Source: a virus (Duplodnaviria > Caudoviricetes). Taken from it: a DNA stretch of 64,000 nt. Of this stretch, positions 1-64,000 are shown one piece after another. The translations under genes were made by a program, and so were the position numbers. Below the pieces are notes generated by a model, which saw nothing but the letters and a program-made list of their open reading frames with translations, was not told the DNA's origin and did no database searches. Positions within the stretch are counted from its first letter, which is position 1; each line of letters begins with the position of its first letter. The stretch is from the IMG/VR virus record IMGVR_UViG_3300011008_002712. One strand, written 5' to 3'.

Positions 1-1
1 T

Positions 2-109
2 TAATTGTCCAACAATAGTGCCAGGAACATTAATTGATTCAGATAAAGGAGTGCTTCCAGATTGGCTAGTGCTAAATCCAAACAAATTGCCGATTATCCC
101 TAAATCCAT
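2..109 (-). CDS. 5' fragment of the next tail/baseplate-region gene (runs off the window edge)
   Basis: ATG at 109 with AAGGTGAG RBS; open frame MDLGIIGNLFGFSTSQSGSTPLSESINVPGTIVGQL to the edge; directly downstream of a TMP. Confidence 0.6.
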   Translation of the reverse strand, partial: MDLGIIGNLFGFSTSQSGSTPLSESINVPGTIVGQL

Positions 110-121
110 ATTCTCACCTTC

Positions 122-3100
122 TTATTCTGCCTCTACATACTGCATATCACTTGTCCATTTATTACTACACAAAATTTTATAAATTTCTTCTAACATCTTT
201 TCAGGAGATATCTGTTCTCCATTATGGTCTTTTTTCATTATGCCAAAAATTTGTATATTCCCAATATTTTCTTTTTCTGCCTGCTTTTGGGCTTTTTGTT
301 GTTCTATCAAATTATCTTGTTCTTGCTGAAGTTCTTCTTGCCTTTTTCTTATTTCTTCATCTAATTTTTCAACTTGATCACGATGAGCTTTTTGACGTTG
401 TTCTTTTGATTTTTTATGTTCTTTTTGGTAAGTTATTCTATGTTGTTTTTTAATGCGATTCATTTTTTCTTCTAATGATTCTGCATTAGGATCTACAAAC
501 ATGTCATTAATAAGATGTCCAGTAGCAATTGCTCTGCTATTTCCATTTCGAGATGCTATACGTTTCATCATAGCATCTGCGTTTTCTATTTGTTCTTTTA
601 CTGTTTGAAGTTTAGGAGGAGCTTGATGATTTAATGTTTGATTTGAAAAACTTCCTCCGCCTTTCATATAACTTAGAACTTTTGGAACATATTTTCTAGT
701 TTCCTCATATGCTATTTTTGACAAATCTCCAGTTGAAAAATACTCAGCAACACCAGTTTGTTCTCCACCACCAGAATTGTATGCAGCTGCTATTGCACCA
801 GCATGACCATGCCAAGCTTTTCCGAGTTGTCCAAGATATTTAATTCCACCTTTAATATTATCTTGTTCATCATATGGATTTACTCCTAATCCAGCTGCAG
901 TTGATGGCATTAATTGCATTGCTCCAATTGCTCCAGCAGAACTATTGCTTCCCCATTCTAATCCATTCTCAGCTTTCATGATTGCAGCTGCCAAATACGG
1001 ATCAACTCCATATTCATGAGAATATTTCATTACCCACTGATAATATTGTGGATTTTTTGTTTTTAATTCTTCTAATGCTGGTATGCCATTAGATGATTTA
1101 GATGTTTCGCTTTGAGGTTCGGCTGAATAAAAAGAACCGCCAATTCTTACAGCCGGATCAATATCTGGTATATAAAAACCGACATTATGTGCAAAACCAT
1201 AAGATCCAGAACCTTGACCTGCATTTGCTAGAAGTTCTTGTTCAGTAAGATTTATTACACCTTTTGCTGGATCATGAACCCTTATCGTGCCATCAGCATT
1301 ATATCCAATATAAACAACGGCATGGCCAACTGAATATGATGGATGAACAGCGTCATATCCGCTATGATATGCAAGCATTGGTTTTCCAGATTTCAATGTC
1401 TTTCTTACAAGATTCACCGCTTCTTCATAAGAACTTGGATCATATTGAGAAGCATGTATTGCGCTATACCATTCTTCACTATCCCAATATCCTCTTCTTA
1501 AAAATTCTCCTGGATCTATCATTTCGCCAGTATATATAGCTCTCATCATTGCGGCTGATGTAGCAAAACATCCTATAGCAGACATCGAACTACCACCATT
1601 TGGAGCCATATCACCCCATCTTTCATCATGCTGTAACCACATTGGAATATTTCCAGCATCTACAGAACTAGATTGTGATGGTGTTCCATATTTATCAATA
1701 ATATATTTTTGCAAATCTTTATAAACATCTGGTTGTTCTTTGATTACTTCAGCAATATGCTGCCATAAATTAACAGTATCATGTGTTGAAATTGTTTTTA
1801 ATGCAAAATCTGCAACTTCTTCATCATCTACATTTAATGAATCAATATCAGATGAATCATCTATATATTGTCCTTTTTCAGACATAATTGCCAATGCAAT
1901 CGCATTATATCTACCATCTTGTTTTAACATTTCAACATAATTTCGTTTAATTCTTTGGGCAAAATCATCTTTTTTACCAGAAAGATTTCTCATTTGATCT
2001 CTTTCGTTTTCCCAATATTTTTTATCATCGCTTCCTGCATTAGGATGATAATAATAATTGCTCAAATGAGTATATAAACGATTATATTCGTGATTTTCAT
2101 CATAATTTGCTGCGTAATCTTGATAGAATTTTGCAAGAACAGAATTATCAGACATATATTTATGCAAATTACCTTGTCCAAATCCAAATTCAGACGTAAT
2201 TTGTCGTCTTTTTAATGCAATATCTGACAACATTTGTCCAAGCGTAGCATGTTGTCTTTTATTTTGCTCAACTATTTCTTTTAATATATTTTTTTGAGTT
2301 TCATTCAGTGCTGTTAAGTCTAATCCATTATCCTTTAAATATTTTCTTAGAATTTCGCCTTGATCTGTTTCTGATTGAAGAACTTTCATGATATCAATAT
2401 CTCTAATTAAGGATGTTTCATTCATTGTTGCTACCCAATTTCTAGTAGCTTCATCCATTTTTTCTCCAATCCCCATTTTGTCTTTCAGGAAATTACCAAA
2501 CTGATTGCCAGCATATCCACCTATCATGCTTCCTGCTAAAGCTCCAATTCCTGGTATTGGTATCAATGCTTGTCCTATTGCTGCACCAATCGCCGCTCCT
2601 CCTAAGGATGAACCAGTTCCAATAGCAATTCGTTCTAATCGTTCTCCAGCACTTCTTTGATTACCAGATAATGCATCTGAAATTTCACCAGCACCTTCAA
2701 AAAACAAAGTCATTCCCCACCAATTTTTAGCAAAATTTTTCATATTACTAAAAACAGCAGAACTAGTAGAATGAATAGATTGATAATTTTTTATTTCTTG
2801 AAGAATAGTAGACTTAGTTCCACCTAATATAGAACTGCCAACTTTCAAATAGTCTCTAAATGATTTTATTTTCGGTGTCTCGGTCCCAAATTTCTTCAAA
2901 AATTGCGTTCTATATGCTTGTGGAATGTTTTTTGCTTCTAAATAGACATTTGCTATATTTCTTATACTTCTTGGGACTCTTCTTAAATTTTTTTGAAATC
3001 TCTTTAAAGAAAATTGGCTTGGATGAAGAATATTACTTGGCTTTATATATTTCCATGCATTTGCAAAATTATTTCTCAAATTAGTTTTGAATCTTTGAAC

Positions 3101-6100
3101 ATTTTTCATTTCTTTTGCTGTCATTTTTTGAGAAATATATGTAGGAGTCAATTGCTTGAATTGACCGTTCTTAAAAAACATCGATATGCCTTTTTTTGTG
3201 AGTAACAAACCAGCTATTCCAAGAGCTACTTTCGATGTTGTATCTAAAACGTTTTGTTCTTCTTCATCGTCTTCCATTTCAATAAAAGAACCATCAAAAT
3301 TCATTAACCTAATTTTTGCTTTGCCTGACGACATAAACGTAGAAAGAGATTCAAAACCATTTATATTTTTATTTAATTTTTCTTTATCATCGATCAGTTG
3401 CCTATCTTTTGAAAAATAATCTATTGCTTGAGGAATTAATGACACACCCAAAGCTACTAGTCCAGCCGTTCCAGCAATTTTTCCAAATGTTTTCATGCTT
3501 CCCGGTAATGAATTTGGTATATTTTTTGGTGACGAAATACTAGGATTAGTTTTAAATGTTTTTTGCAATCCATTTAATATTGAATTTGTAATTAAACCGC
3601 TAGCTTTTCCTAACGCATATTTACCGAGTCCATATGTCATTCCAAGAGCAGTAATGCTTCCTCCAATTGTAAGCAATGGATTGTCTCCAAACATTTTTAT
3701 AAATCCTGCAGCATTTGGATCATTAGCTAAATCTCTTATCGTTTTTATGAAACTTGCAATTTTTCCAGGAAGTTTTTCTAACAAATTATCTATAAATGAT
3801 ACTGTTTTTCCTATGAGAGGAGAAAAATTCTCTTTCCATAATTCAGCTAGTCTCATTATATTAGCTTGTCTATCTGCCATAATTTGTTGTGTTATCGCAG
3901 TTTGTTGTCCCATATTTGATAAAGCTTTAGTAGCTTCAGAAATAGAATCGCTTAACTCTTTTCTTTGTTTAAATTTTTTATCATTTTTTCCAAGCAAAAT
4001 CTCTTCTATTTCATCATATTTGCCCTCTTTTTTCATGGACATCATCATAGAAACTTCTTTTTCTGAATATCCATCTTCTTTCAGCAATCTACCAAAATAT
4101 GCAAGAGACAAATTAGAGTCTGATGAACCAAAAAAATCATCATACCTTCCATATTTAGACATCATGGCTTTACCCATCATTTCTCTAAAATTTTCTACTG
4201 GTTTGCCATTCCTGTCCATAAAAATGCGGCCTCTTGTCATATTCGCATATAAATCATATCCCATTCCTGACAAGGCGCCAAAATATGCAACTTGTGATTT
4301 ATTTTGTCCAAATCGTTGAGCTACTTGTGCAGATTTTATTACTAATCCATGAGCATCTTCTATTAACATTCCTCGTTTTACAAGATTAAACATCATTTCT
4401 GTAGCATCATCTGCTGACATTCCAAGTTCATAGCTTTTTACAGCTAAAGAACTAGCTTGATTCAAATATAGTTTAACTGGTATTCCAAGAATTTTTGCCT
4501 GCTCAATTATATTTGCAATTTTTGATGATGTTTGATTTACATCTTGTTGAGAATCTTTATAATAATATTTTATTAATTGATTAAAATCATTATTATCTAA
4601 ATCATTTGCTTCTTTCATAGCAAATAAATTATAAGTAAATTGACTTAAATCTTCTCTATTTTTCTCTGGATTAGAATTATATCTTCCTCCAATTTGTCTA
4701 GCCAAAGATTGATAAAATTGAGTTGGAGCAGCCAATTGAATTTGTCCAGCAGTTAAATGTTGAAAACGAGCTCCCATTCTATAGATACGATTGTAGTTAT
4801 CATTTTCAGCAATATTTGCTCCCAACATTTGGTCTGCTAATGCAGCTTGTTGCATTAATTTACCGCTAGATACATCTGCATTTTTTGTGTCACTTAGTAA
4901 TTTGGAAAGTGAGATAATTCCGCCAAGACCCATCATAGCCAATGCAGAATTAAACATTCCCCACCAACCAGAAACACCACTCATAATCTTATCACCAAGA
5001 GATTCTTTGTTCTCTTGTGACTTGGCTTTTGACATAGCTCTTTCTCTATCTACCAATTCAGCATTAATTGATTTTAATTGCTTTAAATATTCTGAATCTG
5101 AATTAAGTATCTCTAAAGAATTAATCAAATTGACAGTATTAGCTATTTGCGTTTGAAGATCTTTTTGAATCTTATCATAATTTTCTTTTTCTTTCGTTGT
5201 CATTTTTTTATATTCGTTATCAACTAATGACATCGATCTTCTTAAAACCATGCTACTATCATTAACAACTGTAGTAGAAATAGATTTAATAAACGCATCT
5301 GCAGATGAATGATTAGATATTTGACTTAGAAAACTTTGTTGATCTTGTATAAAACTAGGAGAAATCAATGATCTTACAAATGATTCATTTTCAATTTCTT
5401 GGTAGCCCTGAGAAACTAATCTATTTTGTTGTTGTACAAATGGAATTTTTCTTAATGTGTTTTCTTGTAAAATTTCTCTTGAATTTCTAACAGATGAAAA
5501 TTCATTAGTCATTGGTTTTACAAAACCAGCAAACATTTTCGCTAATTGAACAGATAAATTTTCATTAGATTTAAGATTTTCTTTCTTCGTTGAATCTTTT
5601 ATTTCTGCTTGATGATCGTTTATTTTATCAGAAACTATCACATTAATAGTTTCAAGACTATTTTGTATAGTATTAAACGTATCATCTTGCAAATTATTTG
5701 GATTAACATTTTCTGAAAGTTCGGCCGTCGTATTTCTTCTTATCAACAATTTGTCATGTTCATCTTGTATTTGATGCATTCTTTGATATGCTTTTAATGC
5801 ATCTTCCATAGTGTTGATAGGAGATTTTGTTATATTATTAGATGTTTTTGCTGCTTGAAGCATTTGAGCATTAATATTATCAATCATATCAGCAGCTGAA
5901 ACTTTTTCGTTTTTTACTATCTTATTTAAAGAATTTATTATAGAATTTATGTCATGAGATGTATTAGCAATAGAACTAGCGTGTTGTATGTCTAAGTTCT
6001 TGCTAATAAATTCTTTGCTCATTTCGTCATTAATTCTAATTAATTTTCTAGCTGAATCATTGACATCTTCTCCAATAACTCCAGCTATATGACTAGAAAA

Positions 6101-6589
6101 ATCTCCATATTGTTGTCTTTGATCATTGACAAATTTTATGATAGCATCTGCTGAACTATCTATATTGTTTGCAGAATTTTGAATTTTCAATACAGAATTT
6201 TTTATATTCTGTATTGAATGATGACAAGAATTTACTAAACTATTAACAAAATGATTGTTGCTAAAAACATTAATTGCTTCATATAATTCATTAATAGCTA
6301 TATCTGTTTTTTGATCGTTTTTTATTTGAGAATTTATTTTATAATTCGATATTTCTCTAACATGATCGATAAATCGACTAAACATAGTCAAATTAAAACC
6401 ATTAGGAATTGAATATGAATTTATTCCTATATTTTTAACGTCTTTATGTGTTTCTTCTAATATTTCTATCAATCTATCAATCTGTTGTTTCGTTTCTGTA
6501 TTTAAATCATAAGCATTCGCTACGCGAATAGCTTCTGAGCATAAATTATCTAATTGTCTATAATTTTGTTCTAATGTAGAAATATCCAC
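122..6589 (-). CDS. Tape-measure-like protein C (2155 aa) with C39-like Cys peptidase followed by lytic transglycosylase (SLT)
   Basis: Long helical N-terminus and Gly/Ala-rich hydrophobic stretches; GCFATSAAMM...GHAVVYIG...VHDP (C39-like); AAAIMKAENG...SSAGAIGAMQLMPSTA...AAYNSG (SLT); GTG start; tail operon context. Confidence 0.8.
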   Translation of the reverse strand: MDISTLEQNYRQLDNLCSEAIRVANAYDLNTETKQQIDRLIEILEETHKDVKNIGINSYSIPNGFNLTMFSRFIDHVREISNYKINSQIKNDQKTDIAINELYEAINVFSNNHFVNSLVNSCHHSIQNIKNSVLKIQNSANNIDSSADAIIKFVNDQRQQYGDFSSHIAGVIGEDVNDSARKLIRINDEMSKEFISKNLDIQHASSIANTSHDINSIINSLNKIVKNEKVSAADMIDNINAQMLQAAKTSNNITKSPINTMEDALKAYQRMHQIQDEHDKLLIRRNTTAELSENVNPNNLQDDTFNTIQNSLETINVIVSDKINDHQAEIKDSTKKENLKSNENLSVQLAKMFAGFVKPMTNEFSSVRNSREILQENTLRKIPFVQQQNRLVSQGYQEIENESFVRSLISPSFIQDQQSFLSQISNHSSADAFIKSISTTVVNDSSMVLRRSMSLVDNEYKKMTTKEKENYDKIQKDLQTQIANTVNLINSLEILNSDSEYLKQLKSINAELVDRERAMSKAKSQENKESLGDKIMSGVSGWWGMFNSALAMMGLGGIISLSKLLSDTKNADVSSGKLMQQAALADQMLGANIAENDNYNRIYRMGARFQHLTAGQIQLAAPTQFYQSLARQIGGRYNSNPEKNREDLSQFTYNLFAMKEANDLDNNDFNQLIKYYYKDSQQDVNQTSSKIANIIEQAKILGIPVKLYLNQASSLAVKSYELGMSADDATEMMFNLVKRGMLIEDAHGLVIKSAQVAQRFGQNKSQVAYFGALSGMGYDLYANMTRGRIFMDRNGKPVENFREMMGKAMMSKYGRYDDFFGSSDSNLSLAYFGRLLKEDGYSEKEVSMMMSMKKEGKYDEIEEILLGKNDKKFKQRKELSDSISEATKALSNMGQQTAITQQIMADRQANIMRLAELWKENFSPLIGKTVSFIDNLLEKLPGKIASFIKTIRDLANDPNAAGFIKMFGDNPLLTIGGSITALGMTYGLGKYALGKASGLITNSILNGLQKTFKTNPSISSPKNIPNSLPGSMKTFGKIAGTAGLVALGVSLIPQAIDYFSKDRQLIDDKEKLNKNINGFESLSTFMSSGKAKIRLMNFDGSFIEMEDDEEEQNVLDTTSKVALGIAGLLLTKKGISMFFKNGQFKQLTPTYISQKMTAKEMKNVQRFKTNLRNNFANAWKYIKPSNILHPSQFSLKRFQKNLRRVPRSIRNIANVYLEAKNIPQAYRTQFLKKFGTETPKIKSFRDYLKVGSSILGGTKSTILQEIKNYQSIHSTSSAVFSNMKNFAKNWWGMTLFFEGAGEISDALSGNQRSAGERLERIAIGTGSSLGGAAIGAAIGQALIPIPGIGALAGSMIGGYAGNQFGNFLKDKMGIGEKMDEATRNWVATMNETSLIRDIDIMKVLQSETDQGEILRKYLKDNGLDLTALNETQKNILKEIVEQNKRQHATLGQMLSDIALKRRQITSEFGFGQGNLHKYMSDNSVLAKFYQDYAANYDENHEYNRLYTHLSNYYYHPNAGSDDKKYWENERDQMRNLSGKKDDFAQRIKRNYVEMLKQDGRYNAIALAIMSEKGQYIDDSSDIDSLNVDDEEVADFALKTISTHDTVNLWQHIAEVIKEQPDVYKDLQKYIIDKYGTPSQSSSVDAGNIPMWLQHDERWGDMAPNGGSSMSAIGCFATSAAMMRAIYTGEMIDPGEFLRRGYWDSEEWYSAIHASQYDPSSYEEAVNLVRKTLKSGKPMLAYHSGYDAVHPSYSVGHAVVYIGYNADGTIRVHDPAKGVINLTEQELLANAGQGSGSYGFAHNVGFYIPDIDPAVRIGGSFYSAEPQSETSKSSNGIPALEELKTKNPQYYQWVMKYSHEYGVDPYLAAAIMKAENGLEWGSNSSAGAIGAMQLMPSTAAGLGVNPYDEQDNIKGGIKYLGQLGKAWHGHAGAIAAAYNSGGGEQTGVAEYFSTGDLSKIAYEETRKYVPKVLSYMKGGGSFSNQTLNHQAPPKLQTVKEQIENADAMMKRIASRNGNSRAIATGHLINDMFVDPNAESLEEKMNRIKKQHRITYQKEHKKSKEQRQKAHRDQVEKLDEEIRKRQEELQQEQDNLIEQQKAQKQAEKENIGNIQIFGIMKKDHNGEQISPEKMLEEIYKILCSNKWTSDMQYVEAE

Positions 6590-6649
6590 GTATCAAATGC
6601 CTCCTTATGTTTCTATAAAATAAATACAGAAAAACGAAATGAATAGTAC

Positions 6650-6677
6650 AAAAAATGGCTAGAATCATCTAGCCATT
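6650..6677 (-). terminator. Intrinsic terminator-like hairpin after the small chaperone gene
   Basis: AATGGCTAGA/TCTAGCCATT inverted repeat followed by a T-run on the minus strand. Confidence 0.55.
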
Positions 6678-6680
6678 CGA

Positions 6681-7049
6681 TTATTTCATTTTTTCAATTT
6701 CGTTTTCTTTCTTTGCGCGTTCGGCATCATATAAACGATACAATGTCTGAAGAATATATGGATTAACGTTATCAAATAATGTTTCTTTTTCATTTTCATC
6801 AAGAGATTGATCGTTAATAGAAACTAATGCTTCTTTCATAGTTTCTCGTTGCATTTTAAACATACGAGCAACCATATCATTTGCACTATCAGCAGAATTA
6901 TCAAGAATATTTGAATGTTCCTTTGCATTTACAATTTTAAATGTCCACTTTTTATCAAATTTCATAATATCTATATTGCCGGAACCAAGAGATACAAGTT
7001 CGTTGATTATTTGATCCACAGCATTAATGCTATTTTTCATAACAGTCAT
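6681..7049 (-). CDS. Tail assembly chaperone-like protein (short paralog of 20444-21385)
   Basis: KKWTFKIVNAKEH...KEALVSIN...ETLFDNV aligns with KTWLFRTLSPKEH...KKALLSIN...DVLFDNL; lies immediately before a TMP. Confidence 0.6.
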   Translation of the reverse strand: MTVMKNSINAVDQIINELVSLGSGNIDIMKFDKKWTFKIVNAKEHSNILDNSADSANDMVARMFKMQRETMKEALVSINDQSLDENEKETLFDNVNPYILQTLYRLYDAERAKKENEIEKMK

Positions 7050-7116
7050 TCCTTTACTAAAAAAATCTAGATTTTTTACTCTATTAAAAAAATAAACGTA
7101 AAACTAATAAAAAATT

Positions 7117-10100
7117 TTAGTTTATAACACAATCAGCGGAAATTTCTACATTATTCATATATTTTTCTGCTATATTTTTAATTATTTCAATTGCTTCTTT
7201 AAAATGCTTTTTAGGAATCAATTCTGGATTTAATTTAATGGCTTCTCTTATTTCATCAATTTTATCAAATTCCATATCTATTTGCGCACGTAAATCTTTT
7301 TTCAATTGTTTATCTGCATCTGTATCTTTTGTGTCATATATTCCATATTTTTCTCTTATTTTTTTTCTTTGTTCATCTAATGTAACAACCTTTTTATTGG
7401 GATCTACATACATATCATCAACCAAAGCGCCAGAAGCTATTACTCCACGTCCTTTGCTTTGAGCCATTCTTTTCATTATTGCATCAGCATTTTCTATTTG
7501 TTCTTTCGCTGTTTTACTAGAAACAATTTGTTGCGTATTTAATTCTGGTGTTGCTCCACCAAATTGAGTAGCGCCTTTTTTAGTTTCATCTGGAATCCAA
7601 TAATCAAAATCATCTCTCCACAATTCAGAGTCTGAAATTGTTTCATTTACTCTACTTTGAGTATATGTATCATTTGGATCATGAACAATGACAGAACCAT
7701 CTGAACGTAATCCAGCATACGTAATAAAATGTCCATTTTGTGTAAAATAACTTCCGGCAGATGCACCAACAACAACTGGAATATTATTTTTTAATGCTCT
7801 CAATGCTTCTTCTTTTGTGCCTTTATGGAATCCAACTCCATATTGATATTTTGCCGCAGCAAATGCTTCATGAGACATTCCAAAACCTTCATGAAATCCT
7901 TGTTTTGTTGACCAATCAGCAACGTCTCTTGGCGTTATATATCTGCCAGTCATATTACTTAATGCCATAGCTAAAGCTGTTGGACCACAAGCAGATTGTC
8001 CCATAGAATTTCCAGTACCATTCAATGTGTCATATGTTCCACCATCCCAATATTGACCATAAAGAGGTACTAATGTGCCATCAGCTAATTTAGTATATCT
8101 AATTTGATTGCCTGATGGATCAACTTGATTTGCTAGTTCTACTGAAGAACTTTGTGATGATGGTAACGAATATGTTTGTTTTTCTCCACCAATAGAACTA
8201 AGAATATTGTTAATATAATTTCTCGTTTCTTGAGGTAGAACAGACATATCATGTGTACTAGAAAAATTAGTTTTTGAAAGATTTCCTGATCCCCAGTTAT
8301 AAGCAGCCAAAACAGAAAGAATATCACCGTTATATTGCTGAATATTTTGAGCTAAGTATTTTGTACCGCCCATAACATTCTGTTCCATATCCATTCTATC
8401 AACACCAAGATATTCAGCGGTTTCTGGCATAAGCTGCATTAAACCATAAGCACCAGCACTCGATCCTCGATCATGCACAAAGCCAGATTCATTTTTTATG
8501 ACAGCAGCAACAAGTCTTGGATCTACATTATACATATTAGAGTACTTTATAATCAACTTATAGATTTCTGGATGTTCATTTTTTGCAATTTCTAAAGCAT
8601 CTCCACTTAAAGCGTTAGTCTCAAGACCAGCCAAATTTCCAGAAGAATTAAAATTTTTAAGTTTTTCTTCTTCCTCTTTCCATCTTTCTTGCCCTTTTAC
8701 AACCATATATTCATGTTCAGCCAGCAAAACATTTTGTTCTGCATAATATTTTGCCATAGCTTTTAATTCATCGGCCGTAACTCCAGATAAATCATTTGAT
8801 TTTTTTTCTTTGCCATGCCAACTATTCCATAATGACTTAATATATTGATTTAAGTTGTCTTCTTCTGCTTGAGCATGATACACATTAGCTTGTTTGAACC
8901 AATAACTATTTTCATCATTCGCGTTTTCTTGAGAATGGTAATAATAATTAGATATAAACTCATATTTGTTTCTTGTGGCTTCATTATATCTTTCATCTTG
9001 CGACATTCTTTGAAACCAGCTTCCTTTTACATTATCATCATTATCCCATTCTTTTTTCAACTGCTCAGATATTTGTTTTTTTATAAGATTAGAATCGCCC
9101 GTTGGATTTTTAGATAAATCTTTCGAAGCTTGCATAATTGCAAATTGATTATCGCCATATATCTTTAAATATTCTTGATATTTTTTAAACCAATATCCTT
9201 TTTGATCATCATTTAATTTTTGCCATTCTATATTATGATTTAATAAACTCATTGCAACTATGCTTTCAAATTCTCTATTTGATAAACCAAGTTTCATAGC
9301 TGCGTCAGCAAATGATTTAGTTTGAGCAAATGTTGATTCTTTAGCAAGAACAACTTCAAATTTTCTATTATTTATTCCAGTGTATTTATCAATAAAATTT
9401 TTTCCTTCATTTTCATCAATATTTTTTGTTTCAGACGATTTATTTTGAGCAATTATATTTTGTTGTTCTAATAAATAGTTATACTGATCGTGATGTAAAT
9501 CATATTGTTGAGGAGTTTCACTAGCTTCTGCTTGACTAAACATAGAATTATTCATAAATGGGATATTGATTGCTGCAATTCCTAAAAATCCACCAATATT
9601 TCTTGCCATATTAGTAGCTGCAGCTGGATTTCTTATGCCAACTCTAGAAGCAACAGCGGAAGTTATTCCTCCCAATAGAGTAGAACCAACTAATTCTCCA
9701 ACAGTCATTTTTGCAGTATTGACAGCTACATCTTTCATGGAAAAATCTTCTCCAGTAGCAATAGATTCAGCAAGTTCAAAACCAGCGCCCCATATAGCAT
9801 TTCTTCCCAATGTTTTTGCAGCGCCGCCCCAAGATGTCCCACCAAGACGAGCTTGTTGCATAGCTTGTTCTTTTGCAATTCTTTGTTGTTCTAATTGCTG
9901 CATATATTGTCGTCTGTTTTGATAAATTAATCTTCTTTGTGCTGATGACATTTTTGCTCCTGGCTGTGGAAGTGGCGGCAAACCAGAATGTGTTTGTCTA
10001 TTTGTAAAAAATGATTTTATTTTTTGCCATCTTGTAAGAGAAGAATTAGACATAGTATTCATGTTTGTTGGAATCTTTCCTCTTTTTAAGAATGATAATC

Positions 10101-13100
10101 CAACAGTTGCCAGTACAGCTGTCGTCAGCAATGTCACAAACATTGAATCTTCTTCTGTTTTTGGCTTTTTAACCATTTTTACTTTTGCATCACCAGATGC
10201 TAAAAATGACAAAAAATCTACGACGCTATCTTTATCACTTCTTTTAGAATAATCATTTATAGCATCTCCTAATGTTATTGTCCCAGCTAAAATAGAAGCA
10301 ATGATAGCAGCTTTTTTTGTAGAACTAATACCTTCAAATGCATTTACTATACCAGCAATTAATCCTCTTTCAGAAGCTTTTGGAGCAGATGTTATCAATC
10401 TACTCGGAAGAGAAATTAAAAGACGAAGCAATTTTCCTCCTCCAAGCATTGCGAGTTTTCCAGTAGTATATAGTCCAATAGATGATAAAATAGGATGCTG
10501 CTTAGCAAAATCAATCATGCTTCTCCCAATTTTAGTATCTCCAAACCAGCTAAATAATTGTGAAAATTTATCAACAAATAATTTAACTTCTTTTTCTATC
10601 CATTGAACAAAACTTCTAATTGAACCAGCAAAAGCATTATGTAATATAAATGCAATGTTATTGATATGAGACGCATAAGTGCTTTCCATTTTATGTGTTT
10701 CTGCCAATTGATTTGCAGATTTTTCAATAGAATTTGTATAATCTCTTGTGACTTCAGATGTAGTAACATTTTTATTTTGTGCAATACCTTTTAATTTATC
10801 TTTTAATTCATCTAATCTTCCCTCTTGAGCCATATATAAAGACATAGAAATATCTTTTTCTGAGAATCCATTTTCTTTCAGTCCTTTTGCAAAAGTGAAT
10901 TGTCCAATAGAAGTATCTATCCCACCATATAAATTGATTTGTGCCCACATTCTATCAAACATTACATCATAATATTTATCATTAACTTTTCCAAAACGAT
11001 CAGTAGAAATTAATCCATCTTTAAATGCGGAAAATACATTACCTTCTCCAGAGAACATATCGAAAAATATATTTTTACTCCAATTGGATTGTTTTCCCAT
11101 ATTCCATCCAGATACAGCTTTACCAACATTTTGTGATAAAGATAACGCATCTTCTATTAACATATTTCTATCTTTCAATAAAGACGTTATAATATTATGT
11201 GCTCTAACTTCAGAAAAACCAAGATTTCTATATGTTGATGCTAATGGTGTAACTATCTTTGAAAAAGATTCAACAGAAACATTATTTTGTATTGCTGTAA
11301 TTTCCATTGATTTAAAATGTTTGACTGTATCTTCTGCTGACATTCCAAGGTCTTTATAAAAAACCTTTATATTCGTCAACAATGTTGAATCAGACATTCC
11401 ATATATTTCTTTCATTTGAGTAAATTCTTTAGCAAAATACTGCATATCTTTGGCAGCTTGTTCTGGATTAGAATTATATTGGCCACCAACATAATTAAAC
11501 AAAGAAACATATGTACGTGTTATTTCTGGAAAATCTATCATTCCAAAAGATTTTTCATATAAATCTTGAGCGCTATAAAAAGATAAATCATTTTCTCTAT
11601 CTAAATTGATATTCGCTCCATGAGCTATATCTGTCTTTGCTATTGAAGCGCGCAATTCACCTTGTTGATTCATTTTATCGATAGATTTCGCTATTGCTTT
11701 AAACGGATTAAGAAAATCCAATATTGTCGATCCACCGAACATCATAGCTGTAGAACCAGCAAAAAATAGCAATGCATTTTTACTAGAATTAAAAACATCT
11801 TTTATAGCTTTTGAAAAAGAAACGCTAATTTCTTTTACATTTTTCATTTTTTCTCTAGAATTATACAATTCTTTTCGTTCATTTTTAAATTTCTTTAAAA
11901 TTGAAGATTCTGGATCAATTTTTTCTAATGCATCAATTAGAATATTATAATTTTCAACTAATTGTTCTACATTTTTTGTATATTCTTCAACAACAACTAC
12001 ATCAGATTTAGATAAATCAAAAAACATCCCTTTGGACATGTTTAATGAATTAATCATAGAAATTTGTTCTTTAGCAACTTGAGATAAAATATTACCAACA
12101 TTATTTAATGATTGCTCAGCTAAATTATCATCTTTTGTATTCAAAGATTTATGATATACATCTAGCCCATCTTTCAGAGTTTTTTGGGCTTGATGCATCA
12201 TATGTTGATAATTTCTATTTTTTTGATAAAATAATTCTCTATTGCCAAAACCAAATAAATGCTGCCTTGCAATATCAGCTATAGAATTATTAGAAAACCT
12301 GTCATTTTGCAATTCTTGTACAATTCTATCAGTTGAATCTGGTAACAAAGCCATTTTTTTAATTTGATCTGGAATTTCATTAACTAATGGCTGGTCAAAA
12401 AATTTCTGTTCTCCAAAACTGATTATATTACCATTATTATCTTTTAACGTTTCATATAATTTACTCTTTATTTGTTTATTCTGTAAATCTAAATCGTTTG
12501 ATATATAATCTTGTTCTAATTCATCATTCGTATTTATAGAATCTATCAACCTAACAGTTTTTTCTATATTTTCATATGATAATTCAAATATTCTAGATGC
12601 ATTATCATTAAATACGTTCAATTGATCTTGCAAAACATTTGGAAGCTGATCATAATTTGCATAGTCTTTAATATAACTTAATAAATTTTTGTAATTATAT
12701 GCTAATGTTTCATCGATTGCGTTAATTGTATTATTAAAATTGCTTCTAAGTTGAGGATTATTTATATTTCGTAACGAATGATTAATTTGACTTTTTACAT
12801 TATATACTAAATCGTGAAGTCCTTTTAAATAATCTACTAAATCTATTTCATTTCTCTGATCACTATTAAATAATGAAACTTTTTGTTGTATTTTTTTTAT
12901 TCCATCATTAATTGATTCAACTGAATTTAATACTTTTCTTGTTGGAGAAAGCAAATCTTCGTCAAGGATTACTTTTGGATTAGCTGTATCTTTTTTTATT
13001 TTTTCTAAATCACTTTTATATGCATTTAATGATTCTATTAATCCATTAACATCGAATTTATTTTTGTCACGAGGATGAGATGTAACATTATAAGAACCAA

Positions 13101-13614
13101 ATCTCGGCCCCAAATGCAATTTTTTATTATTTTCAATATTATCAAGTTTTATTAAATTCGCATTAATAGAACTAATAGTATCTGACAAAGTTCTCTTTAT
13201 TGACAATATATTAGATTGATTAACAAGAGAATTGATCAATAAATCTATTTCATTATCATCAATAACAGAAATATTTCTTAGTTTTAGCTCTTGATTTTTT
13301 CTTTTTGCTTTATCAAATGATTGTCTTATAATATCAAAGGTTTTTGTAATTTCTTGAGAGATTTTTGTTTTTGTTTCATCTGAAGTTATATTTACAACTA
13401 ACTTAGGAATATCAGAAAGAGATGCATCTGCATCTTGCAGTGCATTAACCATAATTTCATATAATTCTTTTACTTCTTCAGCAGAAACATCTTGAAGTTT
13501 TTGAAGCAATTCGATTTGCGCTTTTTCGCTTTGATCTTTGAATTCTGTTATTTTATTTTCTAATTTTCGTTTTGCTTCGTTTATTTCTTTCTGATAATCA
13601 TTTTTTGATTTCAC
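7117..13614 (-). CDS. Tape-measure-like protein B (2165 aa) with SLT followed by C39-like peptidase
   Basis: AAVIKNESGF...SSAGAYGLMQLMPETA...AAYNWG (SLT); QSACGPTALAMAL...GHFITYAG...VHDPN (C39-like); shares GGQYNSNPE core and KEQIENADA C-terminal motif with TMP C; GTG start. Confidence 0.8.
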   Translation of the reverse strand: MKSKNDYQKEINEAKRKLENKITEFKDQSEKAQIELLQKLQDVSAEEVKELYEIMVNALQDADASLSDIPKLVVNITSDETKTKISQEITKTFDIIRQSFDKAKRKNQELKLRNISVIDDNEIDLLINSLVNQSNILSIKRTLSDTISSINANLIKLDNIENNKKLHLGPRFGSYNVTSHPRDKNKFDVNGLIESLNAYKSDLEKIKKDTANPKVILDEDLLSPTRKVLNSVESINDGIKKIQQKVSLFNSDQRNEIDLVDYLKGLHDLVYNVKSQINHSLRNINNPQLRSNFNNTINAIDETLAYNYKNLLSYIKDYANYDQLPNVLQDQLNVFNDNASRIFELSYENIEKTVRLIDSINTNDELEQDYISNDLDLQNKQIKSKLYETLKDNNGNIISFGEQKFFDQPLVNEIPDQIKKMALLPDSTDRIVQELQNDRFSNNSIADIARQHLFGFGNRELFYQKNRNYQHMMHQAQKTLKDGLDVYHKSLNTKDDNLAEQSLNNVGNILSQVAKEQISMINSLNMSKGMFFDLSKSDVVVVEEYTKNVEQLVENYNILIDALEKIDPESSILKKFKNERKELYNSREKMKNVKEISVSFSKAIKDVFNSSKNALLFFAGSTAMMFGGSTILDFLNPFKAIAKSIDKMNQQGELRASIAKTDIAHGANINLDRENDLSFYSAQDLYEKSFGMIDFPEITRTYVSLFNYVGGQYNSNPEQAAKDMQYFAKEFTQMKEIYGMSDSTLLTNIKVFYKDLGMSAEDTVKHFKSMEITAIQNNVSVESFSKIVTPLASTYRNLGFSEVRAHNIITSLLKDRNMLIEDALSLSQNVGKAVSGWNMGKQSNWSKNIFFDMFSGEGNVFSAFKDGLISTDRFGKVNDKYYDVMFDRMWAQINLYGGIDTSIGQFTFAKGLKENGFSEKDISMSLYMAQEGRLDELKDKLKGIAQNKNVTTSEVTRDYTNSIEKSANQLAETHKMESTYASHINNIAFILHNAFAGSIRSFVQWIEKEVKLFVDKFSQLFSWFGDTKIGRSMIDFAKQHPILSSIGLYTTGKLAMLGGGKLLRLLISLPSRLITSAPKASERGLIAGIVNAFEGISSTKKAAIIASILAGTITLGDAINDYSKRSDKDSVVDFLSFLASGDAKVKMVKKPKTEEDSMFVTLLTTAVLATVGLSFLKRGKIPTNMNTMSNSSLTRWQKIKSFFTNRQTHSGLPPLPQPGAKMSSAQRRLIYQNRRQYMQQLEQQRIAKEQAMQQARLGGTSWGGAAKTLGRNAIWGAGFELAESIATGEDFSMKDVAVNTAKMTVGELVGSTLLGGITSAVASRVGIRNPAAATNMARNIGGFLGIAAINIPFMNNSMFSQAEASETPQQYDLHHDQYNYLLEQQNIIAQNKSSETKNIDENEGKNFIDKYTGINNRKFEVVLAKESTFAQTKSFADAAMKLGLSNREFESIVAMSLLNHNIEWQKLNDDQKGYWFKKYQEYLKIYGDNQFAIMQASKDLSKNPTGDSNLIKKQISEQLKKEWDNDDNVKGSWFQRMSQDERYNEATRNKYEFISNYYYHSQENANDENSYWFKQANVYHAQAEEDNLNQYIKSLWNSWHGKEKKSNDLSGVTADELKAMAKYYAEQNVLLAEHEYMVVKGQERWKEEEEKLKNFNSSGNLAGLETNALSGDALEIAKNEHPEIYKLIIKYSNMYNVDPRLVAAVIKNESGFVHDRGSSAGAYGLMQLMPETAEYLGVDRMDMEQNVMGGTKYLAQNIQQYNGDILSVLAAYNWGSGNLSKTNFSSTHDMSVLPQETRNYINNILSSIGGEKQTYSLPSSQSSSVELANQVDPSGNQIRYTKLADGTLVPLYGQYWDGGTYDTLNGTGNSMGQSACGPTALAMALSNMTGRYITPRDVADWSTKQGFHEGFGMSHEAFAAAKYQYGVGFHKGTKEEALRALKNNIPVVVGASAGSYFTQNGHFITYAGLRSDGSVIVHDPNDTYTQSRVNETISDSELWRDDFDYWIPDETKKGATQFGGATPELNTQQIVSSKTAKEQIENADAIMKRMAQSKGRGVIASGALVDDMYVDPNKKVVTLDEQRKKIREKYGIYDTKDTDADKQLKKDLRAQIDMEFDKIDEIREAIKLNPELIPKKHFKEAIEIIKNIAEKYMNNVEISADCVIN

Positions 13615-13650
13615 AAAAATCTCTCCCAGTTTTATTCTTTATAAAAAAAT

Positions 13651-13680
13651 AAAAAGAGAGTAATTGATTAACTCTCTTTT
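13651..13680 (-). terminator. Terminator-like hairpin between TMP A and TMP B
   Basis: AAAAGAGAGT/ACTCTCTTTT inverted repeat with flanking T-runs. Confidence 0.55.
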
Positions 13681-16600
13681 AAGGATTTACTGCCGCATGA
13701 TGTGACATTCTTACATATTGAGCTTGCTCGCCCTCTTTCAAACGAGTTGTTTCATCTATGCTATGACCCATTCTTGTCATTGCTTGAATAACCCACTGTT
13801 TTGTGACACCGCCACCAATTACATTCATAGCAATACTTACACTATGCTTTTCATCTAAATCATTTTGAAAATCTTCTTCTAATCTTTCATTTGTTGGTGT
13901 TTCATATCGTCTAACACTTTCTTGCAGCCATGCATCACTATCTAGAACAGCTTTGTCAGAATTTTCTAAATCGGATATTTTGTCTTGATTATATGTTATT
14001 TTACCCCAAGATTCCTTATGATCTTTTCTGAATTTATTTTCCATATTTTCTATCATCTTGGCGCCGCTTGTATCAAATTGCTCAAATTGTTTTTTATCTT
14101 TGTTCCAAGAAAAATATCCTTGTGTATTAAATCCATATAAACTTGATTCTTGTGCTCCAGATGATAAATTTAAACGATTTTTTACGCCTGTTGGAGTCAT
14201 ATATACATCTCTATCTCTAAAAGAAGCTGTTGTTCCGTCTAATATTAAACGACCAGTTGCAAATTTATCTCTATAGTTAGTCATTGCCCCAACTTCTTTG
14301 GACATCCTATCTGTTATGCTTTTTTTCGCAGCATCTACAGTGCCTGCCAAATCAGTATTAAAATCATCATTTGTATTTTTATTACTTGAAGCTCCGGATA
14401 AAGCATCTACGTCTGGAGCTGATGCACCTGGTGTACCAAAACCTCCAAAATTTGTTCCAGCATTAGGACCTTCCCATTGTTCTCCAGCAGCAGATATATC
14501 AAAATGGTCGCCTTCCCAATTCATTCCAAGTCCAAGACTATTGCCATATTTTATAAACTCTTGACCAAGCGAACCCATCGTTCCATCAGCATTTACAAGA
14601 TAACCTCCTTGCAAACCTTCTGGCCCATACCAATCGTTAACATCGACCTTCCATCCAGCGTCATGACCAGTTGGAGAACCATTACTTGAATGATCACCAT
14701 CTGTTCCAGCTGTAATGACAAGTTTATGTCCGGTTTTATCAGCAAACCATTTTCCTAATGCATCCATAGCACTAAGAGTTTGCTGCTGCATGCCTTCAGT
14801 TGATACGCTACTACGTTGTCTTACCCAATATTTATTTTCGCCAGAACCAGGAATAGATAAATCAAAATTATTTGCCTGCATTTGAGAAACATTTTTTGCT
14901 GTTCTGTTTATTCCATCAGAACGATCTTGATTGTCGCTTTCAGCATTATTCCCTTCTTCTTTTAAAATTGATTGTGGATATTTTTCGCTTGCATGCAAAC
15001 CAGCGAATTCTGTTGTTGATTCAACCAAAGAATTAATATCTGATTTAGAACCATCAAAATACATTGGGCTAAAATAGTCATCAATAAATTGACTTTGTTT
15101 TGTACCAAATTCTAATCTTTGTTTATACTCTCCCATGTCAACAGTAGACGACATGTCATTAACGAATTTTTCTTTTTCAGCATTTGTAAATCTATCAGTT
15201 GTACCAAATGAAGCTATTCTCTTCCACATATTGTCTATTTGAGAATCTGTTACTTGATTACCCTGACTGTCACTAACAAAAGTTGAACGCATCCAATCGG
15301 TAAATTTTTCTTTACCACTTGATAATTCTTTATAATCGCCTTTTTTTATTTTTTCCCAATCTATTCCGCTACTATTCAGTCCAAAACTTAATGCTTCTTT
15401 AGCATATTGTTTTGCTGTTCTATCTTGATTTCCAAATCCTTCCATACTTTCATCTGTAGACTGCAAAGCTACTCGATAATATCGTAAATTATCTTTAATG
15501 TTAGTGGCGTCTTTAAATCCTTCTTGCAATGCTTTCAATCTTCTTTGAGGATCATCATATGTTTCTTCCCACTCTTTTTTATGCATTTGTGCAGTATGTT
15601 CAGCAGAAAGATATGCAGCAGAAATATCACTATAATTTAACTGTTTCAACTGATTAAACAAATCATCCATATATCTTTGCTGATCTTTCGTTAGATTCTC
15701 CATTTTAACGCCATGAGCTTCTAAATTATCTTTTGCCGCGCGGGCACGATTATCATTACTATTTATCAAACTGTTAGTATCTTTTGTATATTTTCCAGAA
15801 GCCCATTTAGACGCATCAAGATATTTATCTCCCATCATTCTGCCGTCTTCGTCAGATATTTTAAATATTTTTTTAAGCCGATCTCCTGCAAGTCCTCCAA
15901 GATATCCACCAGCAGCAGCTCCTACAAATGTGCCAACTGGTCCAACAAGACTTCCAACGGCTCCACCTACTAACATTCCAGCTGTTTGAGATGCAGCAGA
16001 TATGCCAAATCTTCCAATTCTTTCTTTTGTTGTAAACTTATCCGGATTTTCATAATAATCCATTAATTCTGTAGCTCCAGCAGATAAAACTCCAAGTGCT
16101 GCAGTTGTTTTTCCACTTGCTTTTAAAAAGTCTTTTGCATTTGCAAGTCTTCCAGAAGATGCATATTGCCGAGCATTCGTTTCAGCTTGAACAGCAGATG
16201 AACTACTTGTTGTCTGAGGATTATATCTTTGTCCATTAGAAGTAGGTATTACTGGAGGGATATTAGCATTTGACATTCGTCTATTAGCATATAATCCAGC
16301 TAAGCCAACAGCTCCAGTTCCAAGCAACATTGCTGTTGCATAACCTGGCATTCCGTTATGTTCAGACAATAATCTCGCTTCATCTCTTTGCCTTATAGCT
16401 TCAAAATCTTGTTCTGAAGCTATAGCAACATTCGATTCAATTTTATCATCTTGATCTTTTATTTTTTGATGAGTTTCATTATATGTTTTTTGATATTCAT
16501 CTATTATTTGTTGTTCTTCTGCGCTTATTTGTCCGTCTAAAATTTCATTTGTTTGTTCATCATTTGCTATTTGGTTATCTGTATTTTGATCTTGACGTGT

Positions 16601-19600
16601 TGCTTGTTCTTGAATAAAACTTGTTTGTGCACTTTTTTCAGCTTTTTTATTATTATTTGATTCATTTGGAACTAGCTGTGCTTTAAAATCTCCAGATGTA
16701 AATATATTATAAAGTCCAGTAAAAAGTCCAGAAACAGTATCTGATATATCGGAAAAAGTTTGTGTTTTGGAAAAAGCAATGCCTCCTCCTAAAACAGCTC
16801 CAGCTCCAAGAAGTTTTCCCCATCCAGGTATTGAATTAACAACTTTTGCTCCAGTGCTAAGTTTAGATGGATCTTTAAATATGCTATACTTTGTCAATTC
16901 TCCTAAAATTTTAACACCTTTTACTCCCGCACCAGCGGCTGCTAATCCTCCCAATCCAGCTAATGCAAGTCCTCCTGGAGACATATCTCCTAAAAAGTTA
17001 CCAATTGCTTGCCCAGTACTAGAAGAAGAAAATTTCTTTAATTCTTTTATTAGTAATTCTACAGAAGAAACAAATCCAGTTAGTAGATCGTCAAATCCTT
17101 TTCTTAAGTTACTAAGAGGTTCTTGCAAATCACTATGAATTACTTCGCCAAGATGTTTTTCAGCCAATGCTACAGAAGTTTGTGCTTTAGTTATTTCAGA
17201 AACTTGATTTCCAGAAGCTTCAATCTTTTGTCTAGCTTCTGACATAGCATTTTTAAGTCCTTCTTCACTGTTTTCTTTCTCTTCATCAGCTTCTTTCAAT
17301 AAATCCTCAAATAGCTGCATATCATTATTAAGATAAGCATCTCCAAGCATTGAAACCGATCTTTGAGAATACCCACGTTTAGATAAAGTGTCCATTAATA
17401 ACGAAGCACCAAGATAAGAACCTGGACCTCCTCCAATGCCACCCATCATTCCAGCTTCAAAAAACAGTCTTTGCGCCATAGTGGAATAATATTCTTGATT
17501 TATATTTCCATCGCTTCTTACTGGCATCATTCCAGAGACTATATTACCAAAAATATCTCCACCTTGACCAGCCATAATGCCATAAAATCCAGATGCACCC
17601 CAATCATTAAATCCCATGTTTCTTCCAGCATGAGCAGTATCTGTTAATAGTTGTGAAGCATCTTCTATACGCATTCCTCTTCCAGTCAAATCACGTATAA
17701 ATTGTTGAATTTTTTCTCCTTCAACACCATATTCACGTAAACTTGACATCATGCTAGTCATATTGTTTATATATTGACTAACTGGGATACCTGCAGCTTG
17801 AGCTGAACGAGCCATTTGGACTAACGCATAACTTGCTTGGTCTGCCGAGTGTCCCAAATCTTTATAATATGTTTTCATGAAAGATGAAACATCATTTTCA
17901 TTCAAACCATACATCTGAGCTATACCAAAAGTGTTGGTAGTTATTTTGTCCATGTCTGCACGAGACTGACTTGGATCCATGCCATAATGTCCACCAACAT
18001 TTCTTCTCATTGCTATAGCATAATTTTTGACTTGATCCCAACCAATTTGTCCTTGTGACAATTTATAGTATTCATCTGCCATAGTATCAACGTAAAAATT
18101 ATTTCTACTTTCGTTAATACTATTACCGATAGCAAAATCACTTTTTGCTAATTCATATCTATAAATTCCAGAACGTTTTTCTGCTTCAAAGCCTCCGCCG
18201 ACAATTTGTAAAAGATTTCCAAGAGTAGGCGCTAGCATTCCTAATCCCATTAAGCCCATGCCGCCAACAAACAATCCATGTGCTTTTTTAACGCCAGACA
18301 CGGCTCCGCTCAAAACATCTTTTACATCAAAAGAATCATCTTTTATGTCTTTAATACTATTTGCAGTAGATGATAATTCGTTATTTATGTTTTTTAGCGT
18401 TTGAAGAGATTCATGTTGCGGATCGATAGCCTCAATAGCAGAAATTGCATCTCGCAAACTAGCAGCAGCATTATCAGATGATTTAAGAAATGAATCTAAT
18501 GTTCCTTTATCATTTTCATTTAATAATTTATACTGCCCACGATGCAAATTAATATTTTTTAATCCTTCTAAATGAGCTTTAGCATTAGCTTCAACAGAAT
18601 CAGCCAATGAACGTAATGTTTTTTTAGTATGTTCGCTATCTCCAGCAGCTCTAAATGCATCTAATTGTGTTTGTACTTTGGATAATTGCTCACCAGCTAC
18701 AAAATTAGTTCTTTGAGCATTTCTAACATTTCCCTTAAATAATTCTCTATTATTTAAAAAATTTCCTGGCAAATATCTATATAGCCCTGGAATTGAAACT
18801 CGACTCATTTCTAATTCTGCAGATGTCATATGACGCATAACATTTGCTAAATCATTTTGTGAAGCATTAACTCCGCCAATAGATGTTTTGGTAAACATGT
18901 TAGATATATCAAGATTAACTTGATTATATTCTTCTGTCCCGGCTATACTTGCATTTTTTATTTTTTGCTCATTTTGTTGATTTGCTTTTTCTATTAATCC
19001 AGAAAGTTCTTTTCTAAAATTATCTAATGTTAAATTTACAATTTCATTAAATTTTACGTTTTCATTTTTAATAGAAGTAACTATTCTAGATATTTGTTCG
19101 AAATTTCCGCTTTCACTCAACAATTTAGCAAATGTCAACGATATATTTGATTGAGATTCATTTATTGATTCTGCAAATTTTTGAATCTCTGTCAATGTTG
19201 ACATATAAATATCTAAATTATTATCTTTATCGTCAATATTATTTAATTCATTAATAATTTGAATTAATTGCGAAGAAGCAAATGACAAACCTTTAACATT
19301 ATCTGGATCTAATAATTCATCTATTGATTGAACGTCATGTGATTGAACAGCTGATGATAATTGATTAATGACATCGCTTACATTTGCGGCTACATATCCA
19401 CCAACATTTTTAAAAAAATTTTTTGCTATTTCATCTACATTTTCAAATGTTTTTGCTGATTCTTGGTATTGTTCTCTCAACAAACGAATCATATCAGCAT
19501 TTTGCTGAGCCATTTGTTGCATATTCTGTGCATCAGATGCAATAGCTTCTGCACTATCTGCAGATGTTTGAGCTATGTTTTCTGCTGCCTGACCAAAAGT

Positions 19601-20425
19601 TTGTCCAGATCGAGCAACTCGTTCCATAGCATCAGATGCTATATTCATTACATCAACTAATTGATTAATAATACTAACATCAAAAAATTGAGTAGAAATG
19701 TTTCCTAGCGTACTTATTTTATTTACGACATCTACTACTTTTGTTTTGACAGTATCAATTTGAGATGTATCTATATTTTGTTCTAATAAATGATTTATTT
19801 GATCACTTAAAACACCAGTAATGTCAAAACTTTGAATAGCATTTTTTAATTCGTTTTGAGCATTTTGAAATTCTCTACTTATAGCATTCACATCAATAAG
19901 ATGAACTTCTGCGTTATTCATCTTATCATATACTTCTCTTAATTGGTTTGTTTTTTCTCTAATAATTTGAAAATTATTAGCTAGATCACTGCTAACCTGT
20001 CCTCCTGCAGCTTTGATCTCTGCGATTTTTTGAGCTATATTATCAATTCCATCTGAAGCTTCGCGTGAAATAGCAGTGAAAGACTCATGAAGTCTACGTA
20101 TCTTATCTTGAGAATCTGTAATGTCTATAGAAAGAGAATTGCCTAAAGAATCTTTTTGATTAGGAGTAACTATTCTTCTAGTATTATCTTCTGTAACAAC
20201 TCTTCCAGTATCTCCAGAACCAGGTGTAACAAAACCAGTATTCTCAATACGACCAATATTAAGAGCTTCACGTAATGAACTATTCAACTTATTGGTATCT
20301 GTTATTAAATCTCTATTCAATTTCTCTTGTTCTCGAGACATTGTATATTGATTCATATTGTCGCCAAAAATATTATTATAAGTTACCTTTTTATTATCAT
20401 CTAAATTATCAAATCCTGTAGCCAC
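13679..20425 (-). CDS. Tape-measure-like protein A (2248 aa) with putative M15/LAS-type Zn peptidase domain
   Basis: Coiled-coil N-terminus; core GGHYGMDPSQ...YYKDLG shared with TMP B and C; C-terminal LVITAGTDGDH...GHDAGWKVD...EGDHFD resembles the H-x6-D...H pattern of LAS peptidases; GTG start. Confidence 0.7.
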   Translation of the reverse strand: MATGFDNLDDNKKVTYNNIFGDNMNQYTMSREQEKLNRDLITDTNKLNSSLREALNIGRIENTGFVTPGSGDTGRVVTEDNTRRIVTPNQKDSLGNSLSIDITDSQDKIRRLHESFTAISREASDGIDNIAQKIAEIKAAGGQVSSDLANNFQIIREKTNQLREVYDKMNNAEVHLIDVNAISREFQNAQNELKNAIQSFDITGVLSDQINHLLEQNIDTSQIDTVKTKVVDVVNKISTLGNISTQFFDVSIINQLVDVMNIASDAMERVARSGQTFGQAAENIAQTSADSAEAIASDAQNMQQMAQQNADMIRLLREQYQESAKTFENVDEIAKNFFKNVGGYVAANVSDVINQLSSAVQSHDVQSIDELLDPDNVKGLSFASSQLIQIINELNNIDDKDNNLDIYMSTLTEIQKFAESINESQSNISLTFAKLLSESGNFEQISRIVTSIKNENVKFNEIVNLTLDNFRKELSGLIEKANQQNEQKIKNASIAGTEEYNQVNLDISNMFTKTSIGGVNASQNDLANVMRHMTSAELEMSRVSIPGLYRYLPGNFLNNRELFKGNVRNAQRTNFVAGEQLSKVQTQLDAFRAAGDSEHTKKTLRSLADSVEANAKAHLEGLKNINLHRGQYKLLNENDKGTLDSFLKSSDNAAASLRDAISAIEAIDPQHESLQTLKNINNELSSTANSIKDIKDDSFDVKDVLSGAVSGVKKAHGLFVGGMGLMGLGMLAPTLGNLLQIVGGGFEAEKRSGIYRYELAKSDFAIGNSINESRNNFYVDTMADEYYKLSQGQIGWDQVKNYAIAMRRNVGGHYGMDPSQSRADMDKITTNTFGIAQMYGLNENDVSSFMKTYYKDLGHSADQASYALVQMARSAQAAGIPVSQYINNMTSMMSSLREYGVEGEKIQQFIRDLTGRGMRIEDASQLLTDTAHAGRNMGFNDWGASGFYGIMAGQGGDIFGNIVSGMMPVRSDGNINQEYYSTMAQRLFFEAGMMGGIGGGPGSYLGASLLMDTLSKRGYSQRSVSMLGDAYLNNDMQLFEDLLKEADEEKENSEEGLKNAMSEARQKIEASGNQVSEITKAQTSVALAEKHLGEVIHSDLQEPLSNLRKGFDDLLTGFVSSVELLIKELKKFSSSSTGQAIGNFLGDMSPGGLALAGLGGLAAAGAGVKGVKILGELTKYSIFKDPSKLSTGAKVVNSIPGWGKLLGAGAVLGGGIAFSKTQTFSDISDTVSGLFTGLYNIFTSGDFKAQLVPNESNNNKKAEKSAQTSFIQEQATRQDQNTDNQIANDEQTNEILDGQISAEEQQIIDEYQKTYNETHQKIKDQDDKIESNVAIASEQDFEAIRQRDEARLLSEHNGMPGYATAMLLGTGAVGLAGLYANRRMSNANIPPVIPTSNGQRYNPQTTSSSSAVQAETNARQYASSGRLANAKDFLKASGKTTAALGVLSAGATELMDYYENPDKFTTKERIGRFGISAASQTAGMLVGGAVGSLVGPVGTFVGAAAGGYLGGLAGDRLKKIFKISDEDGRMMGDKYLDASKWASGKYTKDTNSLINSNDNRARAAKDNLEAHGVKMENLTKDQQRYMDDLFNQLKQLNYSDISAAYLSAEHTAQMHKKEWEETYDDPQRRLKALQEGFKDATNIKDNLRYYRVALQSTDESMEGFGNQDRTAKQYAKEALSFGLNSSGIDWEKIKKGDYKELSSGKEKFTDWMRSTFVSDSQGNQVTDSQIDNMWKRIASFGTTDRFTNAEKEKFVNDMSSTVDMGEYKQRLEFGTKQSQFIDDYFSPMYFDGSKSDINSLVESTTEFAGLHASEKYPQSILKEEGNNAESDNQDRSDGINRTAKNVSQMQANNFDLSIPGSGENKYWVRQRSSVSTEGMQQQTLSAMDALGKWFADKTGHKLVITAGTDGDHSSNGSPTGHDAGWKVDVNDWYGPEGLQGGYLVNADGTMGSLGQEFIKYGNSLGLGMNWEGDHFDISAAGEQWEGPNAGTNFGGFGTPGASAPDVDALSGASSNKNTNDDFNTDLAGTVDAAKKSITDRMSKEVGAMTNYRDKFATGRLILDGTTASFRDRDVYMTPTGVKNRLNLSSGAQESSLYGFNTQGYFSWNKDKKQFEQFDTSGAKMIENMENKFRKDHKESWGKITYNQDKISDLENSDKAVLDSDAWLQESVRRYETPTNERLEEDFQNDLDEKHSVSIAMNVIGGGVTKQWVIQAMTRMGHSIDETTRLKEGEQAQYVRMSHHAAVNP

Positions 20426-20443
20426 TTATATTCACCTCCTTAT

Positions 20444-21385
20444 TCAATCAACTGGAAATATTAAATCTAAATTATCTGGGTTTGGATCTAATTTTTCTTG
20501 TTGCTGTTGTTCTTGTTTTTTATGTTTCAATATGTTTTGTTTGTTTTGTTCTTGAACATATTCTTGATTACCCATAACTCGCTTAAAGAAGTCTTCTGGA
20601 CGTTCACTAGCATTTCCTTTTTCATGACTACTTGGTAGTTCTGTAAATTCTTCATTAGAATTTTGCATCATATATTGCAATTTTTTATCAAAATCATCAT
20701 CTGTTGTTGTATCGCCATATGTTATTTGCGTATTTCCGTATGTTTCTGTATGTGCACCATCGCCAATGCCACTGGACTTCAGACGATCTTGTTCTCTAAT
20801 ATGTTTCCAAAGTTCTGGATTAATAAACATACATAAATAATCTCTTTTTGCTTTTTCTAGCTCTTCTTCCTCGTTTATTGTTTCTTTCATATTATACCAA
20901 TACCATAGCCATTGGTAGTCATTCATATCTTTCACTCTTTGTTCTGTTGGAAGAGCTTTTACTTCTTGCATAACTAAAAATTTGATTCTATCAAAACTTG
21001 GTTTCGCAAAACTTTTAATAATATCTTCATGAGAAAGCGCTTCATTTTGAAGTTTTTCTAATTTGTGATATTCTTCATATATTTCATCAAATACTACTGA
21101 CGATAAATTATCAAATAGAACATCCTTTTTTTCTTCTGGTATTTCCGTGCCATTTATTGATAAAAGTGCCTTTTTCATAATAAGACTTTCATATTTTTTT
21201 TGTCTTGTATGTTCATCATCATAAGTGCATGTTATAAAGTCTACTATGTCATCATGTTCTTTGGGAGATAACGTACGAAACAACCAAGTTTTTTGAAATT
21301 TTTCAAACTCCTTGGTTGCATATCCTTGATATATAAATTGTCTTATTAATTCTTTCATCGTTTCATTATTTTGCACTTTTATCAA
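20444..21385 (-). CDS. Tail assembly chaperone (long form)
   Basis: Directly upstream of the first TMP; N-terminal half paralogous to 6681-7049; LPTEQRVKDMNDYQWLWYW segment. Confidence 0.6.
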   Translation of the reverse strand: MIKVQNNETMKELIRQFIYQGYATKEFEKFQKTWLFRTLSPKEHDDIVDFITCTYDDEHTRQKKYESLIMKKALLSINGTEIPEEKKDVLFDNLSSVVFDEIYEEYHKLEKLQNEALSHEDIIKSFAKPSFDRIKFLVMQEVKALPTEQRVKDMNDYQWLWYWYNMKETINEEEELEKAKRDYLCMFINPELWKHIREQDRLKSSGIGDGAHTETYGNTQITYGDTTTDDDFDKKLQYMMQNSNEEFTELPSSHEKGNASERPEDFFKRVMGNQEYVQEQNKQNILKHKKQEQQQQEKLDPNPDNLDLIFPVD

Positions 21386-21465
21386 TCACCTTTACAATTT
21401 AGTTTTTCTAAAAAATAAATACTAATTAAACGATGAAAAAGTTTGTTATATAAAAAAGAGTAGTT

Positions 21466-21924
21466 TTATACTACTCTTTTTAAACGATTAAATGCAATTC
21501 TTGTAACGGTGTGATCAAACATATCTGACACGGTATAAATTTTCTTATATCCTCTAGCTTTTAATGCTTGAATCACATCGTCTATATCTGCTGAAAGAAG
21601 ATTTAATTCTATGACAGCCACATCTTTTGTAACATGACCCCATGCTAATTCATAATTTGGGAGTCTTTCAAACCTACATTCCAAAATGTTCTTACGTTCT
21701 TCTTCATTATCAGTCATTTGTTTGACACAATCGCCATGCCCGTTGCCAAAATAAATTTCTTTATCCTTATATGCAAATGCTTTTTCTCGCCCATTTTCTA
21801 CATTTTCATCTTCAAAATCTATTTCGTCCCCAATGTCATCTTCTAAAATAACTAAGTCTTCAATTGAAGTTACTTCATAACCGTCTCCAATGTCATTTAA
21901 ATGAATTTCACTATTTTTTTTCAT
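21466..21924 (-). CDS. Hypothetical acidic protein
   Basis: 152-aa ORF with GAGG RBS. Confidence 0.6.
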   Translation of the reverse strand: MKKNSEIHLNDIGDGYEVTSIEDLVILEDDIGDEIDFEDENVENGREKAFAYKDKEIYFGNGHGDCVKQMTDNEEERKNILECRFERLPNYELAWGHVTKDVAVIELNLLSADIDDVIQALKARGYKKIYTVSDMFDHTVTRIAFNRLKRVV

Positions 21925-21984
21925 TTATAAAACCTCATTAATTAAAGAAACTCATCTTTCTATCTAAAGAATAAATCCTACATT

Positions 21985-22896
21985 TCAAAATATGTTTTTA
22001 ATTTCATTATTTTCGTTTAATTTAACTACATTATCATCAGAACAAATTTGATGTTTTATCAAATCTATAAAAACAATGCGACTATCAAAAGTTTTACATA
22101 ATTCAATAAGAGGTTTTATGTCAGGAAAAACATTATCTCTTGAATCTAAAATGTGAATTACTTTCCAATGCTCTGAAAGCAAATCATCTCTGACAGAATC
22201 ATTGGAATTATGAAAATCATTCCAAAAATTATGTCCTCCGCCATCATATTCTATAGCAAGTTTCTCATCAGGCAAAGCGATATCTACAAATTTGTTATTG
22301 AATTCATAATTCAAAACTCCGTCTAATGTCTCACAAATTTCAACTTGACGTTTAGATGCAAGAACTTTCTTACAACCTTTTTTACATTTTGCATTTAAAT
22401 AATTGTTTAATAAAGTATTAACCATTTTCGAATGTATCTCTGATGAAAGATCGTAGCGATAACCGCCAGCGTTTCCATGCTTTTGAATGTTAGTTATTTT
22501 TCTTTTGTTTATAAATTCATCATGAATCTCAGAGTTTTTCCCATAACGATTTTTAAATGCGCTAGCACCTTTTTGTTTAATTTCAGGAATTTGATTAACA
22601 TTTTCGACGCCATACTTATCTAAATTCAATTCTTTTCTTAGTTGATTTTTGCATTCTTTTTGGTTGCACGAATGTTTATCATGACTATTTACTCTATTAA
22701 AACTGCGCTCGAAAATCTTCCCACAGTAATCACATTTGCATTGCACCTTATAACGGCTATTTTTATTTAAATCATTTAATGAAACATAGAAAACATCATC
22801 ATATTGAGTGAATTCATATCCCAAATTCATAAATCTCTTTTTGTTAGTTTTATTCCAAATGACTTTAACCTTATCACTAATTATCAAGCAAATCAC
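21985..22896 (-). CDS. Homing-endonuclease-like protein (Zn ribbon plus PD-(D/E)XK/DUF559-like nuclease)
   Basis: CKCDYCGK and HSC..C Zn motifs; KYGVENV repeat; VDIALPDEKLAIEYDGGGH nuclease motif. Confidence 0.65.
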   Translation of the reverse strand: MICLIISDKVKVIWNKTNKKRFMNLGYEFTQYDDVFYVSLNDLNKNSRYKVQCKCDYCGKIFERSFNRVNSHDKHSCNQKECKNQLRKELNLDKYGVENVNQIPEIKQKGASAFKNRYGKNSEIHDEFINKRKITNIQKHGNAGGYRYDLSSEIHSKMVNTLLNNYLNAKCKKGCKKVLASKRQVEICETLDGVLNYEFNNKFVDIALPDEKLAIEYDGGGHNFWNDFHNSNDSVRDDLLSEHWKVIHILDSRDNVFPDIKPLIELCKTFDSRIVFIDLIKHQICSDDNVVKLNENNEIKNIF

Positions 22897-23086
22897 TCAT
22901 TTTCATATAAAAATTTTTCCCATGCCATTAAAATTATTAAAATCTCCAAAAAGATATTAAAAATTTTAATAAATTTTAATTCTACATAAACTTATCATCC
23001 GTGATTCGTTTATATATAGCTTAGCATATAGCTTCCGAATGCATTTGAATTCTTGATTATATTAATCTACTCATAGTAGATGTTGC

Positions 23087-24379
23087 TTACGCAACACATA
23101 CTCTTTCAACATTACTTGCTATTTTCTTCCAATTTAAATTGGAACCAAAACAGGAAATCAAGCTCTTATTCATTCGCCTTTTTTTGTTATTTTGTTGTAT
23201 TTCATATTTTCTTATTATTTGATATCCAGCATTTATATCATCATTAATAACAACATCATTAGACACAAACAATCCTCTTTTTACTCTACGCTCATTGTTA
23301 TAAAACTTCTTTTGAGGCAATTCATTATCCAAAAATGATGTTCCAGATGTATAAGATTCATTAATATAAACTACTTTTATCCTATATAACTTAGCTTTAT
23401 ATTCAATCATTGTTTTAAACATATTGAATGGAATATAAATAAAATTTTGTTTATTGTCATTGTGTTGTTTCCAATTTTTATTTTCTCCTATGATAATTTT
23501 AGACACTCCATTTTTCAAACATTCTCTAATCAAAAATGTACTAGCTTTATGCATATAGTCTTTGATTTTTCTATACCTTTTTAACCATAAAGCTTCTAAT
23601 CTCTTTGTGATATAAAGGTTATTACATTTTTTTGCCAAAGACTTACATTTAGAGATTTTTTTGTTGTACAGTTGATTTGCAGACTTAATGAAACTACTAT
23701 CAATTAAAATAGGAGATTTATTGAAATTAAATGAACATGCAGCAAAATTTGCTACTCCTAAGTCTATACCACAAATCTTATCTTTACGTAATGTATAAGC
23801 TTGTTTAGCAAATATTTGATAAACAACTTCTAAAACAATAACGCCATGCTTTAAATAAAATCTCACCTCACTAAGCTTTTTAAAATCGTATTCTTTGTTT
23901 GTAAAACATTCTTTAATATCCAATGTAAAACCGTTATAAGTTTTAGGAAAATGTAATACATTGCCCTTAACCTTACAATTCTGGTTTGTGAGAGTTACAA
24001 TGTAATACTTATCCTTTTTGTATTTAGGTATCTTTGGCTTTCCAGTATAATTTTTAGGATTTTCATTGTATTTTTTCAAAGATCTAAGAAAATACTTCAT
24101 ACTATCTTGAGCTTTCATGACAGTCTGCTGAGCAGACTGTACAGTAGCCATCTGATAATAATCATATCCTGGTTTGTTGCTTCTATTAGACATCTTATTT
24201 TTCATTACTTTATCTAAGTTTTTTATGTTTTCTTTTCTAAAAAATGCTTGCCTTAGCTCATATAAAGTAGCATTATAAAGATTCTTTGAAAAATGAAGCT
24301 GGAAAAGCAAAAAAGAATACATTGGATCATGTTCTCTTATAAAGAATTGTTTTACTCTAAAATTTGTAACTTTTTTCAT
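23087..24379 (-). CDS. tnpB: TnpB RNA-guided nuclease family (Zn-finger-less type with rearranged RuvC-II)
   Basis: SKNLYN, GIDLGVANFAA (RuvC-I), IKDYMHKAS, IIIGENKNWKQ, INESYTS, R.KRGLF, NDDINAG (RuvC-III). Confidence 0.85.
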   Translation of the reverse strand: MKKVTNFRVKQFFIREHDPMYSFLLFQLHFSKNLYNATLYELRQAFFRKENIKNLDKVMKNKMSNRSNKPGYDYYQMATVQSAQQTVMKAQDSMKYFLRSLKKYNENPKNYTGKPKIPKYKKDKYYIVTLTNQNCKVKGNVLHFPKTYNGFTLDIKECFTNKEYDFKKLSEVRFYLKHGVIVLEVVYQIFAKQAYTLRKDKICGIDLGVANFAACSFNFNKSPILIDSSFIKSANQLYNKKISKCKSLAKKCNNLYITKRLEALWLKRYRKIKDYMHKASTFLIRECLKNGVSKIIIGENKNWKQHNDNKQNFIYIPFNMFKTMIEYKAKLYRIKVVYINESYTSGTSFLDNELPQKKFYNNERRVKRGLFVSNDVVINDDINAGYQIIRKYEIQQNNKKRRMNKSLISCFGSNLNWKKIASNVERVCVA

Positions 24380-24549
24380 CTTTTTTCACCTCCCTTCATG
24401 TTTAATTCTATTCTATCATACGTTTAAATGTATGTAAATAATATATATTATAACGTGTTTTAATATTTTTAATAAAAAATGATAGTAAAAACATAAATTT
24501 ATTAAAAATATAAAAGATTTAATAAAATTTTTAATAAATTATTTTTTCT

Positions 24550-25461
24550 TTAATATTTTCTTTTACTATATACGTTTTGATTTATAAAATCAGCAACTAG
24601 AACATGTTCGTTTAATTCAACGAATAATTGTTTACAAACATTAATCAAAGTTATTAAAACATCTTTATTTATTTTTGAATTATTACATTTTAAATGAATA
24701 ATGTTCCATCCAAAACTAATCATTACATTATCTTTTTTTAAATCAATGTCAGATAAAAATAAATTGTTTTCATCTTCTTTTCTGTAGATTCTATGGCCAG
24801 TGCCATCATATTCTATGACAATCTTATCATTAACCAACGCAATATCGCCATAATAAAGATTGTTATTGACTTCAAATTTATAATTCAAAACTCCATCTAA
24901 CATTTCACATAAATGAACTTGATTTTTTGAAACAATTTTTTTACCATCTTTTTGACATTTTGCTTCATTAAAATTTTTAAACATCGTTCTAATTCTTTTT
25001 GAATGTGTTTCTTTTGTATCAACATATCCTTTTTTATTACCACATCTTTTTAGATTCGTTTCATATCTTTTTTGTACATAGGCTTCATGTTTTTCTGAAC
25101 CAACGCCATAATTATTTTTAAAATTCTTTGCATTTTCTAATTTTATGTTTTCTTCAGAAAAAACATTTTTGACCCCATAGATTTTCATTACTTTATTTTC
25201 TCTCATTTTTTTAATGCATTCCATGTCACCACAAGAATGTAATTTTCCGCATGACACGGCAATATACTGAATCTTATATTCTTTTCCGCAAATGTCACAA
25301 ATTGCTTTCACAACAACTCTAGATGTTGGCATCAAATCATTTGAATCAACTTCAATGATATCATTTTTATGCTTAACATCATATCCTTTCTTTTTAAACC
25401 ATTTCATGTTACTAGAGGATAATTTTATTTTAACTTTTTGGTTAACAATCATACAGCTCAC
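24550..25461 (-). CDS. Homing-endonuclease-like protein, paralog of 21985-22896
   Basis: CDICGK, HSCGDMEC, YGVKNV, GDIALVNDKIVIEYDGTGH; collinear with 21985-22896. Confidence 0.65.
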   Translation of the reverse strand: MSCMIVNQKVKIKLSSSNMKWFKKKGYDVKHKNDIIEVDSNDLMPTSRVVVKAICDICGKEYKIQYIAVSCGKLHSCGDMECIKKMRENKVMKIYGVKNVFSEENIKLENAKNFKNNYGVGSEKHEAYVQKRYETNLKRCGNKKGYVDTKETHSKRIRTMFKNFNEAKCQKDGKKIVSKNQVHLCEMLDGVLNYKFEVNNNLYYGDIALVNDKIVIEYDGTGHRIYRKEDENNLFLSDIDLKKDNVMISFGWNIIHLKCNNSKINKDVLITLINVCKQLFVELNEHVLVADFINQNVYSKRKY

Positions 25462-25480
25462 CTCTTAATTTTAACATAAG

Positions 25481-25510
25481 AAAAAAGACGTCTTTTATGA
25501 CGTCTTTTTT
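25481..25510. terminator. Bidirectional terminator-like hairpin after the tube genes
   Basis: AAAAAAGACGTC/GACGTCTTTTTT inverted repeat. Confidence 0.65.
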
Positions 25511-25555
25511 ATATATTTTCAACATCGAATAATTTTTTTCTAAACAATGTAATTA

Positions 25556-26287
25556 TTAGTATACGTCGCCGTAAGCAATCTGAACGTCTTCAGCAACAGT
25601 TATGGACCCAACACTATAAGAACGTCTATATGATGACAACCAGCAATCTATGTATGTTTCAATCCAATATTTTTCTTGCTGTCCATGTGCTCTAGTTTTT
25701 ACTTGTATTTCAAGAGGAGTCCTCTGATCTTTCAATGTTTTGAACACGAAATTTGTAGCAGTTTTATATGCTTTTGAGTCAATACTGTCTGGAGCAATAG
25801 ATGATTTATCCCATTCTGTTGTTCCTGCTGAACCTTCGGTCTCAGCATCATATACTTTTGCTCCAATTTCATTGAATGGGCGACCGCTAGTCGTTAAACC
25901 AATAGCATTCCATATAGATGATTCATATAAAGCAATACGAGATACGCTCAAAGAGCCACCTTTCGTATTATCTGGCACAGCTTGAACGACGCCTTCCCAA
26001 CCAATAGCTTGAAGTTTATTGATGGTACGCGTTTCGTTCACAGTGAAGCTTTGAATCATTCCTACGATGGAACCATTGGCAAAAATAAATACGTTTGTAG
26101 ACGTAGCTGCTAATGAGTTATCGAACGCTGTTCTTGGATTAAAATCATTTTCTGCAGTACGTATATCGTTTCTTGTAGCACGATGGGTGTTTGTAGATGT
26201 ATTTCTAATATTACTATTAACAGCATCGTGCTGTTCAAAGTTATTAAAATGCAGTCCAGTATCATAGCCTGGAGATGTTATTGCCAT
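25556..26287 (-). CDS. Tail tube protein 2
   Basis: Downstream of the sheath; TSTN.FANG..VGMIQ.F..ETRTI..G.EGVVQ.VP...YIDCW motifs shared with 26308-26988. Confidence 0.7.
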   Translation of the reverse strand: MAITSPGYDTGLHFNNFEQHDAVNSNIRNTSTNTHRATRNDIRTAENDFNPRTAFDNSLAATSTNVFIFANGSIVGMIQSFTVNETRTINKLQAIGWEGVVQAVPDNTKGGSLSVSRIALYESSIWNAIGLTTSGRPFNEIGAKVYDAETEGSAGTTEWDKSSIAPDSIDSKAYKTATNFVFKTLKDQRTPLEIQVKTRAHGQQEKYWIETYIDCWLSSYRRSYSVGSITVAEDVQIAYGDVY

Positions 26288-26307
26288 GTATTCTCACCTA
26301 CCTTCAC

Positions 26308-26988
26308 TTAGTTAGTGCCTGTAATTTTTTCACCATATACGTCACTATAAGACACAGTAGCCGTTTCGGTAATTGTTATAGTATTACTTGTTATTGTTTT
26401 ACTATACTGCTGAATCCAGCAATCTACGTACGTATCAACATGATATGAATCATTTTGATCATCTGGAAGTCTAATTTTTGTTTTGAATTCCAAAGGAACT
26501 CTTTGATCTTTCAAAGTCTTAAATGGATTTCCGTATGTACGATATGTTGGATCTTTCATAGCATTGGCTGTATCATATACATAATCAGAATCTCCAGCAG
26601 GAATAAACTGACCAGTTTTTGTTAGACCAATAGCATTAGCAAGCATTGAGTTAAATAGTGCAAATCTACGTAATGATATAGTACCACCATTGGTATTGCC
26701 CGGTACCATTTGCACAACGCCTTCTGTTCCAAGTTCTTGAACTGGAGTTATTGTACGTTGTTCTGATGGAGAAAACTCTTGTACCATGCCAACACGCATA
26801 TTGTTAGCAAATACTTCAATGTTTGTGCTAGTAATAGGCAAAGTAGCAGAGTTATCAGCAACTTCAGGCATACCAGTAGCACGTTGAGTATTCAGCATTT
26901 TGTTTACTGAAGACGGAAACGCTGCTTTAGTACCAGCAATTACATTTTTTGAATTATCAGCTGCAGTTGCTGCACCACTAACTGGCAT
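26308..26988 (-). CDS. Tail tube protein 1 (major)
   Basis: Immediately follows the sheath; beta-rich tube-like motifs; GAGGTGAG RBS. Confidence 0.72.
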   Translation of the reverse strand: MPVSGAATAADNSKNVIAGTKAAFPSSVNKMLNTQRATGMPEVADNSATLPITSTNIEVFANNMRVGMVQEFSPSEQRTITPVQELGTEGVVQMVPGNTNGGTISLRRFALFNSMLANAIGLTKTGQFIPAGDSDYVYDTANAMKDPTYRTYGNPFKTLKDQRVPLEFKTKIRLPDDQNDSYHVDTYVDCWIQQYSKTITSNTITITETATVSYSDVYGEKITGTN

Positions 26989-27014
26989 ATTTACTCACCT
27001 CACTTAAAAAGGTT

Positions 27015-27042
27015 TGTATCAGGGACATTTGTCCCTGATACA
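27015..27042. promoter_or_regulatory. 13-bp perfect hairpin between sheath and tube genes (terminator or mRNA stabiliser)
   Basis: TGTATCAGGGACA-TT-TGTCCCTGATACA. Confidence 0.55.
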
Positions 27043-27064
27043 TTATTGAAGTTGTTATTTATAA

Positions 27065-29218
27065 TCAGGTAGCAGCAAATCCAAATGTAATAGTTACATA
27101 ATTCAATGGATAAACTGCTTCAATCTCAAAGTTTACAAGTACTTCACGAGGATCATCTGGAGAATCTTTAACAGAAAGTCCACTGTAACCAAGAAGAATT
27201 TCTTGAGAAACAAATTGAGACAAAATTGAATTAATTGTATATTGAATATCTGCTTTTCTACCGGGCAGATTCTTAATACCGATATAAAGAGCATCGCAAG
27301 ATCTACGGCATTGATCAATGACATAGTCTTTTATTTGGATAAGAGTAATTTCTGTGGTATTGACTTCATCATCTTTTGTAGTAATACCATGACGGCAACG
27401 AATACCGGCAGTTTTTTGTTCTACTACGCAGCAACCAGATTCTGCTAATGCATTTTTCTCAGTTTCAGTATAAACATCTAACAATTCGTTAAATCCGCAG
27501 TTAATATACTTACGAGTAAGTGGTTCTGCAACGTCTTGTGTTAATGCAATAGTAGCTACGCCAAGAGCAAGATAGCAACCTGGAAGCGTTCTTGTATTGA
27601 TTCGTCCAGTCTGAAGGTTTTTAACATCATAAGTTACTCGTCCTGGAACAACATAAACAACGCGCTCATTGTCATAACCTTCAGCTTGTTGTTTCATACC
27701 AACTGTCTTATCAGCAGCTGTTGCAAATTTATTAATCGGCTGTCCAGGATATGCACCAAGATACGTCATACGTTCATGTGCACCTTCTTCAGAAGACATA
27801 TGCTCAACGTGAGTCATCATATAAGAGCCAACTGAAGTTGAAGTTGTAAGAGGAACAACAATATTTACGTTATTAGCACCAGCAACATCAGCTGTAAGTT
27901 TATCAATAGCTTTCTTCATTTCATAGTCTGAATCATTTTTTGATTGTACACAGACTAATGGATTTACGCCAGCTCTAAATGCAAGTTCGGCACCAAGAGT
28001 CAGTGAATTAATAACTACCATAGATGCTGTAACATCATAGTTACCATATTCTTGAATGACTGAATCATAATCATAGAAGAGTTGTGGATTGTAATCTTCA
28101 TCAGATTTCTTATATTTATAAGAAACATAATAAACATCATCTTCGGCAATAGATTCTCCGCGTTCTGGAGCTGTTACATGAATACCAACAGTATCTCCAA
28201 CATTGACAGAAGAATCTATTTCATTGATAATAAATGTAATGCCTGGAATGATATTAAGATATTCAGCCACAGTGCCAACTTCACCTGAATAAATTGGATT
28301 AAGAGAAGTATCAAATCCATCTGTTACATTATTTATTTCAATCATTTGAGGAGATGAAGAAGTAAATACTAATTCATAATCTCCGTTTGTAATTGATTCA
28401 GAATCTACAATCATGAAATATTCGTAATCAGCTGATGAAGAAGCTGTTGAAGCATTCAATGGCATAAATGAATCTGCTAATGCTTGGTTATATCCAGTTA
28501 CGGTATCATCAAATTGAACAGACGCTTCAATTTCTGTTTTTGGTGCTTTTGTAGTAATAATTACAGCGTCGCCTACTTTTGTAATTGATTCGCCAGAAGA
28601 ATCTGGTACAAAAACATCTTCAACTTTAATCTTAAGTCCAGGAACCGCTTCATCATTCCAATCTGGAGAAACACCCCATTCACCAAGAATCTGTTTTGAT
28701 GAATTATCAATTACTCGATAACATCCTACATTGACATGCCCAGTCTCAGAATGATCCCAAGCATCTTCAATATAAGATATTTCTAATGTATAAGAACCAT
28801 CTACTACTTTATATTCGTCATTGTCATTGACAATAGCTGTTACTTGGTTTTTAAGTTGAATAGCAGCTTCTGTTGGCGTAGCGGCTGTAACACTATATTC
28901 GGCGGGAGCAATGGTATTCCAAGCAATCTTGTTACCATCTTTCAGCTCATACGCTACACCCTCTTCGAATACTGTTGTGCCTCTAACTATAGAACCGTTA
29001 GAAAGAGCGCGGTCAGTCAATGAAATAATTTCAAACACGTTATCTTGAGCAAGTTTATCATAGCTTTGTGTATGTGATTTCTTAATAGCTTCATTATAAA
29101 CTTCAAAATAATTGGCACCAGTGCCAACTATACCCAATACACGAGTTGCACCAACATTGTTGACCGGAGAAGCCGTTCTAACAAATCGCGCATACGCGCC
29201 AGGTACACGATAAGGCAT
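27065..29218 (-). CDS. Contractile tail sheath protein
   Basis: N-terminal YRVPGAYARF; C-terminal RHGITT...EITLIQIKDYV...VNFEIEAVYPLNYVTITF sheath signature. Confidence 0.85.
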   Translation of the reverse strand: MPYRVPGAYARFVRTASPVNNVGATRVLGIVGTGANYFEVYNEAIKKSHTQSYDKLAQDNVFEIISLTDRALSNGSIVRGTTVFEEGVAYELKDGNKIAWNTIAPAEYSVTAATPTEAAIQLKNQVTAIVNDNDEYKVVDGSYTLEISYIEDAWDHSETGHVNVGCYRVIDNSSKQILGEWGVSPDWNDEAVPGLKIKVEDVFVPDSSGESITKVGDAVIITTKAPKTEIEASVQFDDTVTGYNQALADSFMPLNASTASSSADYEYFMIVDSESITNGDYELVFTSSSPQMIEINNVTDGFDTSLNPIYSGEVGTVAEYLNIIPGITFIINEIDSSVNVGDTVGIHVTAPERGESIAEDDVYYVSYKYKKSDEDYNPQLFYDYDSVIQEYGNYDVTASMVVINSLTLGAELAFRAGVNPLVCVQSKNDSDYEMKKAIDKLTADVAGANNVNIVVPLTTSTSVGSYMMTHVEHMSSEEGAHERMTYLGAYPGQPINKFATAADKTVGMKQQAEGYDNERVVYVVPGRVTYDVKNLQTGRINTRTLPGCYLALGVATIALTQDVAEPLTRKYINCGFNELLDVYTETEKNALAESGCCVVEQKTAGIRCRHGITTKDDEVNTTEITLIQIKDYVIDQCRRSCDALYIGIKNLPGRKADIQYTINSILSQFVSQEILLGYSGLSVKDSPDDPREVLVNFEIEAVYPLNYVTITFGFAAT

Positions 29219-29249
29219 TTAAATTACCTCCCTTCGAATTTCTATATAA

Positions 29250-29918
29250 TCATGAGTCCTCGTTGTTAAACTCATGCCTATAATCTTTTGTTTGTTGACT
29301 ATTATAAGAACTCGTATCTGAATTCGAATCATTTTTCATGGACATATTAGCTTTAAGAGTAAACTCGTTAGGATCGAGAAGTTCAACATCTTCTATCCAA
29401 GAAGACCACGTGTCAATTCGTATAGAAGCTATATATACTTTGTCTGAATTATAGTCAATACTAGATTCTCCTGCATATGATACATTTTTTATTATAATTC
29501 CTTGATTTTGAATAAATCTTCTTAAAGAAAATCTAATTGCTTTAGCTATCAAATCAGCAAATACTTCTCGTTCTAATGTATTTTTACATCCTACATCTAT
29601 TTGTACTCCAAATTCATAAAAGCCCTGATAACGCCATGCTATAATCTGTCCAGTACGAGGATCTTTTATTTCTTGACAAAAATCCGATAACCCAGCAGTC
29701 ACCATTGTACCAGAAAATGTAGTTACTATCACTGTGGGAAATTTTCTAAGTTCTTCTGGTTCTGTATCATAAAATACAGCTTCTGCAAATAAATTTTCAG
29801 AAATTTGTTTTGGCAATTTGTGACGATAGTTTTTCGGATTTCTAAAATATAATCGAAGAAAAGCGATTATGACATCTTTAATATGTCGTTCGGCATGTTC
29901 GATTATCACAATCATCAT
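29250..29918 (-). CDS. Putative tail terminator/completion protein
   Basis: Directly upstream of the sheath; FPTVIV motif; assignment mainly by position. Confidence 0.5.
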   Translation of the reverse strand: MMIVIIEHAERHIKDVIIAFLRLYFRNPKNYRHKLPKQISENLFAEAVFYDTEPEELRKFPTVIVTTFSGTMVTAGLSDFCQEIKDPRTGQIIAWRYQGFYEFGVQIDVGCKNTLEREVFADLIAKAIRFSLRRFIQNQGIIIKNVSYAGESSIDYNSDKVYIASIRIDTWSSWIEDVELLDPNEFTLKANMSMKNDSNSDTSSYNSQQTKDYRHEFNNEDS

Positions 29919-29966
29919 CTCCTGAAAAAAAAATAAAATTACAATTGCTTAGTTATTTGTCGTCAA

Positions 29967-30821
29967 TCAGTTTCTTGGGTACAGTGTTGTTCGCTTTAAA
30001 TTATATATAACGTCTTCTGGATCATATGCTTTAAGTCTTAATTCCTGATGAAACAAGAACCCTCCAGCATGATTGATATGCCTTGCTAGAACTTGGTAGA
30101 AGACGCCATCTGGAGAAATGAGTATATCTCTATTCATAAGTAATGTATCAGAAATCGTCCAAGCGCCAGGAGTATTTTCATTAACAAACATTTGATTAGA
30201 TATACCAAGATTTTGTTCAACAGGTTTTAATCTAACATATAATTGATATGCAGGATCATATCCTCCTACAAATCCAGTACCATAGCAGACTGGACAAGAA
30301 TTTAATCCAGAACGTCCTCTAATCTCATCATAACATCTTTCGCATTTTTCTCCAGTATATTTCCTTGTATATAAATCAAAAAGCATTCCAGTATTTTGAA
30401 GAATCCAATAATTTCGTTCATTTACTTTAAAAAACCATTTATCTGTATTTCTTATTCTAAATGTAGATGGTCTTGATAATTGCCCTTCTATAAAATTACC
30501 TTCTTCATCTTCATATACTGACGACACTTTATACCAATTCATTATGTTTGGATTGACATTTATATCGTGATCTTCATATCTATTTGTTTTCAATGGCAAT
30601 GAGTTTAATTTATAAAATAACCCATTTTGAGATAATCCCTTATAAATGTTATAATTAATAGATTTTATTTTCTTGTTCTCTAAATGTTTGTCTGGATTTC
30701 TTATCTCATCCCAAGTAACAATTAAATGACGATAATCTCTAGCATACGCAATAACTAAATGTTCTGGTGGAAGAAGCTGTCGTTGAATAACTATGTTCAT
30801 TACACTGCCTCCTATATACAA
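29967..30821 (-). CDS. Putative neck/head-closure protein (FN3-like N-terminus, CxxC...CPVCYGTGF)
   Basis: YNIYKG...RYEDH FN3-like segment; CERC...CPVCYGTGFVGGY; true start probably 30800. Confidence 0.5.
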   Translation of the reverse strand: MYIGGSVMNIVIQRQLLPPEHLVIAYARDYRHLIVTWDEIRNPDKHLENKKIKSINYNIYKGLSQNGLFYKLNSLPLKTNRYEDHDINVNPNIMNWYKVSSVYEDEEGNFIEGQLSRPSTFRIRNTDKWFFKVNERNYWILQNTGMLFDLYTRKYTGEKCERCYDEIRGRSGLNSCPVCYGTGFVGGYDPAYQLYVRLKPVEQNLGISNQMFVNENTPGAWTISDTLLMNRDILISPDGVFYQVLARHINHAGGFLFHQELRLKAYDPEDVIYNLKRTTLYPRN

Positions 30822-31612
30822 ATCATTGAATCTTTAGAAAATAAATTTGAATTCATTAGTTGTTTTGCAAACCCAGACGATTTTGTCAAATTTATTACTG
30901 TACGTTTTGCATGCGTAGAATCAGAACGAATTAAAACACAATACTTACCTGGTTTTAATGAAAAACGGTATCTTCCATTTTCATCTGTTTTTTCAAATGC
31001 ATATATATATGTATTATCGAATACTATAATTTCTGCATTATTAACTGGGCGTTTTGAATTATCAACTAAATTATTTTGTACATATATATAATCAGAATTT
31101 GTAAATGTTATTGTATCATCAACATGTTCTTTTATTGCAGCTTTAGTAGTAAGATAAAAATTATATTTTAATCCATCTTTTACAACTTGATCTTTATTAA
31201 CAAATAATTGATTATTTACATTTATTTCAATATCATAGACACCTGGCTGAACATACATTTTATACATTCCAGCTGAATCAGTGTAGCAAACATCTGAAAT
31301 AATTTTAGAAGAAATTCCTTGAAATTTTTTAATAAATGTTACTTTTGCATTTTTATAAATTTGGTTTCCATTTTTTATATATCCAACAACTGGTCTTAAA
31401 GCATAACGTTTTAGATCTATATATGATACATTTTCAAATAATTGATTTCCTAAGTGCAATGTATTAACTTCTGGCGTTGCTTGTATTTTAAACATCCCAT
31501 ATATTGTGTTTCTATCTGATTTAAATCCAAGCGGTTCAAAAAAACAATTAAATGTAATAGATCTTTTTTCAATATTTGAAGAAGTAAGAGATTCTATGGC
31601 CATACTCATCAC
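30812..31612 (-). CDS. Virion protein with two carboxypeptidase-regulatory/Ig-like beta-sandwich domains
   Basis: TDSAGMY...PGVYDI and TDENGRYRF..PGKY motifs. Confidence 0.55.
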   Translation of the reverse strand: MMSMAIESLTSSNIEKRSITFNCFFEPLGFKSDRNTIYGMFKIQATPEVNTLHLGNQLFENVSYIDLKRYALRPVVGYIKNGNQIYKNAKVTFIKKFQGISSKIISDVCYTDSAGMYKMYVQPGVYDIEINVNNQLFVNKDQVVKDGLKYNFYLTTKAAIKEHVDDTITFTNSDYIYVQNNLVDNSKRPVNNAEIIVFDNTYIYAFEKTDENGRYRFSLKPGKYCVLIRSDSTHAKRTVINLTKSSGFAKQLMNSNLFSKDSMICI

Positions 31613-32151
31613 TTCCTAAATTGATATGTAAATCTCAATTGAAAATTATATTGAAGTTTACATATGTTCGAACCTTTTTTTAATTTGATTTTTGTCTGTA
31701 TAATTGCATGGTCTCCGGTTCCAAGAATTGTTCCAAAGTCTGGAGAACACATTCCCTGTATTGTAGAAAATTCAGGATGTTGGCAATCTAATGCTTCCCA
31801 TTCTGCTTCTGGATTATATGTTATACATCTAACATAAAGAAATGGACATAAGTTTCTACATTCTCCAGGAATCTCTACATATAATTTACAATTTTCAGCA
31901 TCCATGCATGTTACTTCTGGTCCTCCGCCATTCCATGCATATGTTTCGTTGTTATGTATATCATATTCAACTATATATTCGCTTTCTCCGCCATTCATAC
32001 CATCTACGTCACCATAAAATATATCCTTAACTCTAGACGTAGACACCCAAGATAATACACAGTCACCAGTAATATTATCTATCATTCTAGTATAATATGT
32101 CATTCGTGGAAATACTAATCCAGTTGAATAACTTTTTTGATTAGGGAGCAA
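31609..32151 (-). CDS. Hypothetical virion-module protein
   Basis: 180-aa ORF with GAGGTG RBS; stop overlaps the next gene's start. Confidence 0.6.
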   Translation of the reverse strand: MLPNQKSYSTGLVFPRMTYYTRMIDNITGDCVLSWVSTSRVKDIFYGDVDGMNGGESEYIVEYDIHNNETYAWNGGGPEVTCMDAENCKLYVEIPGECRNLCPFLYVRCITYNPEAEWEALDCQHPEFSTIQGMCSPDFGTILGTGDHAIIQTKIKLKKGSNICKLQYNFQLRFTYQFRK

Positions 32152-32312
32152 TTCGTTTCACCTCACTCTTTATAAATAAATAAAAATGTTCATAAAAAAA
32201 AGACTATCATTAAATAGTCAAAAAAATCAGTCTATTTGTCACAAAAACAAATAGACTGATTAGGAGGTACGATATGATTATTAGGAGGTTAGAAAAGAAT
32301 TAATTTATTTTA

Positions 32313-32792
32313 TCACCAATTATAAGAATCATATCTCATATGTTCTGTTTCTCTCTGTTGATCATTTTGATCTTTTAAAAACTCTTTCAAATCATTTTCA
32401 GCTTTATCAAGAATTTTTTGAGAATATTCATCATAACCTTCATTTGCTATATATTCTCCAATTGAATCGTATCCAAGAAGCTTAGTTATTTCATCTAATA
32501 ATTCATCACTGTCTTCAAATCCACAATCAGAAATTGCTTCCATGATTAAATCATATGTATCACTTGAATCACAATATTTTTCATCTTTCATATATTCTTC
32601 ATATGCTTCATTCAAGTCTTTTATTTCATCATCATCATTAATATAATCGTTATTTCCATCTACGTGCCAAGAAAATTCATCTATATAATATTTATTGTCA
32701 TTTTTCAATGCTTCTTTTAATTTTGATTTATCAAGCATTTTATACACTTTCTGAGCCATTTCAGAAATGTTTGCAAATTTTTTTAATTTCAA
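32313..32792 (-). CDS. Hypothetical acidic protein
   Basis: 159 aa; GGGGAG RBS. Confidence 0.6.
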   Translation of the reverse strand: MKLKKFANISEMAQKVYKMLDKSKLKEALKNDNKYYIDEFSWHVDGNNDYINDDDEIKDLNEAYEEYMKDEKYCDSSDTYDLIMEAISDCGFEDSDELLDEITKLLGYDSIGEYIANEGYDEYSQKILDKAENDLKEFLKDQNDQQRETEHMRYDSYNW

Positions 32793-32803
32793 CGTTATCT
32801 CCC

Positions 32804-33061
32804 CTATATGACTTCAAAAACCTTGTTTTGAAAAATTTTATATGATGTTCCACATTTTTGACAAAAAATAACTCCTTCTTCAACTTGCAACGGTTCATAT
32901 CCACATTCTATGCAATGCTTTTCTGATTTAATTTGAGCAGCATCAAGCTCTTTCAATTCTATCATATCCTCGGCATCATTATGATCTAATCTTACTTTAA
33001 CATAATTTAATTCGCCGGGCATTGTTGCTTTTTTTAATCTTTTCATTTCAACGCCTCGCAT
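32804..33061 (-). CDS. Small Zn-ribbon protein
   Basis: CIECG...CQKCG. Confidence 0.6.
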   Translation of the reverse strand: MRGVEMKRLKKATMPGELNYVKVRLDHNDAEDMIELKELDAAQIKSEKHCIECGYEPLQVEEGVIFCQKCGTSYKIFQNKVFEVI

Positions 33062-33098
33062 ATTATTATCTAATAATTAAATTCATTTATTCATAAAT

Positions 33099-33569
33099 TC
33101 AATAACCTAGATCTTTTAAATGCGCAATCCTTACATTAATAGCTTCTTTTATTGCTTTACATATTTTAACGTCTACACCACAAAACCATAATTTTCTTTT
33201 CAAAGATTCCAATGTTTGAATATCCTCTATCTTATCAAAAACTTTTGTCATAATATTAAATACATCGTCTTCTGATAATTTTAATTCAGAAAAATCGATT
33301 CCAATTGTTTTTTTATTCATTTGTTTTTTAATTTCTGGTAGCAATGAATCGGCATAACTTTGTGTTAAATCAAGCTTTAAAGTCAATTCATTCATTTTTA
33401 TTCCATTATAACGTACATTCATTTTTTTCAAAGTATTCAAAACATCGTGATTACTTGTTCCAGAATTACAATTGCATTTTATCCATTCAATTAAATCAAA
33501 AAATCCACCGCCTTTAAACTCCCACAAAATTTCAAGTTGCTCTAATATAGCTTTATCAATATCAAACAT
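33099..33569 (-). CDS. Hypothetical protein
   Basis: 156-aa ORF with AGGAG RBS. Confidence 0.55.
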   Translation of the reverse strand: MFDIDKAILEQLEILWEFKGGGFFDLIEWIKCNCNSGTSNHDVLNTLKKMNVRYNGIKMNELTLKLDLTQSYADSLLPEIKKQMNKKTIGIDFSELKLSEDDVFNIMTKVFDKIEDIQTLESLKRKLWFCGVDVKICKAIKEAINVRIAHLKDLGY

Positions 33570-33756
33570 TCTTATTCTCCTTATTAACGTTTTCTAAACT
33601 TTTTAATAACTGATCATCCTTATAAAAAAATAAATCATTTGTAGCATTTTCCAATGGCAACGATATTAACATTTGAAAAAACCTCATATCAGGATGTTTT
33701 TCCCAATAATTCTTCAATTCATTTAAAATGACTGGTATTCTTTTGGGATTTCTCAT
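33562..33756 (-). CDS. Small conserved phage protein (MRNPKRI...W...PD.RF.Q type)
   Basis: Recognisable motif; AGGAG RBS. Confidence 0.65.
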   Translation of the reverse strand: MRNPKRIPVILNELKNYWEKHPDMRFFQMLISLPLENATNDLFFYKDDQLLKSLENVNKENKNV

Positions 33757-33821
33757 GTAATCCTCTCCTTTTAAAATTTATTTTTTTTTATTTTATCTAA
33801 AATAATTAGAGGTGATATATT

Positions 33822-34145
33822 TTGGCAAAAAAAATCAAAGTAGATACTTCATTATTCAAAAAAATAAATAATGAATTTAATGAAAAACTTGCAACAGCAC
33901 TCATGGAAGTGAATATAGATACGTTAGAAAAACTTCATTATAAGGTAGTTAATGATTATATCAATTATCTTAATATGCCACTAAAAAAACAAAATATCTA
34001 TTACGAAAGAATTATTGGCGAAATAGATCTTCTTATTACTTTTGGCAAAGCAATACATGCATTTGAAGAAACTATGACATTCAAAACATTAGAAAATAAA
34101 ATAAGAGAATTAGCTCAAAAAGTACTAAAAAGTGAAACAAAATAA
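33822..34145 (+). CDS. Hypothetical protein
   Basis: GAGGTG RBS; followed by a hairpin near 34163-34188. Confidence 0.55.
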   Translation: MAKKIKVDTSLFKKINNEFNEKLATALMEVNIDTLEKLHYKVVNDYINYLNMPLKKQNIYYERIIGEIDLLITFGKAIHAFEETMTFKTLENKIRELAQKVLKSETK

Positions 34146-34207
34146 GTTTTGTAATTTAAACTAAAGGCGAAGAATTTTTCTTCGCCTTAATTTTATTTAA
34201 ACTATTT

Positions 34208-34945
34208 TTATATGTCTTTTGCAACAAATTCTGGCATCAATTGCAATTTAAATCTATTATTCAAATGCATTTTATCTATCTTATTTTTAACTATTTCATT
34301 TTCAATTTCTCCAGTTTTGATGTATCTATCTAAAACATCATAACTAAATCCAAAATTGTCTTCATCTGTTTTACCACATAATCCATCACTTGGCGCTTTA
34401 TTGACAAATTTATCTGGAATTCCAAGATACATTCCGATTTGTTTTATTTCAGTCACTGTCAAATTAGCTAATGGTGAAAAGTCTCCAGCTGCGTCTCCAT
34501 ATCTAGTAGAATATCCGATATAATTCTCTGATAAATTGCAAGTATTTACAACTCTTCCATTAAAACTTTGAGAAACAGCATATAATGTAGACATTCTTAT
34601 GCGTGCCGGCAAATTTATCATTGTCTGATGAGAAATCTTTATATCACAATGATTCATTTGATCTATTACTGAGTCAACAGAACCTTGTATATTGATGATA
34701 AAATTTTTTATTTTCAAGTATTCAACAACTTCTTTAGCAATATCTATATCATTTTGAATACCATTTGGCATTAAAACGCCTATTACTCTTTCGTTTCCTA
34801 AAGCTTCTACACATAATTTCGCTGCTATCGTAGAATCTTTTCCTCCGGATATTCCAATTATAGCATTACAACCATTGCCATTTATTTCAAAAAATTTTCT
34901 AATCCATTCAATGCAATCATTTGTAATTTTTTCAACATTCATCAT
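34208..34945 (-). CDS. nadE: NH3-dependent NAD+ synthetase
   Basis: IGISGGKDS P-loop, NLPARIRM, GYSTRYGD, KAPSDGL...TDED. Confidence 0.9.
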   Translation of the reverse strand: MMNVEKITNDCIEWIRKFFEINGNGCNAIIGISGGKDSTIAAKLCVEALGNERVIGVLMPNGIQNDIDIAKEVVEYLKIKNFIINIQGSVDSVIDQMNHCDIKISHQTMINLPARIRMSTLYAVSQSFNGRVVNTCNLSENYIGYSTRYGDAAGDFSPLANLTVTEIKQIGMYLGIPDKFVNKAPSDGLCGKTDEDNFGFSYDVLDRYIKTGEIENEIVKNKIDKMHLNNRFKLQLMPEFVAKDI

Positions 34946-34958
34946 AAATCATCCTTTC

Positions 34959-36296
34959 TTATGTTAATCCTAATCTCTTATCAAATTCTTTATCCCATTT
35001 TTTATATGCATTATCATTTATTTTTCCATAAATTAATTCATGTTCTTCTTTCGTTATCAACATTTTTCTTGCATCTTCTACAGAATAGACATTTTTCAAG
35101 TTTTTTAGTTTAGGTGTAACGCTTTCTATTAATTTGATTTTTTTATTGAACCATTTATAGATACGAACATACTTATTCAAATCTATTAAATGAATCTTGA
35201 TATTTGGATAACTTTTCAACAACAAATTAATCTTATTTTTTGCATCATCAATCCATCCGCCCTTTATTTCATATATGATGTTTCTTTTTACATCATAAAA
35301 ATCAATCAGATATCTTTTTCCACTTTCTAATTTTATAGACCTTGCTTCAAATCTGTAATCTCTCTTCAAATAAAGCAAAATGATAGCAAAATTTAACTCC
35401 CAACTTGAACGAAAATAATGAGGCACATATTTTACATATCCGCATAAAAAGTGGCCACACGGATTATTTTTCCCATTTATCATTGACAAAGAAATAGAAT
35501 TTGACATCTTTTCTCTTGATAAAAGAGAATGTTTTTTATTTTTCATTCCATTTTTCAATGGTTTTATTTTTATTCCAAACTTGATGTTTTTAGCAGAATA
35601 TGAAGATGAGCAATGTTTAGAACAAAATTCAGATTTATTAGACAAAAATTTCTTTCCACAGTTTTTACATATTTTTGTTTTTAATTTTTTCTTTATCCCA
35701 AATTCTCTTTCGCACTTAGAAGAGCAATACTTTATTCCAATGATTGGTTCTATCGGATAGAAAACTTTTCCACAATTGATGCATATGCACTTCAATTTTT
35801 CATGTGTTTTTAGATCAGCTTTATCTATTTCATTATAGAATTTTTGTTTGCATTTATTCGAACAAAAAATGACATATTCTTTGTCTATGGTGTTCAACAA
35901 AAATTCTTTGCCACAGCATTTGCATTTTCTTTTTATTTTAGAAGAACGTGATTCGATAAAACATTCTTCACTACAAAATTTAGAATTATTTCTTGCATTA
36001 ATAAATTTTTTTTTACAATTTTTACACGTTCTTATGCAATCACTATGATTAGTATAATCATTTAGTGAAACTGCATAAACATTATTAATGCAAAATACAT
36101 ATTTATCACTTGTTTCTTCTTTTACTATTTTTCTTGATGAAATTTCATTATATAAATCTTTATTCTTTGCAATGTCTTCTAAATTTCTTTTTCTATTTCT
36201 AAATTTCGTTGAACAAGATAAACTGCAAAACTTATTTTTAGAAGAATATGAAATAAATTCTTTTTCACACCATTCACAAATATGTTTATATTCCAA
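34959..36296 (-). CDS. Homing-endonuclease-like protein with five CxxC..F..(F/Y)CS Zn-finger repeats and a C-terminal PD-(D/E)XK domain
   Basis: Repeated CxxCxKxF...CS; FRSSWELNFA...YLIDFY...YEIKG. Confidence 0.65.
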   Translation of the reverse strand: MEYKHICEWCEKEFISYSSKNKFCSLSCSTKFRNRKRNLEDIAKNKDLYNEISSRKIVKEETSDKYVFCINNVYAVSLNDYTNHSDCIRTCKNCKKKFINARNNSKFCSEECFIESRSSKIKRKCKCCGKEFLLNTIDKEYVIFCSNKCKQKFYNEIDKADLKTHEKLKCICINCGKVFYPIEPIIGIKYCSSKCEREFGIKKKLKTKICKNCGKKFLSNKSEFCSKHCSSSYSAKNIKFGIKIKPLKNGMKNKKHSLLSREKMSNSISLSMINGKNNPCGHFLCGYVKYVPHYFRSSWELNFAIILLYLKRDYRFEARSIKLESGKRYLIDFYDVKRNIIYEIKGGWIDDAKNKINLLLKSYPNIKIHLIDLNKYVRIYKWFNKKIKLIESVTPKLKNLKNVYSVEDARKMLITKEEHELIYGKINDNAYKKWDKEFDKRLGLT

Positions 36297-36388
36297 AAAA
36301 TTTTTACCTCTTTTTCATTTATGAAAGTATAAAAAATTCCTCCCTGATAATTATAAAACCAGGGAGAATAAATGTACATAATTTTTTG

Positions 36389-36958
36389 TTATCTGTAGAC
36401 CCACATCCGTGAACTGTACGAGCGAATTGCAACATTTGAGCCTAATCCTCCAATTCCAGCACTTCTAATACCAGATGCAGAAGGACGCGCTACAGATTGT
36501 TTAGCTGTTGTTAAACTAGCATCATATGCAGATTTCAAAGCACCAACAACAGATAAGTATTTTGACGGAAGATCTAATGACAAAGATATACCATTATCGC
36601 TATACGAAAACGTCTCACCGCTTTGATAAACACTTTCAGCTATCAATGCGTATATAAATGCTCCTGTTAAAACGCATCCAGTAATACCAACAGGAAAGTT
36701 ATTTATGGTAAATGCTGTTACTGTACCGCCAGATGCATTAAAATTATCCATAGAAATATTAATATAAATAAGTAGAAGTTCATCGCTCCATCTTTCACCA
36801 TAATTAGCTTCTACTAACGTGTTCAATGTTCGTTGACTATATCGTGGAGAATCTTTCAGCATTGCTCTTAACTTATGGACTAATTCTTTTTCTATATCTG
36901 TCATTGGAGCAATTACATTATCTTCTGAAGATTCAAGAATAATTGCCATTCCAATCAC
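36389..36958 (-). CDS. Putative head-tail adaptor (neck) protein
   Basis: LRAMLKD...WSDELL...FSYSDNGISLSLD pattern; upstream of the neck/tail genes. Confidence 0.5.
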   Translation of the reverse strand: MIGMAIILESSEDNVIAPMTDIEKELVHKLRAMLKDSPRYSQRTLNTLVEANYGERWSDELLLIYINISMDNFNASGGTVTAFTINNFPVGITGCVLTGAFIYALIAESVYQSGETFSYSDNGISLSLDLPSKYLSVVGALKSAYDASLTTAKQSVARPSASGIRSAGIGGLGSNVAIRSYSSRMWVYR

Positions 36959-37182
36959 CTCTCGTATTACCTTATAGACACTCTTATAAAAAAAATAAAA
37001 AGGAAGATTTTACTTATCTTCCTTTTTTGTCAATTCTTTCCATTCTTTTTCTGCATCAAAGGCATTTGTATAAGTTTTTGTTTCTAATCCGCATTTATAA
37101 CATTTTATTTCATATCGTGGAGGATCTGAGAACAACGCCGTCATGAATACTCTTTCTCCACATTTACATCTTAATTGTTTAT

Positions 37183-37665
37183 TCATTTTTCAACAATGGC
37201 TTCGTCAATAGATGACAATGTATAATTATCATATACATCATTAAATTTGCCATTTTCAACGGATTTTATAATAACATCTAATACTTTTTTACCAAGTTCT
37301 TCAAATGCCTTTTCTAAATCTTTTGATGTAGAAACATATTTTCCATCTTTCTTATAAACGATATATTTATCTTCTAAATTAATTTTGATATTTTTATTTT
37401 GAATTCCTTCTAATAATTCTCTTTTTGAAACAAATTCTAATGCTTCATCTAAATCGTCCATTTCAAAAACATATTCTATATCTTCAAAATCATTAGAAAT
37501 ATTCAAATTTTTCGCCGATTGAATATTACCTTGTATTTCACCAGTAACGTCACTATAATCTCTTAGTACATACTTTTTTAATAGCTCTAAATCCAACAAC
37601 CATGTTTCACCTATATATACTTCTTTAGCAGTTTTATTCAATCTTTTCAAAATTATCATCTCCAA
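37183..37665 (-). CDS. Hypothetical acidic protein
   Basis: 160-aa ORF; likely start at LKRLNKTA. Confidence 0.55.
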   Translation of the reverse strand: MEMIILKRLNKTAKEVYIGETWLLDLELLKKYVLRDYSDVTGEIQGNIQSAKNLNISNDFEDIEYVFEMDDLDEALEFVSKRELLEGIQNKNIKINLEDKYIVYKKDGKYVSTSKDLEKAFEELGKKVLDVIIKSVENGKFNDVYDNYTLSSIDEAIVEK

Positions 37666-37936
37666 TTTCTACATATTGAGGGACCAAAAACAAATTTTTA
37701 TTATTTTTACATTTTTCTAAAAATTGTTTTTGACTTAACTCGCTATCTAAATCAAAATATCTTGCGTTCGAAATAAATTTCAAGTAATTTTTTGATTCTG
37801 GATTAAAAAGTTCTCTTGCTTTATGAATAGCTCCAGCACCTCGTTGAGATGGAATAAAATTGAATGTATTTAAAACATCATTTATATCTTCTCTATTTGG
37901 AATGTACTTAAATAAAATAATGATCAATCTATTCAT
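37634..37936 (-). CDS. Hypothetical protein
   Basis: 100-aa ORF, translationally coupled to its neighbours. Confidence 0.5.
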   Translation of the reverse strand: MNRLIIILFKYIPNREDINDVLNTFNFIPSQRGAGAIHKARELFNPESKNYLKFISNARYFDLDSELSQKQFLEKCKNNKNLFLVPQYVEIGDDNFEKIE

Positions 37937-38328
37937 TAAATCATCGCCATCAAATCTTCGATTTCATATCTCTTTAACAACAAATCACTAAATTTTACTT
38001 CATTTTTATTAACAAAATACATTTTTTCAATAATGTGGTAATCATCTTCTTTTACATTAATGAATTTTATCTCAGTATTTGTACATTTTGCTAATTTTAT
38101 ATCTTCCAATACGTGATCATCAATTTCTCCAACAACCCATAATTCGTCACTATAATCAAGCAATTTTTTATTATATTCTTTTATAGTTGACGAATCTAAT
38201 TTGCATGCAACATGATATGGCAGGTTTGGATCTAATGGAAAATAACAATTCCTAAAAATAAATATATCTATGACATCTTTTGCATAATTCAAATCAAATC
38301 TATAAGAAACATAACAAGTATTATTCAA
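37936..38328 (-). CDS. DUF4406/nucleoside-deoxyribosyltransferase-like small Rossmann-fold protein
   Basis: LLDYSDELWVVGEI...DIKLA pattern. Confidence 0.4.
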   Translation of the reverse strand: MNNTCYVSYRFDLNYAKDVIDIFIFRNCYFPLDPNLPYHVACKLDSSTIKEYNKKLLDYSDELWVVGEIDDHVLEDIKLAKCTNTEIKFINVKEDDYHIIEKMYFVNKNEVKFSDLLLKRYEIEDLMAMI

Positions 38329-38636
38329 AATTTACATCTCCTTTAAAAAAAATTTTTTAATTTTTTTTAAGATTGTATTATAATATATACAATAAATCTA
38401 TTCATAAGATTTTTTGACAATTTAATAAATTCTTCTACAGGTAATTTGCTTAAAAGCAGCATCTTTATTAGAATCTATCATAATTGCATTTCCACTTTTA
38501 TCTTTGCCTGTAAAAATCATATTTCCATATCTAAAATTAATTTAATTCACCTTTTTTGTTTATTTATTCTATTTAAAAAGACATAAACTAGACATTAAAA
38601 AATAATAAATGCCACTCACATGAGTGGCATTTATAT

Positions 38637-39026
38637 TTAAAATCCAAAGTCTAACGTTTCAAAATAATCTTCATTTTGAAATATATCATTTATAATCGTT
38701 ACAGTTATCAATAGTTCTGATTGAGAAATTTCTTCGTACGTAATATCTCTTTTTTCTCCAGAAATACATCTAACATAGATTAGAACATCGTGATTATTTT
38801 TAACATCATCAAAATCATCATCTCTATCATTATAGATTTCTAAGAATTTACCATCTATGTCAGAACCAAAAAACAAATAAACGCAAGGAGCGAACAAATC
38901 ATTCTGTTTTCTATCTTTTGCCAAAACAAACATACAAATTTTTTCTTTGTTTTTTACAAAATTTTTTATTTTTTCGCCAATTACTTTAGCTTTATCATTC
39001 ATGTATTCTTTTTCAATATTATTCAT
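38637..39026 (-). CDS. Hypothetical protein, paralog of 39625-40107
   Basis: IGEKIKNFVKNKEKIC...IDGK vs IGLKLIKFAKNKINIC...INGK. Confidence 0.6.
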   Translation of the reverse strand: MNNIEKEYMNDKAKVIGEKIKNFVKNKEKICMFVLAKDRKQNDLFAPCVYLFFGSDIDGKFLEIYNDRDDDFDDVKNNHDVLIYVRCISGEKRDITYEEISQSELLITVTIINDIFQNEDYFETLDFGF

Positions 39027-39112
39027 ATTTATTCTCTCCTTATACAGCTATTTGTTGATTCTATTCTAACAAAAAATAAAACAAATGTAAATAGCAGAAA
39101 ATAAAATTTTTG

Positions 39113-39625
39113 TTATTCAATATTTACATTTCTTTCATATTGTTCAACATCTTTTTCAACTGAATTTTTTGCCATTTGATATGAACTAAATTCTCCAGTA
39201 ACATTATAACCATTAAAAAGCTGAACAATAGAAGAAAAATTTCTAATAACTTTTGCTGCTGAATCATTAAATTTTGTAACACATACTTCGCTATTCAACA
39301 AATTATCATTCGTATCATATCTCCATGATACAACAAATGTTTTTACTTCACCAGATTTTGTAAATGAATAAACCTCATTATAAAATATGATTGGATGTTT
39401 TACACCTACACCTGCTAATTGTCTTGTCCAAAACCCTTTTGAACCTTGCTGATCATCACCAGTTCCAGCCGAAACACGTTTATAGTCATCTACATACTTT
39501 TTAAATCCAGCATTTCGAATAATATCCAATACATCACTGTCATTAAAACTTGGATTATTTACATTTGGAACTTTTGCAAATCTTAATTTTAAACGCTTTT
39601 TAATTACATTCATAATTATCACCAT
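39113..39625 (-). CDS. Hypothetical protein
   Basis: 170-aa ORF. Confidence 0.55.
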   Translation of the reverse strand: MVIIMNVIKKRLKLRFAKVPNVNNPSFNDSDVLDIIRNAGFKKYVDDYKRVSAGTGDDQQGSKGFWTRQLAGVGVKHPIIFYNEVYSFTKSGEVKTFVVSWRYDTNDNLLNSEVCVTKFNDSAAKVIRNFSSIVQLFNGYNVTGEFSSYQMAKNSVEKDVEQYERNVNIE

Positions 39626-40107
39626 TATTTTAATAAATTTTTGTACTTCTTTTTAATTACTTTCTTCATCATATTTTTATCATCTTTTTGCTCAACAATA
39701 ATATCGTATAATTCATCAACAAAATTTGAAAACATAAAATCATAATCTTCTGAAGAAAACTTCTCATTTTCAGTGCAATACAATATTTCAAACAATTGAG
39801 TAGACAGTGCTTTAAAAGCAATATCATTCTTTTTGCAACATGGAACATGTCTTGTAATAATTATCATATCATACTTATCTTTTAATTCATCAAAACTATT
39901 TTCATAATCAGAAAAAACATCAACACATTTTCCATTAATTTTTGTTCCCATAAACGCTCCAACCAAATTACCAAGAATGCTTTGTTCATTAACTCCAATT
40001 GCATATATACAAATATTGATCTTATTTTTTGCAAATTTTATCAATTTTAATCCAATTTTTTCGTATATCATTTCTTTTCTCTTCATATCAAAATAATTCA
40101 TTTTCAC
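39625..40107 (-). CDS. Hypothetical protein, paralog of 38637-39026
   Basis: Collinear similarity to 38637-39026; TATAAT upstream. Confidence 0.6.
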   Translation of the reverse strand: MKMNYFDMKRKEMIYEKIGLKLIKFAKNKINICIYAIGVNEQSILGNLVGAFMGTKINGKCVDVFSDYENSFDELKDKYDMIIITRHVPCCKKNDIAFKALSTQLFEILYCTENEKFSSEDYDFMFSNFVDELYDIIVEQKDDKNMMKKVIKKKYKNLLK

Positions 40108-40307
40108 TCATCCCTAATTTCATTATAATATGTTTTTATAAAAAAGTAAATAGCCAAAATTTTTATTTGGCTATTTTAATTTTGAATAACATTATATTGT
40201 TTAACATCATTCTCTATAGACATTTTTACATCGCCAAACGATTCAAATGCTCCAATTTATCAAATTAGTTTATCAATATTATTAATTTTAAAAGAGGTGA
40301 ATAATAA

Positions 40308-40712
40308 ATGTCAGAAATTAGAAACGCATTAGATATAGCAAAAGAATCATGGCTAGGAGCAAGTTATGAACCAGACTGCCATAATGGGTGTTGCTGGGCA
40401 GCTACTATCATAGCAAGTTATTACTCTCCATGGGCAGCAAACGAATATAATCTTGGTGTTGTATATGTTCCAACATTAGTAAATCACGCAAAGAACGACA
40501 ATCTATACATTACTTTTTCAGAAAACAATTTAGAGCCTGGAGATATCATTGTATATGGCGATGAAGATCATGTAGTTGTATTTGAAGGAGATAACGAAAC
40601 AAGTTATATAGGAAATTCATCAAGCAGAGGTTATATCGTAAATGGTAGTGACTATCATTACATGGGTGGAGTTTATCCAACTGGAATCATCAAAACATCA
40701 TATTGTAAATAA
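40308..40712 (+). CDS. NlpC/P60-like (CHAP-related) Cys amidase, possible endolysin
   Basis: NGCC catalytic Cys region, LEPGDIIVYG..DHVV, GNSSS; GAGGTG RBS. Confidence 0.65.
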   Translation: MSEIRNALDIAKESWLGASYEPDCHNGCCWAATIIASYYSPWAANEYNLGVVYVPTLVNHAKNDNLYITFSENNLEPGDIIVYGDEDHVVVFEGDNETSYIGNSSSRGYIVNGSDYHYMGGVYPTGIIKTSYCK

Positions 40713-40740
40713 GCAGCTTCATTGCTGCTTATTTTTAACA

Positions 40741-41385
40741 TTATCTATTAATGTACCCTTTGTCAATCTTACCATCAATTTCTCTTATCCAACAGTTTTT
40801 AGGATTCTTTTCGGCATGGTACCACTCTGGAGAATAATGGAACCACCTAAGCAAAAACGTCCTCAATGTTGTGCCATGAGTAAAAATAAATAAAGTATTG
40901 ATATTGTGATTTTGATAATCTCTATGAATAGTTCCCATAAACTGATGAATACGTATAGCTACATCATACGGAGATTCTCCCATAGGAAGCCTTGCATAAA
41001 ATTTACCTTGATTTTCTTTTTGACGCATATATTCTGCATATTCTCGCGGGAATAATTCTCCCCATTTTTCTTCTGGAATGCAATCAAACAATCCAAAGCG
41101 TTGCTCAACAAGAGTGATATCTTCTCTTATATCATTTATGCAAAGAGATTTATTGAATTCCTCAGATGTCTGGCGAGTTCTTTTATAAGGAGAACGCCAA
41201 ATTCTTGCGTGACTCAAATCTATATTCTGTTTATCACAATAATCTTTGAGCCATGCTCCAGCTTCAAAAGCTTGTTTAATACCATTATTTGTCAAAGAAA
41301 CCAAATGATCTGGCAAACGCTCAATATCATTTTCGCCAGTATTCGCTATACTTTCTCCGTGCCGTATAAGAAACATATGAAACAT
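40741..41385 (-). CDS. Histidine phosphatase (phosphoglycerate mutase family)
   Basis: LIRHGES, SPYKRTRQT, GES, FTHG; start moved to 41385 after GAGGAG RBS. Confidence 0.85.
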   Translation of the reverse strand: MFHMFLIRHGESIANTGENDIERLPDHLVSLTNNGIKQAFEAGAWLKDYCDKQNIDLSHARIWRSPYKRTRQTSEEFNKSLCINDIREDITLVEQRFGLFDCIPEEKWGELFPREYAEYMRQKENQGKFYARLPMGESPYDVAIRIHQFMGTIHRDYQNHNINTLFIFTHGTTLRTFLLRWFHYSPEWYHAEKNPKNCWIREIDGKIDKGYINR

Positions 41386-41561
41386 TATATCACTCCTCTC
41401 TATCTTGATTATAATATAAAAAAAGATTTTATTGAACAAATTTTTGTTTTTCAAGAATTTATTTTAGTTTTACGCAAATGATTATTAACATAAAATTAAA
41501 CATTGAGGGAATAACAAAAATGTCTATTCTAGAACTAGAAACAGAAAAAAATTCTGTTTCT

Positions 41562-42164
41562 TTAATTAATTTTTTGAGCTATTTTGCTTTTTTCTATAAT
41601 CTGATTGCAAGCAACAAGTAGTTTTATCATAGAAAGTGGTTTGTTATTTTCATCTATCATCCTATCTAAAATTGTTTTAATGGAATTCTTTACAAATTCA
41701 AAAACATTTTTATTTTCGGTTATTTCTTTGTTTGATTTTGCTAATTCATCTAATAAATCATTCCGATGTTCGACAACATAATCAGAAACCTTGTTGAGAT
41801 ATTCTTTATTTTTATCATCTAATTCATTGAAAGTCTTATCGACAAAATGATCTATTGAAATATCATTTTCTTCTTCACATTGTTTTAAAATACTTTCAAA
41901 ATAATTTGAAAAATAGATGTTTCTATCATCCGAACCAAAGGAATAGTAACCAGATTTAATCAGTATAGCATATAGCGCCAAATAAATTGGTGCATGTAAT
42001 GTCAAAGATTTTTTTTCTCTCTGTTTTCTTTGCATCTTGAAATAATCTAATGGAATTGCTTTTTCATTAGACGTTTCATTATCTATTTTTTTGATTCTCT
42101 TTTTTGTTACTTTCATAGATTGCTTTCTTGCTCTCATATTACGTTTTCTTTTATTTTTATTCAT
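41562..42164 (-). CDS. Hypothetical protein with a basic N-terminus
   Basis: 200-aa ORF with GAGG RBS. Confidence 0.55.
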   Translation of the reverse strand: MNKNKRKRNMRARKQSMKVTKKRIKKIDNETSNEKAIPLDYFKMQRKQREKKSLTLHAPIYLALYAILIKSGYYSFGSDDRNIYFSNYFESILKQCEEENDISIDHFVDKTFNELDDKNKEYLNKVSDYVVEHRNDLLDELAKSNKEITENKNVFEFVKNSIKTILDRMIDENNKPLSMIKLLVACNQIIEKSKIAQKIN

Positions 42165-42181
42165 TTTTTATATCCTCATGT

Positions 42182-42517
42182 CTAATAGATCATTGTTTCT
42201 AATTGAACATCATCAGGAAGTTTTAGATTTAAATTGCATATAATGCCATACGTACTATCGCAATTATCAAATCCTTCTCCGTATACGGTTTTATACTTTC
42301 CATCATTTTGCCAACGATATGTTTTATCTAAAAAAAATTCTTTGATGCTACTTTTTACATATTCTGCATCTACTTTTAATTCATCTGCACATTGACATAT
42401 AAGCTCATCATTATCAAAAATAATCTTCTCTACATCTTTATTGCAAAAATCTTTCTTTACTGTAAGAATAAAACTAGAACTAGACGAATTTGTTATGAAA
42501 TCATGTCTAATTTTCAT
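42182..42517 (-). CDS. Phage protein of the MKIR.DF.TNSSSSSF type
   Basis: Characteristic N-terminal motif. Confidence 0.7.
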   Translation of the reverse strand: MKIRHDFITNSSSSSFILTVKKDFCNKDVEKIIFDNDELICQCADELKVDAEYVKSSIKEFFLDKTYRWQNDGKYKTVYGEGFDNCDSTYGIICNLNLKLPDDVQLETMIY

Positions 42518-42533
42518 GTTTCATTTTCCTTTC

Positions 42534-42776
42534 TTATCTAATTTCATTATTCTTTATTAAATTCGATACAAAATTTCTCATTAGCAAAGACTCATCTGTA
42601 CATTTTTTAATGCATTCACTGATTTCTAAAATATTGCCAATTTTAGAAACAACATCATTATTTAAATGATTATTCTCTGCATATTCTAATAATTGAGATG
42701 CATTATCATAAATCTCATCGTTGTATTCTTTTATTAATGACATATCGTAACTCCTTATCTCTAAGCGACTTGACAA
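42534..42776 (-). CDS. Hypothetical protein
   Basis: 80-aa ORF. Confidence 0.5.
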   Translation of the reverse strand: MSSRLEIRSYDMSLIKEYNDEIYDNASQLLEYAENNHLNNDVVSKIGNILEISECIKKCTDESLLMRNFVSNLIKNNEIR

Positions 42777-45595
42777 AAAATTCTTTTATCCAAAAAATCG
42801 TCATATATATTATTTAATGGAATTTTTTGTCTTATATCATCAGCTCTTTCATTAAAATCAAAATCATAATTTAAACATTTTGCACAATTTTTACTCAATG
42901 CCATAATCTTATACGACTTTTCATCATAATAATCTTTTTTTAATTGAACATTTTCATTATAATAATATTTTTTTATTGTCAAAAACAAATTATCAATATA
43001 TGCATTAATATTATTTAAAATTTTATCTTGTTCTAACAACGTATCCCAACAATGTTTGTCTATACAAGATTCTACCCATTCTCTAATGATAGTTTTATGT
43101 TGATCTAATTTATGATTATATAAAACATATTTTTTGAAATAGGAAAACACTGACATGCGCATCATTTTGCACCAAATATGCCCATATTGAGACAAATGAT
43201 ACATATCAACATTTTGAAATTGCCTGCCATATTTTTTTACATATTTTGTTTTTTTAATAGCTTCTAATCCGATTTTTTTAAGAACACATTTTTTGGCAAT
43301 ATCTTTTCCATAGCGTTCAGAGATTTTATTGTTTGTCATATGAGAAAAAATAATAGACGTCTTGTATTCTTTATCGCAATCTGCTATCATTTTTAAACAT
43401 TTCATAATTTCTTCACTAGAAACAACTTTGATTCTAATAACAGAAATCAAAGGATTGTCATAATTTTTTTGATAAATATCTATTTTATTCAACATAAATT
43501 GCTGAAGTATTCCAATAGAACTTAGAGCTTTGAATAAAATTGTAGCTCCCTTTCCATTATGAGACCTCAGAAATGAATTTCCATGAACATTTTCATCGAT
43601 ATATAGTTGAACTAACTTTTGTGCAATTGTAACATATTCGTTTGTAAGATGTTTATTATATTCATATGTATAATTAGATTGAATTACAATCTTTAGTACT
43701 TCACACATACGAATTATTTTTTTTGCATATTCTCCAACTATTTTATTTTTTCCCTTTACTTTCTTCAAAACAATATTCAAATTTTCAATATTCTTGTCTA
43801 ATCTCAGTATAGCATTTTTTAATTGTTTGTTTTTACCATAATATTTAACATCTAATTTCGCTGCTTCAGCTATTTTATTTAAAAATTCATGTTTTTTCAA
43901 ATGATTAATTCTACATGCTAAATTCACAACATTGAATCTTTTGTTTTCAATTGGTTCATACAAAACATTATTACCATTTTTATCTTCTTCTATTTTGGCT
44001 TTTCTTGAATTTGATTCTTTAAAGCATATCCATTTAACATATCCCAAAGCATCTGTATTCAAATATTTTCTTAGATCTATTTTACACATAATCTTCCCTA
44101 TATCATACAGAGAAATTTCTTTTTTCATCAAAAAGTCAGGATAATCTTTACGAATCATACTAATCAATTCTTCATAAGAAGAAATAGTATTATTTTGAAT
44201 TAATGACAAAAACTTATGTTCATCAATAATTTTTTGAGGAATATTTTTTTGTTTTTTCTTTTCTTTTTGATCTAATTTTTCTTTTGCAATAACATGTTTA
44301 CGTAAACATGATTTTGTCTCTATAGCTAAATTCATTAAATATTCATTTCCTAATGATTTAGCTTCTTCTTTTATTTTATCACAAACAAATTCTGGCGAAT
44401 ATTTTCTGTTTTGTTCATCAGTAACATAGCTATAGACAACAAACGGAATGTTTGAATTATCATTTTTATAATGTTGAGACAATCCTTCTCTCAATATCTT
44501 TGTCACAGTATTTGTGCATCTTTTATCCAAATAATTCTTCCATTTTATTGACATATACCAAGAAAAATATTCAGATCTTAAATATTGAAAATTTTGATAA
44601 CCTTCTAATGTCATCCAAGAATTGTTATGGCAACATTTCATAGCTTTATCTGATTCATCGTGCGCAATATAATATTTATTGTCATATGCATATCTTGGTT
44701 GGCAGCCATTATTAGTCCGGACAATAGCAAATGGCTTATACCAAGGATGATTTAATAAAATCTTTTCAACATTCTCGATTTTTCTCATCTTTATACTATT
44801 ATTTTTATAATGTTTTGCTTTTCCAGTTGGTGTATATCCAATAATAACATCATAATCATCTGCGTCTTGAACAACATTGTCAAGACTTTGCTTTTGACGT
44901 ATAGCCCTAATTTCACTTGAAACCATCGTATGACTATCAAAAACGGAATGAACATAATTACTCTTCACCAGTTCTTTTATCGCTCTAGGTGACTCCGGTG
45001 ATGCTACGTGATTATATTTCTTATATTTTACTATCTTAAAATTATTTATAACTTCATATGTATTTAAAAAATCGCCCTTTCTGCTTTTAAAACATTTCTT
45101 CATTTCATCTATAAGTTGATAATAATTTTCATAGATTTCTTGTTGAAATGTATAATGAACATACATATGGCGATTAGGAAATCTCTCATCAGCATTCTTT
45201 GAATAAAAACTATTTTTTGCAATTTTTATGCTTTTACCAGTAACTGGATCAGAATAACAATAATTTATAACTTCTATTTGTTTTTCAATGACTATAATAT
45301 CATCTAATTGATGAACATATTTATAACTCTTTTCATGCATCATAAATTGTTCTTTAAAAAAATCGTTTGTTGTAGACTGAAATGATTTTTTTAACATCTT
45401 TTCAATATTTTCAAGATGTTTTTCATATTCATCTTTTGTATAAAAAACATCATCGTCTCTTTTGCAATAAACAACTTTACGTTTTCCATTGCATTCAAAG
45501 AATTTATGCTCACATAATTCTTCTTGTACTTCTATGTTTGAGTTTACGTAAATATCACTTACGTAATCATTAAATGTAAGTACCAAAACTTCCAT
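42761..45595 (-). CDS. Large basic hypothetical protein, possibly with a degenerate primase/Rep-like domain
   Basis: 944-aa ORF; PFAIVRTNNGCQ loosely recalls AEP/RepB P..IV.T..G.H; function uncertain. Confidence 0.5.
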   Translation of the reverse strand: MEVLVLTFNDYVSDIYVNSNIEVQEELCEHKFFECNGKRKVVYCKRDDDVFYTKDEYEKHLENIEKMLKKSFQSTTNDFFKEQFMMHEKSYKYVHQLDDIIVIEKQIEVINYCYSDPVTGKSIKIAKNSFYSKNADERFPNRHMYVHYTFQQEIYENYYQLIDEMKKCFKSRKGDFLNTYEVINNFKIVKYKKYNHVASPESPRAIKELVKSNYVHSVFDSHTMVSSEIRAIRQKQSLDNVVQDADDYDVIIGYTPTGKAKHYKNNSIKMRKIENVEKILLNHPWYKPFAIVRTNNGCQPRYAYDNKYYIAHDESDKAMKCCHNNSWMTLEGYQNFQYLRSEYFSWYMSIKWKNYLDKRCTNTVTKILREGLSQHYKNDNSNIPFVVYSYVTDEQNRKYSPEFVCDKIKEEAKSLGNEYLMNLAIETKSCLRKHVIAKEKLDQKEKKKQKNIPQKIIDEHKFLSLIQNNTISSYEELISMIRKDYPDFLMKKEISLYDIGKIMCKIDLRKYLNTDALGYVKWICFKESNSRKAKIEEDKNGNNVLYEPIENKRFNVVNLACRINHLKKHEFLNKIAEAAKLDVKYYGKNKQLKNAILRLDKNIENLNIVLKKVKGKNKIVGEYAKKIIRMCEVLKIVIQSNYTYEYNKHLTNEYVTIAQKLVQLYIDENVHGNSFLRSHNGKGATILFKALSSIGILQQFMLNKIDIYQKNYDNPLISVIRIKVVSSEEIMKCLKMIADCDKEYKTSIIFSHMTNNKISERYGKDIAKKCVLKKIGLEAIKKTKYVKKYGRQFQNVDMYHLSQYGHIWCKMMRMSVFSYFKKYVLYNHKLDQHKTIIREWVESCIDKHCWDTLLEQDKILNNINAYIDNLFLTIKKYYYNENVQLKKDYYDEKSYKIMALSKNCAKCLNYDFDFNERADDIRQKIPLNNIYDDFLDKRIFCQVA

Positions 45596-45759
45596 TTCCT
45601 TTCACGTTCAATTTTTTAAAATTATTTTATAACGAAAACCTATCATCATTTTTATAAAAAAATAAAACGCAAATTAATTAAAATCTGCGTTTTATAGAAA
45701 TAAAAGTTTTGGTATATTCAATGATAATTTATCATATCTTTTTTTACTAACTTCATTAC

Positions 45760-46500
45760 TCATTTTTCTACACATTGCAAAATTATTTTGTCGAATGTTT
45801 GTTCAGCATTTTTTAGTAATTGTTTGTTTCGTTCTGTTGGATAAACAACATATTGAGCCCAGTATATAGTGACAACACTTTTCGGTCCATAAAATGGATA
45901 ATCATTTTCTATAGATTGAATTCTTTTATTACGATATGCATATGTCGTCTGTATATATTTATTATCTTTTAAATTATGTTCTATGTCACTCGTCTCGCAA
46001 AAAATGGCATCTGGATTATCAATAGCAATATCTTTTGCTGAAATAACACTGTCGCTTTCTATTATCGAACAATTTGCATTATGAAGAATATCGTTCTCTA
46101 TCCCATTCTTATCCGAAACTCTGTATAAAACATCACCATCATTTCCTCTTTTTGTTTTAGTAAAATCTGTGATATACATGACTCTAGAATGAGAAAAATC
46201 ATTATCATACGTAATGTGATTTTCTAATTTTGAAAATTCATTCATGTCAATTTTTTTATCTTTCAAAAAAACTTTCATTTCTCTAAGATTTTTATCAACC
46301 GTGTCACAATCAATCATACTCAACGTATTAAATGCTTTATGATATTCATTATTTATTTTTATCTTATTTATCAAGCCATTGCCAAAATAAACAATCATTA
46401 AAAAAATGATTATGCATGCTACCAACCTAAAAGTATATGCATATAAATGCTTAACAATACGTTCCATTCTAACCACCTCACTCCTTAAAATATGCATCAA
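45760..46500 (-). CDS. Membrane-anchored protein with weak resemblance to the C-lobe of ABC substrate-binding proteins
   Basis: N-terminal TM helix; NPDAIF...FYGPKSV...YP. Confidence 0.45.
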   Translation of the reverse strand: MMHILRSEVVRMERIVKHLYAYTFRLVACIIIFLMIVYFGNGLINKIKINNEYHKAFNTLSMIDCDTVDKNLREMKVFLKDKKIDMNEFSKLENHITYDNDFSHSRVMYITDFTKTKRGNDGDVLYRVSDKNGIENDILHNANCSIIESDSVISAKDIAIDNPDAIFCETSDIEHNLKDNKYIQTTYAYRNKRIQSIENDYPFYGPKSVVTIYWAQYVVYPTERNKQLLKNAEQTFDKIILQCVEK

Positions 46501-47096
46501 TTTTTCATGTTCATAATTTCTTCATATTCTTTTTCAATTTTTTCATAATCGATATCATTGTCAACTAAGCTTCTTATATAATAGCTCAACAAAACACTTT
46601 TTGGGCCATAAAAAGAATCATCTATATAGTAAACGTGTTCTTTTCCAATATGTTTTAGCTGCCCATAAATTTTTTTATCATCACATAAAAAAATAGCATT
46701 ATAACTAATGATAGCTGAACCAACATGCGTTTCATATCCAGCATGTCTAATACTATCTATCATTAATTTATTGTCTGGAAAATTCATTGCATCTTCTGTT
46801 ATTTCGTCGACAAACATTATTTTTTTATTTGTTTTATCGAACGTCACATCAGATAATTCATTATATCTTTTTAAAGCATTAGCATATCCAGCATTTTTTA
46901 GTCTTTCTTTTTCTTCTATCAAATATTCATCAAGATATTTATCTTTTTTTACAAACAAAGAAAAAATGTTTTTATTGCTATTGATTTTATTTTCTATTAA
47001 TTTATCATTATGCAAAACATTTAGCATAACTGGAATAAAACATAACATTCTAATAACTGGAGCAGCAACTATAATGTTTTTCATTTTATTTTTCAA
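46497..47096 (-). CDS. Membrane-anchored protein, paralog of 45760-46500
   Basis: Hydrophobic N-terminus; AIFLCD and FYGPKSVL motifs shared. Confidence 0.5.
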   Translation of the reverse strand: MKNKMKNIIVAAPVIRMLCFIPVMLNVLHNDKLIENKINSNKNIFSLFVKKDKYLDEYLIEEKERLKNAGYANALKRYNELSDVTFDKTNKKIMFVDEITEDAMNFPDNKLMIDSIRHAGYETHVGSAIISYNAIFLCDDKKIYGQLKHIGKEHVYYIDDSFYGPKSVLLSYYIRSLVDNDIDYEKIEKEYEEIMNMKN

Positions 47097-47148
47097 AACA
47101 AATACGCCACCTTATGCTTTAGAATCAACAAATGTAAAAAATAATATG

Positions 47149-47502
47149 TTAATTGTTATGAATGCCAAAAAATTTCTTTATTTTTATCCAAAATGATTCT
47201 TTTTTAGAACGACGTATTCCCCATTCACATGAACGTTTCTTAAAATAATCATTAGTTAAATTAAATGCTTCATCAAGTTGAGCTTCGTTTAAGAACAAAA
47301 ATAAAAACCACTCTTTAATGTCTTTTTTAGTATATCGAGGATATTTTTCATGAATATCATTATAAACATTTTCAAGAAAAACATTGATGCTTTTAGCCAT
47401 TAGACATAAATCTAAATTTCCCTTAATTTTATGTCTAACAACATACTCACCATTATTTTTATGTTGTACCATAAGAACAAACTTTTCCATCAATACTATC
47501 AT
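47149..47502 (-). CDS. Hypothetical protein
   Basis: 117-aa ORF. Confidence 0.5.
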   Translation of the reverse strand: MIVLMEKFVLMVQHKNNGEYVVRHKIKGNLDLCLMAKSINVFLENVYNDIHEKYPRYTKKDIKEWFLFLFLNEAQLDEAFNLTNDYFKKRSCEWGIRRSKKESFWIKIKKFFGIHNN

Positions 47503-47518
47503 TTCCTTATTTTTATTT

Positions 47519-47854
47519 TTACCATTCTATTTTCAAAATCTTGACTTTATCAAACCATTCTTTTGCATTGTCTGGTATATGCACTTTTTTGACAAAGAAA
47601 TACTCATTAGATATATAACTCTTGCATAATCCTTCTTCGTATCCATAAGAAAAAGGATTATTTCGTGTAAAATCAAAATTTAAATTATATTCACCGTTTC
47701 TAAGCTTTTCATTCAAATAATTGCATATTTTTTCTGCATCATCTTTCTTTTCAAAAAATGCAACAGAAAAATAACCTGGTGCACCACCATCAATGCTTGT
47801 TTTTCCTTGTACAGCATATAAATCTTTCATGTGTTTTCTCCTCTTGAAAATCAA
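47519..47854 (-). CDS. Hypothetical protein
   Basis: GAGGAG RBS before MKDLYAV. Confidence 0.55.
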   Translation of the reverse strand: MIFKRRKHMKDLYAVQGKTSIDGGAPGYFSVAFFEKKDDAEKICNYLNEKLRNGEYNLNFDFTRNNPFSYGYEEGLCKSYISNEYFFVKKVHIPDNAKEWFDKVKILKIEW

Positions 47855-48113
47855 TCAATATTTTCAACCATTTACATTTTAACATAAAACTAATAAGTTG
47901 TAAACAGTAAGCACCAAAACAAAGAAATCCATAAATCCAATTATTATTGATGTAAGCTGTCAGCATTCAGGCACTACTATTTCCTTAATATTTATAAGGA
48001 AAATATGTTCATATCAGCCGAAATGAATTTGATTTCAGTCATTTTTTTTGTATAGCAATTTCATATTTACAGTATTTAGCTTTTTTGATAAAATTTTATT
48101 TGAGGTGATAGAT

Positions 48114-50048
48114 ATGGATGGATATAAAGAAATTCCTGAATATTCAAATTATGCAATAGACAAAAATGGGAATGTCCTTAGCAAGAAATTCAATAAGATT
48201 TTACACCATTGTATTTCAAAAACTGGAATTCATACTGTTTCAATAACAAAAAACAAACAAGCATATCGTTTCCCCGTGTCTAAGCTTCTGGCAATGACTT
48301 TTCTTGATAATCCAAATTATTGCATATACGTTAACTACAAAGATGGAGATCCAACAAACTTTTCATTAGATAATATTTATTGGAGCGAAAAAGTTTTTAG
48401 AAAGCAAAGGGGTAAATCAATGAGAATAAATCCAAAGAATCTGTCCGTAAAACCTACTATAAGCGAGACAAAATTTTTCCAAAAGCAATGCCAAATCAAT
48501 TTTCAAATCAGTAAAGAAGATTTTCGTAATTCTTTGATCTTTTCATCTTTATATAAAGAAAAATGTTTTGAATCAGACTGGAATGAATTTAAGAATTACA
48601 TAAAAGAATCTTATAAAGACAAAAAAGGAAAGCAGATAAGATTTTCTTCTCAACAAATTGATTTAGAGGCAAAAGAGATGGGAGTCAATGTTGAGAACGT
48701 TTGTACTATTGACAGGACTCTAATAGAAAGAGATGCAATCATTTTTGTCACATATGCGAATATCAATTTGATTTTGAATTTCAATCTTTTGAATATCCAT
48801 CCACAGTATGTTGATAGCAGCTATCACCCAGCCGTTTTGAATATTGTATATCGTATTTTAAAGAGCGATTTCATTCAAGCAATGAAAGATGCAAATTTTT
48901 ATGATGAATATCTTATTGATTATCATTGGAACGCATTCCAGTCGTTCTTGGATCGCTATTATGATGTGTCTAATCAAGGAATCGATACGATACGTTTGAA
49001 TTCATATATATTTTCTCAAAAAGCTAATGAGCTCGGACATGTTGCAGATATGCAAACAATATCTATCAATCACGTCATAGAGAATGACGAATACGATGCT
49101 ATTGACGTAGCTATGGCATGCACTTGTCATGATTTTCCTTTGACAATCAATAATGATTTTAATATGTTTGACCAATTAGATGAAATGGAAAAACATGTTA
49201 ATGTTGATGAAAATTTTGTCTGGACACAAGAATTGCTAAGCAAGCTTAATTTTCAGTTCCCATATCCTGAAACAAAGACTCCAGTAGACAAAAACATGAA
49301 AATGACATTTCATATTCATAGAAAGTTTTTTGTCCAACAATTAAAAAATGCTGGATTTGAAACGCTAGATTCTGAAAAAAATACTATCATGTTTAATGCA
49401 TGGAGTGACTATTTCGCAAATCAAGTACATGGCATTGATGATTTATCAAAATTTGGAATGAATAAAACGTTTCTAACAGATTTTGTCAAAAGATGGGGAT
49501 ATGAACCAACAAATATACAACTAAGACAAAATGAAGTAGACATTGACGACATAAACGATGATGTCAAAGAAGTGGAATTTACGATTATAACTAAAAGCAT
49601 AGTCAAAGACAGAGATGATGAAAGAGATGAAGAAATCATACGTTCTATCCAGACAAATCTAATCAGAGTAGACGGTGTAAAAAAAGATTTATCATGTTTT
49701 GGCACGGATCCATTCAATGACGCAAGCACGGACGATGATGAAGATTATAACTATTTTGATTGTTATATCAATTTTGATGAATTCAGGCTTGCTGTAGATG
49801 AAATTGGAATGTATGATGCAAATACAATCAAACGTACATGGGCATATTTAGCAAGATTCATCAATAATAATAATGTCTTAGCAGACAAAGAAGAAAGATA
49901 CTCAAGGATTGGATTTTATGAAGGGTGGAGCAACGATATATGCGAAAATCTTGGATATCATCAAGATAACATGGAATGTATTACTACGTGTAAATTAACA
50001 TCAAATAGAATCAATTTTACATTTGAATGCGAATCATATAAGCTTTAA
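48114..50048 (+). CDS. NUMOD4/degenerate HNH N-terminus fused to four repeated domains
   Basis: YKEIPEYSNYAIDKNGNV (NUMOD4); VNYKDGDPTNFSLDNIYW (HNH-like with H to Y); start moved to the ATG after GAGGTG. Confidence 0.65.
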   Translation: MDGYKEIPEYSNYAIDKNGNVLSKKFNKILHHCISKTGIHTVSITKNKQAYRFPVSKLLAMTFLDNPNYCIYVNYKDGDPTNFSLDNIYWSEKVFRKQRGKSMRINPKNLSVKPTISETKFFQKQCQINFQISKEDFRNSLIFSSLYKEKCFESDWNEFKNYIKESYKDKKGKQIRFSSQQIDLEAKEMGVNVENVCTIDRTLIERDAIIFVTYANINLILNFNLLNIHPQYVDSSYHPAVLNIVYRILKSDFIQAMKDANFYDEYLIDYHWNAFQSFLDRYYDVSNQGIDTIRLNSYIFSQKANELGHVADMQTISINHVIENDEYDAIDVAMACTCHDFPLTINNDFNMFDQLDEMEKHVNVDENFVWTQELLSKLNFQFPYPETKTPVDKNMKMTFHIHRKFFVQQLKNAGFETLDSEKNTIMFNAWSDYFANQVHGIDDLSKFGMNKTFLTDFVKRWGYEPTNIQLRQNEVDIDDINDDVKEVEFTIITKSIVKDRDDERDEEIIRSIQTNLIRVDGVKKDLSCFGTDPFNDASTDDDEDYNYFDCYINFDEFRLAVDEIGMYDANTIKRTWAYLARFINNNNVLADKEERYSRIGFYEGWSNDICENLGYHQDNMECITTCKLTSNRINFTFECESYKL

Positions 50049-50049
50049 T

Positions 50050-50077
50050 AAAAGGGGAGCCTAGGCTCCCCTTTTTT
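50050..50077 (+). terminator. Intrinsic terminator
   Basis: AAAAGGGGAGCC-TA-GGCTCCCCTTTTTT. Confidence 0.75.
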
Positions 50078-50190
50078 ATTCTATACCCAACTTCTTATAA
50101 ACACCTTCTACAGTGATTCTAGAATGCACAAGCCACATTATTAATTTATCGTACAACAACAAAAAACGCAATATTTATTTTAAATTGCTA

Positions 50191-50219
50191 TTTACATTGT
50201 AATTGTCGTGTGATATAAT
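50191..50219 (+). promoter_or_regulatory. Sigma70/SigA-type promoter
   Basis: TTTACA-N17-TATAAT with extended -10 TG. Confidence 0.6.
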
Positions 50220-50243
50220 TACAACAAGAGGGAGTGATTTTGA

Positions 50244-50945
50244 ATGTCTAGAATCATAGCAATTGGTGATATTCATGGGAATTATGATAAATTGATGTCT
50301 TTGTGGAATAAACTTAACATATCATCAGATGATAAAGTTATTTTTTTAGGAGACTATATAGATAGAGGAAACAAAAATATAGAAGTTATTTCTTTTATTA
50401 TGAAACTATCACAGCAAGATAATATTATCTGCCTGATGGGAAATCATGAAGATATGTTCTTAAGCTATCTAGACAAAGATATATGGGGAAATGATTGGCT
50501 TCATAATGGAGGAGAAATAACATTAAATCAGCTAAAAGAAAAACAAAATATTCTATATGAATTTGAAGAATTTTGCAGGAATAAATTGTTGCTTTATTAT
50601 AGTATGATTATCAATCAACAAAAATATATCTTTGTTCATGCTGGAATCAATCCTTCTTCTAAAGAACAAACAAGAGATTCATTACTATGGACAAGAGAAA
50701 CATTCTACAATCATTATAAAGGAAATGATATTTTTGTAGTTGGACATACCGTTACGATATATTTTGATTTTGAATTCAAAGTATATGCTGGATGCTATAA
50801 CAATGATAACTATGCTCCAATCAAATTAAGAAATAACATTTATGCTATAGACACTGGAAGTTACTTAGATGAAGGAAAAATAACTGCATGGATATACGAT
50901 TTAAATGATAATCATATTAAATATATGCAAAGTAGCTCATTATAA
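50244..50945 (+). CDS. Calcineurin-like metallophosphoesterase (Ser/Thr phosphatase)
   Basis: GDIHG, GDYIDRG, GNHE, HAG, GHT, IDTG. Confidence 0.9.
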   Translation: MSRIIAIGDIHGNYDKLMSLWNKLNISSDDKVIFLGDYIDRGNKNIEVISFIMKLSQQDNIICLMGNHEDMFLSYLDKDIWGNDWLHNGGEITLNQLKEKQNILYEFEEFCRNKLLLYYSMIINQQKYIFVHAGINPSSKEQTRDSLLWTRETFYNHYKGNDIFVVGHTVTIYFDFEFKVYAGCYNNDNYAPIKLRNNIYAIDTGSYLDEGKITAWIYDLNDNHIKYMQSSSL

Positions 50946-50963
50946 ATAGAGAGGGAATAAAAC

Positions 50964-51158
50964 ATGATATATATAGTTTGTTTTTTTCTTTTTTGTGCTA
51001 TTACATTTTTTATTTTATGTTCAACAGCCAAAGAATATCCAATTGAAGAAGGATATATTCAATGCTCAAAATGCAATAAATATTTTCCACCAAATGAACT
51101 AATCTTCGATAAAAATTTTTATTGTCATAAATGTGCAGAACAAAGAAAAAAATTGTAA
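50964..51158 (+). CDS. Small membrane-anchored Zn-finger protein
   Basis: TM N-terminus; CSKC...CHKC. Confidence 0.55.
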   Translation: MIYIVCFFLFCAITFFILCSTAKEYPIEEGYIQCSKCNKYFPPNELIFDKNFYCHKCAEQRKKL

Positions 51159-51251
51159 ATTAAATAATTATTAGTAGAAGACTACTGATTCATATAAGCA
51201 CTAAACCTTTTATGATTTAAGGTTTTTAAGCGTTCTTTTGCCGAATTTATT

Positions 51252-51782
51252 TTGAAAGGAGTCGTTTTTTTGAGTTACGTTTTTAACGGAGTAACATATA
51301 AAAGTATGCTTCAATGTTGTCAAACATTGAACGTTGATTATACTTATATGCTTTTCTTAAAAAAGAAACATAAAATTACATCTCAAGAAGCGATTGAACA
51401 CCTTGTCAAAAAACTAAGACCAAAAAATATTTCTATTACGTTTAGAGGAATAACATACGAAAACAGATATAAATTATGCAATTCATATAATGTAAGCTAT
51501 ATGACAATCTATTCATATATGAAAAAATATGATGTCAATTTTTTAGTTGCTTTTTCTTTATATTTGGAAAATAAGGAAAGGCATAAAATAAAGAAAAATA
51601 AACCAAACAAGTATACTGTGATATACAAAGGAAAAACATATAAAAACATGGCACAATGTTGTAAAGAATTAAATTTAAATTACGGTTCTGTAAGACAAAC
51701 AAAAAGTTTGTTTAAATTTACAAATGAACAAGTCTTAGACTACTTTTTTAGAAGTCAAAATAAAAGAACAAAACCAAAGTAA
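51252..51782 (+). CDS. Basic protein with three small HTH-like DNA-binding repeats
   Basis: FNGVTYKSMLQCC, FRGITYENRYKLC and YKGKTYKNMAQCC repeats. Confidence 0.55.
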   Translation: MKGVVFLSYVFNGVTYKSMLQCCQTLNVDYTYMLFLKKKHKITSQEAIEHLVKKLRPKNISITFRGITYENRYKLCNSYNVSYMTIYSYMKKYDVNFLVAFSLYLENKERHKIKKNKPNKYTVIYKGKTYKNMAQCCKELNLNYGSVRQTKSLFKFTNEQVLDYFFRSQNKRTKPK

Positions 51783-51930
51783 CAGGTTTTATAAATGGCA
51801 TTTTTTTTAAAAAAACAAGAATACTTAGATTATTTTAAGATAAGTAGATTAAGATTTAATAAGAATATGATACAAATTTTAAAAACTCTGTAAAAAATTG
51901 CAATAAAAATAGAAGTGAGATCAGTTGATC

Positions 51931-53019
51931 TCACTTTTTCTTTGACGCTAATTGGCACATATATAAAACATCTATCGGAATCACTGATAAGATTGTTTTT
52001 GTCAATGTATAAGTATCACAATGGCTTAATGATCCAATAAAAGAATTCAATGTCTGAGTGAATCTGAGTAAAGTTTCTTCTTTATATAATAGTTTTTTAA
52101 CATGCGATTTCATTTTTCTTTTTATTCTAAGAGCAGAACTTTTTCTTAATTTCATATGATCGTGAAATGCAACATATCCACAAAAATCAACACCAACTCT
52201 AGTTTTTCTAATCGCTGTTTTTCTGTTGAATTCTAATTTTAAATTATTTTTTGCAAATTCTTTTAATTTATCTCTTATTTCGCGAAGATAGTTTTTATCA
52301 TTATGAACAATGCATATGTCATCCATGTATCTTACATAATATTTTGTTCTTAATTCGTGTTTTGCATATTGATCTAATTCATTTAAATATATATTTGCAA
52401 ACATTTGCGAAGTTAAATTGCCTATTGGAAGTCCTAATCCAGTTTCTCTTTCTCCAGTCAAGAAAATGTCATCTAAAGCGATACCAAGAGGCTCCTGACA
52501 GAATATAATATCTCCAAGAAGTTTTTGTGCTCTTTTATCTTTTATTGTATCGCATATTATCTGGTAAAGTATTTCATGTACAACTCTATAAAAATATTTA
52601 GATATATCCATTTTTAAGATATAGCTATCTTCTCCACATATTTTTATATATTCTTGTAATTTATCTATAGCTGCATGGGTTCCTCCACCAACTCTACATG
52701 CATAACTTGTTGGTATGAATCTTTTTTCAAAAATTGGATTGATTGTTGCAAAAACACTCCATTGAACAACTCTGTCTTTAAATGGTAATGACATAATTAA
52801 TCTTCGCTTTGGATCTGATATATAGAATTTATGATATGGAGACATGACATAAGTGTCATTGATTAATTCTTTTTGTATTTCTAATAAATTTTTTCTTGGA
52901 TTCATCATAAATTCTATTGCGTCTCTTCTATTTCGTTTTCCTTTCAATGCTTTTTTATAGGCATATACTAACGTATCCATGTCAGTAATTTGTTCAAATA
53001 TGTGATTATATCTTTTCAA
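51931..53019 (-). CDS. DGR-type reverse transcriptase
   Basis: PKRRLIMSLPFKDRVVQ, LKMDISKYF, GLPIGNLTSQ (DGR-type motif), YVRYMDD, GVDFCGY; start moved to TTG at 53019 after GGAG RBS. Confidence 0.9.
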   Translation of the reverse strand: MKRYNHIFEQITDMDTLVYAYKKALKGKRNRRDAIEFMMNPRKNLLEIQKELINDTYVMSPYHKFYISDPKRRLIMSLPFKDRVVQWSVFATINPIFEKRFIPTSYACRVGGGTHAAIDKLQEYIKICGEDSYILKMDISKYFYRVVHEILYQIICDTIKDKRAQKLLGDIIFCQEPLGIALDDIFLTGERETGLGLPIGNLTSQMFANIYLNELDQYAKHELRTKYYVRYMDDICIVHNDKNYLREIRDKLKEFAKNNLKLEFNRKTAIRKTRVGVDFCGYVAFHDHMKLRKSSALRIKRKMKSHVKKLLYKEETLLRFTQTLNSFIGSLSHCDTYTLTKTILSVIPIDVLYMCQLASKKK

Positions 53020-53078
53020 CGTAATTCTCCTAATTCGAAATGTTGTTTTTATTTTATTCAAAAAAGGATTGATAATTT

Positions 53079-53927
53079 TTGAGTATATTACTTTGGCCAA
53101 ACTTAGAAAAACATAATATTAAAGAAACATTAGATAAAGTTGTACAATATCTTTATAACAATTCAAAAAATGATATTGACAAACCAATAATGCTAAAGCA
53201 ACATGCAAAATTCTTTTATTATGACAATATTGGAATAGATTTTGAATCAAATGAAGTTATTCCAATAGCTATATCTTTTGGAGGTGATGGTACATTCCTT
53301 GGAATGTGCAGAGAATTATTAAAAAACAAATATTTTCATACGCGAGTATGCGGAATAAATTTAGGAAATCTTGGTTTCTTAACTAACATTGGAACAAATA
53401 ATTTAGCTAATAGATTGAATGATCTTGTCAATAAACATTATAAATCAATTAAAAGAAATGTCTTGATAGGGAACATTGACGATGTGAATCAAATTGCAAT
53501 CAATGATATTTCTGTAACAAAAGGCTCAATGATTTCTCGAATGCTGAACCTATCTCTTTATATAGATAATAAGTATTTTATGAATTATAGAGCAGATGGA
53601 TTAATTATTTCTACAGCAACTGGTTCTACTGGATATTCATTGTCAGCTGGAGGAAGTATCGTGCATCCATCAGTTGAGGCATTATTGATTACTCCAATTT
53701 GCGCACATTCAATTAGTATGAAACCATTAATTATAAGTTTTCGTTCTTCTATTACTATTAAAATTGATGATTCTAAAGAAGCGTTAGCAACATTTGACGG
53801 ACAAAAAAGCTATAAACTAAATAACAAACAAGAAATACATATAAAAAGTGCACCATATAAGTTAAACACGATACAATTCCAAGATTTAGATTACTATGAC
53901 ATTATAAAGGAGAAATTGATAAAATGA
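53079..53927 (+). CDS. nadK: NAD+ kinase
   Basis: GGDGT, GINLGNLGFL, ND, DGLIISTATGSTGYSLSAGG. Confidence 0.92.
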   Translation: MSILLWPNLEKHNIKETLDKVVQYLYNNSKNDIDKPIMLKQHAKFFYYDNIGIDFESNEVIPIAISFGGDGTFLGMCRELLKNKYFHTRVCGINLGNLGFLTNIGTNNLANRLNDLVNKHYKSIKRNVLIGNIDDVNQIAINDISVTKGSMISRMLNLSLYIDNKYFMNYRADGLIISTATGSTGYSLSAGGSIVHPSVEALLITPICAHSISMKPLIISFRSSITIKIDDSKEALATFDGQKSYKLNNKQEIHIKSAPYKLNTIQFQDLDYYDIIKEKLIK

Positions 53928-54382
53928 TTTTAATTTTAAAAAACATTAAAAACATAATTAACATTAATTTTTTAAAAACTGATTCAATATCATTGGATGC
54001 AACGAAGATATTTGATAGTGAAGATCATTTTGTTGCTTGTATAGAAGAAGATATTGAAATAACTAAAAAATTTTATCGAGAACTAATTAAAAAATTATTA
54101 GAAAATAAAGAATTGGATACGATTTATATTAATGATTTTAATAAAACATTGTGCGCAAAATCATATTCAGATGATTATGCAATAAAATGCAAGTATAAAA
54201 ATGGGATAGAAGAAACGTATTTTACTTATGAATATCGTCGTGAAATGAAAAACAAACTAAAAAAAGAAGAAAATGAAGAAATAACAGAAGAAATTTTGGA
54301 AGCTTTAGAAGAAAAAGAAGACAAAAATTTAGAATACTGCGACAAAGTTAGATATAGACATTGTTTTAAAAATAAAAAATAA
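53924..54382 (+). CDS. Hypothetical protein coupled to nadK
   Basis: ATGA overlap with the nadK stop. Confidence 0.55.
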   Translation: MILILKNIKNIININFLKTDSISLDATKIFDSEDHFVACIEEDIEITKKFYRELIKKLLENKELDTIYINDFNKTLCAKSYSDDYAIKCKYKNGIEETYFTYEYRREMKNKLKKEENEEITEEILEALEEKEDKNLEYCDKVRYRHCFKNKK

Positions 54383-54544
54383 AGACACCGTTCGTGTGCA
54401 AAATATGCACCTACTAACTGTCTTTATCTGATACTACATTTTTTAACAGATACAATATGTCTGTTATGGATTTATGCCCCCTGTGCTCGAGCATCTTGAT
54501 ATACGGTCACGCATAGGCCGTATATACTCGCTTAACAAGTGAGC
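54379..54544 (-). ncRNA. DGR spacer RNA 3' of the TR (structured)
   Basis: Hairpins ATATACGG..CCGTATAT, TAACAGA..TCTGTTA and terminal ATAAAGACA-GTTAGTAGG...CGAACGG-TGTCTTTAT; GGCATAAATCCA can pair with TGGGGTTATGCC 5' of the TR. Confidence 0.65.
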
Positions 54545-54664
54545 TCAGGCGAGGCGGAAGCCGATGTTAGTGTTCGTGTTGGACGAATTGTTGTTCAGAT
54601 TCCAGTAGAAGAGGCCAGCTTTCGACCCATTGTTCCAATTGCCGCCGACGTTAGCGACAACGCA
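54545..54664 (-). repeat. DGR template repeat (TR) for a C-type-lectin-fold variable region
   Basis: Conceptual translation CVVANVGGNWNNGSKAGLFYWNLNNNSSNTNTNIGFRLA*; 11 AAY codons; GC-rich island; 1.5 kb from a DGR RT. Confidence 0.9.
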
Positions 54665-54979
54665 TTTGGCATAACCCCAATGTAATTTTCTTAGGCCTGT
54701 TTACTGTATTGAACATACACGTCCAACACGAACAAACCATCGAAATTTATTTTACAGAATTAATATAGAATATAAAGCATTTCTTATAACAATGAATTTA
54801 ATGGAGACAAAATGATGAAATGTTCTTTTCAGCATGTCAAAACGCTTTCATTTTATAGCAAACAAATGTCAGATGATCAATTTGATTATTTGTTGAAGTA
54901 TACTTAAAATATAATTCATTATAAAAATGAATTATCTAAAGAATTTTTAAAATTTTTTCTAAACTACATTATGTATACA

Positions 54980-56233
54980 TTATTTGGATTCATTAATTAT
55001 TAAATAACGCCAATTATTACATGAACATTTTTTCTTTAAAAATCTAAGAGGAATTTTTAATGTTTTATTTGGTAAATAAATATAGTTGTCATTAATGTCT
55101 TTTATGTATGCATAATCTCTTGAAAATCCAGATACCCATCCAATTTTTCCTTTACAAATTACTTTGTCATTGAGACAACAATTTTTTATTTGTTTTATAT
55201 TTTTGTTGTTTCGTTTTTGAGTGGTGTTTGAATTTTTTCTTCCTTTTCTTGGGATTGCTTCATGTAAAGAACGTTTCTTTTTTCTAAATTGTTTAATGAT
55301 GAAAAAATCATTTGAATTTTCTTTTATTCGTGCGATTCCAGAAATTATGATTGCATCATTATAATGAGTCTTAGGTAAATTCAATTTATTTCTTATAGAA
55401 GATGTAGTAGAACCATTGATAAAAATGGCGGTTGAGAAAAGCTTGTTTATTTTGAATTTTATGATGTTCATAAATGTAGGATCTTTGAATTGTTTGCACT
55501 CGTGTTTTTGCATTAAATTGAATAAGATTTTTCCCTTTTTGTGATTTTCCTTTGTATGACATTTATTACAAAGTGTTATTAAATTATCTGCGCGCTCACT
55601 GCCATTCTTGTTTTTATACATAATATGGTGAATATGTAGTTTTTTTGAATTTCCGCATATCTGACATTTGTGGTTATCCCTTGCTAAAACATAATCATAA
55701 ACATTGTCATATCCAAAACATTTTCCGTGTTTATAGTCTGTTGTTGGATCAATGATTTTATGGATATTGAATTTTGCGTTTTCAATGTGAATGATTGGAT
55801 TCGGTAGTAAACTAGAAAATTTGTTTATCCAAAATAAAATGTTGTTGAATCTAGATTGAAGGCTTGGCGTTAAGAGATTTTTTGATTTTCTGTTCAAAAA
55901 TTTTGCTCTACGATATCTAGTTTTTCTTATTCTTCTAGATCTTCTTAGTTGTTTTCTTTTTAAAAGCAATTGATGAACATCTTGGCGTAATATTATTTCA
56001 CCTTTTGCAATTACATTATTTGAAGATGTAATTGCTATTCCGATATGTTTTGTTCCCATGTCAATTCCAAGATGAATTTCTTGTTTAGCTTCTCCTGTTG
56101 CATATAGAAGTTGTATTGTGAATGGCATGTAATGAATAATCTTAGCTTTCTTTTGTTTTAAAAGAATTCTAGCTTTTCTTTGAGAACATGGCATTAGTGC
56201 TTGTCCTCTTTTATTTCTAACAAAAACTCTCAA
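54980..56233 (-). CDS. iscB: IscB RNA-guided nuclease (PLMP, RuvC, bridge helix, HNH)
   Basis: ALMPC, GIDMG (RuvC-I), RRSRRIRKTRYR, IHIE (RuvC-II), HIHH...NLITLCNKCH (HNH), THYNDA (RuvC-III); catalytic residues appear intact. Confidence 0.93.
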   Translation of the reverse strand: MRVFVRNKRGQALMPCSQRKARILLKQKKAKIIHYMPFTIQLLYATGEAKQEIHLGIDMGTKHIGIAITSSNNVIAKGEIILRQDVHQLLLKRKQLRRSRRIRKTRYRRAKFLNRKSKNLLTPSLQSRFNNILFWINKFSSLLPNPIIHIENAKFNIHKIIDPTTDYKHGKCFGYDNVYDYVLARDNHKCQICGNSKKLHIHHIMYKNKNGSERADNLITLCNKCHTKENHKKGKILFNLMQKHECKQFKDPTFMNIIKFKINKLFSTAIFINGSTTSSIRNKLNLPKTHYNDAIIISGIARIKENSNDFFIIKQFRKKKRSLHEAIPRKGRKNSNTTQKRNNKNIKQIKNCCLNDKVICKGKIGWVSGFSRDYAYIKDINDNYIYLPNKTLKIPLRFLKKKCSCNNWRYLIINESK

Positions 56234-56239
56234 GTTTTG

Positions 56240-56481
56240 TTCCTCCTATCTAATGATATGAGTTTGATTGCCCTTCGCTAATGTTGTAATCGCTTACTTA
56301 CAATGGTAAGCTGTCCTTGGGTTGACCATTTTTCATCTCTAAAAACTTTTACAGAGCCCAAACAGTGTCATAAACTAGAGCATCATTTATGAGTGTTATA
56401 ACGAAAACAACGTAGTCATTATGACTTAAGCTAATCAATGATATGAAAGAGATGCATTGATTTGCCGCCAACGTTAATTTT
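56240..56481 (-). ncRNA. omegaRNA of IscB (guide ~56481-56462, scaffold from 56461)
   Basis: ATCAATG..CATTGATTAGCTTAAG..GACTACGTT..TGATGCTCTAGT..CTCTGT..AACATTAGCGAAGG directly upstream of iscB, matching HEARO/omegaRNA landmarks. Confidence 0.8.
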
Positions 56482-56711
56482 ATTTTAATAAAAAAAATAA
56501 AATAAAAACTATTGATATTTTAGATATCAATGGTTTTATAATGTTTATGTATAATTTATAAAATTATTTTGGAATTTTTTGTGGATGTTTAAAAGCTTCA
56601 AATTTGTCCTTCATAGAACAAATTTTTGTAGAAATAACATAGATTTATTTGATTCCACAAAATTTATGAAACTTAAAATAAATAAATTAAAAATAAAAAG
56701 GAGAAAATAAA

Positions 56712-56921
56712 ATGAAATTTATTGTAGGATTGTTAGGGTTGACATTTGGTGTTGCTATGTTTTTTGTTATTTCAATTGTTCTTGATGTTGCTGTTTCATC
56801 GATAGTATTAGCTCTAATTGATTTCTTTCTTGGTACATCTTATTTTACAGCACAATACGTTGCAATTATGACTGTCATTTTATTTTTGATTGGGTTATTA
56901 AGGAAATCAAAATGTAAGTAA
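56712..56921 (+). CDS. Small two-TM membrane protein
   Basis: Hydrophobic 69 aa; AGGAG RBS. Confidence 0.65.
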   Translation: MKFIVGLLGLTFGVAMFFVISIVLDVAVSSIVLALIDFFLGTSYFTAQYVAIMTVILFLIGLLRKSKCK

Positions 56922-56982
56922 AATTAACAAACAATTTGAGTTTATTCATTTTATGAAATAAATAAATATATCAAAATTAACA

Positions 56983-57111
56983 TGTAGACATATAGCCAAT
57001 GAAAATAGATTAACCCAATCTCATTTCAAATGTTTATGCTGCGGATATGAAATGGATGCAGATATAAATTCTATTTTAAATATTAAAAAAGGAGGCTGTT
57101 CCCTCCTTTAA
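56983..57111 (+). pseudogene. Remnant of a TnpB C-terminus (Zn finger plus RuvC-III)
   Basis: Translates CRHIANENRLTQSHFKCLCCGYEMDADINSILNIKK; no start codon. Confidence 0.7.
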
Positions 57112-57276
57112 TCACAAAAATGTTTTGTAATTTCTTCTAAAATTTTATTTCCAGCATTTTGCATTGAAGAATTCCAACAATTTTTTAAATTATTCTTAAC
57201 AAAATTATCAAAATTTTTATTGATATTAGATTGTATTTAATTCAAAATCTTTGTTTGTTCTAAAATGTTTTTTCAT
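57109..57276 (-). pseudogene. Degraded copy of 62429-62653
   Basis: MKKHFRTNKDFELNTI* premature stop plus internal deletion relative to the paralog. Confidence 0.7.
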
Positions 57277-57277
57277 G

Positions 57278-57808
57278 TCAATAATTTATTTTGAAGTTTT
57301 CTGACGGTCTGAGTTTTATATATAACATGCCTTTTCTTCTTCCTTTATAAGTGTAATCTTCAAATGTATCAAATTTTTGTCGTTCTAATCCTTTTCCCCA
57401 TCCATTAGCATATTGTTCTTCAAGATAATCAGCTGTAGATTTTAATATTTCGTTTGTTGGGTTTTCGCTATACGTTACTTTCATAATAGCTGTTTCTTGA
57501 GTAAGCTCGAATTCGATATCTTTAATTGTTGGAACTTTTTCTTTAGCGGCATATAAAATAATTTCTTTATGCGATTTAAAATCACTTTCAGCAAGCTCTT
57601 TAGCTTCATCATAATATTCCCACCAAAATAGCGCTGGTACTTCTTGTGTGCTACCAGTATTTCTTAAATATTCTACTCGTATTTTCCATTCTGATTTGAA
57701 TTCTTTTACAGTATCATCACTAGCATGATGTTTTCTATATATAGAGTGTTTAGTTAATGGAATATTTTCAAATGATTTTTTCTTTAAATGTTTTCTTATA
57801 ATGTTCAT
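57278..57808 (-). CDS. Hypothetical protein, paralog of 62655-63224
   Basis: Identical first ~42 aa. Confidence 0.75.
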   Translation of the reverse strand: MNIIRKHLKKKSFENIPLTKHSIYRKHHASDDTVKEFKSEWKIRVEYLRNTGSTQEVPALFWWEYYDEAKELAESDFKSHKEIILYAAKEKVPTIKDIEFELTQETAIMKVTYSENPTNEILKSTADYLEEQYANGWGKGLERQKFDTFEDYTYKGRRKGMLYIKLRPSENFKINY

Positions 57809-57875
57809 TTACATAACCTCTTTTTGTTAGATTTCTATTTTCAATATATGAAATATGCGTAATTTTATTTTTGAT

Positions 57876-59577
57876 GGCGAGAAGACTCCCGCCTCTTAGC
57901 GAAGCGTAAGCGGGAGATGAATCGCCACACTCTTTGACTCAAAACCATACCAAATTCCATCCAAGAATGGAATATATGTGCTATAATATAGAGCAGCAAG
58001 TATTCCACAAGAGAAGGGAGTGAATCAGCCATGAATCAGCTACAGCAAGCCTTGCTGGAACAAAACCTGCTCGAAACTGTCAAGGAGGAATTCCAGTATG
58101 GATATGTCTACGAAATCTACCCTGATAAAGAACAACGTCAGTATATCCATAGGAATTGCGGCTGCAAAAGGCAGATTCACAATCTTTTTGTGGATGAGCT
58201 GTATCACTATCTCGAAAACATAAACTTTAAAAAAGGAGCTATCCCTGGCGAATTCATCAAAAATCTGTCTAAGGCTAAATTCTACAAGGAAAAATTCCCT
58301 TACATGAAGGAAGTTGATTCCCTGGCACTGTCTGCTGCCCGCCTGGATTTTGTCGCTTCGATACGGAAATATAATTCAGAATATGTACCTAAAGGCAATC
58401 CATACAAAAAGAAGGCTCTTAAGCAGGTGAAAACTATCGGCAAGGAGCTTACCTTTTGCGACCTGAAAGGAATGCCTAAATTCTCGGCAAAATATTTTTC
58501 TGAGCAGTCCTTCACTACGAATAACCAAAATGGCACTGTCATGCTTGAAGAATATTCCAGCGGAAACAAAAAATATATGGCTCTGACTATACCGAAGCTG
58601 AAGAATCCCATCAAGCTGCGGTATCATCGGGAAATCCCTGAAAAGGCGAAAATCACCAAGGTTGTCATACATCGCATCGGACAAGATAAATACACTGCTT
58701 CTTTGGCGGTGGTATTCACCAAAGAATATCTTGCCCTGAAGCATGATCAGAAATCACTGGAAAAATTCAAGAAGTTCCTACATGAACATCATGAGTATTG
58801 CCTTGGACTGGATTATTCTCAGCAGGAAGGTTGCGTACCAAGCACAAAAGACAAAGTCCTGCTGGAAAATATTCTGAATACATTTCAAAAGACATACCGA
58901 AAAAATGAGCAGAAACTGCAAGCACTTCAAAGGCAGCTTTCCAAAAAAATCAAGCAAAGCAACGCTTACCTAAAGTTGCGGAGCAAAATCAAGAGACTGC
59001 ACAAAAAGATTGCCAATATCCGAAAGAATGCCCTAAATGTGCTCTCATACAGTATGGCAAGACAGTTTGCCATGGTATCTGTTGAGGACATTGACCTTCG
59101 TGGAATGTCCCAGACGCTCAGGCTGGCAAAAAACCTTCTGGATAATGGCTTTGGCATGTTTCGGGAGATGCTTGCATATAAGCTTAAAGCCAACGGATAT
59201 GTCTTTGTTAAGATAGGCCGTTTCGAGAAATCCACACAGACCTGCCATGAATGCGGTCATATCAATACGTTTACCAAAAACATGAATATCAAGGAATACG
59301 ACTGCGGTGGCTGCGGCAGACATCTGAATCGCGACTACAACGCAGCTTTGAATATTCGTGATATGGGAATTCAAACTGTTTCGACTGACCTTTTTCAGGA
59401 GAAAAAAGCTAAATTCTCACTCGCTGCTCTGCGAGCAAAAAAGAGTAGGGCCGGGAACCTGTCCTAAAGTCCGGTAGGAGTGACCGCATACGCCTTTCAG
59501 CAGGTCTAGCATTTGCTGAACGGTAGCGGCACGATGACGACTGGAAACTCCTGCCTCTACAGGCAGGAGTAGTTCAC
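57876..59577 (+). mobile_element. TnpB-only IS200/IS605-family (IS1341-like) element
   Basis: TTGAT before the left end; left hairpin CTCCCGC..GCGGGAG; right hairpin ACTCCTGCCT..AGGCAGGAGT followed by TTCAC; higher GC than the phage background. Confidence 0.8.
58031..59467 (+). CDS. tnpB: TnpB
   Basis: YEIYPDKEQ, LGLDYS, VSVEDIDL, TCHECG..CGGCG, NRDYNAALNI. Confidence 0.9.
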   Translation: MNQLQQALLEQNLLETVKEEFQYGYVYEIYPDKEQRQYIHRNCGCKRQIHNLFVDELYHYLENINFKKGAIPGEFIKNLSKAKFYKEKFPYMKEVDSLALSAARLDFVASIRKYNSEYVPKGNPYKKKALKQVKTIGKELTFCDLKGMPKFSAKYFSEQSFTTNNQNGTVMLEEYSSGNKKYMALTIPKLKNPIKLRYHREIPEKAKITKVVIHRIGQDKYTASLAVVFTKEYLALKHDQKSLEKFKKFLHEHHEYCLGLDYSQQEGCVPSTKDKVLLENILNTFQKTYRKNEQKLQALQRQLSKKIKQSNAYLKLRSKIKRLHKKIANIRKNALNVLSYSMARQFAMVSVEDIDLRGMSQTLRLAKNLLDNGFGMFREMLAYKLKANGYVFVKIGRFEKSTQTCHECGHINTFTKNMNIKEYDCGGCGRHLNRDYNAALNIRDMGIQTVSTDLFQEKKAKFSLAALRAKKSRAGNLS

Positions 59578-59766
59578 TTTTGATCTGGCTACTAAGGAAA
59601 TCAAAAAATAAGTAAAATTAATAAACAATTTGAGTTTATTTATTTTATGAAATAAATAAAATATATAAAAATTAACGTTATCTTTGAAATTAAAAAGAAG
59701 TTAACGATGAGTTATTTTTTTCTCAGCCAGGGTTATTCTTGAAAATAACAAATGAGATGAATTACA

Positions 59767-60471
59767 ATGAAAAAATCGATTAAAAAAATTGATTATTTTT
59801 TAAAAATTACAGATGAACAAATTGAAAATAAATTCAAAAATAATAAAGAATTACGTAAATATGTTAGCAATTCATCAAACGTTTATGATGCAATAATAAC
59901 ATTCACGAAAGATGTTATTATTGAATACATTAATGATAATAGCAATGAAAGTGACAAAATTGCTCAAATAGTTTTTGGCGAAGAATATTTAAATAAATTT
60001 AATGAAAATATTGATTCTTATATAGAAGAATTGGCAATTAAAATAGTTAATGAACGCAATAATTTATCGGACAAATTTTCTGGAAAACTTTTAGATATAA
60101 CAAAAAAATGTTCTGAAATTTTGTCTAAATTAAATGATTTAGATAAAGAAAAAAATAATTATCATGGGTATGAAAATGAAGTTAGATTTCTTATGGAAAA
60201 TGCCAAGTTTTTGGGATTTGATGTAACTAGAATACCGCAACCAGAAGGAATCGTTGTTTATGAAAAGAATTTTGAAAAATTAGAATTAATCATTGACGGA
60301 GAAAAAATAGCTGCTGATAATGTTATTTTAAGTATTGGTATAAATTGTCAAGAAGATGGTTATGTCGAAATTGGCGCCGAACTTAATGGAAAGTATTATT
60401 TTTGTGAATTTGATGATATACATTCTGCAGTAAAAGCACTGAAACATCCAGAAAACATTGAATTTAAATAA
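59767..60471 (+). CDS. Hypothetical protein
   Basis: 234-aa ORF. Confidence 0.6.
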   Translation: MKKSIKKIDYFLKITDEQIENKFKNNKELRKYVSNSSNVYDAIITFTKDVIIEYINDNSNESDKIAQIVFGEEYLNKFNENIDSYIEELAIKIVNERNNLSDKFSGKLLDITKKCSEILSKLNDLDKEKNNYHGYENEVRFLMENAKFLGFDVTRIPQPEGIVVYEKNFEKLELIIDGEKIAADNVILSIGINCQEDGYVEIGAELNGKYYFCEFDDIHSAVKALKHPENIEFK

Positions 60472-60481
60472 TGGAGAAATT

Positions 60482-60796
60482 ATGAATATTATTAGGAAAA
60501 GACTTGCATGGCCTCTAACAAATACTCAAATAGAAGTTAGCAGGCAATTAGTAAAAAATGGATTCAAAGATGATGGAAAAATATTGACGTATTCTTTTAA
60601 AGAAATTACTCTATATATAGAAAAACAACGGTTGAAAAAATATAAAAATATTACTGTTGAGATTATAGCTTCATCTACTTTTACAGATTTCAAAATAATT
60701 TATGACAAATGGACAACACCAGATCTACTAGAAAATTTTGATGAGATAAAAGATTCCATTTATTCTGATTTTAGCAAATTTAAAAAGGAGAGATAG
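60482..60796 (+). CDS. Hypothetical protein
   Basis: ATG after GGAG; followed by hairpin AAAAAGGAGAGA..TCTCTCCTTTTT. Confidence 0.6.
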   Translation: MNIIRKRLAWPLTNTQIEVSRQLVKNGFKDDGKILTYSFKEITLYIEKQRLKKYKNITVEIIASSTFTDFKIIYDKWTTPDLLENFDEIKDSIYSDFSKFKKER

Positions 60797-60861
60797 TCTC
60801 TCCTTTTTGTACGACATGGTTGTTGCAAATAATAAAAAAAGGAGGTTGTTCCCTCCTTTAA

Positions 60862-62432
60862 CGTCCCCCCCGCCAAGAAGTCTCCCGCCTTTTAGGCGGT
60901 GAGATGAATTGGCGAATTTTTATAAAATAAATGATATACTTTTTTAGTAAAGGAGGTGAATAAGGAATGGCAGTAAAGGTTATAAAAACTAACTTCACGG
61001 CGATACCTGAAGATATAGAACGACTTTTTGCTTGTAACAGAATATCCGGGATGATTTGGAATAAAGTTTTGCAGATAGCCAAAGATTATAGCCTTACTCA
61101 CGATGGCAAATGGGCGGGTATAACTTATCTTCAATCAGCTACAAAAAATATTTATCCTCTACATTCTCAGAGTGTTCAGGCGGTTGTTCATAAATATCTT
61201 TTTGCTAGAGACTCTGCCTACCAAGCCAGACTCAAAGGCTTAAAAAATAAATATCCTTGGTGTTCAAAGAAAAATTTTAACACCAAATGGGTTGACCAAG
61301 CTTTTGCTTTTGATTTCAAAGCAAGAACTTTGACTCTTTCTTTGGGTATCTGGAATCATAAAAAACAGAATCCAATCTTGCTTTCTCTTCCATTAGATGT
61401 CATTACAAAACTAAAAAATATCTCCTCCAAATGTAAAAACGCTATCTCTGAAATAGAATTAATATACGACAATGGCCTTTTTCTTTGTATCACCTATGAT
61501 GATGGGGAAAAAGCTCCTAAAAGCATCGATTCAATCGAAATAGCTGGTGTGGATCTAGGAGAAATCCATACTATAGCAGCCTGTGCTACTAATGGTAAAT
61601 CTATCATCATCACAGGTAGAAAGCTACGTTCCATTCATAGGCTCCGTAATAAATTGATCTCTAAAATCCAAAAAGCACAAGCTAAATGTAAAAAAGGTTC
61701 TCGCTGTTGGAAAAAGTTACAACGTAAAAAGCGGTTTATCCTTTCGAAATCAAAGCACCAAGTAGCATACAAGACACATGAAATAACAAAGAATTTCGTG
61801 GACTGGTGTGTAGAGAATAAAATAACTAAAGTATACTGTGGAGATCCAGAGGGAGTGCAACGCAATACCTCCGGCAGGAAGAAAAAGAACCGCACTACAG
61901 CAAAGAGTAGAAAGAAAATCCGCAAGCGGAAGGTATCTCAGAGACTTTCGAACTGGAATTTTGGGAAGGTAAAAGACTATCTGAGATATAAGCTTCAAAA
62001 CAAAGGGATTACTTTTGAGGAGATAAATGAAGCATATACCTCCCAGACCTGTCCAGTATGCGGTAGGCGGCATAAAACCAGCAGTAGGAATTATGTATGC
62101 ACATGTGGATATAAAGCCCATAGGGATGTACATGGATCGCATAATATCTTATCCCTTGGATTAACAGGGCGTTTTGAAAAAATCTGTGATTTTGAGACAC
62201 AGAAGCCCAAGTATCTACGGCTGACTGCGTGAATAGTCAGAGTTGTATGTAGAAGCTCACGAACCGAGCCACGGTAGGTAATCCCTGCTGCGTAGCCTGT
62301 TTTAGATAACTGAAGAATGAGTACGACAACCTTCGGTTCCGTAGGAAAAGGTCAACACCTTTTCCCTCCGTTCATTCGACATCTATCGTTAAAAACAGGA
62401 AGCCCCCACTTTTTTAAGTGGGGGAGGTTCAC
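60862..62432 (+). mobile_element. TnpB-only IS200/IS605-family element; boundaries defined by the empty paralogous site
   Basis: TTTAA|CGTCCCC...CCCCCACTT..AAGTGGGGGAGGTTCAC|TCATAAAAATG versus empty TTTAA|TCACAAAAATG at 57107-57122. Confidence 0.9.
60967..62232 (+). CDS. tnpB: TnpB
   Basis: LHSQSVQ, GVDLGEIH, EINEAYTSQTCPVCG..CTCG, HRDVHGSHNI. Confidence 0.9.
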   Translation: MAVKVIKTNFTAIPEDIERLFACNRISGMIWNKVLQIAKDYSLTHDGKWAGITYLQSATKNIYPLHSQSVQAVVHKYLFARDSAYQARLKGLKNKYPWCSKKNFNTKWVDQAFAFDFKARTLTLSLGIWNHKKQNPILLSLPLDVITKLKNISSKCKNAISEIELIYDNGLFLCITYDDGEKAPKSIDSIEIAGVDLGEIHTIAACATNGKSIIITGRKLRSIHRLRNKLISKIQKAQAKCKKGSRCWKKLQRKKRFILSKSKHQVAYKTHEITKNFVDWCVENKITKVYCGDPEGVQRNTSGRKKKNRTTAKSRKKIRKRKVSQRLSNWNFGKVKDYLRYKLQNKGITFEEINEAYTSQTCPVCGRRHKTSSRNYVCTCGYKAHRDVHGSHNILSLGLTGRFEKICDFETQKPKYLRLTA

Positions 62433-62653
62433 TCATAAAAATGTTTTGTAATTTCTTCTAAAATTTTATTTCCAGCATCTTGCATTGAAGAATTCCAACA
62501 ATTTTTTAGATTATTTCTGACAAAATTATTAAAATCTTTATCAGCATTAATTTCTTCACTGACATTGATTAAAGAGAATGCTAAATTTTTTAGCATTTCA
62601 TATTGAGTTTTATTCAACTCAAAATCTTTGTTCGCTCTAAGATGTTTTTTCAT
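62429..62653 (-). CDS. Small hypothetical protein whose stop codon is supplied by the IS end
   Basis: 74 aa; TGA at 62431-62429 lies inside the TTCAC end. Confidence 0.65.
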   Translation of the reverse strand: MKKHLRANKDFELNKTQYEMLKNLAFSLINVSEEINADKDFNNFVRNNLKNCWNSSMQDAGNKILEEITKHFYE

Positions 62654-62654
62654 G

Positions 62655-63224
62655 TCAATAATCCATTTTGAAGTCTCTAGATGACCAGAGTTTTACATAT
62701 AACCTGCCAGTGCCAGTCTCATAATCTTCAATATACTCCCCAGTTTCTTCATCTTCATATCCAACATCAATTTGTTCTTCGAATGTATCGAATTCTTGCT
62801 GTTCTAATCCTTCTCCCCATCCATCAGCATATTGTCCTTCAAGATAATCAGCTGTAGATTTTAATATTTTGTCTGTTGGTTTTTCACTATATGTTACTTT
62901 CATAATAGCTGTTTCTGGAGTAAGTCTGAATTCCATGTCTTTAATTGTTGGAATTTCTTCTTTAGCTACATCTAAAATAATTTCTTTAGATGATTCGAAA
63001 CTACTTTCAGCACATTTTTTAGCTTCATCATAAAATTCTTCCCAAAATTTTGCCGATTCTTCTTCCATACCGCCAGCATCTGGATATTCTACCCATACTT
63101 TCCATTCTGATTTGAATTCTTTTACAGTATCATCACTAGCATGGTGTTTTCTATATATAGAATGTTTGGTTAATGGAATATTTTCAAATGATTTTTTCTT
63201 TAAATGTTTTCTTATAATATTCAT
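62655..63224 (-). CDS. Acidic hypothetical protein, paralog of 57278-57808
   Basis: YLEGQYADGWGEGLEQ motif; GAGG RBS. Confidence 0.75.
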   Translation of the reverse strand: MNIIRKHLKKKSFENIPLTKHSIYRKHHASDDTVKEFKSEWKVWVEYPDAGGMEEESAKFWEEFYDEAKKCAESSFESSKEIILDVAKEEIPTIKDMEFRLTPETAIMKVTYSEKPTDKILKSTADYLEGQYADGWGEGLEQQEFDTFEEQIDVGYEDEETGEYIEDYETGTGRLYVKLWSSRDFKMDY

Positions 63225-63369
63225 TTACATAACCTCTTTTTGTTAGTTTTCTATTTTCAATATATAAAATATGTGCAATTTTATTTTTGTAAGTAGAAAT
63301 TGTTACATTATAAAAAAATTTAATTTTTATATAATGTTTTAAATGGAAAATAAGAAAGGTGAGAATCAT

Positions 63370-63651
63370 ATGGATTTTGTAAAACTGATAGAAGCTATAA
63401 AAGACAAGAAAAACATTGAAGCTCTTGCAACAGAAGAAGCAAAGAAAAAATTGTTAATATATTTGAATGACAATATTTTACCAGCTGCAAGACAAATTGC
63501 TGATGAATATATAGCAAAATTAAATGATCAAAGCAAAACAGAAAGTGGTTGGCTGATGTTTAGAGACAGCGTATTTATACCAACTGTCATAAAGATTGGA
63601 TTGTATTTGTTTGAACATTCAACAAGAATCATGATAGAAAAAACAAAGTGA
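63370..63651 (+). CDS. Hypothetical protein
   Basis: ATG after AAGGTGAG; ESGW..FRD..FIP motif. Confidence 0.6.
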   Translation: MDFVKLIEAIKDKKNIEALATEEAKKKLLIYLNDNILPAARQIADEYIAKLNDQSKTESGWLMFRDSVFIPTVIKIGLYLFEHSTRIMIEKTK

Positions 63652-63661
63652 GGTTCAAAAT

Positions 63662-64000
63662 ATGAAACATTTATGTAAAAAAATAGCAACTGTATCAGAA
63701 GATGATATTTCTCGTTTAGAAAACAATGTTATTTATGCATTGAATAATGTAAATAATTTTTTTAAATTAGTTGAAGAAGAAAAAGCAAAAGACTTTTCTA
63801 ATAAGATTAAAGACAGACTTCAAAATTATAAAACTAAAGAAGATTTAGAAGACATCTATGCATTGCTGAAAGCTATGTACAACGGCTTGAAGTATGTAAC
63901 AAAAATCGAAAGTACTTTAATTTCTATTGAAGATGCGATGAAGCGAGTTAATATTTTATCTGCTGGACTAGACAAAAACGAAAAGATTAAATTACAATGA
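63662..64000 (+). CDS. Hypothetical protein
   Basis: 112 aa; GAGG RBS; stop at the window end. Confidence 0.6.
   Translation: MKHLCKKIATVSEDDISRLENNVIYALNNVNNFFKLVEEEKAKDFSNKIKDRLQNYKTKEDLEDIYALLKAMYNGLKYVTKIESTLISIEDAMKRVNILSAGLDKNEKIKLQ

Follow-up and report, generated by a model that had tools for sequence, protein, structure and literature searches.

The analyzed window, a 64-kb stretch of a 416,024-bp phage record, carries a genuine diversity-generating retroelement (DGR) core of the avd-TR-RT lineage, composed of a gene for a template repeat (TR) plus spacer RNA and a gene for a reverse transcriptase (RT). Both lie on the minus strand, the TR at 54687-54545, followed by a spacer of ~165 nt that ends in a strong hairpin and a U-run, and the RT at 53019-51931, and between them stands an inverted operon of two genes, nadK and ORF152 (53079-54382, plus strand). 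A preliminary description of this DNA had presented it as a non-canonical, split DGR in which the TR-spacer is parted from the RT by an inverted nadK operon; this was right, and every element that it listed was found in its place. We tentatively explain this arrangement, with slightly less than an even chance of being correct, as a DGR core that has long been resident in the phage, is still under selection, is now divided into two transcription units and has its target outside the examined DNA. Of these components, we infer the separate transcription, the current activity and the location of the target.

The RT gene (51931-53019, minus strand) is intact and encodes 362 aa, most likely from a TTG start at 53019 behind AGGAGA, and gene callers picked the identical 362-aa product. 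Its best solved relative was the Bordetella DGR RT (bRT) 8ub7 (E 8.6e-53, residues 29-366), profile matches were found to Pfam RVT_1 (E 3.3e-21) and phrog_1423 (3.1e-126), and the translation contains IGNLTSQ and YMDD, which we take to be DGR signature motifs. The 8ub7 and phrog_1423 matches and the motifs place the enzyme in the DGR clade, and it is the single RT in the whole 416,024-bp record. A terminator-like hairpin just past the RT stop (51913-51936, minus strand) is a consensus match only, being the one terminator-like site found between 51700 and 56700, against 1.3 expected from shuffles; promoter-like sites were not above chance in number (26 found, 34.9 expected), and we claim no promoter.

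The TR (54545-54687, minus strand, including an in-frame TGA) aligned at 65-73% identity to the TRs of 8 of 12 relatives, theirs being validated by TR-VR pairs, where VR denotes the variable repeat. It is of the C-type-lectin type, with a translation ending ...NIGFRLA-stop (...GGNWNNGSKAGLFYWNLNNNSSNTNTNIGFRLA-stop), and holds 33 adenines in 132 in-frame nt, 31 of them at codon positions 1-2, and 11 AAY codons. Its GC content is about 50-52%, against 22% in the flank, a GC-rich 3' end is present, and no ORF runs over it, as a TAA at 54703-54701 closes the frame. Alignment, adenine placement and non-coding character thus identify it as a template repeat, and a contig of run X3 carried an identical TR. 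We rejected the possibility that the repeat is a remnant of a VR, given that it is rich in Asn codons, has no ORF over it and is followed by a spacer, which in relatives comes after the TR, not the VR.

The spacer RNA region 3' of the TR (54377-54544, minus strand) aligned with relatives' spacers, the CAGTTAGTA box and three hairpins being visible in both. With 14 relatives as its only input, a covariance model gave a single match in the 64-kb window, at 54523-54408 on the minus strand, which was weak (7.6 bits, E 0.19). The spacer is closed by a hairpin (54429-54377, minus strand; -18.4 kcal/mol, z -4.9) as stable as none of 200 shuffles, with UUUUUUAUUUUU directly after it and a U-run at 54376-54366, in agreement with the hairpin and U-run that had been noted near 54379. 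The outer stem of this hairpin and a GTTAGTA box align with relatives' spacers, and the ORF152 stop codon lies in the base of the stem, where the TR-spacer and ORF152 units converge. Since the TR and spacer have a hairpin and U-run end of their own, and since, with the nadK operon inverted in between, the RT cannot simply be co-transcribed, a separate TR-spacer transcription unit is plausible from these sequence features. In the mechanism that we propose, the TR-spacer RNA would be a short, independent transcript that ends with the hairpin and U-run at ~54377, the RT would be translated from a separate message, and the two would meet in trans, as is allowed by Bordetella plasmid experiments, in which plasmid-borne avd, TR and brt function in trans (Wu et al., 2018; PMC5758913). 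Adenine-mutagenized cDNA would then be copied into a VR ending ...GFRLA-stop, and this VR and Avd would reside in unread DNA, either the 3,945 bp cut from the parent contig upstream of the TR or an assembly gap.

In the Bordetella BPP-1 DGR (mtd-avd-TR-brt; 8ub7 and related), the RT is homologous over its whole length to the RT described here, and the TR likewise encodes a C-type-lectin-type C-terminus ending GFRLA-like and is followed by a spacer of ~165 nt. In contrast, TR-spacer and RT are contiguous there, while here they are separated by 1,525 nt with the inverted two-gene operon, and no mtd-like target, VR or avd occurs in this phage record. The closest RT relatives in IMG/VR, on small phage contigs (loci L005-L037), have RTs of at most 49% identity and homologous TRs and spacers, and are arranged canonically as VR-bAvd-TR-spacer-RT; their RTs start 166-237 nt after the end of the TR. 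Unlike the present locus, a VR with A-biased mismatches was present in 26 of these 35 loci, and bAvd lay above the cut-off between VR and TR in six of the seven tested.

The two genes in the gap fill the exact interval from the spacer end to the ribosome-binding site of the RT. nadK (53079-53927, plus strand, 282 aa) is inverted relative to the DGR parts, and ORF152 (53924-54382, plus strand) overlaps its end by 4 nt and is translationally coupled to it. The divergent RT and nadK starts are separated by 59 bp by direct reading (53020-53078, GC 22%), close to the ~60 bp of the preliminary description. The junction sequences have no copies among the phage's repeated cassettes. That a chimeric join during assembly put nadK-ORF152 between TR and RT is extremely unlikely. 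Among the contig pieces listed for run X1, which contains a 97-98% identical strain, none spans the RT-nadK junction, one piece ending at 53053 and the next beginning at 53076, as an artefact would allow. However, X1 depth was continuous over 52818-53221, and independent contigs of this other strain bridge ORF152-spacer-TR (54039-54800) and nadK-ORF152 (53417-54056). The X1 strain's variants of RT and ORF152 were both present on contigs, the longest of 34,748 bp, and nadK, ORF152 and RT share the 22-28% GC of the phage, which also speaks against a chimeric join.

Strain comparison argued against a core that is simply dead. The two strains differ in ~1-2% of their DNA, and the RT protein is constrained between them: 361 of 362 residues are identical, which makes the RT (1/362 changed) more conserved than ORF152 (4/152 changed, with the same four changes in the X1 contigs). 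Among the X1 differences listed (40 of 170), three fell inside the RT and all three were synonymous, so that this selection argument draws on the protein comparison and on few sites, with at least three synonymous differences. Base composition is consistent with this picture. In this AT-rich phage genome (28% GC), the RT gene has a GC content of 27.9%, compared to 38-47% in nine of ten relatives (61.5% in L037), while the TR remains in the range of the relatives (50-61%), as does the spacer (41%; relatives 35-57%). The RT has drifted to the base composition of the phage and the TR and spacer have not, which fits long residence in the phage with selection on the RNA parts.

We found no cognate VR in the 416,024-bp record with 130-nt and 40-nt adenine-tolerant scans of both strands or with gapped blastn at word size 7, and a genome-wide screen of the same record for A-biased repeat pairs revealed none either, while the same TR-VR pair script, as a positive control, found pairs in the 26 relatives' loci mentioned above. 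The lack of a VR in the window, already noted in the preliminary description, therefore extends to the whole record. Neither of two degenerate TR patterns matched any contig in IMG/VR or the JGI metagenomes, and the degenerate pattern tried on 185,579 species genomes had no match there, in scans of these three collections that possibly left out the window's own records. At 80% likeness, runs X1, X2, X3 and X7 yielded no extra contigs on the TR, bearing in mind that contigs drop rare variants. A comparison of the TR peptide to proteins gave no cognate VR among the best 150 of 605 matches, the best of which keeps 19 of 26 required residues, and a word-indexed TR-peptide search of longer proteins returned 12 candidates, none significant, which is weak evidence. 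Four IMG/VR contigs with an exact 18-mer of the TR 3' end matched by chance, as over 156 nt they had 69-74 mismatches at positions other than adenines. No homologues of 13 relatives' target proteins and no match to PF03781 (FGE-sulfatase) were found in the record. The earlier proposal that remote CLec receptor-binding genes of this genome are targeted in trans by the TR is thus unsupported by any match.

A VR might instead be situated on another replicon (host chromosome, resident prophage or co-infecting element) that would provide Avd as well, and be rewritten there by this core. We regard this as quite improbable. DGR parts do work in trans, 10 of 372 DGRs have targets more than 100 kb away (Wu et al., 2018; PMC5758913), and constraint acts on the RT even though the record has no VR; however, no TR-pattern match appeared in the species genomes or in the viral or metagenome collections, and Wu et al. 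argue that a phage-borne DGR should not be expected to have a remote target in a cell, which the phage would not pass on to its progeny. Returning to a target in unread phage DNA, as in our preferred explanation, the record has its start precisely at a stop codon and covers ~99% of its 419,969-bp parent contig, falling 3,945 bp short of it, so the unread DNA lies on the target and avd side, upstream of the TR. Given that only ~1% of the parent contig is unread, a target there is a priori unlikely.

The profiles PF22296 (bAvd) and PF05635 had no matches in the record at E ≤ 10, and tblastn of 11 relatives' Avd proteins against the record returned only noise, across stop codons, which bears out the earlier remark that no avd is evident. 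Weak tblastn matches at 294 kb and 322 kb of the genome cross stop codons or lie inside large unrelated ORFs. The accessory protein is therefore absent from the record, although an accessory gene is not universal among DGRs, and architecture A, which has none, accounts for 75 of 372 DGRs in Wu et al. (2018; PMC5758913). In the place of avd and target is an IscB/OMEGA element (54980-56461, minus strand), a neighbor and not a part of the DGR, which comprises an iscB gene (54980-56233) with RuvC-like RRXRR (4.2e-49) and HNH (1.6e-09) domains and, directly upstream on the same strand, a HEARO/omega RNA (56263-56461; Rfam HEARO 86 bits, gathering score 83). The element is single-copy in the record, and its iscB stop lies 292 nt upstream of the TR. 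The preliminary description had placed iscB in avd's usual position, which holds as a matter of position only; iscB belongs to its own IscB-HEARO mobile unit, and nothing suggests that IscB replaces Avd. Besides IscB, the upstream 9 kb contain two TnpB genes and a 0.8-kb segment that is duplicated.

This neighborhood also invites the reading of an orphaned DGR core: the arrival of IscB, the two TnpB genes and the duplicated segment, for instance, may have involved rearrangements that removed target and avd, so that RT and TR-spacer would be left over from a DGR disabled not long ago and would now diversify nothing. We consider this possible, if on balance unlikely. The absence of any VR from the genome, which the preliminary description had associated with a dead DGR, was established for 99% of the parent contig, where Avd and target homologues are missing as well, and the site that in 26 of 35 relatives' loci is taken by avd and target is filled here by the IscB-HEARO unit and TnpB elements. 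Phages with an RT but no VR are also not uncommon: Nayfach et al. (2021; PMC8241571) found no TR-VR pair in 14.3% of the 25,620 high-quality gut phage genomes that encode an RT. The present phage resembles them in that its near-complete genome encodes an RT and yields no VR; it differs in having a bona fide TR and spacer, an RT constrained between strains and a genome of 416 kb. Against orphaning, the RT protein is nearly invariant between strains and more conserved than ORF152, and the GC content and codon design of TR and spacer were kept in a 28% GC genome while the GC content of the RT gene was not, which means that any loss would need to have been very recent. If the core is orphaned, the locus represents an ordinary snapshot of retroelement decay in an IscB/TnpB-rich region.

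Wu et al. (2018; PMC5758913) have previously documented nested ORFs, separate transcription of TR and RT, and remote targets. In that survey, TR and RT can be on different strands, unrelated ORFs can nest between DGR parts, targets are non-adjacent in 45 of 372 DGRs, architectures include B3, TR-(avd)-RT, and '-X' forms with nested unrelated ORFs, and some accessory genes lie reversed between TR and RT, where CPR-type DGRs place avd. The locus described here resembles these variants in having ORFs between its parts, reversed genes between TR and RT, putatively separate transcription units and, presumably, a target off the core. In contrast, the ORFs nested in the DGRs of that survey mostly lie between target and core, and a VR is present in each entry, while in this phage it is the core that is split by the insertion, nadK and an ORFan are the reversed genes, and no VR was found. 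If the core is active as we propose, TR-spacer RNA and RT would be separable, physically and transcriptionally, by an unrelated metabolic operon and yet maintained. Large-scale surveys would miss such cases, given that the TR is ~1.5 kb from the RT with no repeat pair and that the pipeline of Roux et al. (2021) accepts only RT genes with a repeat no more than 1 kb away and a repeat pair inside 20 kb. Activity would also add a DGR to a phage size class for which Iyer et al. (2021; PMC7824862) report, across 224 jumbo phage genomes, none of the lectin-fold FGS domains diversified by DGR-type RTs.

That the core is selected in a giant phage without a VR or Avd of its own, and either rewrites a gene of another replicon or works with a new non-Avd partner such as ORF152 to some end besides classical in-cis tropism switching, is improbable. 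For the second of these options we see little prospect: the RT, with or without the TR-spacer RNA, would be kept for a function other than VR diversification, the coding design of the TR would be a leftover, and ORF152 could be the new partner. An RT constrained in the absence of VR and Avd would be accommodated by such a function, and ORF152, which is confined to this phage lineage, occupies the slot of the reversed accessory gene in known TR-(avd)-RT arrangements (Wu et al., 2018; PMC5758913). However, the TR keeps its full lectin-type template design and the spacer is conserved, and ORF152 has no Avd signal in profile searches, evolves faster than its neighbors and is coupled to nadK instead of to a DGR part. 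ORF152 had no match in Pfam or PHROG and no usable match in the ESM Atlas, and its only homologue among 5.8 billion clusters was a 97% strain variant. Its structure model was unusable (pLDDT 39), with mixed strand and helix as the secondary structure of this unreliable model.

Single-protein searches of IMG/VR found no relatives of ORF152 or of nadK. The nadK product is a NAD kinase with both N- and C-terminal domains above their cut-offs (NAD_kinase PF01513, 7.7e-09, 36.4 bits, cut-off 25.5; NAD_kinase_C PF20143, 1.3e-35, 122.3 bits, cut-off 23.7), and it also matches phrog_13155 (1.3e-41). It aligns from residue 1 with a 57% homologue. At E ≤ 1e-10 it has 5,457 homologues, and those that carry a name are Pectinatus/Selenomonadaceae NAD(+)/NADH kinases of 36-41% identity. 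All 15 of the strain differences listed for nadK were synonymous.

Read from high to low coordinates on the minus strand, the locus comprises a HEARO/omega RNA (56461-56263), IscB (56233-54980), a non-coding gap of 292 nt (54979-54688), the template repeat (TR; 54687-54545) and a spacer (54544-54377), then two genes on the plus strand, ORF152 (53924-54382), an ORF of 152 codons, and nadK (53079-53927), a 59-bp gap (53078-53020), the reverse transcriptase (RT; 53019-51931, minus), and a terminator-like hairpin (51936-51913, minus). This anatomy agrees with the preliminary description of a diversity-generating retroelement (DGR) in which an inverted NAD kinase operon separates TR from RT. The RT, the sole one in the 416,024-bp virus record, yields a 362-aa product from a TTG start at 53019 behind AGGAGA (gene callers picked the identical product) and keeps both IGNLTSQ and YMDD. 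Among solved structures it is closest to 8ub7, the Bordetella DGR RT (E 8.6e-53, nearly full length), while group II intron and retron RTs were much weaker matches (E 3.5e-22 or worse). No ORF covers the TR, which translates as TGLRKLHWGYAKCVVANVGGNWNNGSKAGLFYWNLNNNSSNTNTNIGFRLA*; its 132-nt in-frame core has a GC content of 52% versus 22% in the flank and contains 11 AAY codons and 33 adenines, 31 of which fall at codon positions 1-2. The spacer ends in a hairpin (-18.4 kcal/mol, z -4.9, with 0 of 200 shuffles folding equally well) followed by a U-run. Since the ORF152 stop codon sits in the base of this hairpin, the structure is common to both convergent units. As a DGR core the locus is of known kind; its arrangement is unusual, being split and, to date, lacking a target.

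In IMG/VR the nearest RT relatives do not exceed 49% identity and lie on small phage contigs; identity in GenBank phages reaches 45%. A TR-VR finder returned adenine-biased repeat pairs in 26 of 35 relatives' loci versus 0 of 4 unrelated control loci. These 26 loci have one layout in common. Across the 11 loci measured, the variable repeat (VR) precedes the TR by 441-544 nt, and the ORF between them is bAvd (PF22296), the accessory protein, in six of the seven relatives tested, the seventh match being weak. Eight of 12 relatives have TRs to which that of this locus aligns at 65-73% identity, and the spacer here has hairpins and a CAGTTAGTA box in common with the relatives' spacers; a covariance model trained solely on 14 relatives gave one match on both strands of the 64-kb window, a weak one on the spacer (7.6 bits, E 0.19). 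Given the relatives' common layout and the likeness of TR and spacer, the ancestor was a canonical target-avd-TR-spacer-RT cassette. From TR end to RT start codon the relatives measure 166-237 nt, compared with 1,525 nt here, where the nadK-ORF152 operon (1,304 nt) fills the space from the closing helix of the spacer to the RT ribosome-binding site. Both NAD kinase domains of nadK exceed Pfam cut-offs, and at its N-terminus the alignment to a 57% homologue starts with residue 1. ORF152 was assigned no family in family searches, and its sole homologue is a 97% strain variant.

We consider it highly unlikely that an assembly artefact placed nadK-ORF152 between TR and RT. Although none of the contig pieces listed bridges the RT-nadK junction, depth in X1, a sequencing run with a strain 97-98% identical to the window, is unbroken across it, and X1 contigs bridge ORF152-spacer-TR (54039-54800) and nadK-ORF152 (53417-54056). 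The RT and ORF152 variants of the X1 strain are both on contigs, the longest of 34,748 bp. The protein-database variant of ORF152 carries four substitutions, exactly the four non-synonymous differences in X1, so both data sets belong to one strain. In X3, a run from a different study, a contig covers 54530-54806 with zero differences. In one X3 contig, 51866 is followed directly by 54904, omitting the whole RT-nadK-ORF152-TR block (3,037 nt), a joint that may be spurious, its shorter side being only 22 nt, AT-rich and of 80% likeness. Near it, a 26-nt inverted repeat (85% complementary; arms 51874-51899 and 54930-54955) brackets the RT-to-TR block. A real joint would make this block a unit that related phages either carry or lack.

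The preliminary description had the TR acting on remote targets in this genome, and no VR was found for it in the 416,024-bp record. The best non-self place in a 130-nt adenine-tolerant scan had mismatches at 51 of 97 non-adenine positions, 40-nt windows with at most five such mismatches gave only two AT-rich spacer look-alikes, and gapped blastn of the TR (word size 7) returned noise only. Screening the whole genome for A-biased repeat pairs gave only four 57-64-nt repeat matches at one promoter-like element, and tblastn with the targets of 13 relatives gave nothing beyond the TR itself and noise-level matches (best E 0.2). The record likewise contained no bAvd/Avd-family match. Two degenerate TR patterns had 0 matches in IMG/VR, JGI metagenome contigs and 185,579 species genomes, a scan that possibly excluded the window's own records. 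HMMER, run in full against 1.84 billion representative proteins, gave 605 matches to the TR peptide; the best 150 were mostly short Asn-rich ORFs translated from other TRs and included no cognate VR, the top one keeping 19 of the 26 residues unalterable in a VR. With no VR in the available sequence, the locus is not classed as a complete DGR.

Several features argue that the core is not a long-dead remnant. Between two strains, 1 of 362 residues differs in the RT and 4 of 152 in ORF152; among the 40 of 170 strain differences listed, 15 of 15 in nadK and 3 of 3 in the RT gene are synonymous. The RT gene has adopted the base composition of the phage (27.9% GC, compared with 38-47% in 9 of 10 relatives), whereas the TR (50%; relatives 50-61%) and the spacer (41%; relatives 35-57%) have not. 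The TR also retains a working-template design. Against an active core stand the lack of VR and Avd in 99% of the parent contig and the company of bAvd that this RT lineage otherwise always keeps. We tentatively favor a still-working core whose target and avd would be found in unread DNA belonging to this phage. That the core was recently orphaned seems rather less probable, while action on another replicon is improbable, and a changed function equally so.

The IMG/VR record consists of a single contig classed as 'provirus' (CheckV completeness 99%; GC ~28-30%; 12 tRNA genes and one tmRNA), and the window covers its first 64 kb on the reverse strand. Window proteins are recorded on a parent contig of 419,969 bp, which exceeds the record by 3,945 bp. 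The two record ends have no terminal overlap or repeat in common, so closure of the assembly is not demonstrated. The first base of the record is the final base of a stop codon, ORF 63662-64000 closing exactly at the window end, and the far end (genome position 416024) interrupts, after 36 nt, a gene preceded by a strong GGAGG site; the trimmed DNA therefore most likely sits beyond window position 64000. That side is upstream of the TR on the DGR strand, where target and avd are found in relatives.

Excerpts of Wu et al. (2018; PMC5758913) describe 75 of 372 DGRs without accessory gene, an architecture (B3) with reversed avd between TR and RT, TR and RT on different strands without required co-transcription, unrelated ORFs nested between DGR parts in every architecture, non-adjacent targets in 45 of 372 (>100 kb away in 10), and avd, TR and brt functioning in trans from a plasmid. 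Nested ORFs, separate TR and RT transcription and remote targets, prized in the preliminary description, are therefore variation already described in these excerpts; its split core and likely separate transcription of TR and RT hold. Nested ORFs there mostly part target from core, whereas here, less usually, the insertion splits the core itself. Also less usual are the metabolic operon inserted, the lack of a known VR and the 416-kb carrier phage; a survey of 224 jumbo phages (PMC7824862) reported no lectin-fold FGS domains, the kind that DGR-type RTs diversify. As excerpted, the pipeline of Roux et al. (2021; PMC8144416) demands a repeat no more than 1 kb from the RT and would miss this locus, and Nayfach et al. 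(2021; PMC8241571) give a TR-VR pair for 85.7% of 25,620 RT-bearing high-quality gut phage genomes, so phage RTs without a pair are not rare.

IscB (RRXRR and HNH), 292 nt upstream of the TR, is paired with a HEARO/omega RNA directly upstream of it (together 54980-56461, minus), so that a giant phage carries an OMEGA-type mobile unit, single-copy in the 416-kb record. IscB is a neighbor of the DGR and fills avd's usual place, as had been proposed, in position only, with nothing to suggest that it substitutes for Avd. Two TnpB genes (Cas12f1-like TNB, OrfB_IS605) at 58031-59467 and 60967-62232 (both plus) are interleaved with a duplicated segment of ~0.8 kb, 80-95% identical and carrying paralogous ORFs of 176 and 189 aa (repeats 57107-57873/62428-63289, 56879-56966/59573-59660 and 57082-57111/60832-60861). 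The 9 kb upstream of the TR resembles a hotspot for duplications and for insertions of IS200/605 type. Immediately downstream of the RT, 48048-51782 (plus) adds further homing-endonuclease-type genes to the surroundings: the products are a 666-aa protein that has an HNH endonuclease domain at its N-terminus, a 233-aa metallophosphatase resembling NinI, and the protein of a 176-aa ORF that weakly matches I-HmuI (NUMOD-like). For the phage-borne nadK (53079-53927, plus), tblastn gave matches in only 32 of 50,697 GenBank phage records, all at ≤36% identity. Among named cellular homologues the nearest belong to Pectinatus and Selenomonadaceae (36-41%), which hints weakly at the host range.

Follow-up and report, generated by a model that had tools for sequence, protein, structure and literature searches.

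As judged from sequence comparison, four phage lineages each keep the gene of an RNA-guided nuclease beside the template repeat (TR) of a DGR, without the ends of an insertion sequence (IS), and the link between the guides and the TR is real, general and recurrent across these relatives. The DNA analysed here, referred to as the window, is a stretch of 64,000 nucleotides from a tailed phage (IMG/VR record IMGVR_UViG_3300011008_002712), in which an omegaRNA and an iscB gene adjoin the TR. This IscB is most likely an immobilised OMEGA nuclease, now free-standing, that would attack the TR versions of rival phages. The features concerned are the following:

56505-56537, minus strand: terminator-like hairpin with a U-rich run (z -3.7), setting the omegaRNA unit apart from upstream DNA
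56462-56476, minus strand: guide of 15 nt, in the same sense as the TR RNA, predicted from its position
56263-56461, minus strand: HEARO scaffold of the omegaRNA, in which the first stem is short and the IS-end palindrome missing
54980-56233, minus strand: iscB (417 aa), with RuvC residues D58, E151, H290 and D293 and HNH residue H203 intact
54694-54741, minus strand: degenerate inverted copy of the TR 3' half, pairing with the TR in the predicted RNA (z -4.7)
54546-54664, minus strand: DGR template repeat, with an approximate 5' boundary
54639-54653, minus strand: protospacer in the TR, covering the loop and 3' arm of a hairpin of 9-10 bp in all five TR versions
54633-54638, minus strand: candidate TAM, TTGGAA (family TAM inferred as TTRAA)
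54384-54545, minus strand: spacer on the 3' side of the TR; all relatives conserve motifs in it
53079-54382, plus strand: NAD kinase and a 152-aa ORF between TR and RT, missing at that position in the relative L043
51931-53019, minus strand: DGR reverse transcriptase (RT, 362 aa) with GNLTSQ and YMDD motifs

On the minus strand the order is terminator-like hairpin, guide, HEARO, iscB, TR with its 3' spacer, the opposite-strand NAD kinase unit and RT. The earlier note had claimed a match of 14/15 between the 15 nt preceding the omegaRNA scaffold (56476-56462) and the TR (54653-54639), ending exactly where the scaffold starts, and this was confirmed by sequence comparison and by the Rfam HEARO model, which begins at 56461, immediately after the guide (86 bits, cut-off 83). 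In a sister strain (L040), Rfam places the scaffold start about 45 nt further upstream; the upstream copy folds there as a terminator-like hairpin of its own with a perfect stem (z -4.8), and only the inner stem is found in the relatives L041 and L043. Position 56461 was retained as the start because the upstream copy is a separate hairpin without a counterpart in L041 and L043. Guide and TR disagree at a single base, at a distance of 9 nt from the 3' flank; it gives a U:G wobble and, in the TR frame, a synonymous GTT/GTC change. When the 416,024-bp record of the phage was scanned with the guide, the TR was the sole place at one mismatch or fewer. The probability that an anchored 15-mer matches a 120-nt TR this well by chance was recomputed at about 1e-5, the same size as first estimated, and the 5' flanks of 51 IscB loci from homologue searches, compared with five TRs as a control, reached at most 11/15. 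The proposal that TTGGAA serves as TAM held in part: it is near-cognate to the TTRAA of mobile relatives, and only near-cognate because the TAM of those relatives is inferred as TTRAA, whereas OgeuIscB (NWRRNA), to which it had been compared, is just distant kin.

The DGR appears to be active, and on sequence grounds it is complete but split, with the target-avd and TR-RT units lying about 15 kb apart. The RT carries the GxxxSQ and YxDD motifs, is about 50% identical to RTs of target-avd-TR-RT loci and is strongly conserved (dN/dS 0.02-0.09). A search of the full genome for variable repeats (VRs) had been suggested; no VR, Avd or lectin target was found in the 416-kb record by adenine-aware scan, tblastn or HMM, but the end of a VR and an avd-like gene are seen in a second assembly of the same phage (L256), which runs past the window end, and the idea of an orphan DGR was dropped once this neighbouring assembly had revealed them. 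The VR shares the strand of the TR and is located about 15 kb upstream of it, beyond the 416-kb record. In the 73 nt visible (L256 1-73), all 11 TR/VR differences fall at TR adenines, so that 11 of 18 TR adenines are altered, which makes the VR a poor standing target for the guide and the TR a permanent one. The assembled part of the target gene comprises its last 25 codons, and the contig is interrupted within the VR at a point about 20 nt downstream from the guide site, as hypervariability would lead one to expect; since the 5' part of the VR is missing, the 5' boundary of the TR is approximate. The avd gene (L256 717-1637) matches bAvd at E 3.6e-6, under the curated cut-off, and canonical Avd at E 1.5e-11 by BLASTP; about 200 extra N-terminal residues of its product have no Pfam match at cut-off.

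Two other sequences were considered as variable repeats and ruled out: the guide, whose differences from the TR fall outside adenines, and the inverted arm, in which the differences are not adenine-specific and the frame is broken. The inverted copy of the TR 3' half is also present in L041 (about 8100-8180) and in a further relative, L083 (about 4950-5030), and missing in L043. It may be an old duplication, as the L041 copy is by eye nearer to the window-type TR than to its own TR. The hairpin of 9-10 bp at the TR 5' end (window 54638-54661, minus strand), which overlaps the protospacer, is kept in all five TR versions. Inverted repeats of 134 bp (L256 1835-1967 and 415891-416024 of the 416-kb record) lie on either side of the unassembled segment that includes the DGR target and avd; the copy at the far end of the record, inverted relative to that adjoining avd, follows long genes that by inspection only resemble tail-fibre genes. 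These repeats presumably resemble an IS end. The segment between them may be invertible.

The nuclease itself is a typical IscB that has lost the marks of mobility. Its product exceeds the IscB profile NF040563 cut-off (313 bits against 175), with RRXRR/PLMP, split RuvC and HNH domains; the dN/dS of iscB points to purifying selection (0.16 against the sister strain, range 0.16-0.36). In mobile IscB relatives, GTCAA and a GC-rich hairpin open the element, and a second hairpin, with TTRAA after it, closes it; in the window, where iscB is a single copy, the IS-end hairpins are missing at both ends, as they also are in L041 and L043. The omegaRNA 5' stem lacks the IS-end palindrome, as had been claimed, while the two TnpB elements of the window keep theirs. 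Domestication, suggested earlier for iscB in the window, is supported and, with the link between guide and TR, reaches across four phage lineages, all of them without IS ends. A simple IS insertion into a copy of the TR was ruled out, in agreement with the earlier note: the TR never resumes after iscB, and the empty site cannot be rebuilt from guide and far flank, as iscB is followed by 311 nt and then by a whole TR. The TnpB elements (58031-59467 and 60967-62232, plus strand) are ordinary ones with intact GC-rich ends, and the right flank of the first repeats 56879-56966, near a duplication spaced by 5.4 kb.

The expectation that guide and TR would correspond in related phages, with conserved iscB-TR synteny, was borne out: guides match the TR in all IscB lineages, at two TR sites, and iscB also lies beside the TR in L040, L041 and L043. 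The sister strain L040 (IscB 97% identical) has the same guide as the window with an intact iscB, and there the TR match is 15/15. In L041 (RT 83%, IscB 56%), iscB is inverted, adjoins the TR and has a guide for the same TR site; an in-frame TAG stands at codon 11 in three of the contigs listed, next to an intact RT. In L043 (RT 80%, IscB 49-54%), iscB, TR and RT are immediate neighbours, located elsewhere in the genome, and the guide addresses a different TR site, at 11/12 or, if one base is spare, at 11/11 before an exact TTGAA. L083 is about 97% identical to L041 and lacks iscB; in its slot stands a TnpB-like gene of 542 aa (PDB 9J09 by profile match, E 5e-6; no Pfam hit) that has lost the right-end hairpin typical of its family. 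At the 3' end of this gene, just before a hairpin, lies a 13-mer antisense to the same TR site (12/13, reached in 45 of 5000 shuffles), which is a probable TR-antisense guide of the TnpB-like nuclease. The RuvC and HNH catalytic residues are intact in all three IscBs compared.

TRs with GTT also adjoin iscB in L086, L087 and run X1, where the guides are not visible, and guide variants were not resolved in the contigs of four runs; no nuclease-free allele was found across the four lineages. In the IscB tree, the sequences of the window and L041 form one group (98), and that of L043 joins another mobile subclade (86). The best tree has two origins and a single origin was not rejected (p-AU 0.225). 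Two histories would account for this: separate acquisition of the TR as a target on two or three occasions, or a single guide redirected to another site within the TR. Between L041 (8329-8388) and L083, 19 of 60 positions of the TR 3' spacer differ, which suggests a recombined patch, the strains being otherwise near-identical. In L045 (988-2247), the RT continues into unrelated sequence and then a TonB-receptor-like gene; this contig is probably chimeric.

This is a giant phage of rumen type, related to jumbo phages. Its 416-kb record includes an AGT-family gene (122586-123485) and a CMP-hydroxymethylase-like gene (126621-127283), which suggests glycosylated hydroxymethylcytosine DNA, together with a tmRNA (240720-241049) and 12 tRNAs (248376-256453); no tubulin match or CRISPR array was found in it. 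Selenomonadaceae is a lead as host family, taken only from RT and IscB neighbours. A promoter scan gave results at chance level. Pattern scans for TR/VR across viral, metagenome and genome collections returned no match, scans with RT and Avd no further clade members, and INPHARED distant DGRs only. No RT was within reach of any of 34 viral IscB loci and no IscB of any of 35 DGR loci.

On balance, we consider it probable that the IscB acts in RNA-guided intronless homing or in allele exclusion between co-infecting relatives. The guide would originally have been the sequence flanking an IS that had inserted into a TR; a complete TR would then have been restored next to the element. During co-infection, the RNP would cut the TR of related jumbo phages with a matching allele, and repair from the nuclease-bearing genome would co-convert TR and nuclease gene alike; in the other version, the rival would be excluded. 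Self would be spared partly by TR substitutions in the protospacer and, where the self match is perfect, possibly by the near-cognate TAM or by cytosine modification. As a side effect, the TR of the winner would later rewrite the receptor-binding VR of the rival. The TR makes a good target because the DGR keeps it conserved, and the nuclease is free-standing and adjoins that conserved target, as an intronless homing nuclease does. Intronless homing is established for the T4 Seg/Mob enzymes (PMC13565253).

Homing against the TR alleles of relatives, one of the options raised earlier, fits the relatives best. The L041 guide matches the L083 TR at 12/14, with wobbles only, against 10/14 for its own TR; the codon in the guide site is GCT in the L041 guide, GTC in the L041 TR and GCT in the TR of L083, which lacks iscB. 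Across 240 nt, L041 and L083 differ at three positions, two of them inside the protospacer, and four or five of the six differences between the window and L043 TRs fall inside guide windows (post hoc p 0.03-0.007). Cutting of the TR DNA followed by escape would be expected to leave such a clustering in guide-matched sites. The guides also fit the TRs of their own clade better than distant DGRs. The differing nucleases, strands and TR sites speak against a single fixed cut geometry, and the nuclease swap in the slot, together with these differences and the early stop in L041, would be easier to reconcile with a selfish cycle than with a set step in retrohoming; the TAG at codon 11 makes the L041 gene look like a decaying homing gene.

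However, the accompanying idea that the GTC/GTT mismatch protects self fails as a general rule. While L041 and L083 fit a pattern of immune self and matched non-self, the 15/15 self match beside an intact iscB in L040 contradicts it, and the GTT TRs beside iscB in L086, L087 and X1 likewise speak against homing. Most guide mismatches are wobbles, and IscB has been reported as permissive of mismatches and strict on the TAM (GstIscB; bioRxiv 10.1101/2023.03.14.532601). The departure of TTGGAA from TTRAA, the permissive wobbles and the lack of a nuclease-free allele would all count against homing. Moreover, if the relatives share cytosine glucosylation, it could protect the targets no less than self, a point against homing and in favour of a weapon aimed at unmodified phages.

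That IscB is instead a functional partner of the DGR, whose nick or R-loop at the 5' part of the VR aids cDNA integration, seems to us unlikely, and it is equally doubtful that jumbo-phage DGRs repeatedly recruited guided nucleases for retrohoming, whether for opening or nicking the VR or for sorting cDNAs by their adenine changes. The mechanism of DGR cDNA integration is unresolved and is thought to use a transient opening of the target as limiting step (PMC12875486). An IscB R-loop would pair with the template strand and displace the coding strand, thereby exposing the strand needed for pairing with the antisense cDNA. In another version, the guide, through its complementarity to the cDNA, could serve to trim or remove cDNAs or VRs that retain TR adenines. 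A partnership is consistent with the presence of a nuclease in 4/4 lineages, the purifying selection on IscB, the tolerated perfect self match in L040, a split DGR that appears active, and the iscB kept by the L043 cassette at its other genomic site. Against it, the best DNA target is the TR rather than the VR: at the rate of 11/18 altered adenines, a VR keeps both seed adenines in about 15% of cases and all six relevant adenines in about 0.3%. Of the earlier proposal of IscB acting on the VR, the existence of a VR stood, though it makes a poor standing target. The candidate guide of the L083 TnpB has the reverse polarity, the L041 iscB stops early while the RT is intact, and the BPP-1 DGR functions on four core parts alone.

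It is distinctly improbable that the nuclease is a weapon aimed at temperate phages or prophages that share the host and carry DGRs on unmodified DNA, while glycosylated hydroxymethylcytosine shields self. Such a weapon would account for the perfect self match, and the phage has genes that fit it, one CMP-hydroxymethylase-like (E 1e-33) and one of the AGT family (E 9e-8). Cas9 is impaired by glucosylation, Cas12a is not (PMC5778469). However, TRs and VRs of distant DGRs match the guides worse (best 13/15 with another flank, mostly 8-10), the target pattern occurs in 7 of 262 Selenomonadaceae genomes, below reversed controls, although this may not be the host family, and the modification is deduced from genes alone.

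Slightly less credible still is a neutral relic: IS elements would have landed in the TR, duplication or recombination would have mended it, and the guides would be what is left of the flanks. In one register, the L043 guide gives an insertion site exactly of TTRAA type, C-to-T drift accounts for most guide mismatches, and the IscB branches are long, but GC-rich guides have been kept within AT-rich DNA although synonymous divergence is saturated (dS above 1), the catalytic residues are intact, as is the scaffold, and dN/dS stays below 1. Least probable of all is binding-only repression of TR transcription, the last of the earlier options: short guides (11-15 nt) and a near-cognate TAM could permit binding without cutting, but with every active-site residue of RuvC and HNH intact in the three IscBs, unlike in nuclease-dead TldR, catalytic loss lends it no support, and pairing of the guide with the template strand is the less effective orientation for a roadblock of Cas9 type.

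A link between an OMEGA nuclease (IscB or TnpB) and a DGR was not found in the literature searched and is, as far as that search goes, undescribed. If homing is true, this would be RNA-guided intronless homing aimed at the template that sets the receptor repertoire of a phage, recruited two or three times in one clade. If instead the coupling to retrohoming is true, the entry of DGR cDNA into its target would become directly testable, and the system would be a natural nuclease-plus-RT editor, a guided nuclease coupled to an error-prone reverse transcriptase. Natural matched guide and target alleles are at hand for testing.

Compared with known systems, the window element shares with the IscB-omegaRNA of IS200/IS605 elements (GstIscB, bioRxiv 10.1101/2023.03.14.532601; OgeuIscB, PDB 7UTN/7XHT) the RRXRR/PLMP, split RuvC and HNH domains, the upstream HEARO, the guide 5' of the scaffold and the 3' TAM; in contrast to them, it is single-copy, has no IS-end hairpins, does not spell its empty site and has as target an intact element 1.8 kb away. 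With the DGRs of BPP-1 type and of Firmicute phages (target-avd-TR-RT; L004, L008, L028-L033), this DGR has in common the RT motifs, the AAC-rich TR, adenine-only TR/VR differences, a putative lectin-type C-terminus and Avd. It differs from them in its division into two units 15 kb apart, in an Avd of 306 aa with a long N-terminal extension, in the inverted arm preceding the TR and in the guided nuclease adjoining it. The free-standing endonucleases SegB and SegF of T4 (PMC13565253) likewise pair a nuclease gene with a conserved target beside it and occupy a slot whose occupant differs between sister phages; they tell self apart by substitutions, as may also be so in L041. Unlike these, the window nuclease is RNA-guided rather than protein-specified and its target is a non-coding DGR template; discrimination of self from non-self fails in L040, and homing is here a proposal from sequence. 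Finally, TldR, a domesticated TnpB (bioRxiv 10.1101/2023.11.30.569447), shares the loss of mobility and a fixed guide against a gene family of its own carrier, but whereas TldR is nuclease-dead, the nucleases described here retain their catalytic residues and are mostly IscB.

Follow-up and report, generated by a model that had tools for sequence, protein, structure and literature searches.

An apparent inverted partial copy of the template repeat in the leader of an IscB-associated jumbo-phage DGR

The window analysed here, a stretch of 64,000 nucleotides that forms the start, in reversed orientation, of a 416-kb virus record, has a GC content of 29.7% and carries the parts of a DGR together with an IscB system. 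On the minus strand their order is the IscB guide position, a HEARO omega-RNA, IscB itself, a leader, the template repeat (TR), the spacer (Sp), two genes on the opposite strand and the reverse transcriptase (RT). The guide position comprises 15 nt (56462..56476, TAACGTTGGCGGCAA) and matches TR positions 54653-54639 at 14 of 15 letters. The omega-RNA scaffold of IscB (56263..56461) was recognized by an RNA family match of 86 bits, and domain matches placed IscB, with its RRXRR/RuvC and HNH regions, at 54980..56233, directly upstream of the leader. TR proper occupies 54546..54662, its 5' edge being estimated from relatives and its 3' edge set by the end of VR homology; it is a GC-rich stretch reading ...GGNWNNGSKAGLFYWNLNNNSSNTNTNIGFRLA followed by a stop, with a stop codon upstream and no start codon. 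Alignment to the homologous region of canonical relatives assigned 54379..54545 to Sp; as the RT gene is not its direct neighbour, Sp terminates in a hairpin and a T-run. The NAD kinase gene (nadK) and a 152-aa ORF (53079..54382, plus strand; ORF and domain reading) lie between Sp and the gene for the 362-aa RT (51931..53019, minus strand), the latter identified by a profile match and by the loci of its relatives.

Some further features surround this array. Between IscB and the leader, a small ORF with a GGAG ribosome-binding site (54813-54908, plus strand) encodes 31 aa; its counterpart in strains L045-L047, where the stop codon is absent, has 63 aa, and it is unlikely to be a conserved gene. 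In the interval between avd and TR, on the upstream side of the IscB locus, a block of about 770 nt is present twice (57107-57873 and 62428-63289, 80-95% identity), and the same interval contains a TnpB element (58031-59467, plus strand) with a GC content of about 43% versus 30%. Comparison of the locus with phage GenBank entries returned short TR-like matches only, and Sp or TR sequences from the clade, used as exact patterns against viral contigs and JGI metagenome contigs, gave nothing useful.

Judging by its sequence, the DGR of the window is genuine. The RT matched RVT_1 at 3.3e-21 in a profile search, and its nearest relatives, at 48-50% identity, all reside in canonical VR-avd-TR-Sp-RT loci with adenine-only repeat mismatches. 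Both TR and Sp of the window align to these relatives; ACATTGGG, immediately 5' of TR, and TAAAGACAGTTAGTA, within Sp, are among the conserved stretches. Within the 416-kb record, no VR was found by adenine-tolerant regular expressions, sensitive blastn or tblastn with the TR peptide, and the Avd family PF05635 was absent. A second assembly of the same phage (L049), which is 100% identical across the shared 11.6 kb and extends 5.8 kb further, supplied a VR end and a candidate Avd. Its positions 1-73 are the 3' end of a VR with 11 differences from TR, all at TR adenines; the VR target gene is cut by the contig end. A 306-aa protein is encoded at positions 717-1637; its C-terminal part matches bAvd at E 3.6e-6 and 27.8 bits, short of the 40-bit cut-off, and its tail, ELGKMLGGWIK, resembles the Avd tail EIGKMLGGWIK of relatives. 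Thus, the record lacks a VR because it begins 5.8 kb too late, and it wrongly resembles a DGR without target or Avd. In this phage avd is located about 13 kb from TR, and avd, VR, TR and RT are dispersed over some 17 kb; the stretch from avd to TR includes two TnpB elements, IscB and other genes. In canonical relatives avd lies directly 5' of the leader position.

TR itself is far more conserved than neutral sites. Window positions 54546-54662 are 93.7% identical to L042:7659-7776 of a sister lineage, with six synonymous and no non-synonymous codon changes in TR proper, against 30% identity (chance level) at four-fold degenerate sites of the two RT genes. The Avd-type hairpin in Sp beside TR differs in sequence between the same two loci and has the same shape.

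The first-pass annotation had drawn attention to 15 nucleotides of the leader that are antisense to the 3' half of TR, and direct reading bore this out: plus 54720-54734 (CGTCCAACACGAACA) is the exact reverse complement of plus 54571-54585 (TGTTCGTGTTGGACG), so that the minus strand of the leader core (54720..54734) reads TGTTCGTGTTGGACG. The proposed extension by 5 bp was equally sound, as beyond a 3x4 internal loop CATCG (54738-54742) is complementary to CGATG (54562-54566); on the minus strand 54738..54742 reads CGATG (direct reading and RNAduplex) and marks the distal end of the element. Counting loops of 10 nt or more, the longest exact inverted repeat of region 54385-54800 measures 15 nt; in 200 dinucleotide-preserving shuffles the corresponding length was most often 8 nt and never exceeded 12 nt.

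The complementarity reaches well beyond these 15 nucleotides and 5 bp. With RNAduplex, 51 nt of leader (minus 54744-54694) and 56 nt of TR (minus 54615-54560) were predicted to form 41 bp at -50.6 kcal/mol, a z of -7.9 relative to shuffled leaders; the TR arm of this pairing (54560..54615, minus strand, by RNAduplex and folding) includes both 54571-54585 and the minus-strand CATCG of 54562-54566. Alignment of the reverse-complemented leader with sense-strand TR, spanning GGCC to CATCG, gave 45 identical columns out of 57. Outside the 15-mer the local alignment still scored 30, the shuffle maximum being 22 (0/1000). Since the flanks are significantly similar even without the 15-mer, the leader element (54694..54744, minus strand; duplex and alignment), antisense to TR 'GCC...CATCGGC', is best regarded as an inverted partial copy of the second half of TR, and the 15-mer would be the best-kept stretch of this duplicate of about 51 nt, which runs from GGCC to CATCGGC. 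A perfect run of 15 somewhere in a copy of 71-79% identity has a probability of 8-27%; hence, the perfection of the core alone does not speak for selection. In VR the 15-mer reads CGTCCTACACGTACA, so that the leader matches TR and not VR. Leader and TR were identical across independent assemblies, and contigs from four DNA runs were identical without variants, which excludes an assembly artefact.

Several origins of this sequence were considered and set aside. A MAFFT alignment had suggested that the leader is what remains of the 3' end of avd; homology to antisense TR is what the statistics support instead. An integrated, adenine-mutagenised cDNA would not account for six core adenine positions that are unchanged, nor for the indels and non-adenine differences elsewhere, and the distal boundary of the copy lies about 10 nt from the presumed cDNA start, not at it. 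Neither a single ancestral full inverted TR nor a simple insertion of IscB into a TR fits as the source of both guide and leader, given the order and orientation of the fragments.

The leader occupies the place where avd usually ends, as the first-pass annotation had noticed; the position agrees with that of the avd end in canonical relatives. The further suggestion that it replaces an avd-derived 5' RNA element does not hold. In the canonical relatives, the short spacer between the avd stop codon and TR provides an upstream strand that pairs with Sp, and this upstream:Sp duplex was present at homologous positions in 13/13 sequences, including the window, with many compensatory differences (for example, GGGAAAUAAUC:GGUUAUUUUCC in L008 and GGGGAAUGGCC:GGCCAUUCUCC in L001). 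In the window the covarying strands are the cPRT Stop-like UGGGG.UUAUGCC at 54668..54679 and GGCAUAA.AUCCA at 54467..54478, both on the minus strand. As the window retains this duplex, the leader is not its replacement.

The architecture invites comparison with BPP-1, where the last 20 nt of avd pair with Sp (cPRT Stop) and the 3' end of TR also pairs with Sp (template:primer), TR being looped out between the two duplexes (Handa et al., bioRxiv 10.1101/2023.10.23.563531). The present DGR resembles BPP-1 in that the segment just 5' of TR pairs with Sp (UGGGG.UUAUGCC:GGCAUAA.AUCCA), in the homology of Sp, in the Avd-type hairpin after TR and in the adenine mutagenesis between TR and VR. By analogy, the primer strand here would be situated just 5' of the Sp stop strand and pair with the last bases of TR, and cDNA synthesis would start about 10 nt 3' of the leader fold-back. 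Unlike BPP-1, whose upstream RNA pairs with Sp and not with the template, our locus has an extra 51-nt segment, antisense to the template, further upstream, and its avd, VR, TR and RT are not clustered. Pairing of the leader type with the template was not found in the BPP-1 paper (bioRxiv 10.1101/2023.10.23.563531). Among our 17 canonical relatives, 15 showed no leader:TR complementarity. The two others, the near-identical L007 and L010, gave doubtful z values of -2.3 and -3.9; these scores come from G-U pairs and a GGCGAA:TTCGCC match of 6 bp and do not represent an inverted copy.

A search of 5.8 billion proteins yielded only three lineages with RT above 50% identity. The first is the window group (L045-L049), in which the RT is from more than 90% identical to fully identical (the window RT cluster), the locus DNA is 97-100% identical, both leader and TR arms are the same, the fold-back is predicted (for the window) and nadK stands between Sp and RT. 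The second (L040 and L041; RT 83%) has the same inverted copy with the same boundaries in a degraded form, a predicted fold-back, an inserted nadK, and IscB with its omega-RNA inverted relative to TR. The third (L042 and L043; RT 80%) has lost about 27 nt of the element, shows no fold-back, and carries IscB, a 50-nt leader, TR, Sp and RT contiguously. The leader is found between IscB and TR in all three. We also observed that nadK, with or without the small ORF, lies on the opposite strand between Sp and RT in the window and L040 lineages, by RT also in L041 and L044, and that L042 and L043, with their contiguous TR, Sp and RT, lack it at this place.

The boundaries of the inverted copy, GGCC and CATCG/CATG, are common to the window and L040, which points to a single ancestral event. 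Within them, the L040 leader reads TTCG-CG-TGTT-A-GACGAA against TTCGTCGAACACGAA of its own TR. Changes have accumulated on both arms: the L040 TR shows AAT to GCT, TCC to TCG and ACT to CAT, at which the L040 leader keeps the ancestral, window-like letters, and the window TR shows CTG to CTC, at which the leaders of both window and L040 keep G. In L042 and L043 the proximal part of about 27 nt is missing and only GCC(A)CGAT...TGTTCATGT is kept, the antisense remnant in L042 starting 9 nt past the IscB stop codon. Despite the half-lost element, RT is intact in these genomes and TR conserved as described above.

Aligned three ways, the leader:TR helix contained no compensatory substitution, a comparison of three lineages and so of low power to see covariation or to exclude weak selection; 77% of cells were paired, and covariation was no better than in shuffles (235/500). 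In the 15-bp core seven pairs were invariant and eight were broken in some lineage, none of them compensated. Leader identity between window and L040 was about 59%, equal to that of four-fold degenerate sites in RT (48/82), which is what neutral-level drift would produce; the core block was the best-conserved part, with 13/15 identities and one insertion. Four-fold sites between the window and L042 are saturated at 30%, and the retention in L042 of TGTTCATGT and GCC(A)CGAT could reflect weak constraint. The idea of a conserved switch is not borne out by this comparison, as one sister lineage breaks the helix core and the other has lost half of it, in neither case with compensation. The covariation of leader and TR that the first-pass annotation had proposed as a check was thus not seen, and not every member with an intact system has kept the stem.

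The IscB guide had been described as derived from TR, which proved correct, and true not only of the window but of all three lineages, whose guides come from three different parts of TR. The window guide TAACGTTGGCGGCAA matches TR at 14/15; in sister strains the match is 15/15. In L042 the guide TCTACTGGAAC (L042:6048-6065) has an exact TR match of 11/11, and in L040 (6012-6027, minus strand) AATGCTGGC, a 9-nt exact match, is joined to GGCGGTAA, which matches at 7/8. After the guide match TR continues with TTGGAA in the window and TTGAAC in L042. The RuvC and HNH motifs of the window IscB look intact. A synonymous C/T polymorphism at TR position 54647 (GTC/GTT) determines whether the guide matches at 14/15, as in the window, or at 15/15, as in the 97% identical L045-L047; the change could represent escape from self-targeting, or drift. 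In L040 the entire guide-omegaRNA-IscB unit (L040:4582-6027) is inverted relative to TR in comparison with the window and L042, and the omega-RNA and the TR RNA would there be transcribed divergently from an AT-rich spacer of about 115 nt. Further IscB copies in the genome, sought to define the ends of the element, were not found; relatives in IMG/VR gave HNH-level matches only, and a full-text literature search returned no paper on a link between IscB and DGRs beyond a general review.

Folding of the 361-nt RNA from 54745 to 54385 placed the fold-back in both the minimum free energy (MFE) and the centroid structure (-113.3 kcal/mol, z = -4.3). The same was predicted for L040 and not for L042, and the fold-back probably forms in the RNAs of the window and L040. 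The first-pass expectation that the leader of a minus-strand transcript would fold onto the 3' half of TR, near where cDNA synthesis presumably enters, is therefore what both predicted structures contain. A sigma-70-like site at 54776-54749 would start transcription at about 54742, the first base of the element; it is weak, with 6 sites found against 4.3 expected. No terminator was found between IscB and TR, the promoters are consensus matches only, and no RNA sequencing run was found to contain the locus. The rigid 41-bp helix would have its ends tied by linkers of about 10 nt and 14 nt to two adjacent duplexes, a geometry that looks strained. If it forms, the fold-back would more likely be an alternative, non-productive conformer than part of the active RNP.

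Taken together, we favour the view, with a probability of roughly 0.55, that the leader element is a decaying rearrangement scar at the place where avd parted from TR, dispensable, and neither a required switch nor a substitute for an avd element. As the common boundaries show, one copying event took place in the ancestor from which these IscB-associated jumbo-phage DGRs, a small clade, descend, and the copy may have arisen at the very breakpoint that separated avd from TR, through templated inverted copying during the rearrangement. At rearrangement or repair junctions, templated inverted insertions place an inverted copy of a short neighbouring sequence precisely at the breakpoint. The leader resembles them in that its breakpoint would coincide with the former avd/TR junction and one of its boundaries is the palindromic GGCC; unlike those cases, the copying here is read from sequence alone. 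Any transcript entering TR from upstream would carry the element and with it the predicted 41-bp fold-back, which would leave the template's 3' half base-paired to within about 10 nt of the presumed cDNA start. The helix would then compete with the geometry of the active RNP, force the RT to displace a strand and bury the 5' end of the RNA, the likely effect being a mild damping of cDNA synthesis, some stabilisation of the RNA, or both. After the copying, the element has drifted at the neutral rate without compensation, and half of it was deleted in a sister lineage. It is this drift, the missing compensation and the half deletion beside an intact TR and RT that argue for a dispensable scar. 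Against such a scar speaks the dominance of the fold-back in the predicted ensembles of the window and L040, owing to which the element cannot be structurally silent if it is transcribed.

That same dominance leads to a tentative and somewhat doubtful alternative, a functional cis-antisense element. The helix would have been selected as an OFF-state or attenuator, as a stabiliser of the 5' end of a stand-alone TR-Sp RNA, or as an RNase III site, and the RT-Avd complex or a helicase would have to open it before the template is read. Beyond the MFE and centroid folds of the window and L040, this reading draws on the end of the helix lying about 10 nt from the presumed cDNA start, on the weak sigma-70-like site that would begin the RNA with the element's first base, on the core as the best-conserved block of the leader, and on the survival of part of the core in L042 in the face of saturated neutral divergence. 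Moreover, the helix is kept where TR-Sp is uncoupled from the RT gene and lost where TR, Sp and RT are contiguous; its retention in the two lineages in which nadK separates a stand-alone TR-Sp unit from RT would fit a role in RNA stability. Set against these points are the several uncompensated substitutions on both arms, a divergence at the neutral level, the deletion of half of the element in L042 and L043, its absence from 15 of the 17 canonical relatives (L007 and L010 being doubtful) and the appreciable chance of a perfect 15-mer in a copy of this identity. Gating of the RT by the leader is conceivable, and the suggestion that the structure shields some adenines found no support.

Known RNAs offer partial parallels for a cis-antisense role. 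Retron msr-msd RNAs have an essential, conserved a1/a2 stem, which is formed outside the template and serves to position the priming G. Our predicted fold-back is similar in that a 5'-terminal RNA segment pairs close to the template's 3' end, beside the start of reverse transcription; it differs in covering the template itself, in having its priming elements in Sp, as other DGRs do, and in not being conserved. Likewise, 5'-terminal stem-loops stabilise bacterial RNAs, and cis-antisense attenuators sequester a functional region by means of an upstream complement. Here, too, the 5' end would be held in a long helix and a functional region sequestered, but there is no sign of selection for pairing and no anti-antisense partner was identified.

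Unlikely in our judgement is a DNA-level element tied to IscB, in which leader and TR-derived guide would be parts of one IscB-DGR apparatus. The leader would then be, for instance, a remnant or site of the repair of IscB cuts, a recombination site, or a by-product of installing TR-derived guides. The position of the leader between IscB and TR, the derivation of guides from different TR parts, both in 3/3 lineages, and the start of the L042 remnant so close to the IscB stop codon are consistent with it. Nevertheless, the window and L040 have the same leader boundaries although IscB is inverted between them, so that the copy must be older than, or independent of, the present IscB arrangement. 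None of the three guide targets has an intact complement in the leader, the order and orientation of the fragments do not follow from a single inverted TR copy, and no mechanism of this kind is known. A bolder version, to which we give similarly little credence, would join the TR fragment and the guides in one unit, with an RNA-guided nuclease recruited to the DGR, where IscB with its template-derived guides would act on TR/VR DNA or cDNA, and a fold-back that times access of the RT to the template; IscB might then, for example, open the target for cDNA integration or police copies of the template. Finally, chance complementarity or an assembly artefact, for which nothing but the AT-rich surroundings speaks, can be dismissed in the light of a 15-nt repeat versus a shuffle maximum of 12, flanks that are significant by themselves, the same sequence in independent assemblies and runs, and a homologous copy in the diverged lineage L040.

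In conclusion, the comparative data favour a decaying scar, and a cis-antisense switch should not be claimed further unless experiments bear it out. Taken alone, the leader element is a curiosity, in which half of a template could be locked in a 41-bp helix by an inverted copy of itself placed upstream; if the helix does damp reverse transcription, it would provide a simple natural handle on DGR activity. More remarkable than the leader is that IscB has been kept beside TR in three lineages of a small phage clade.
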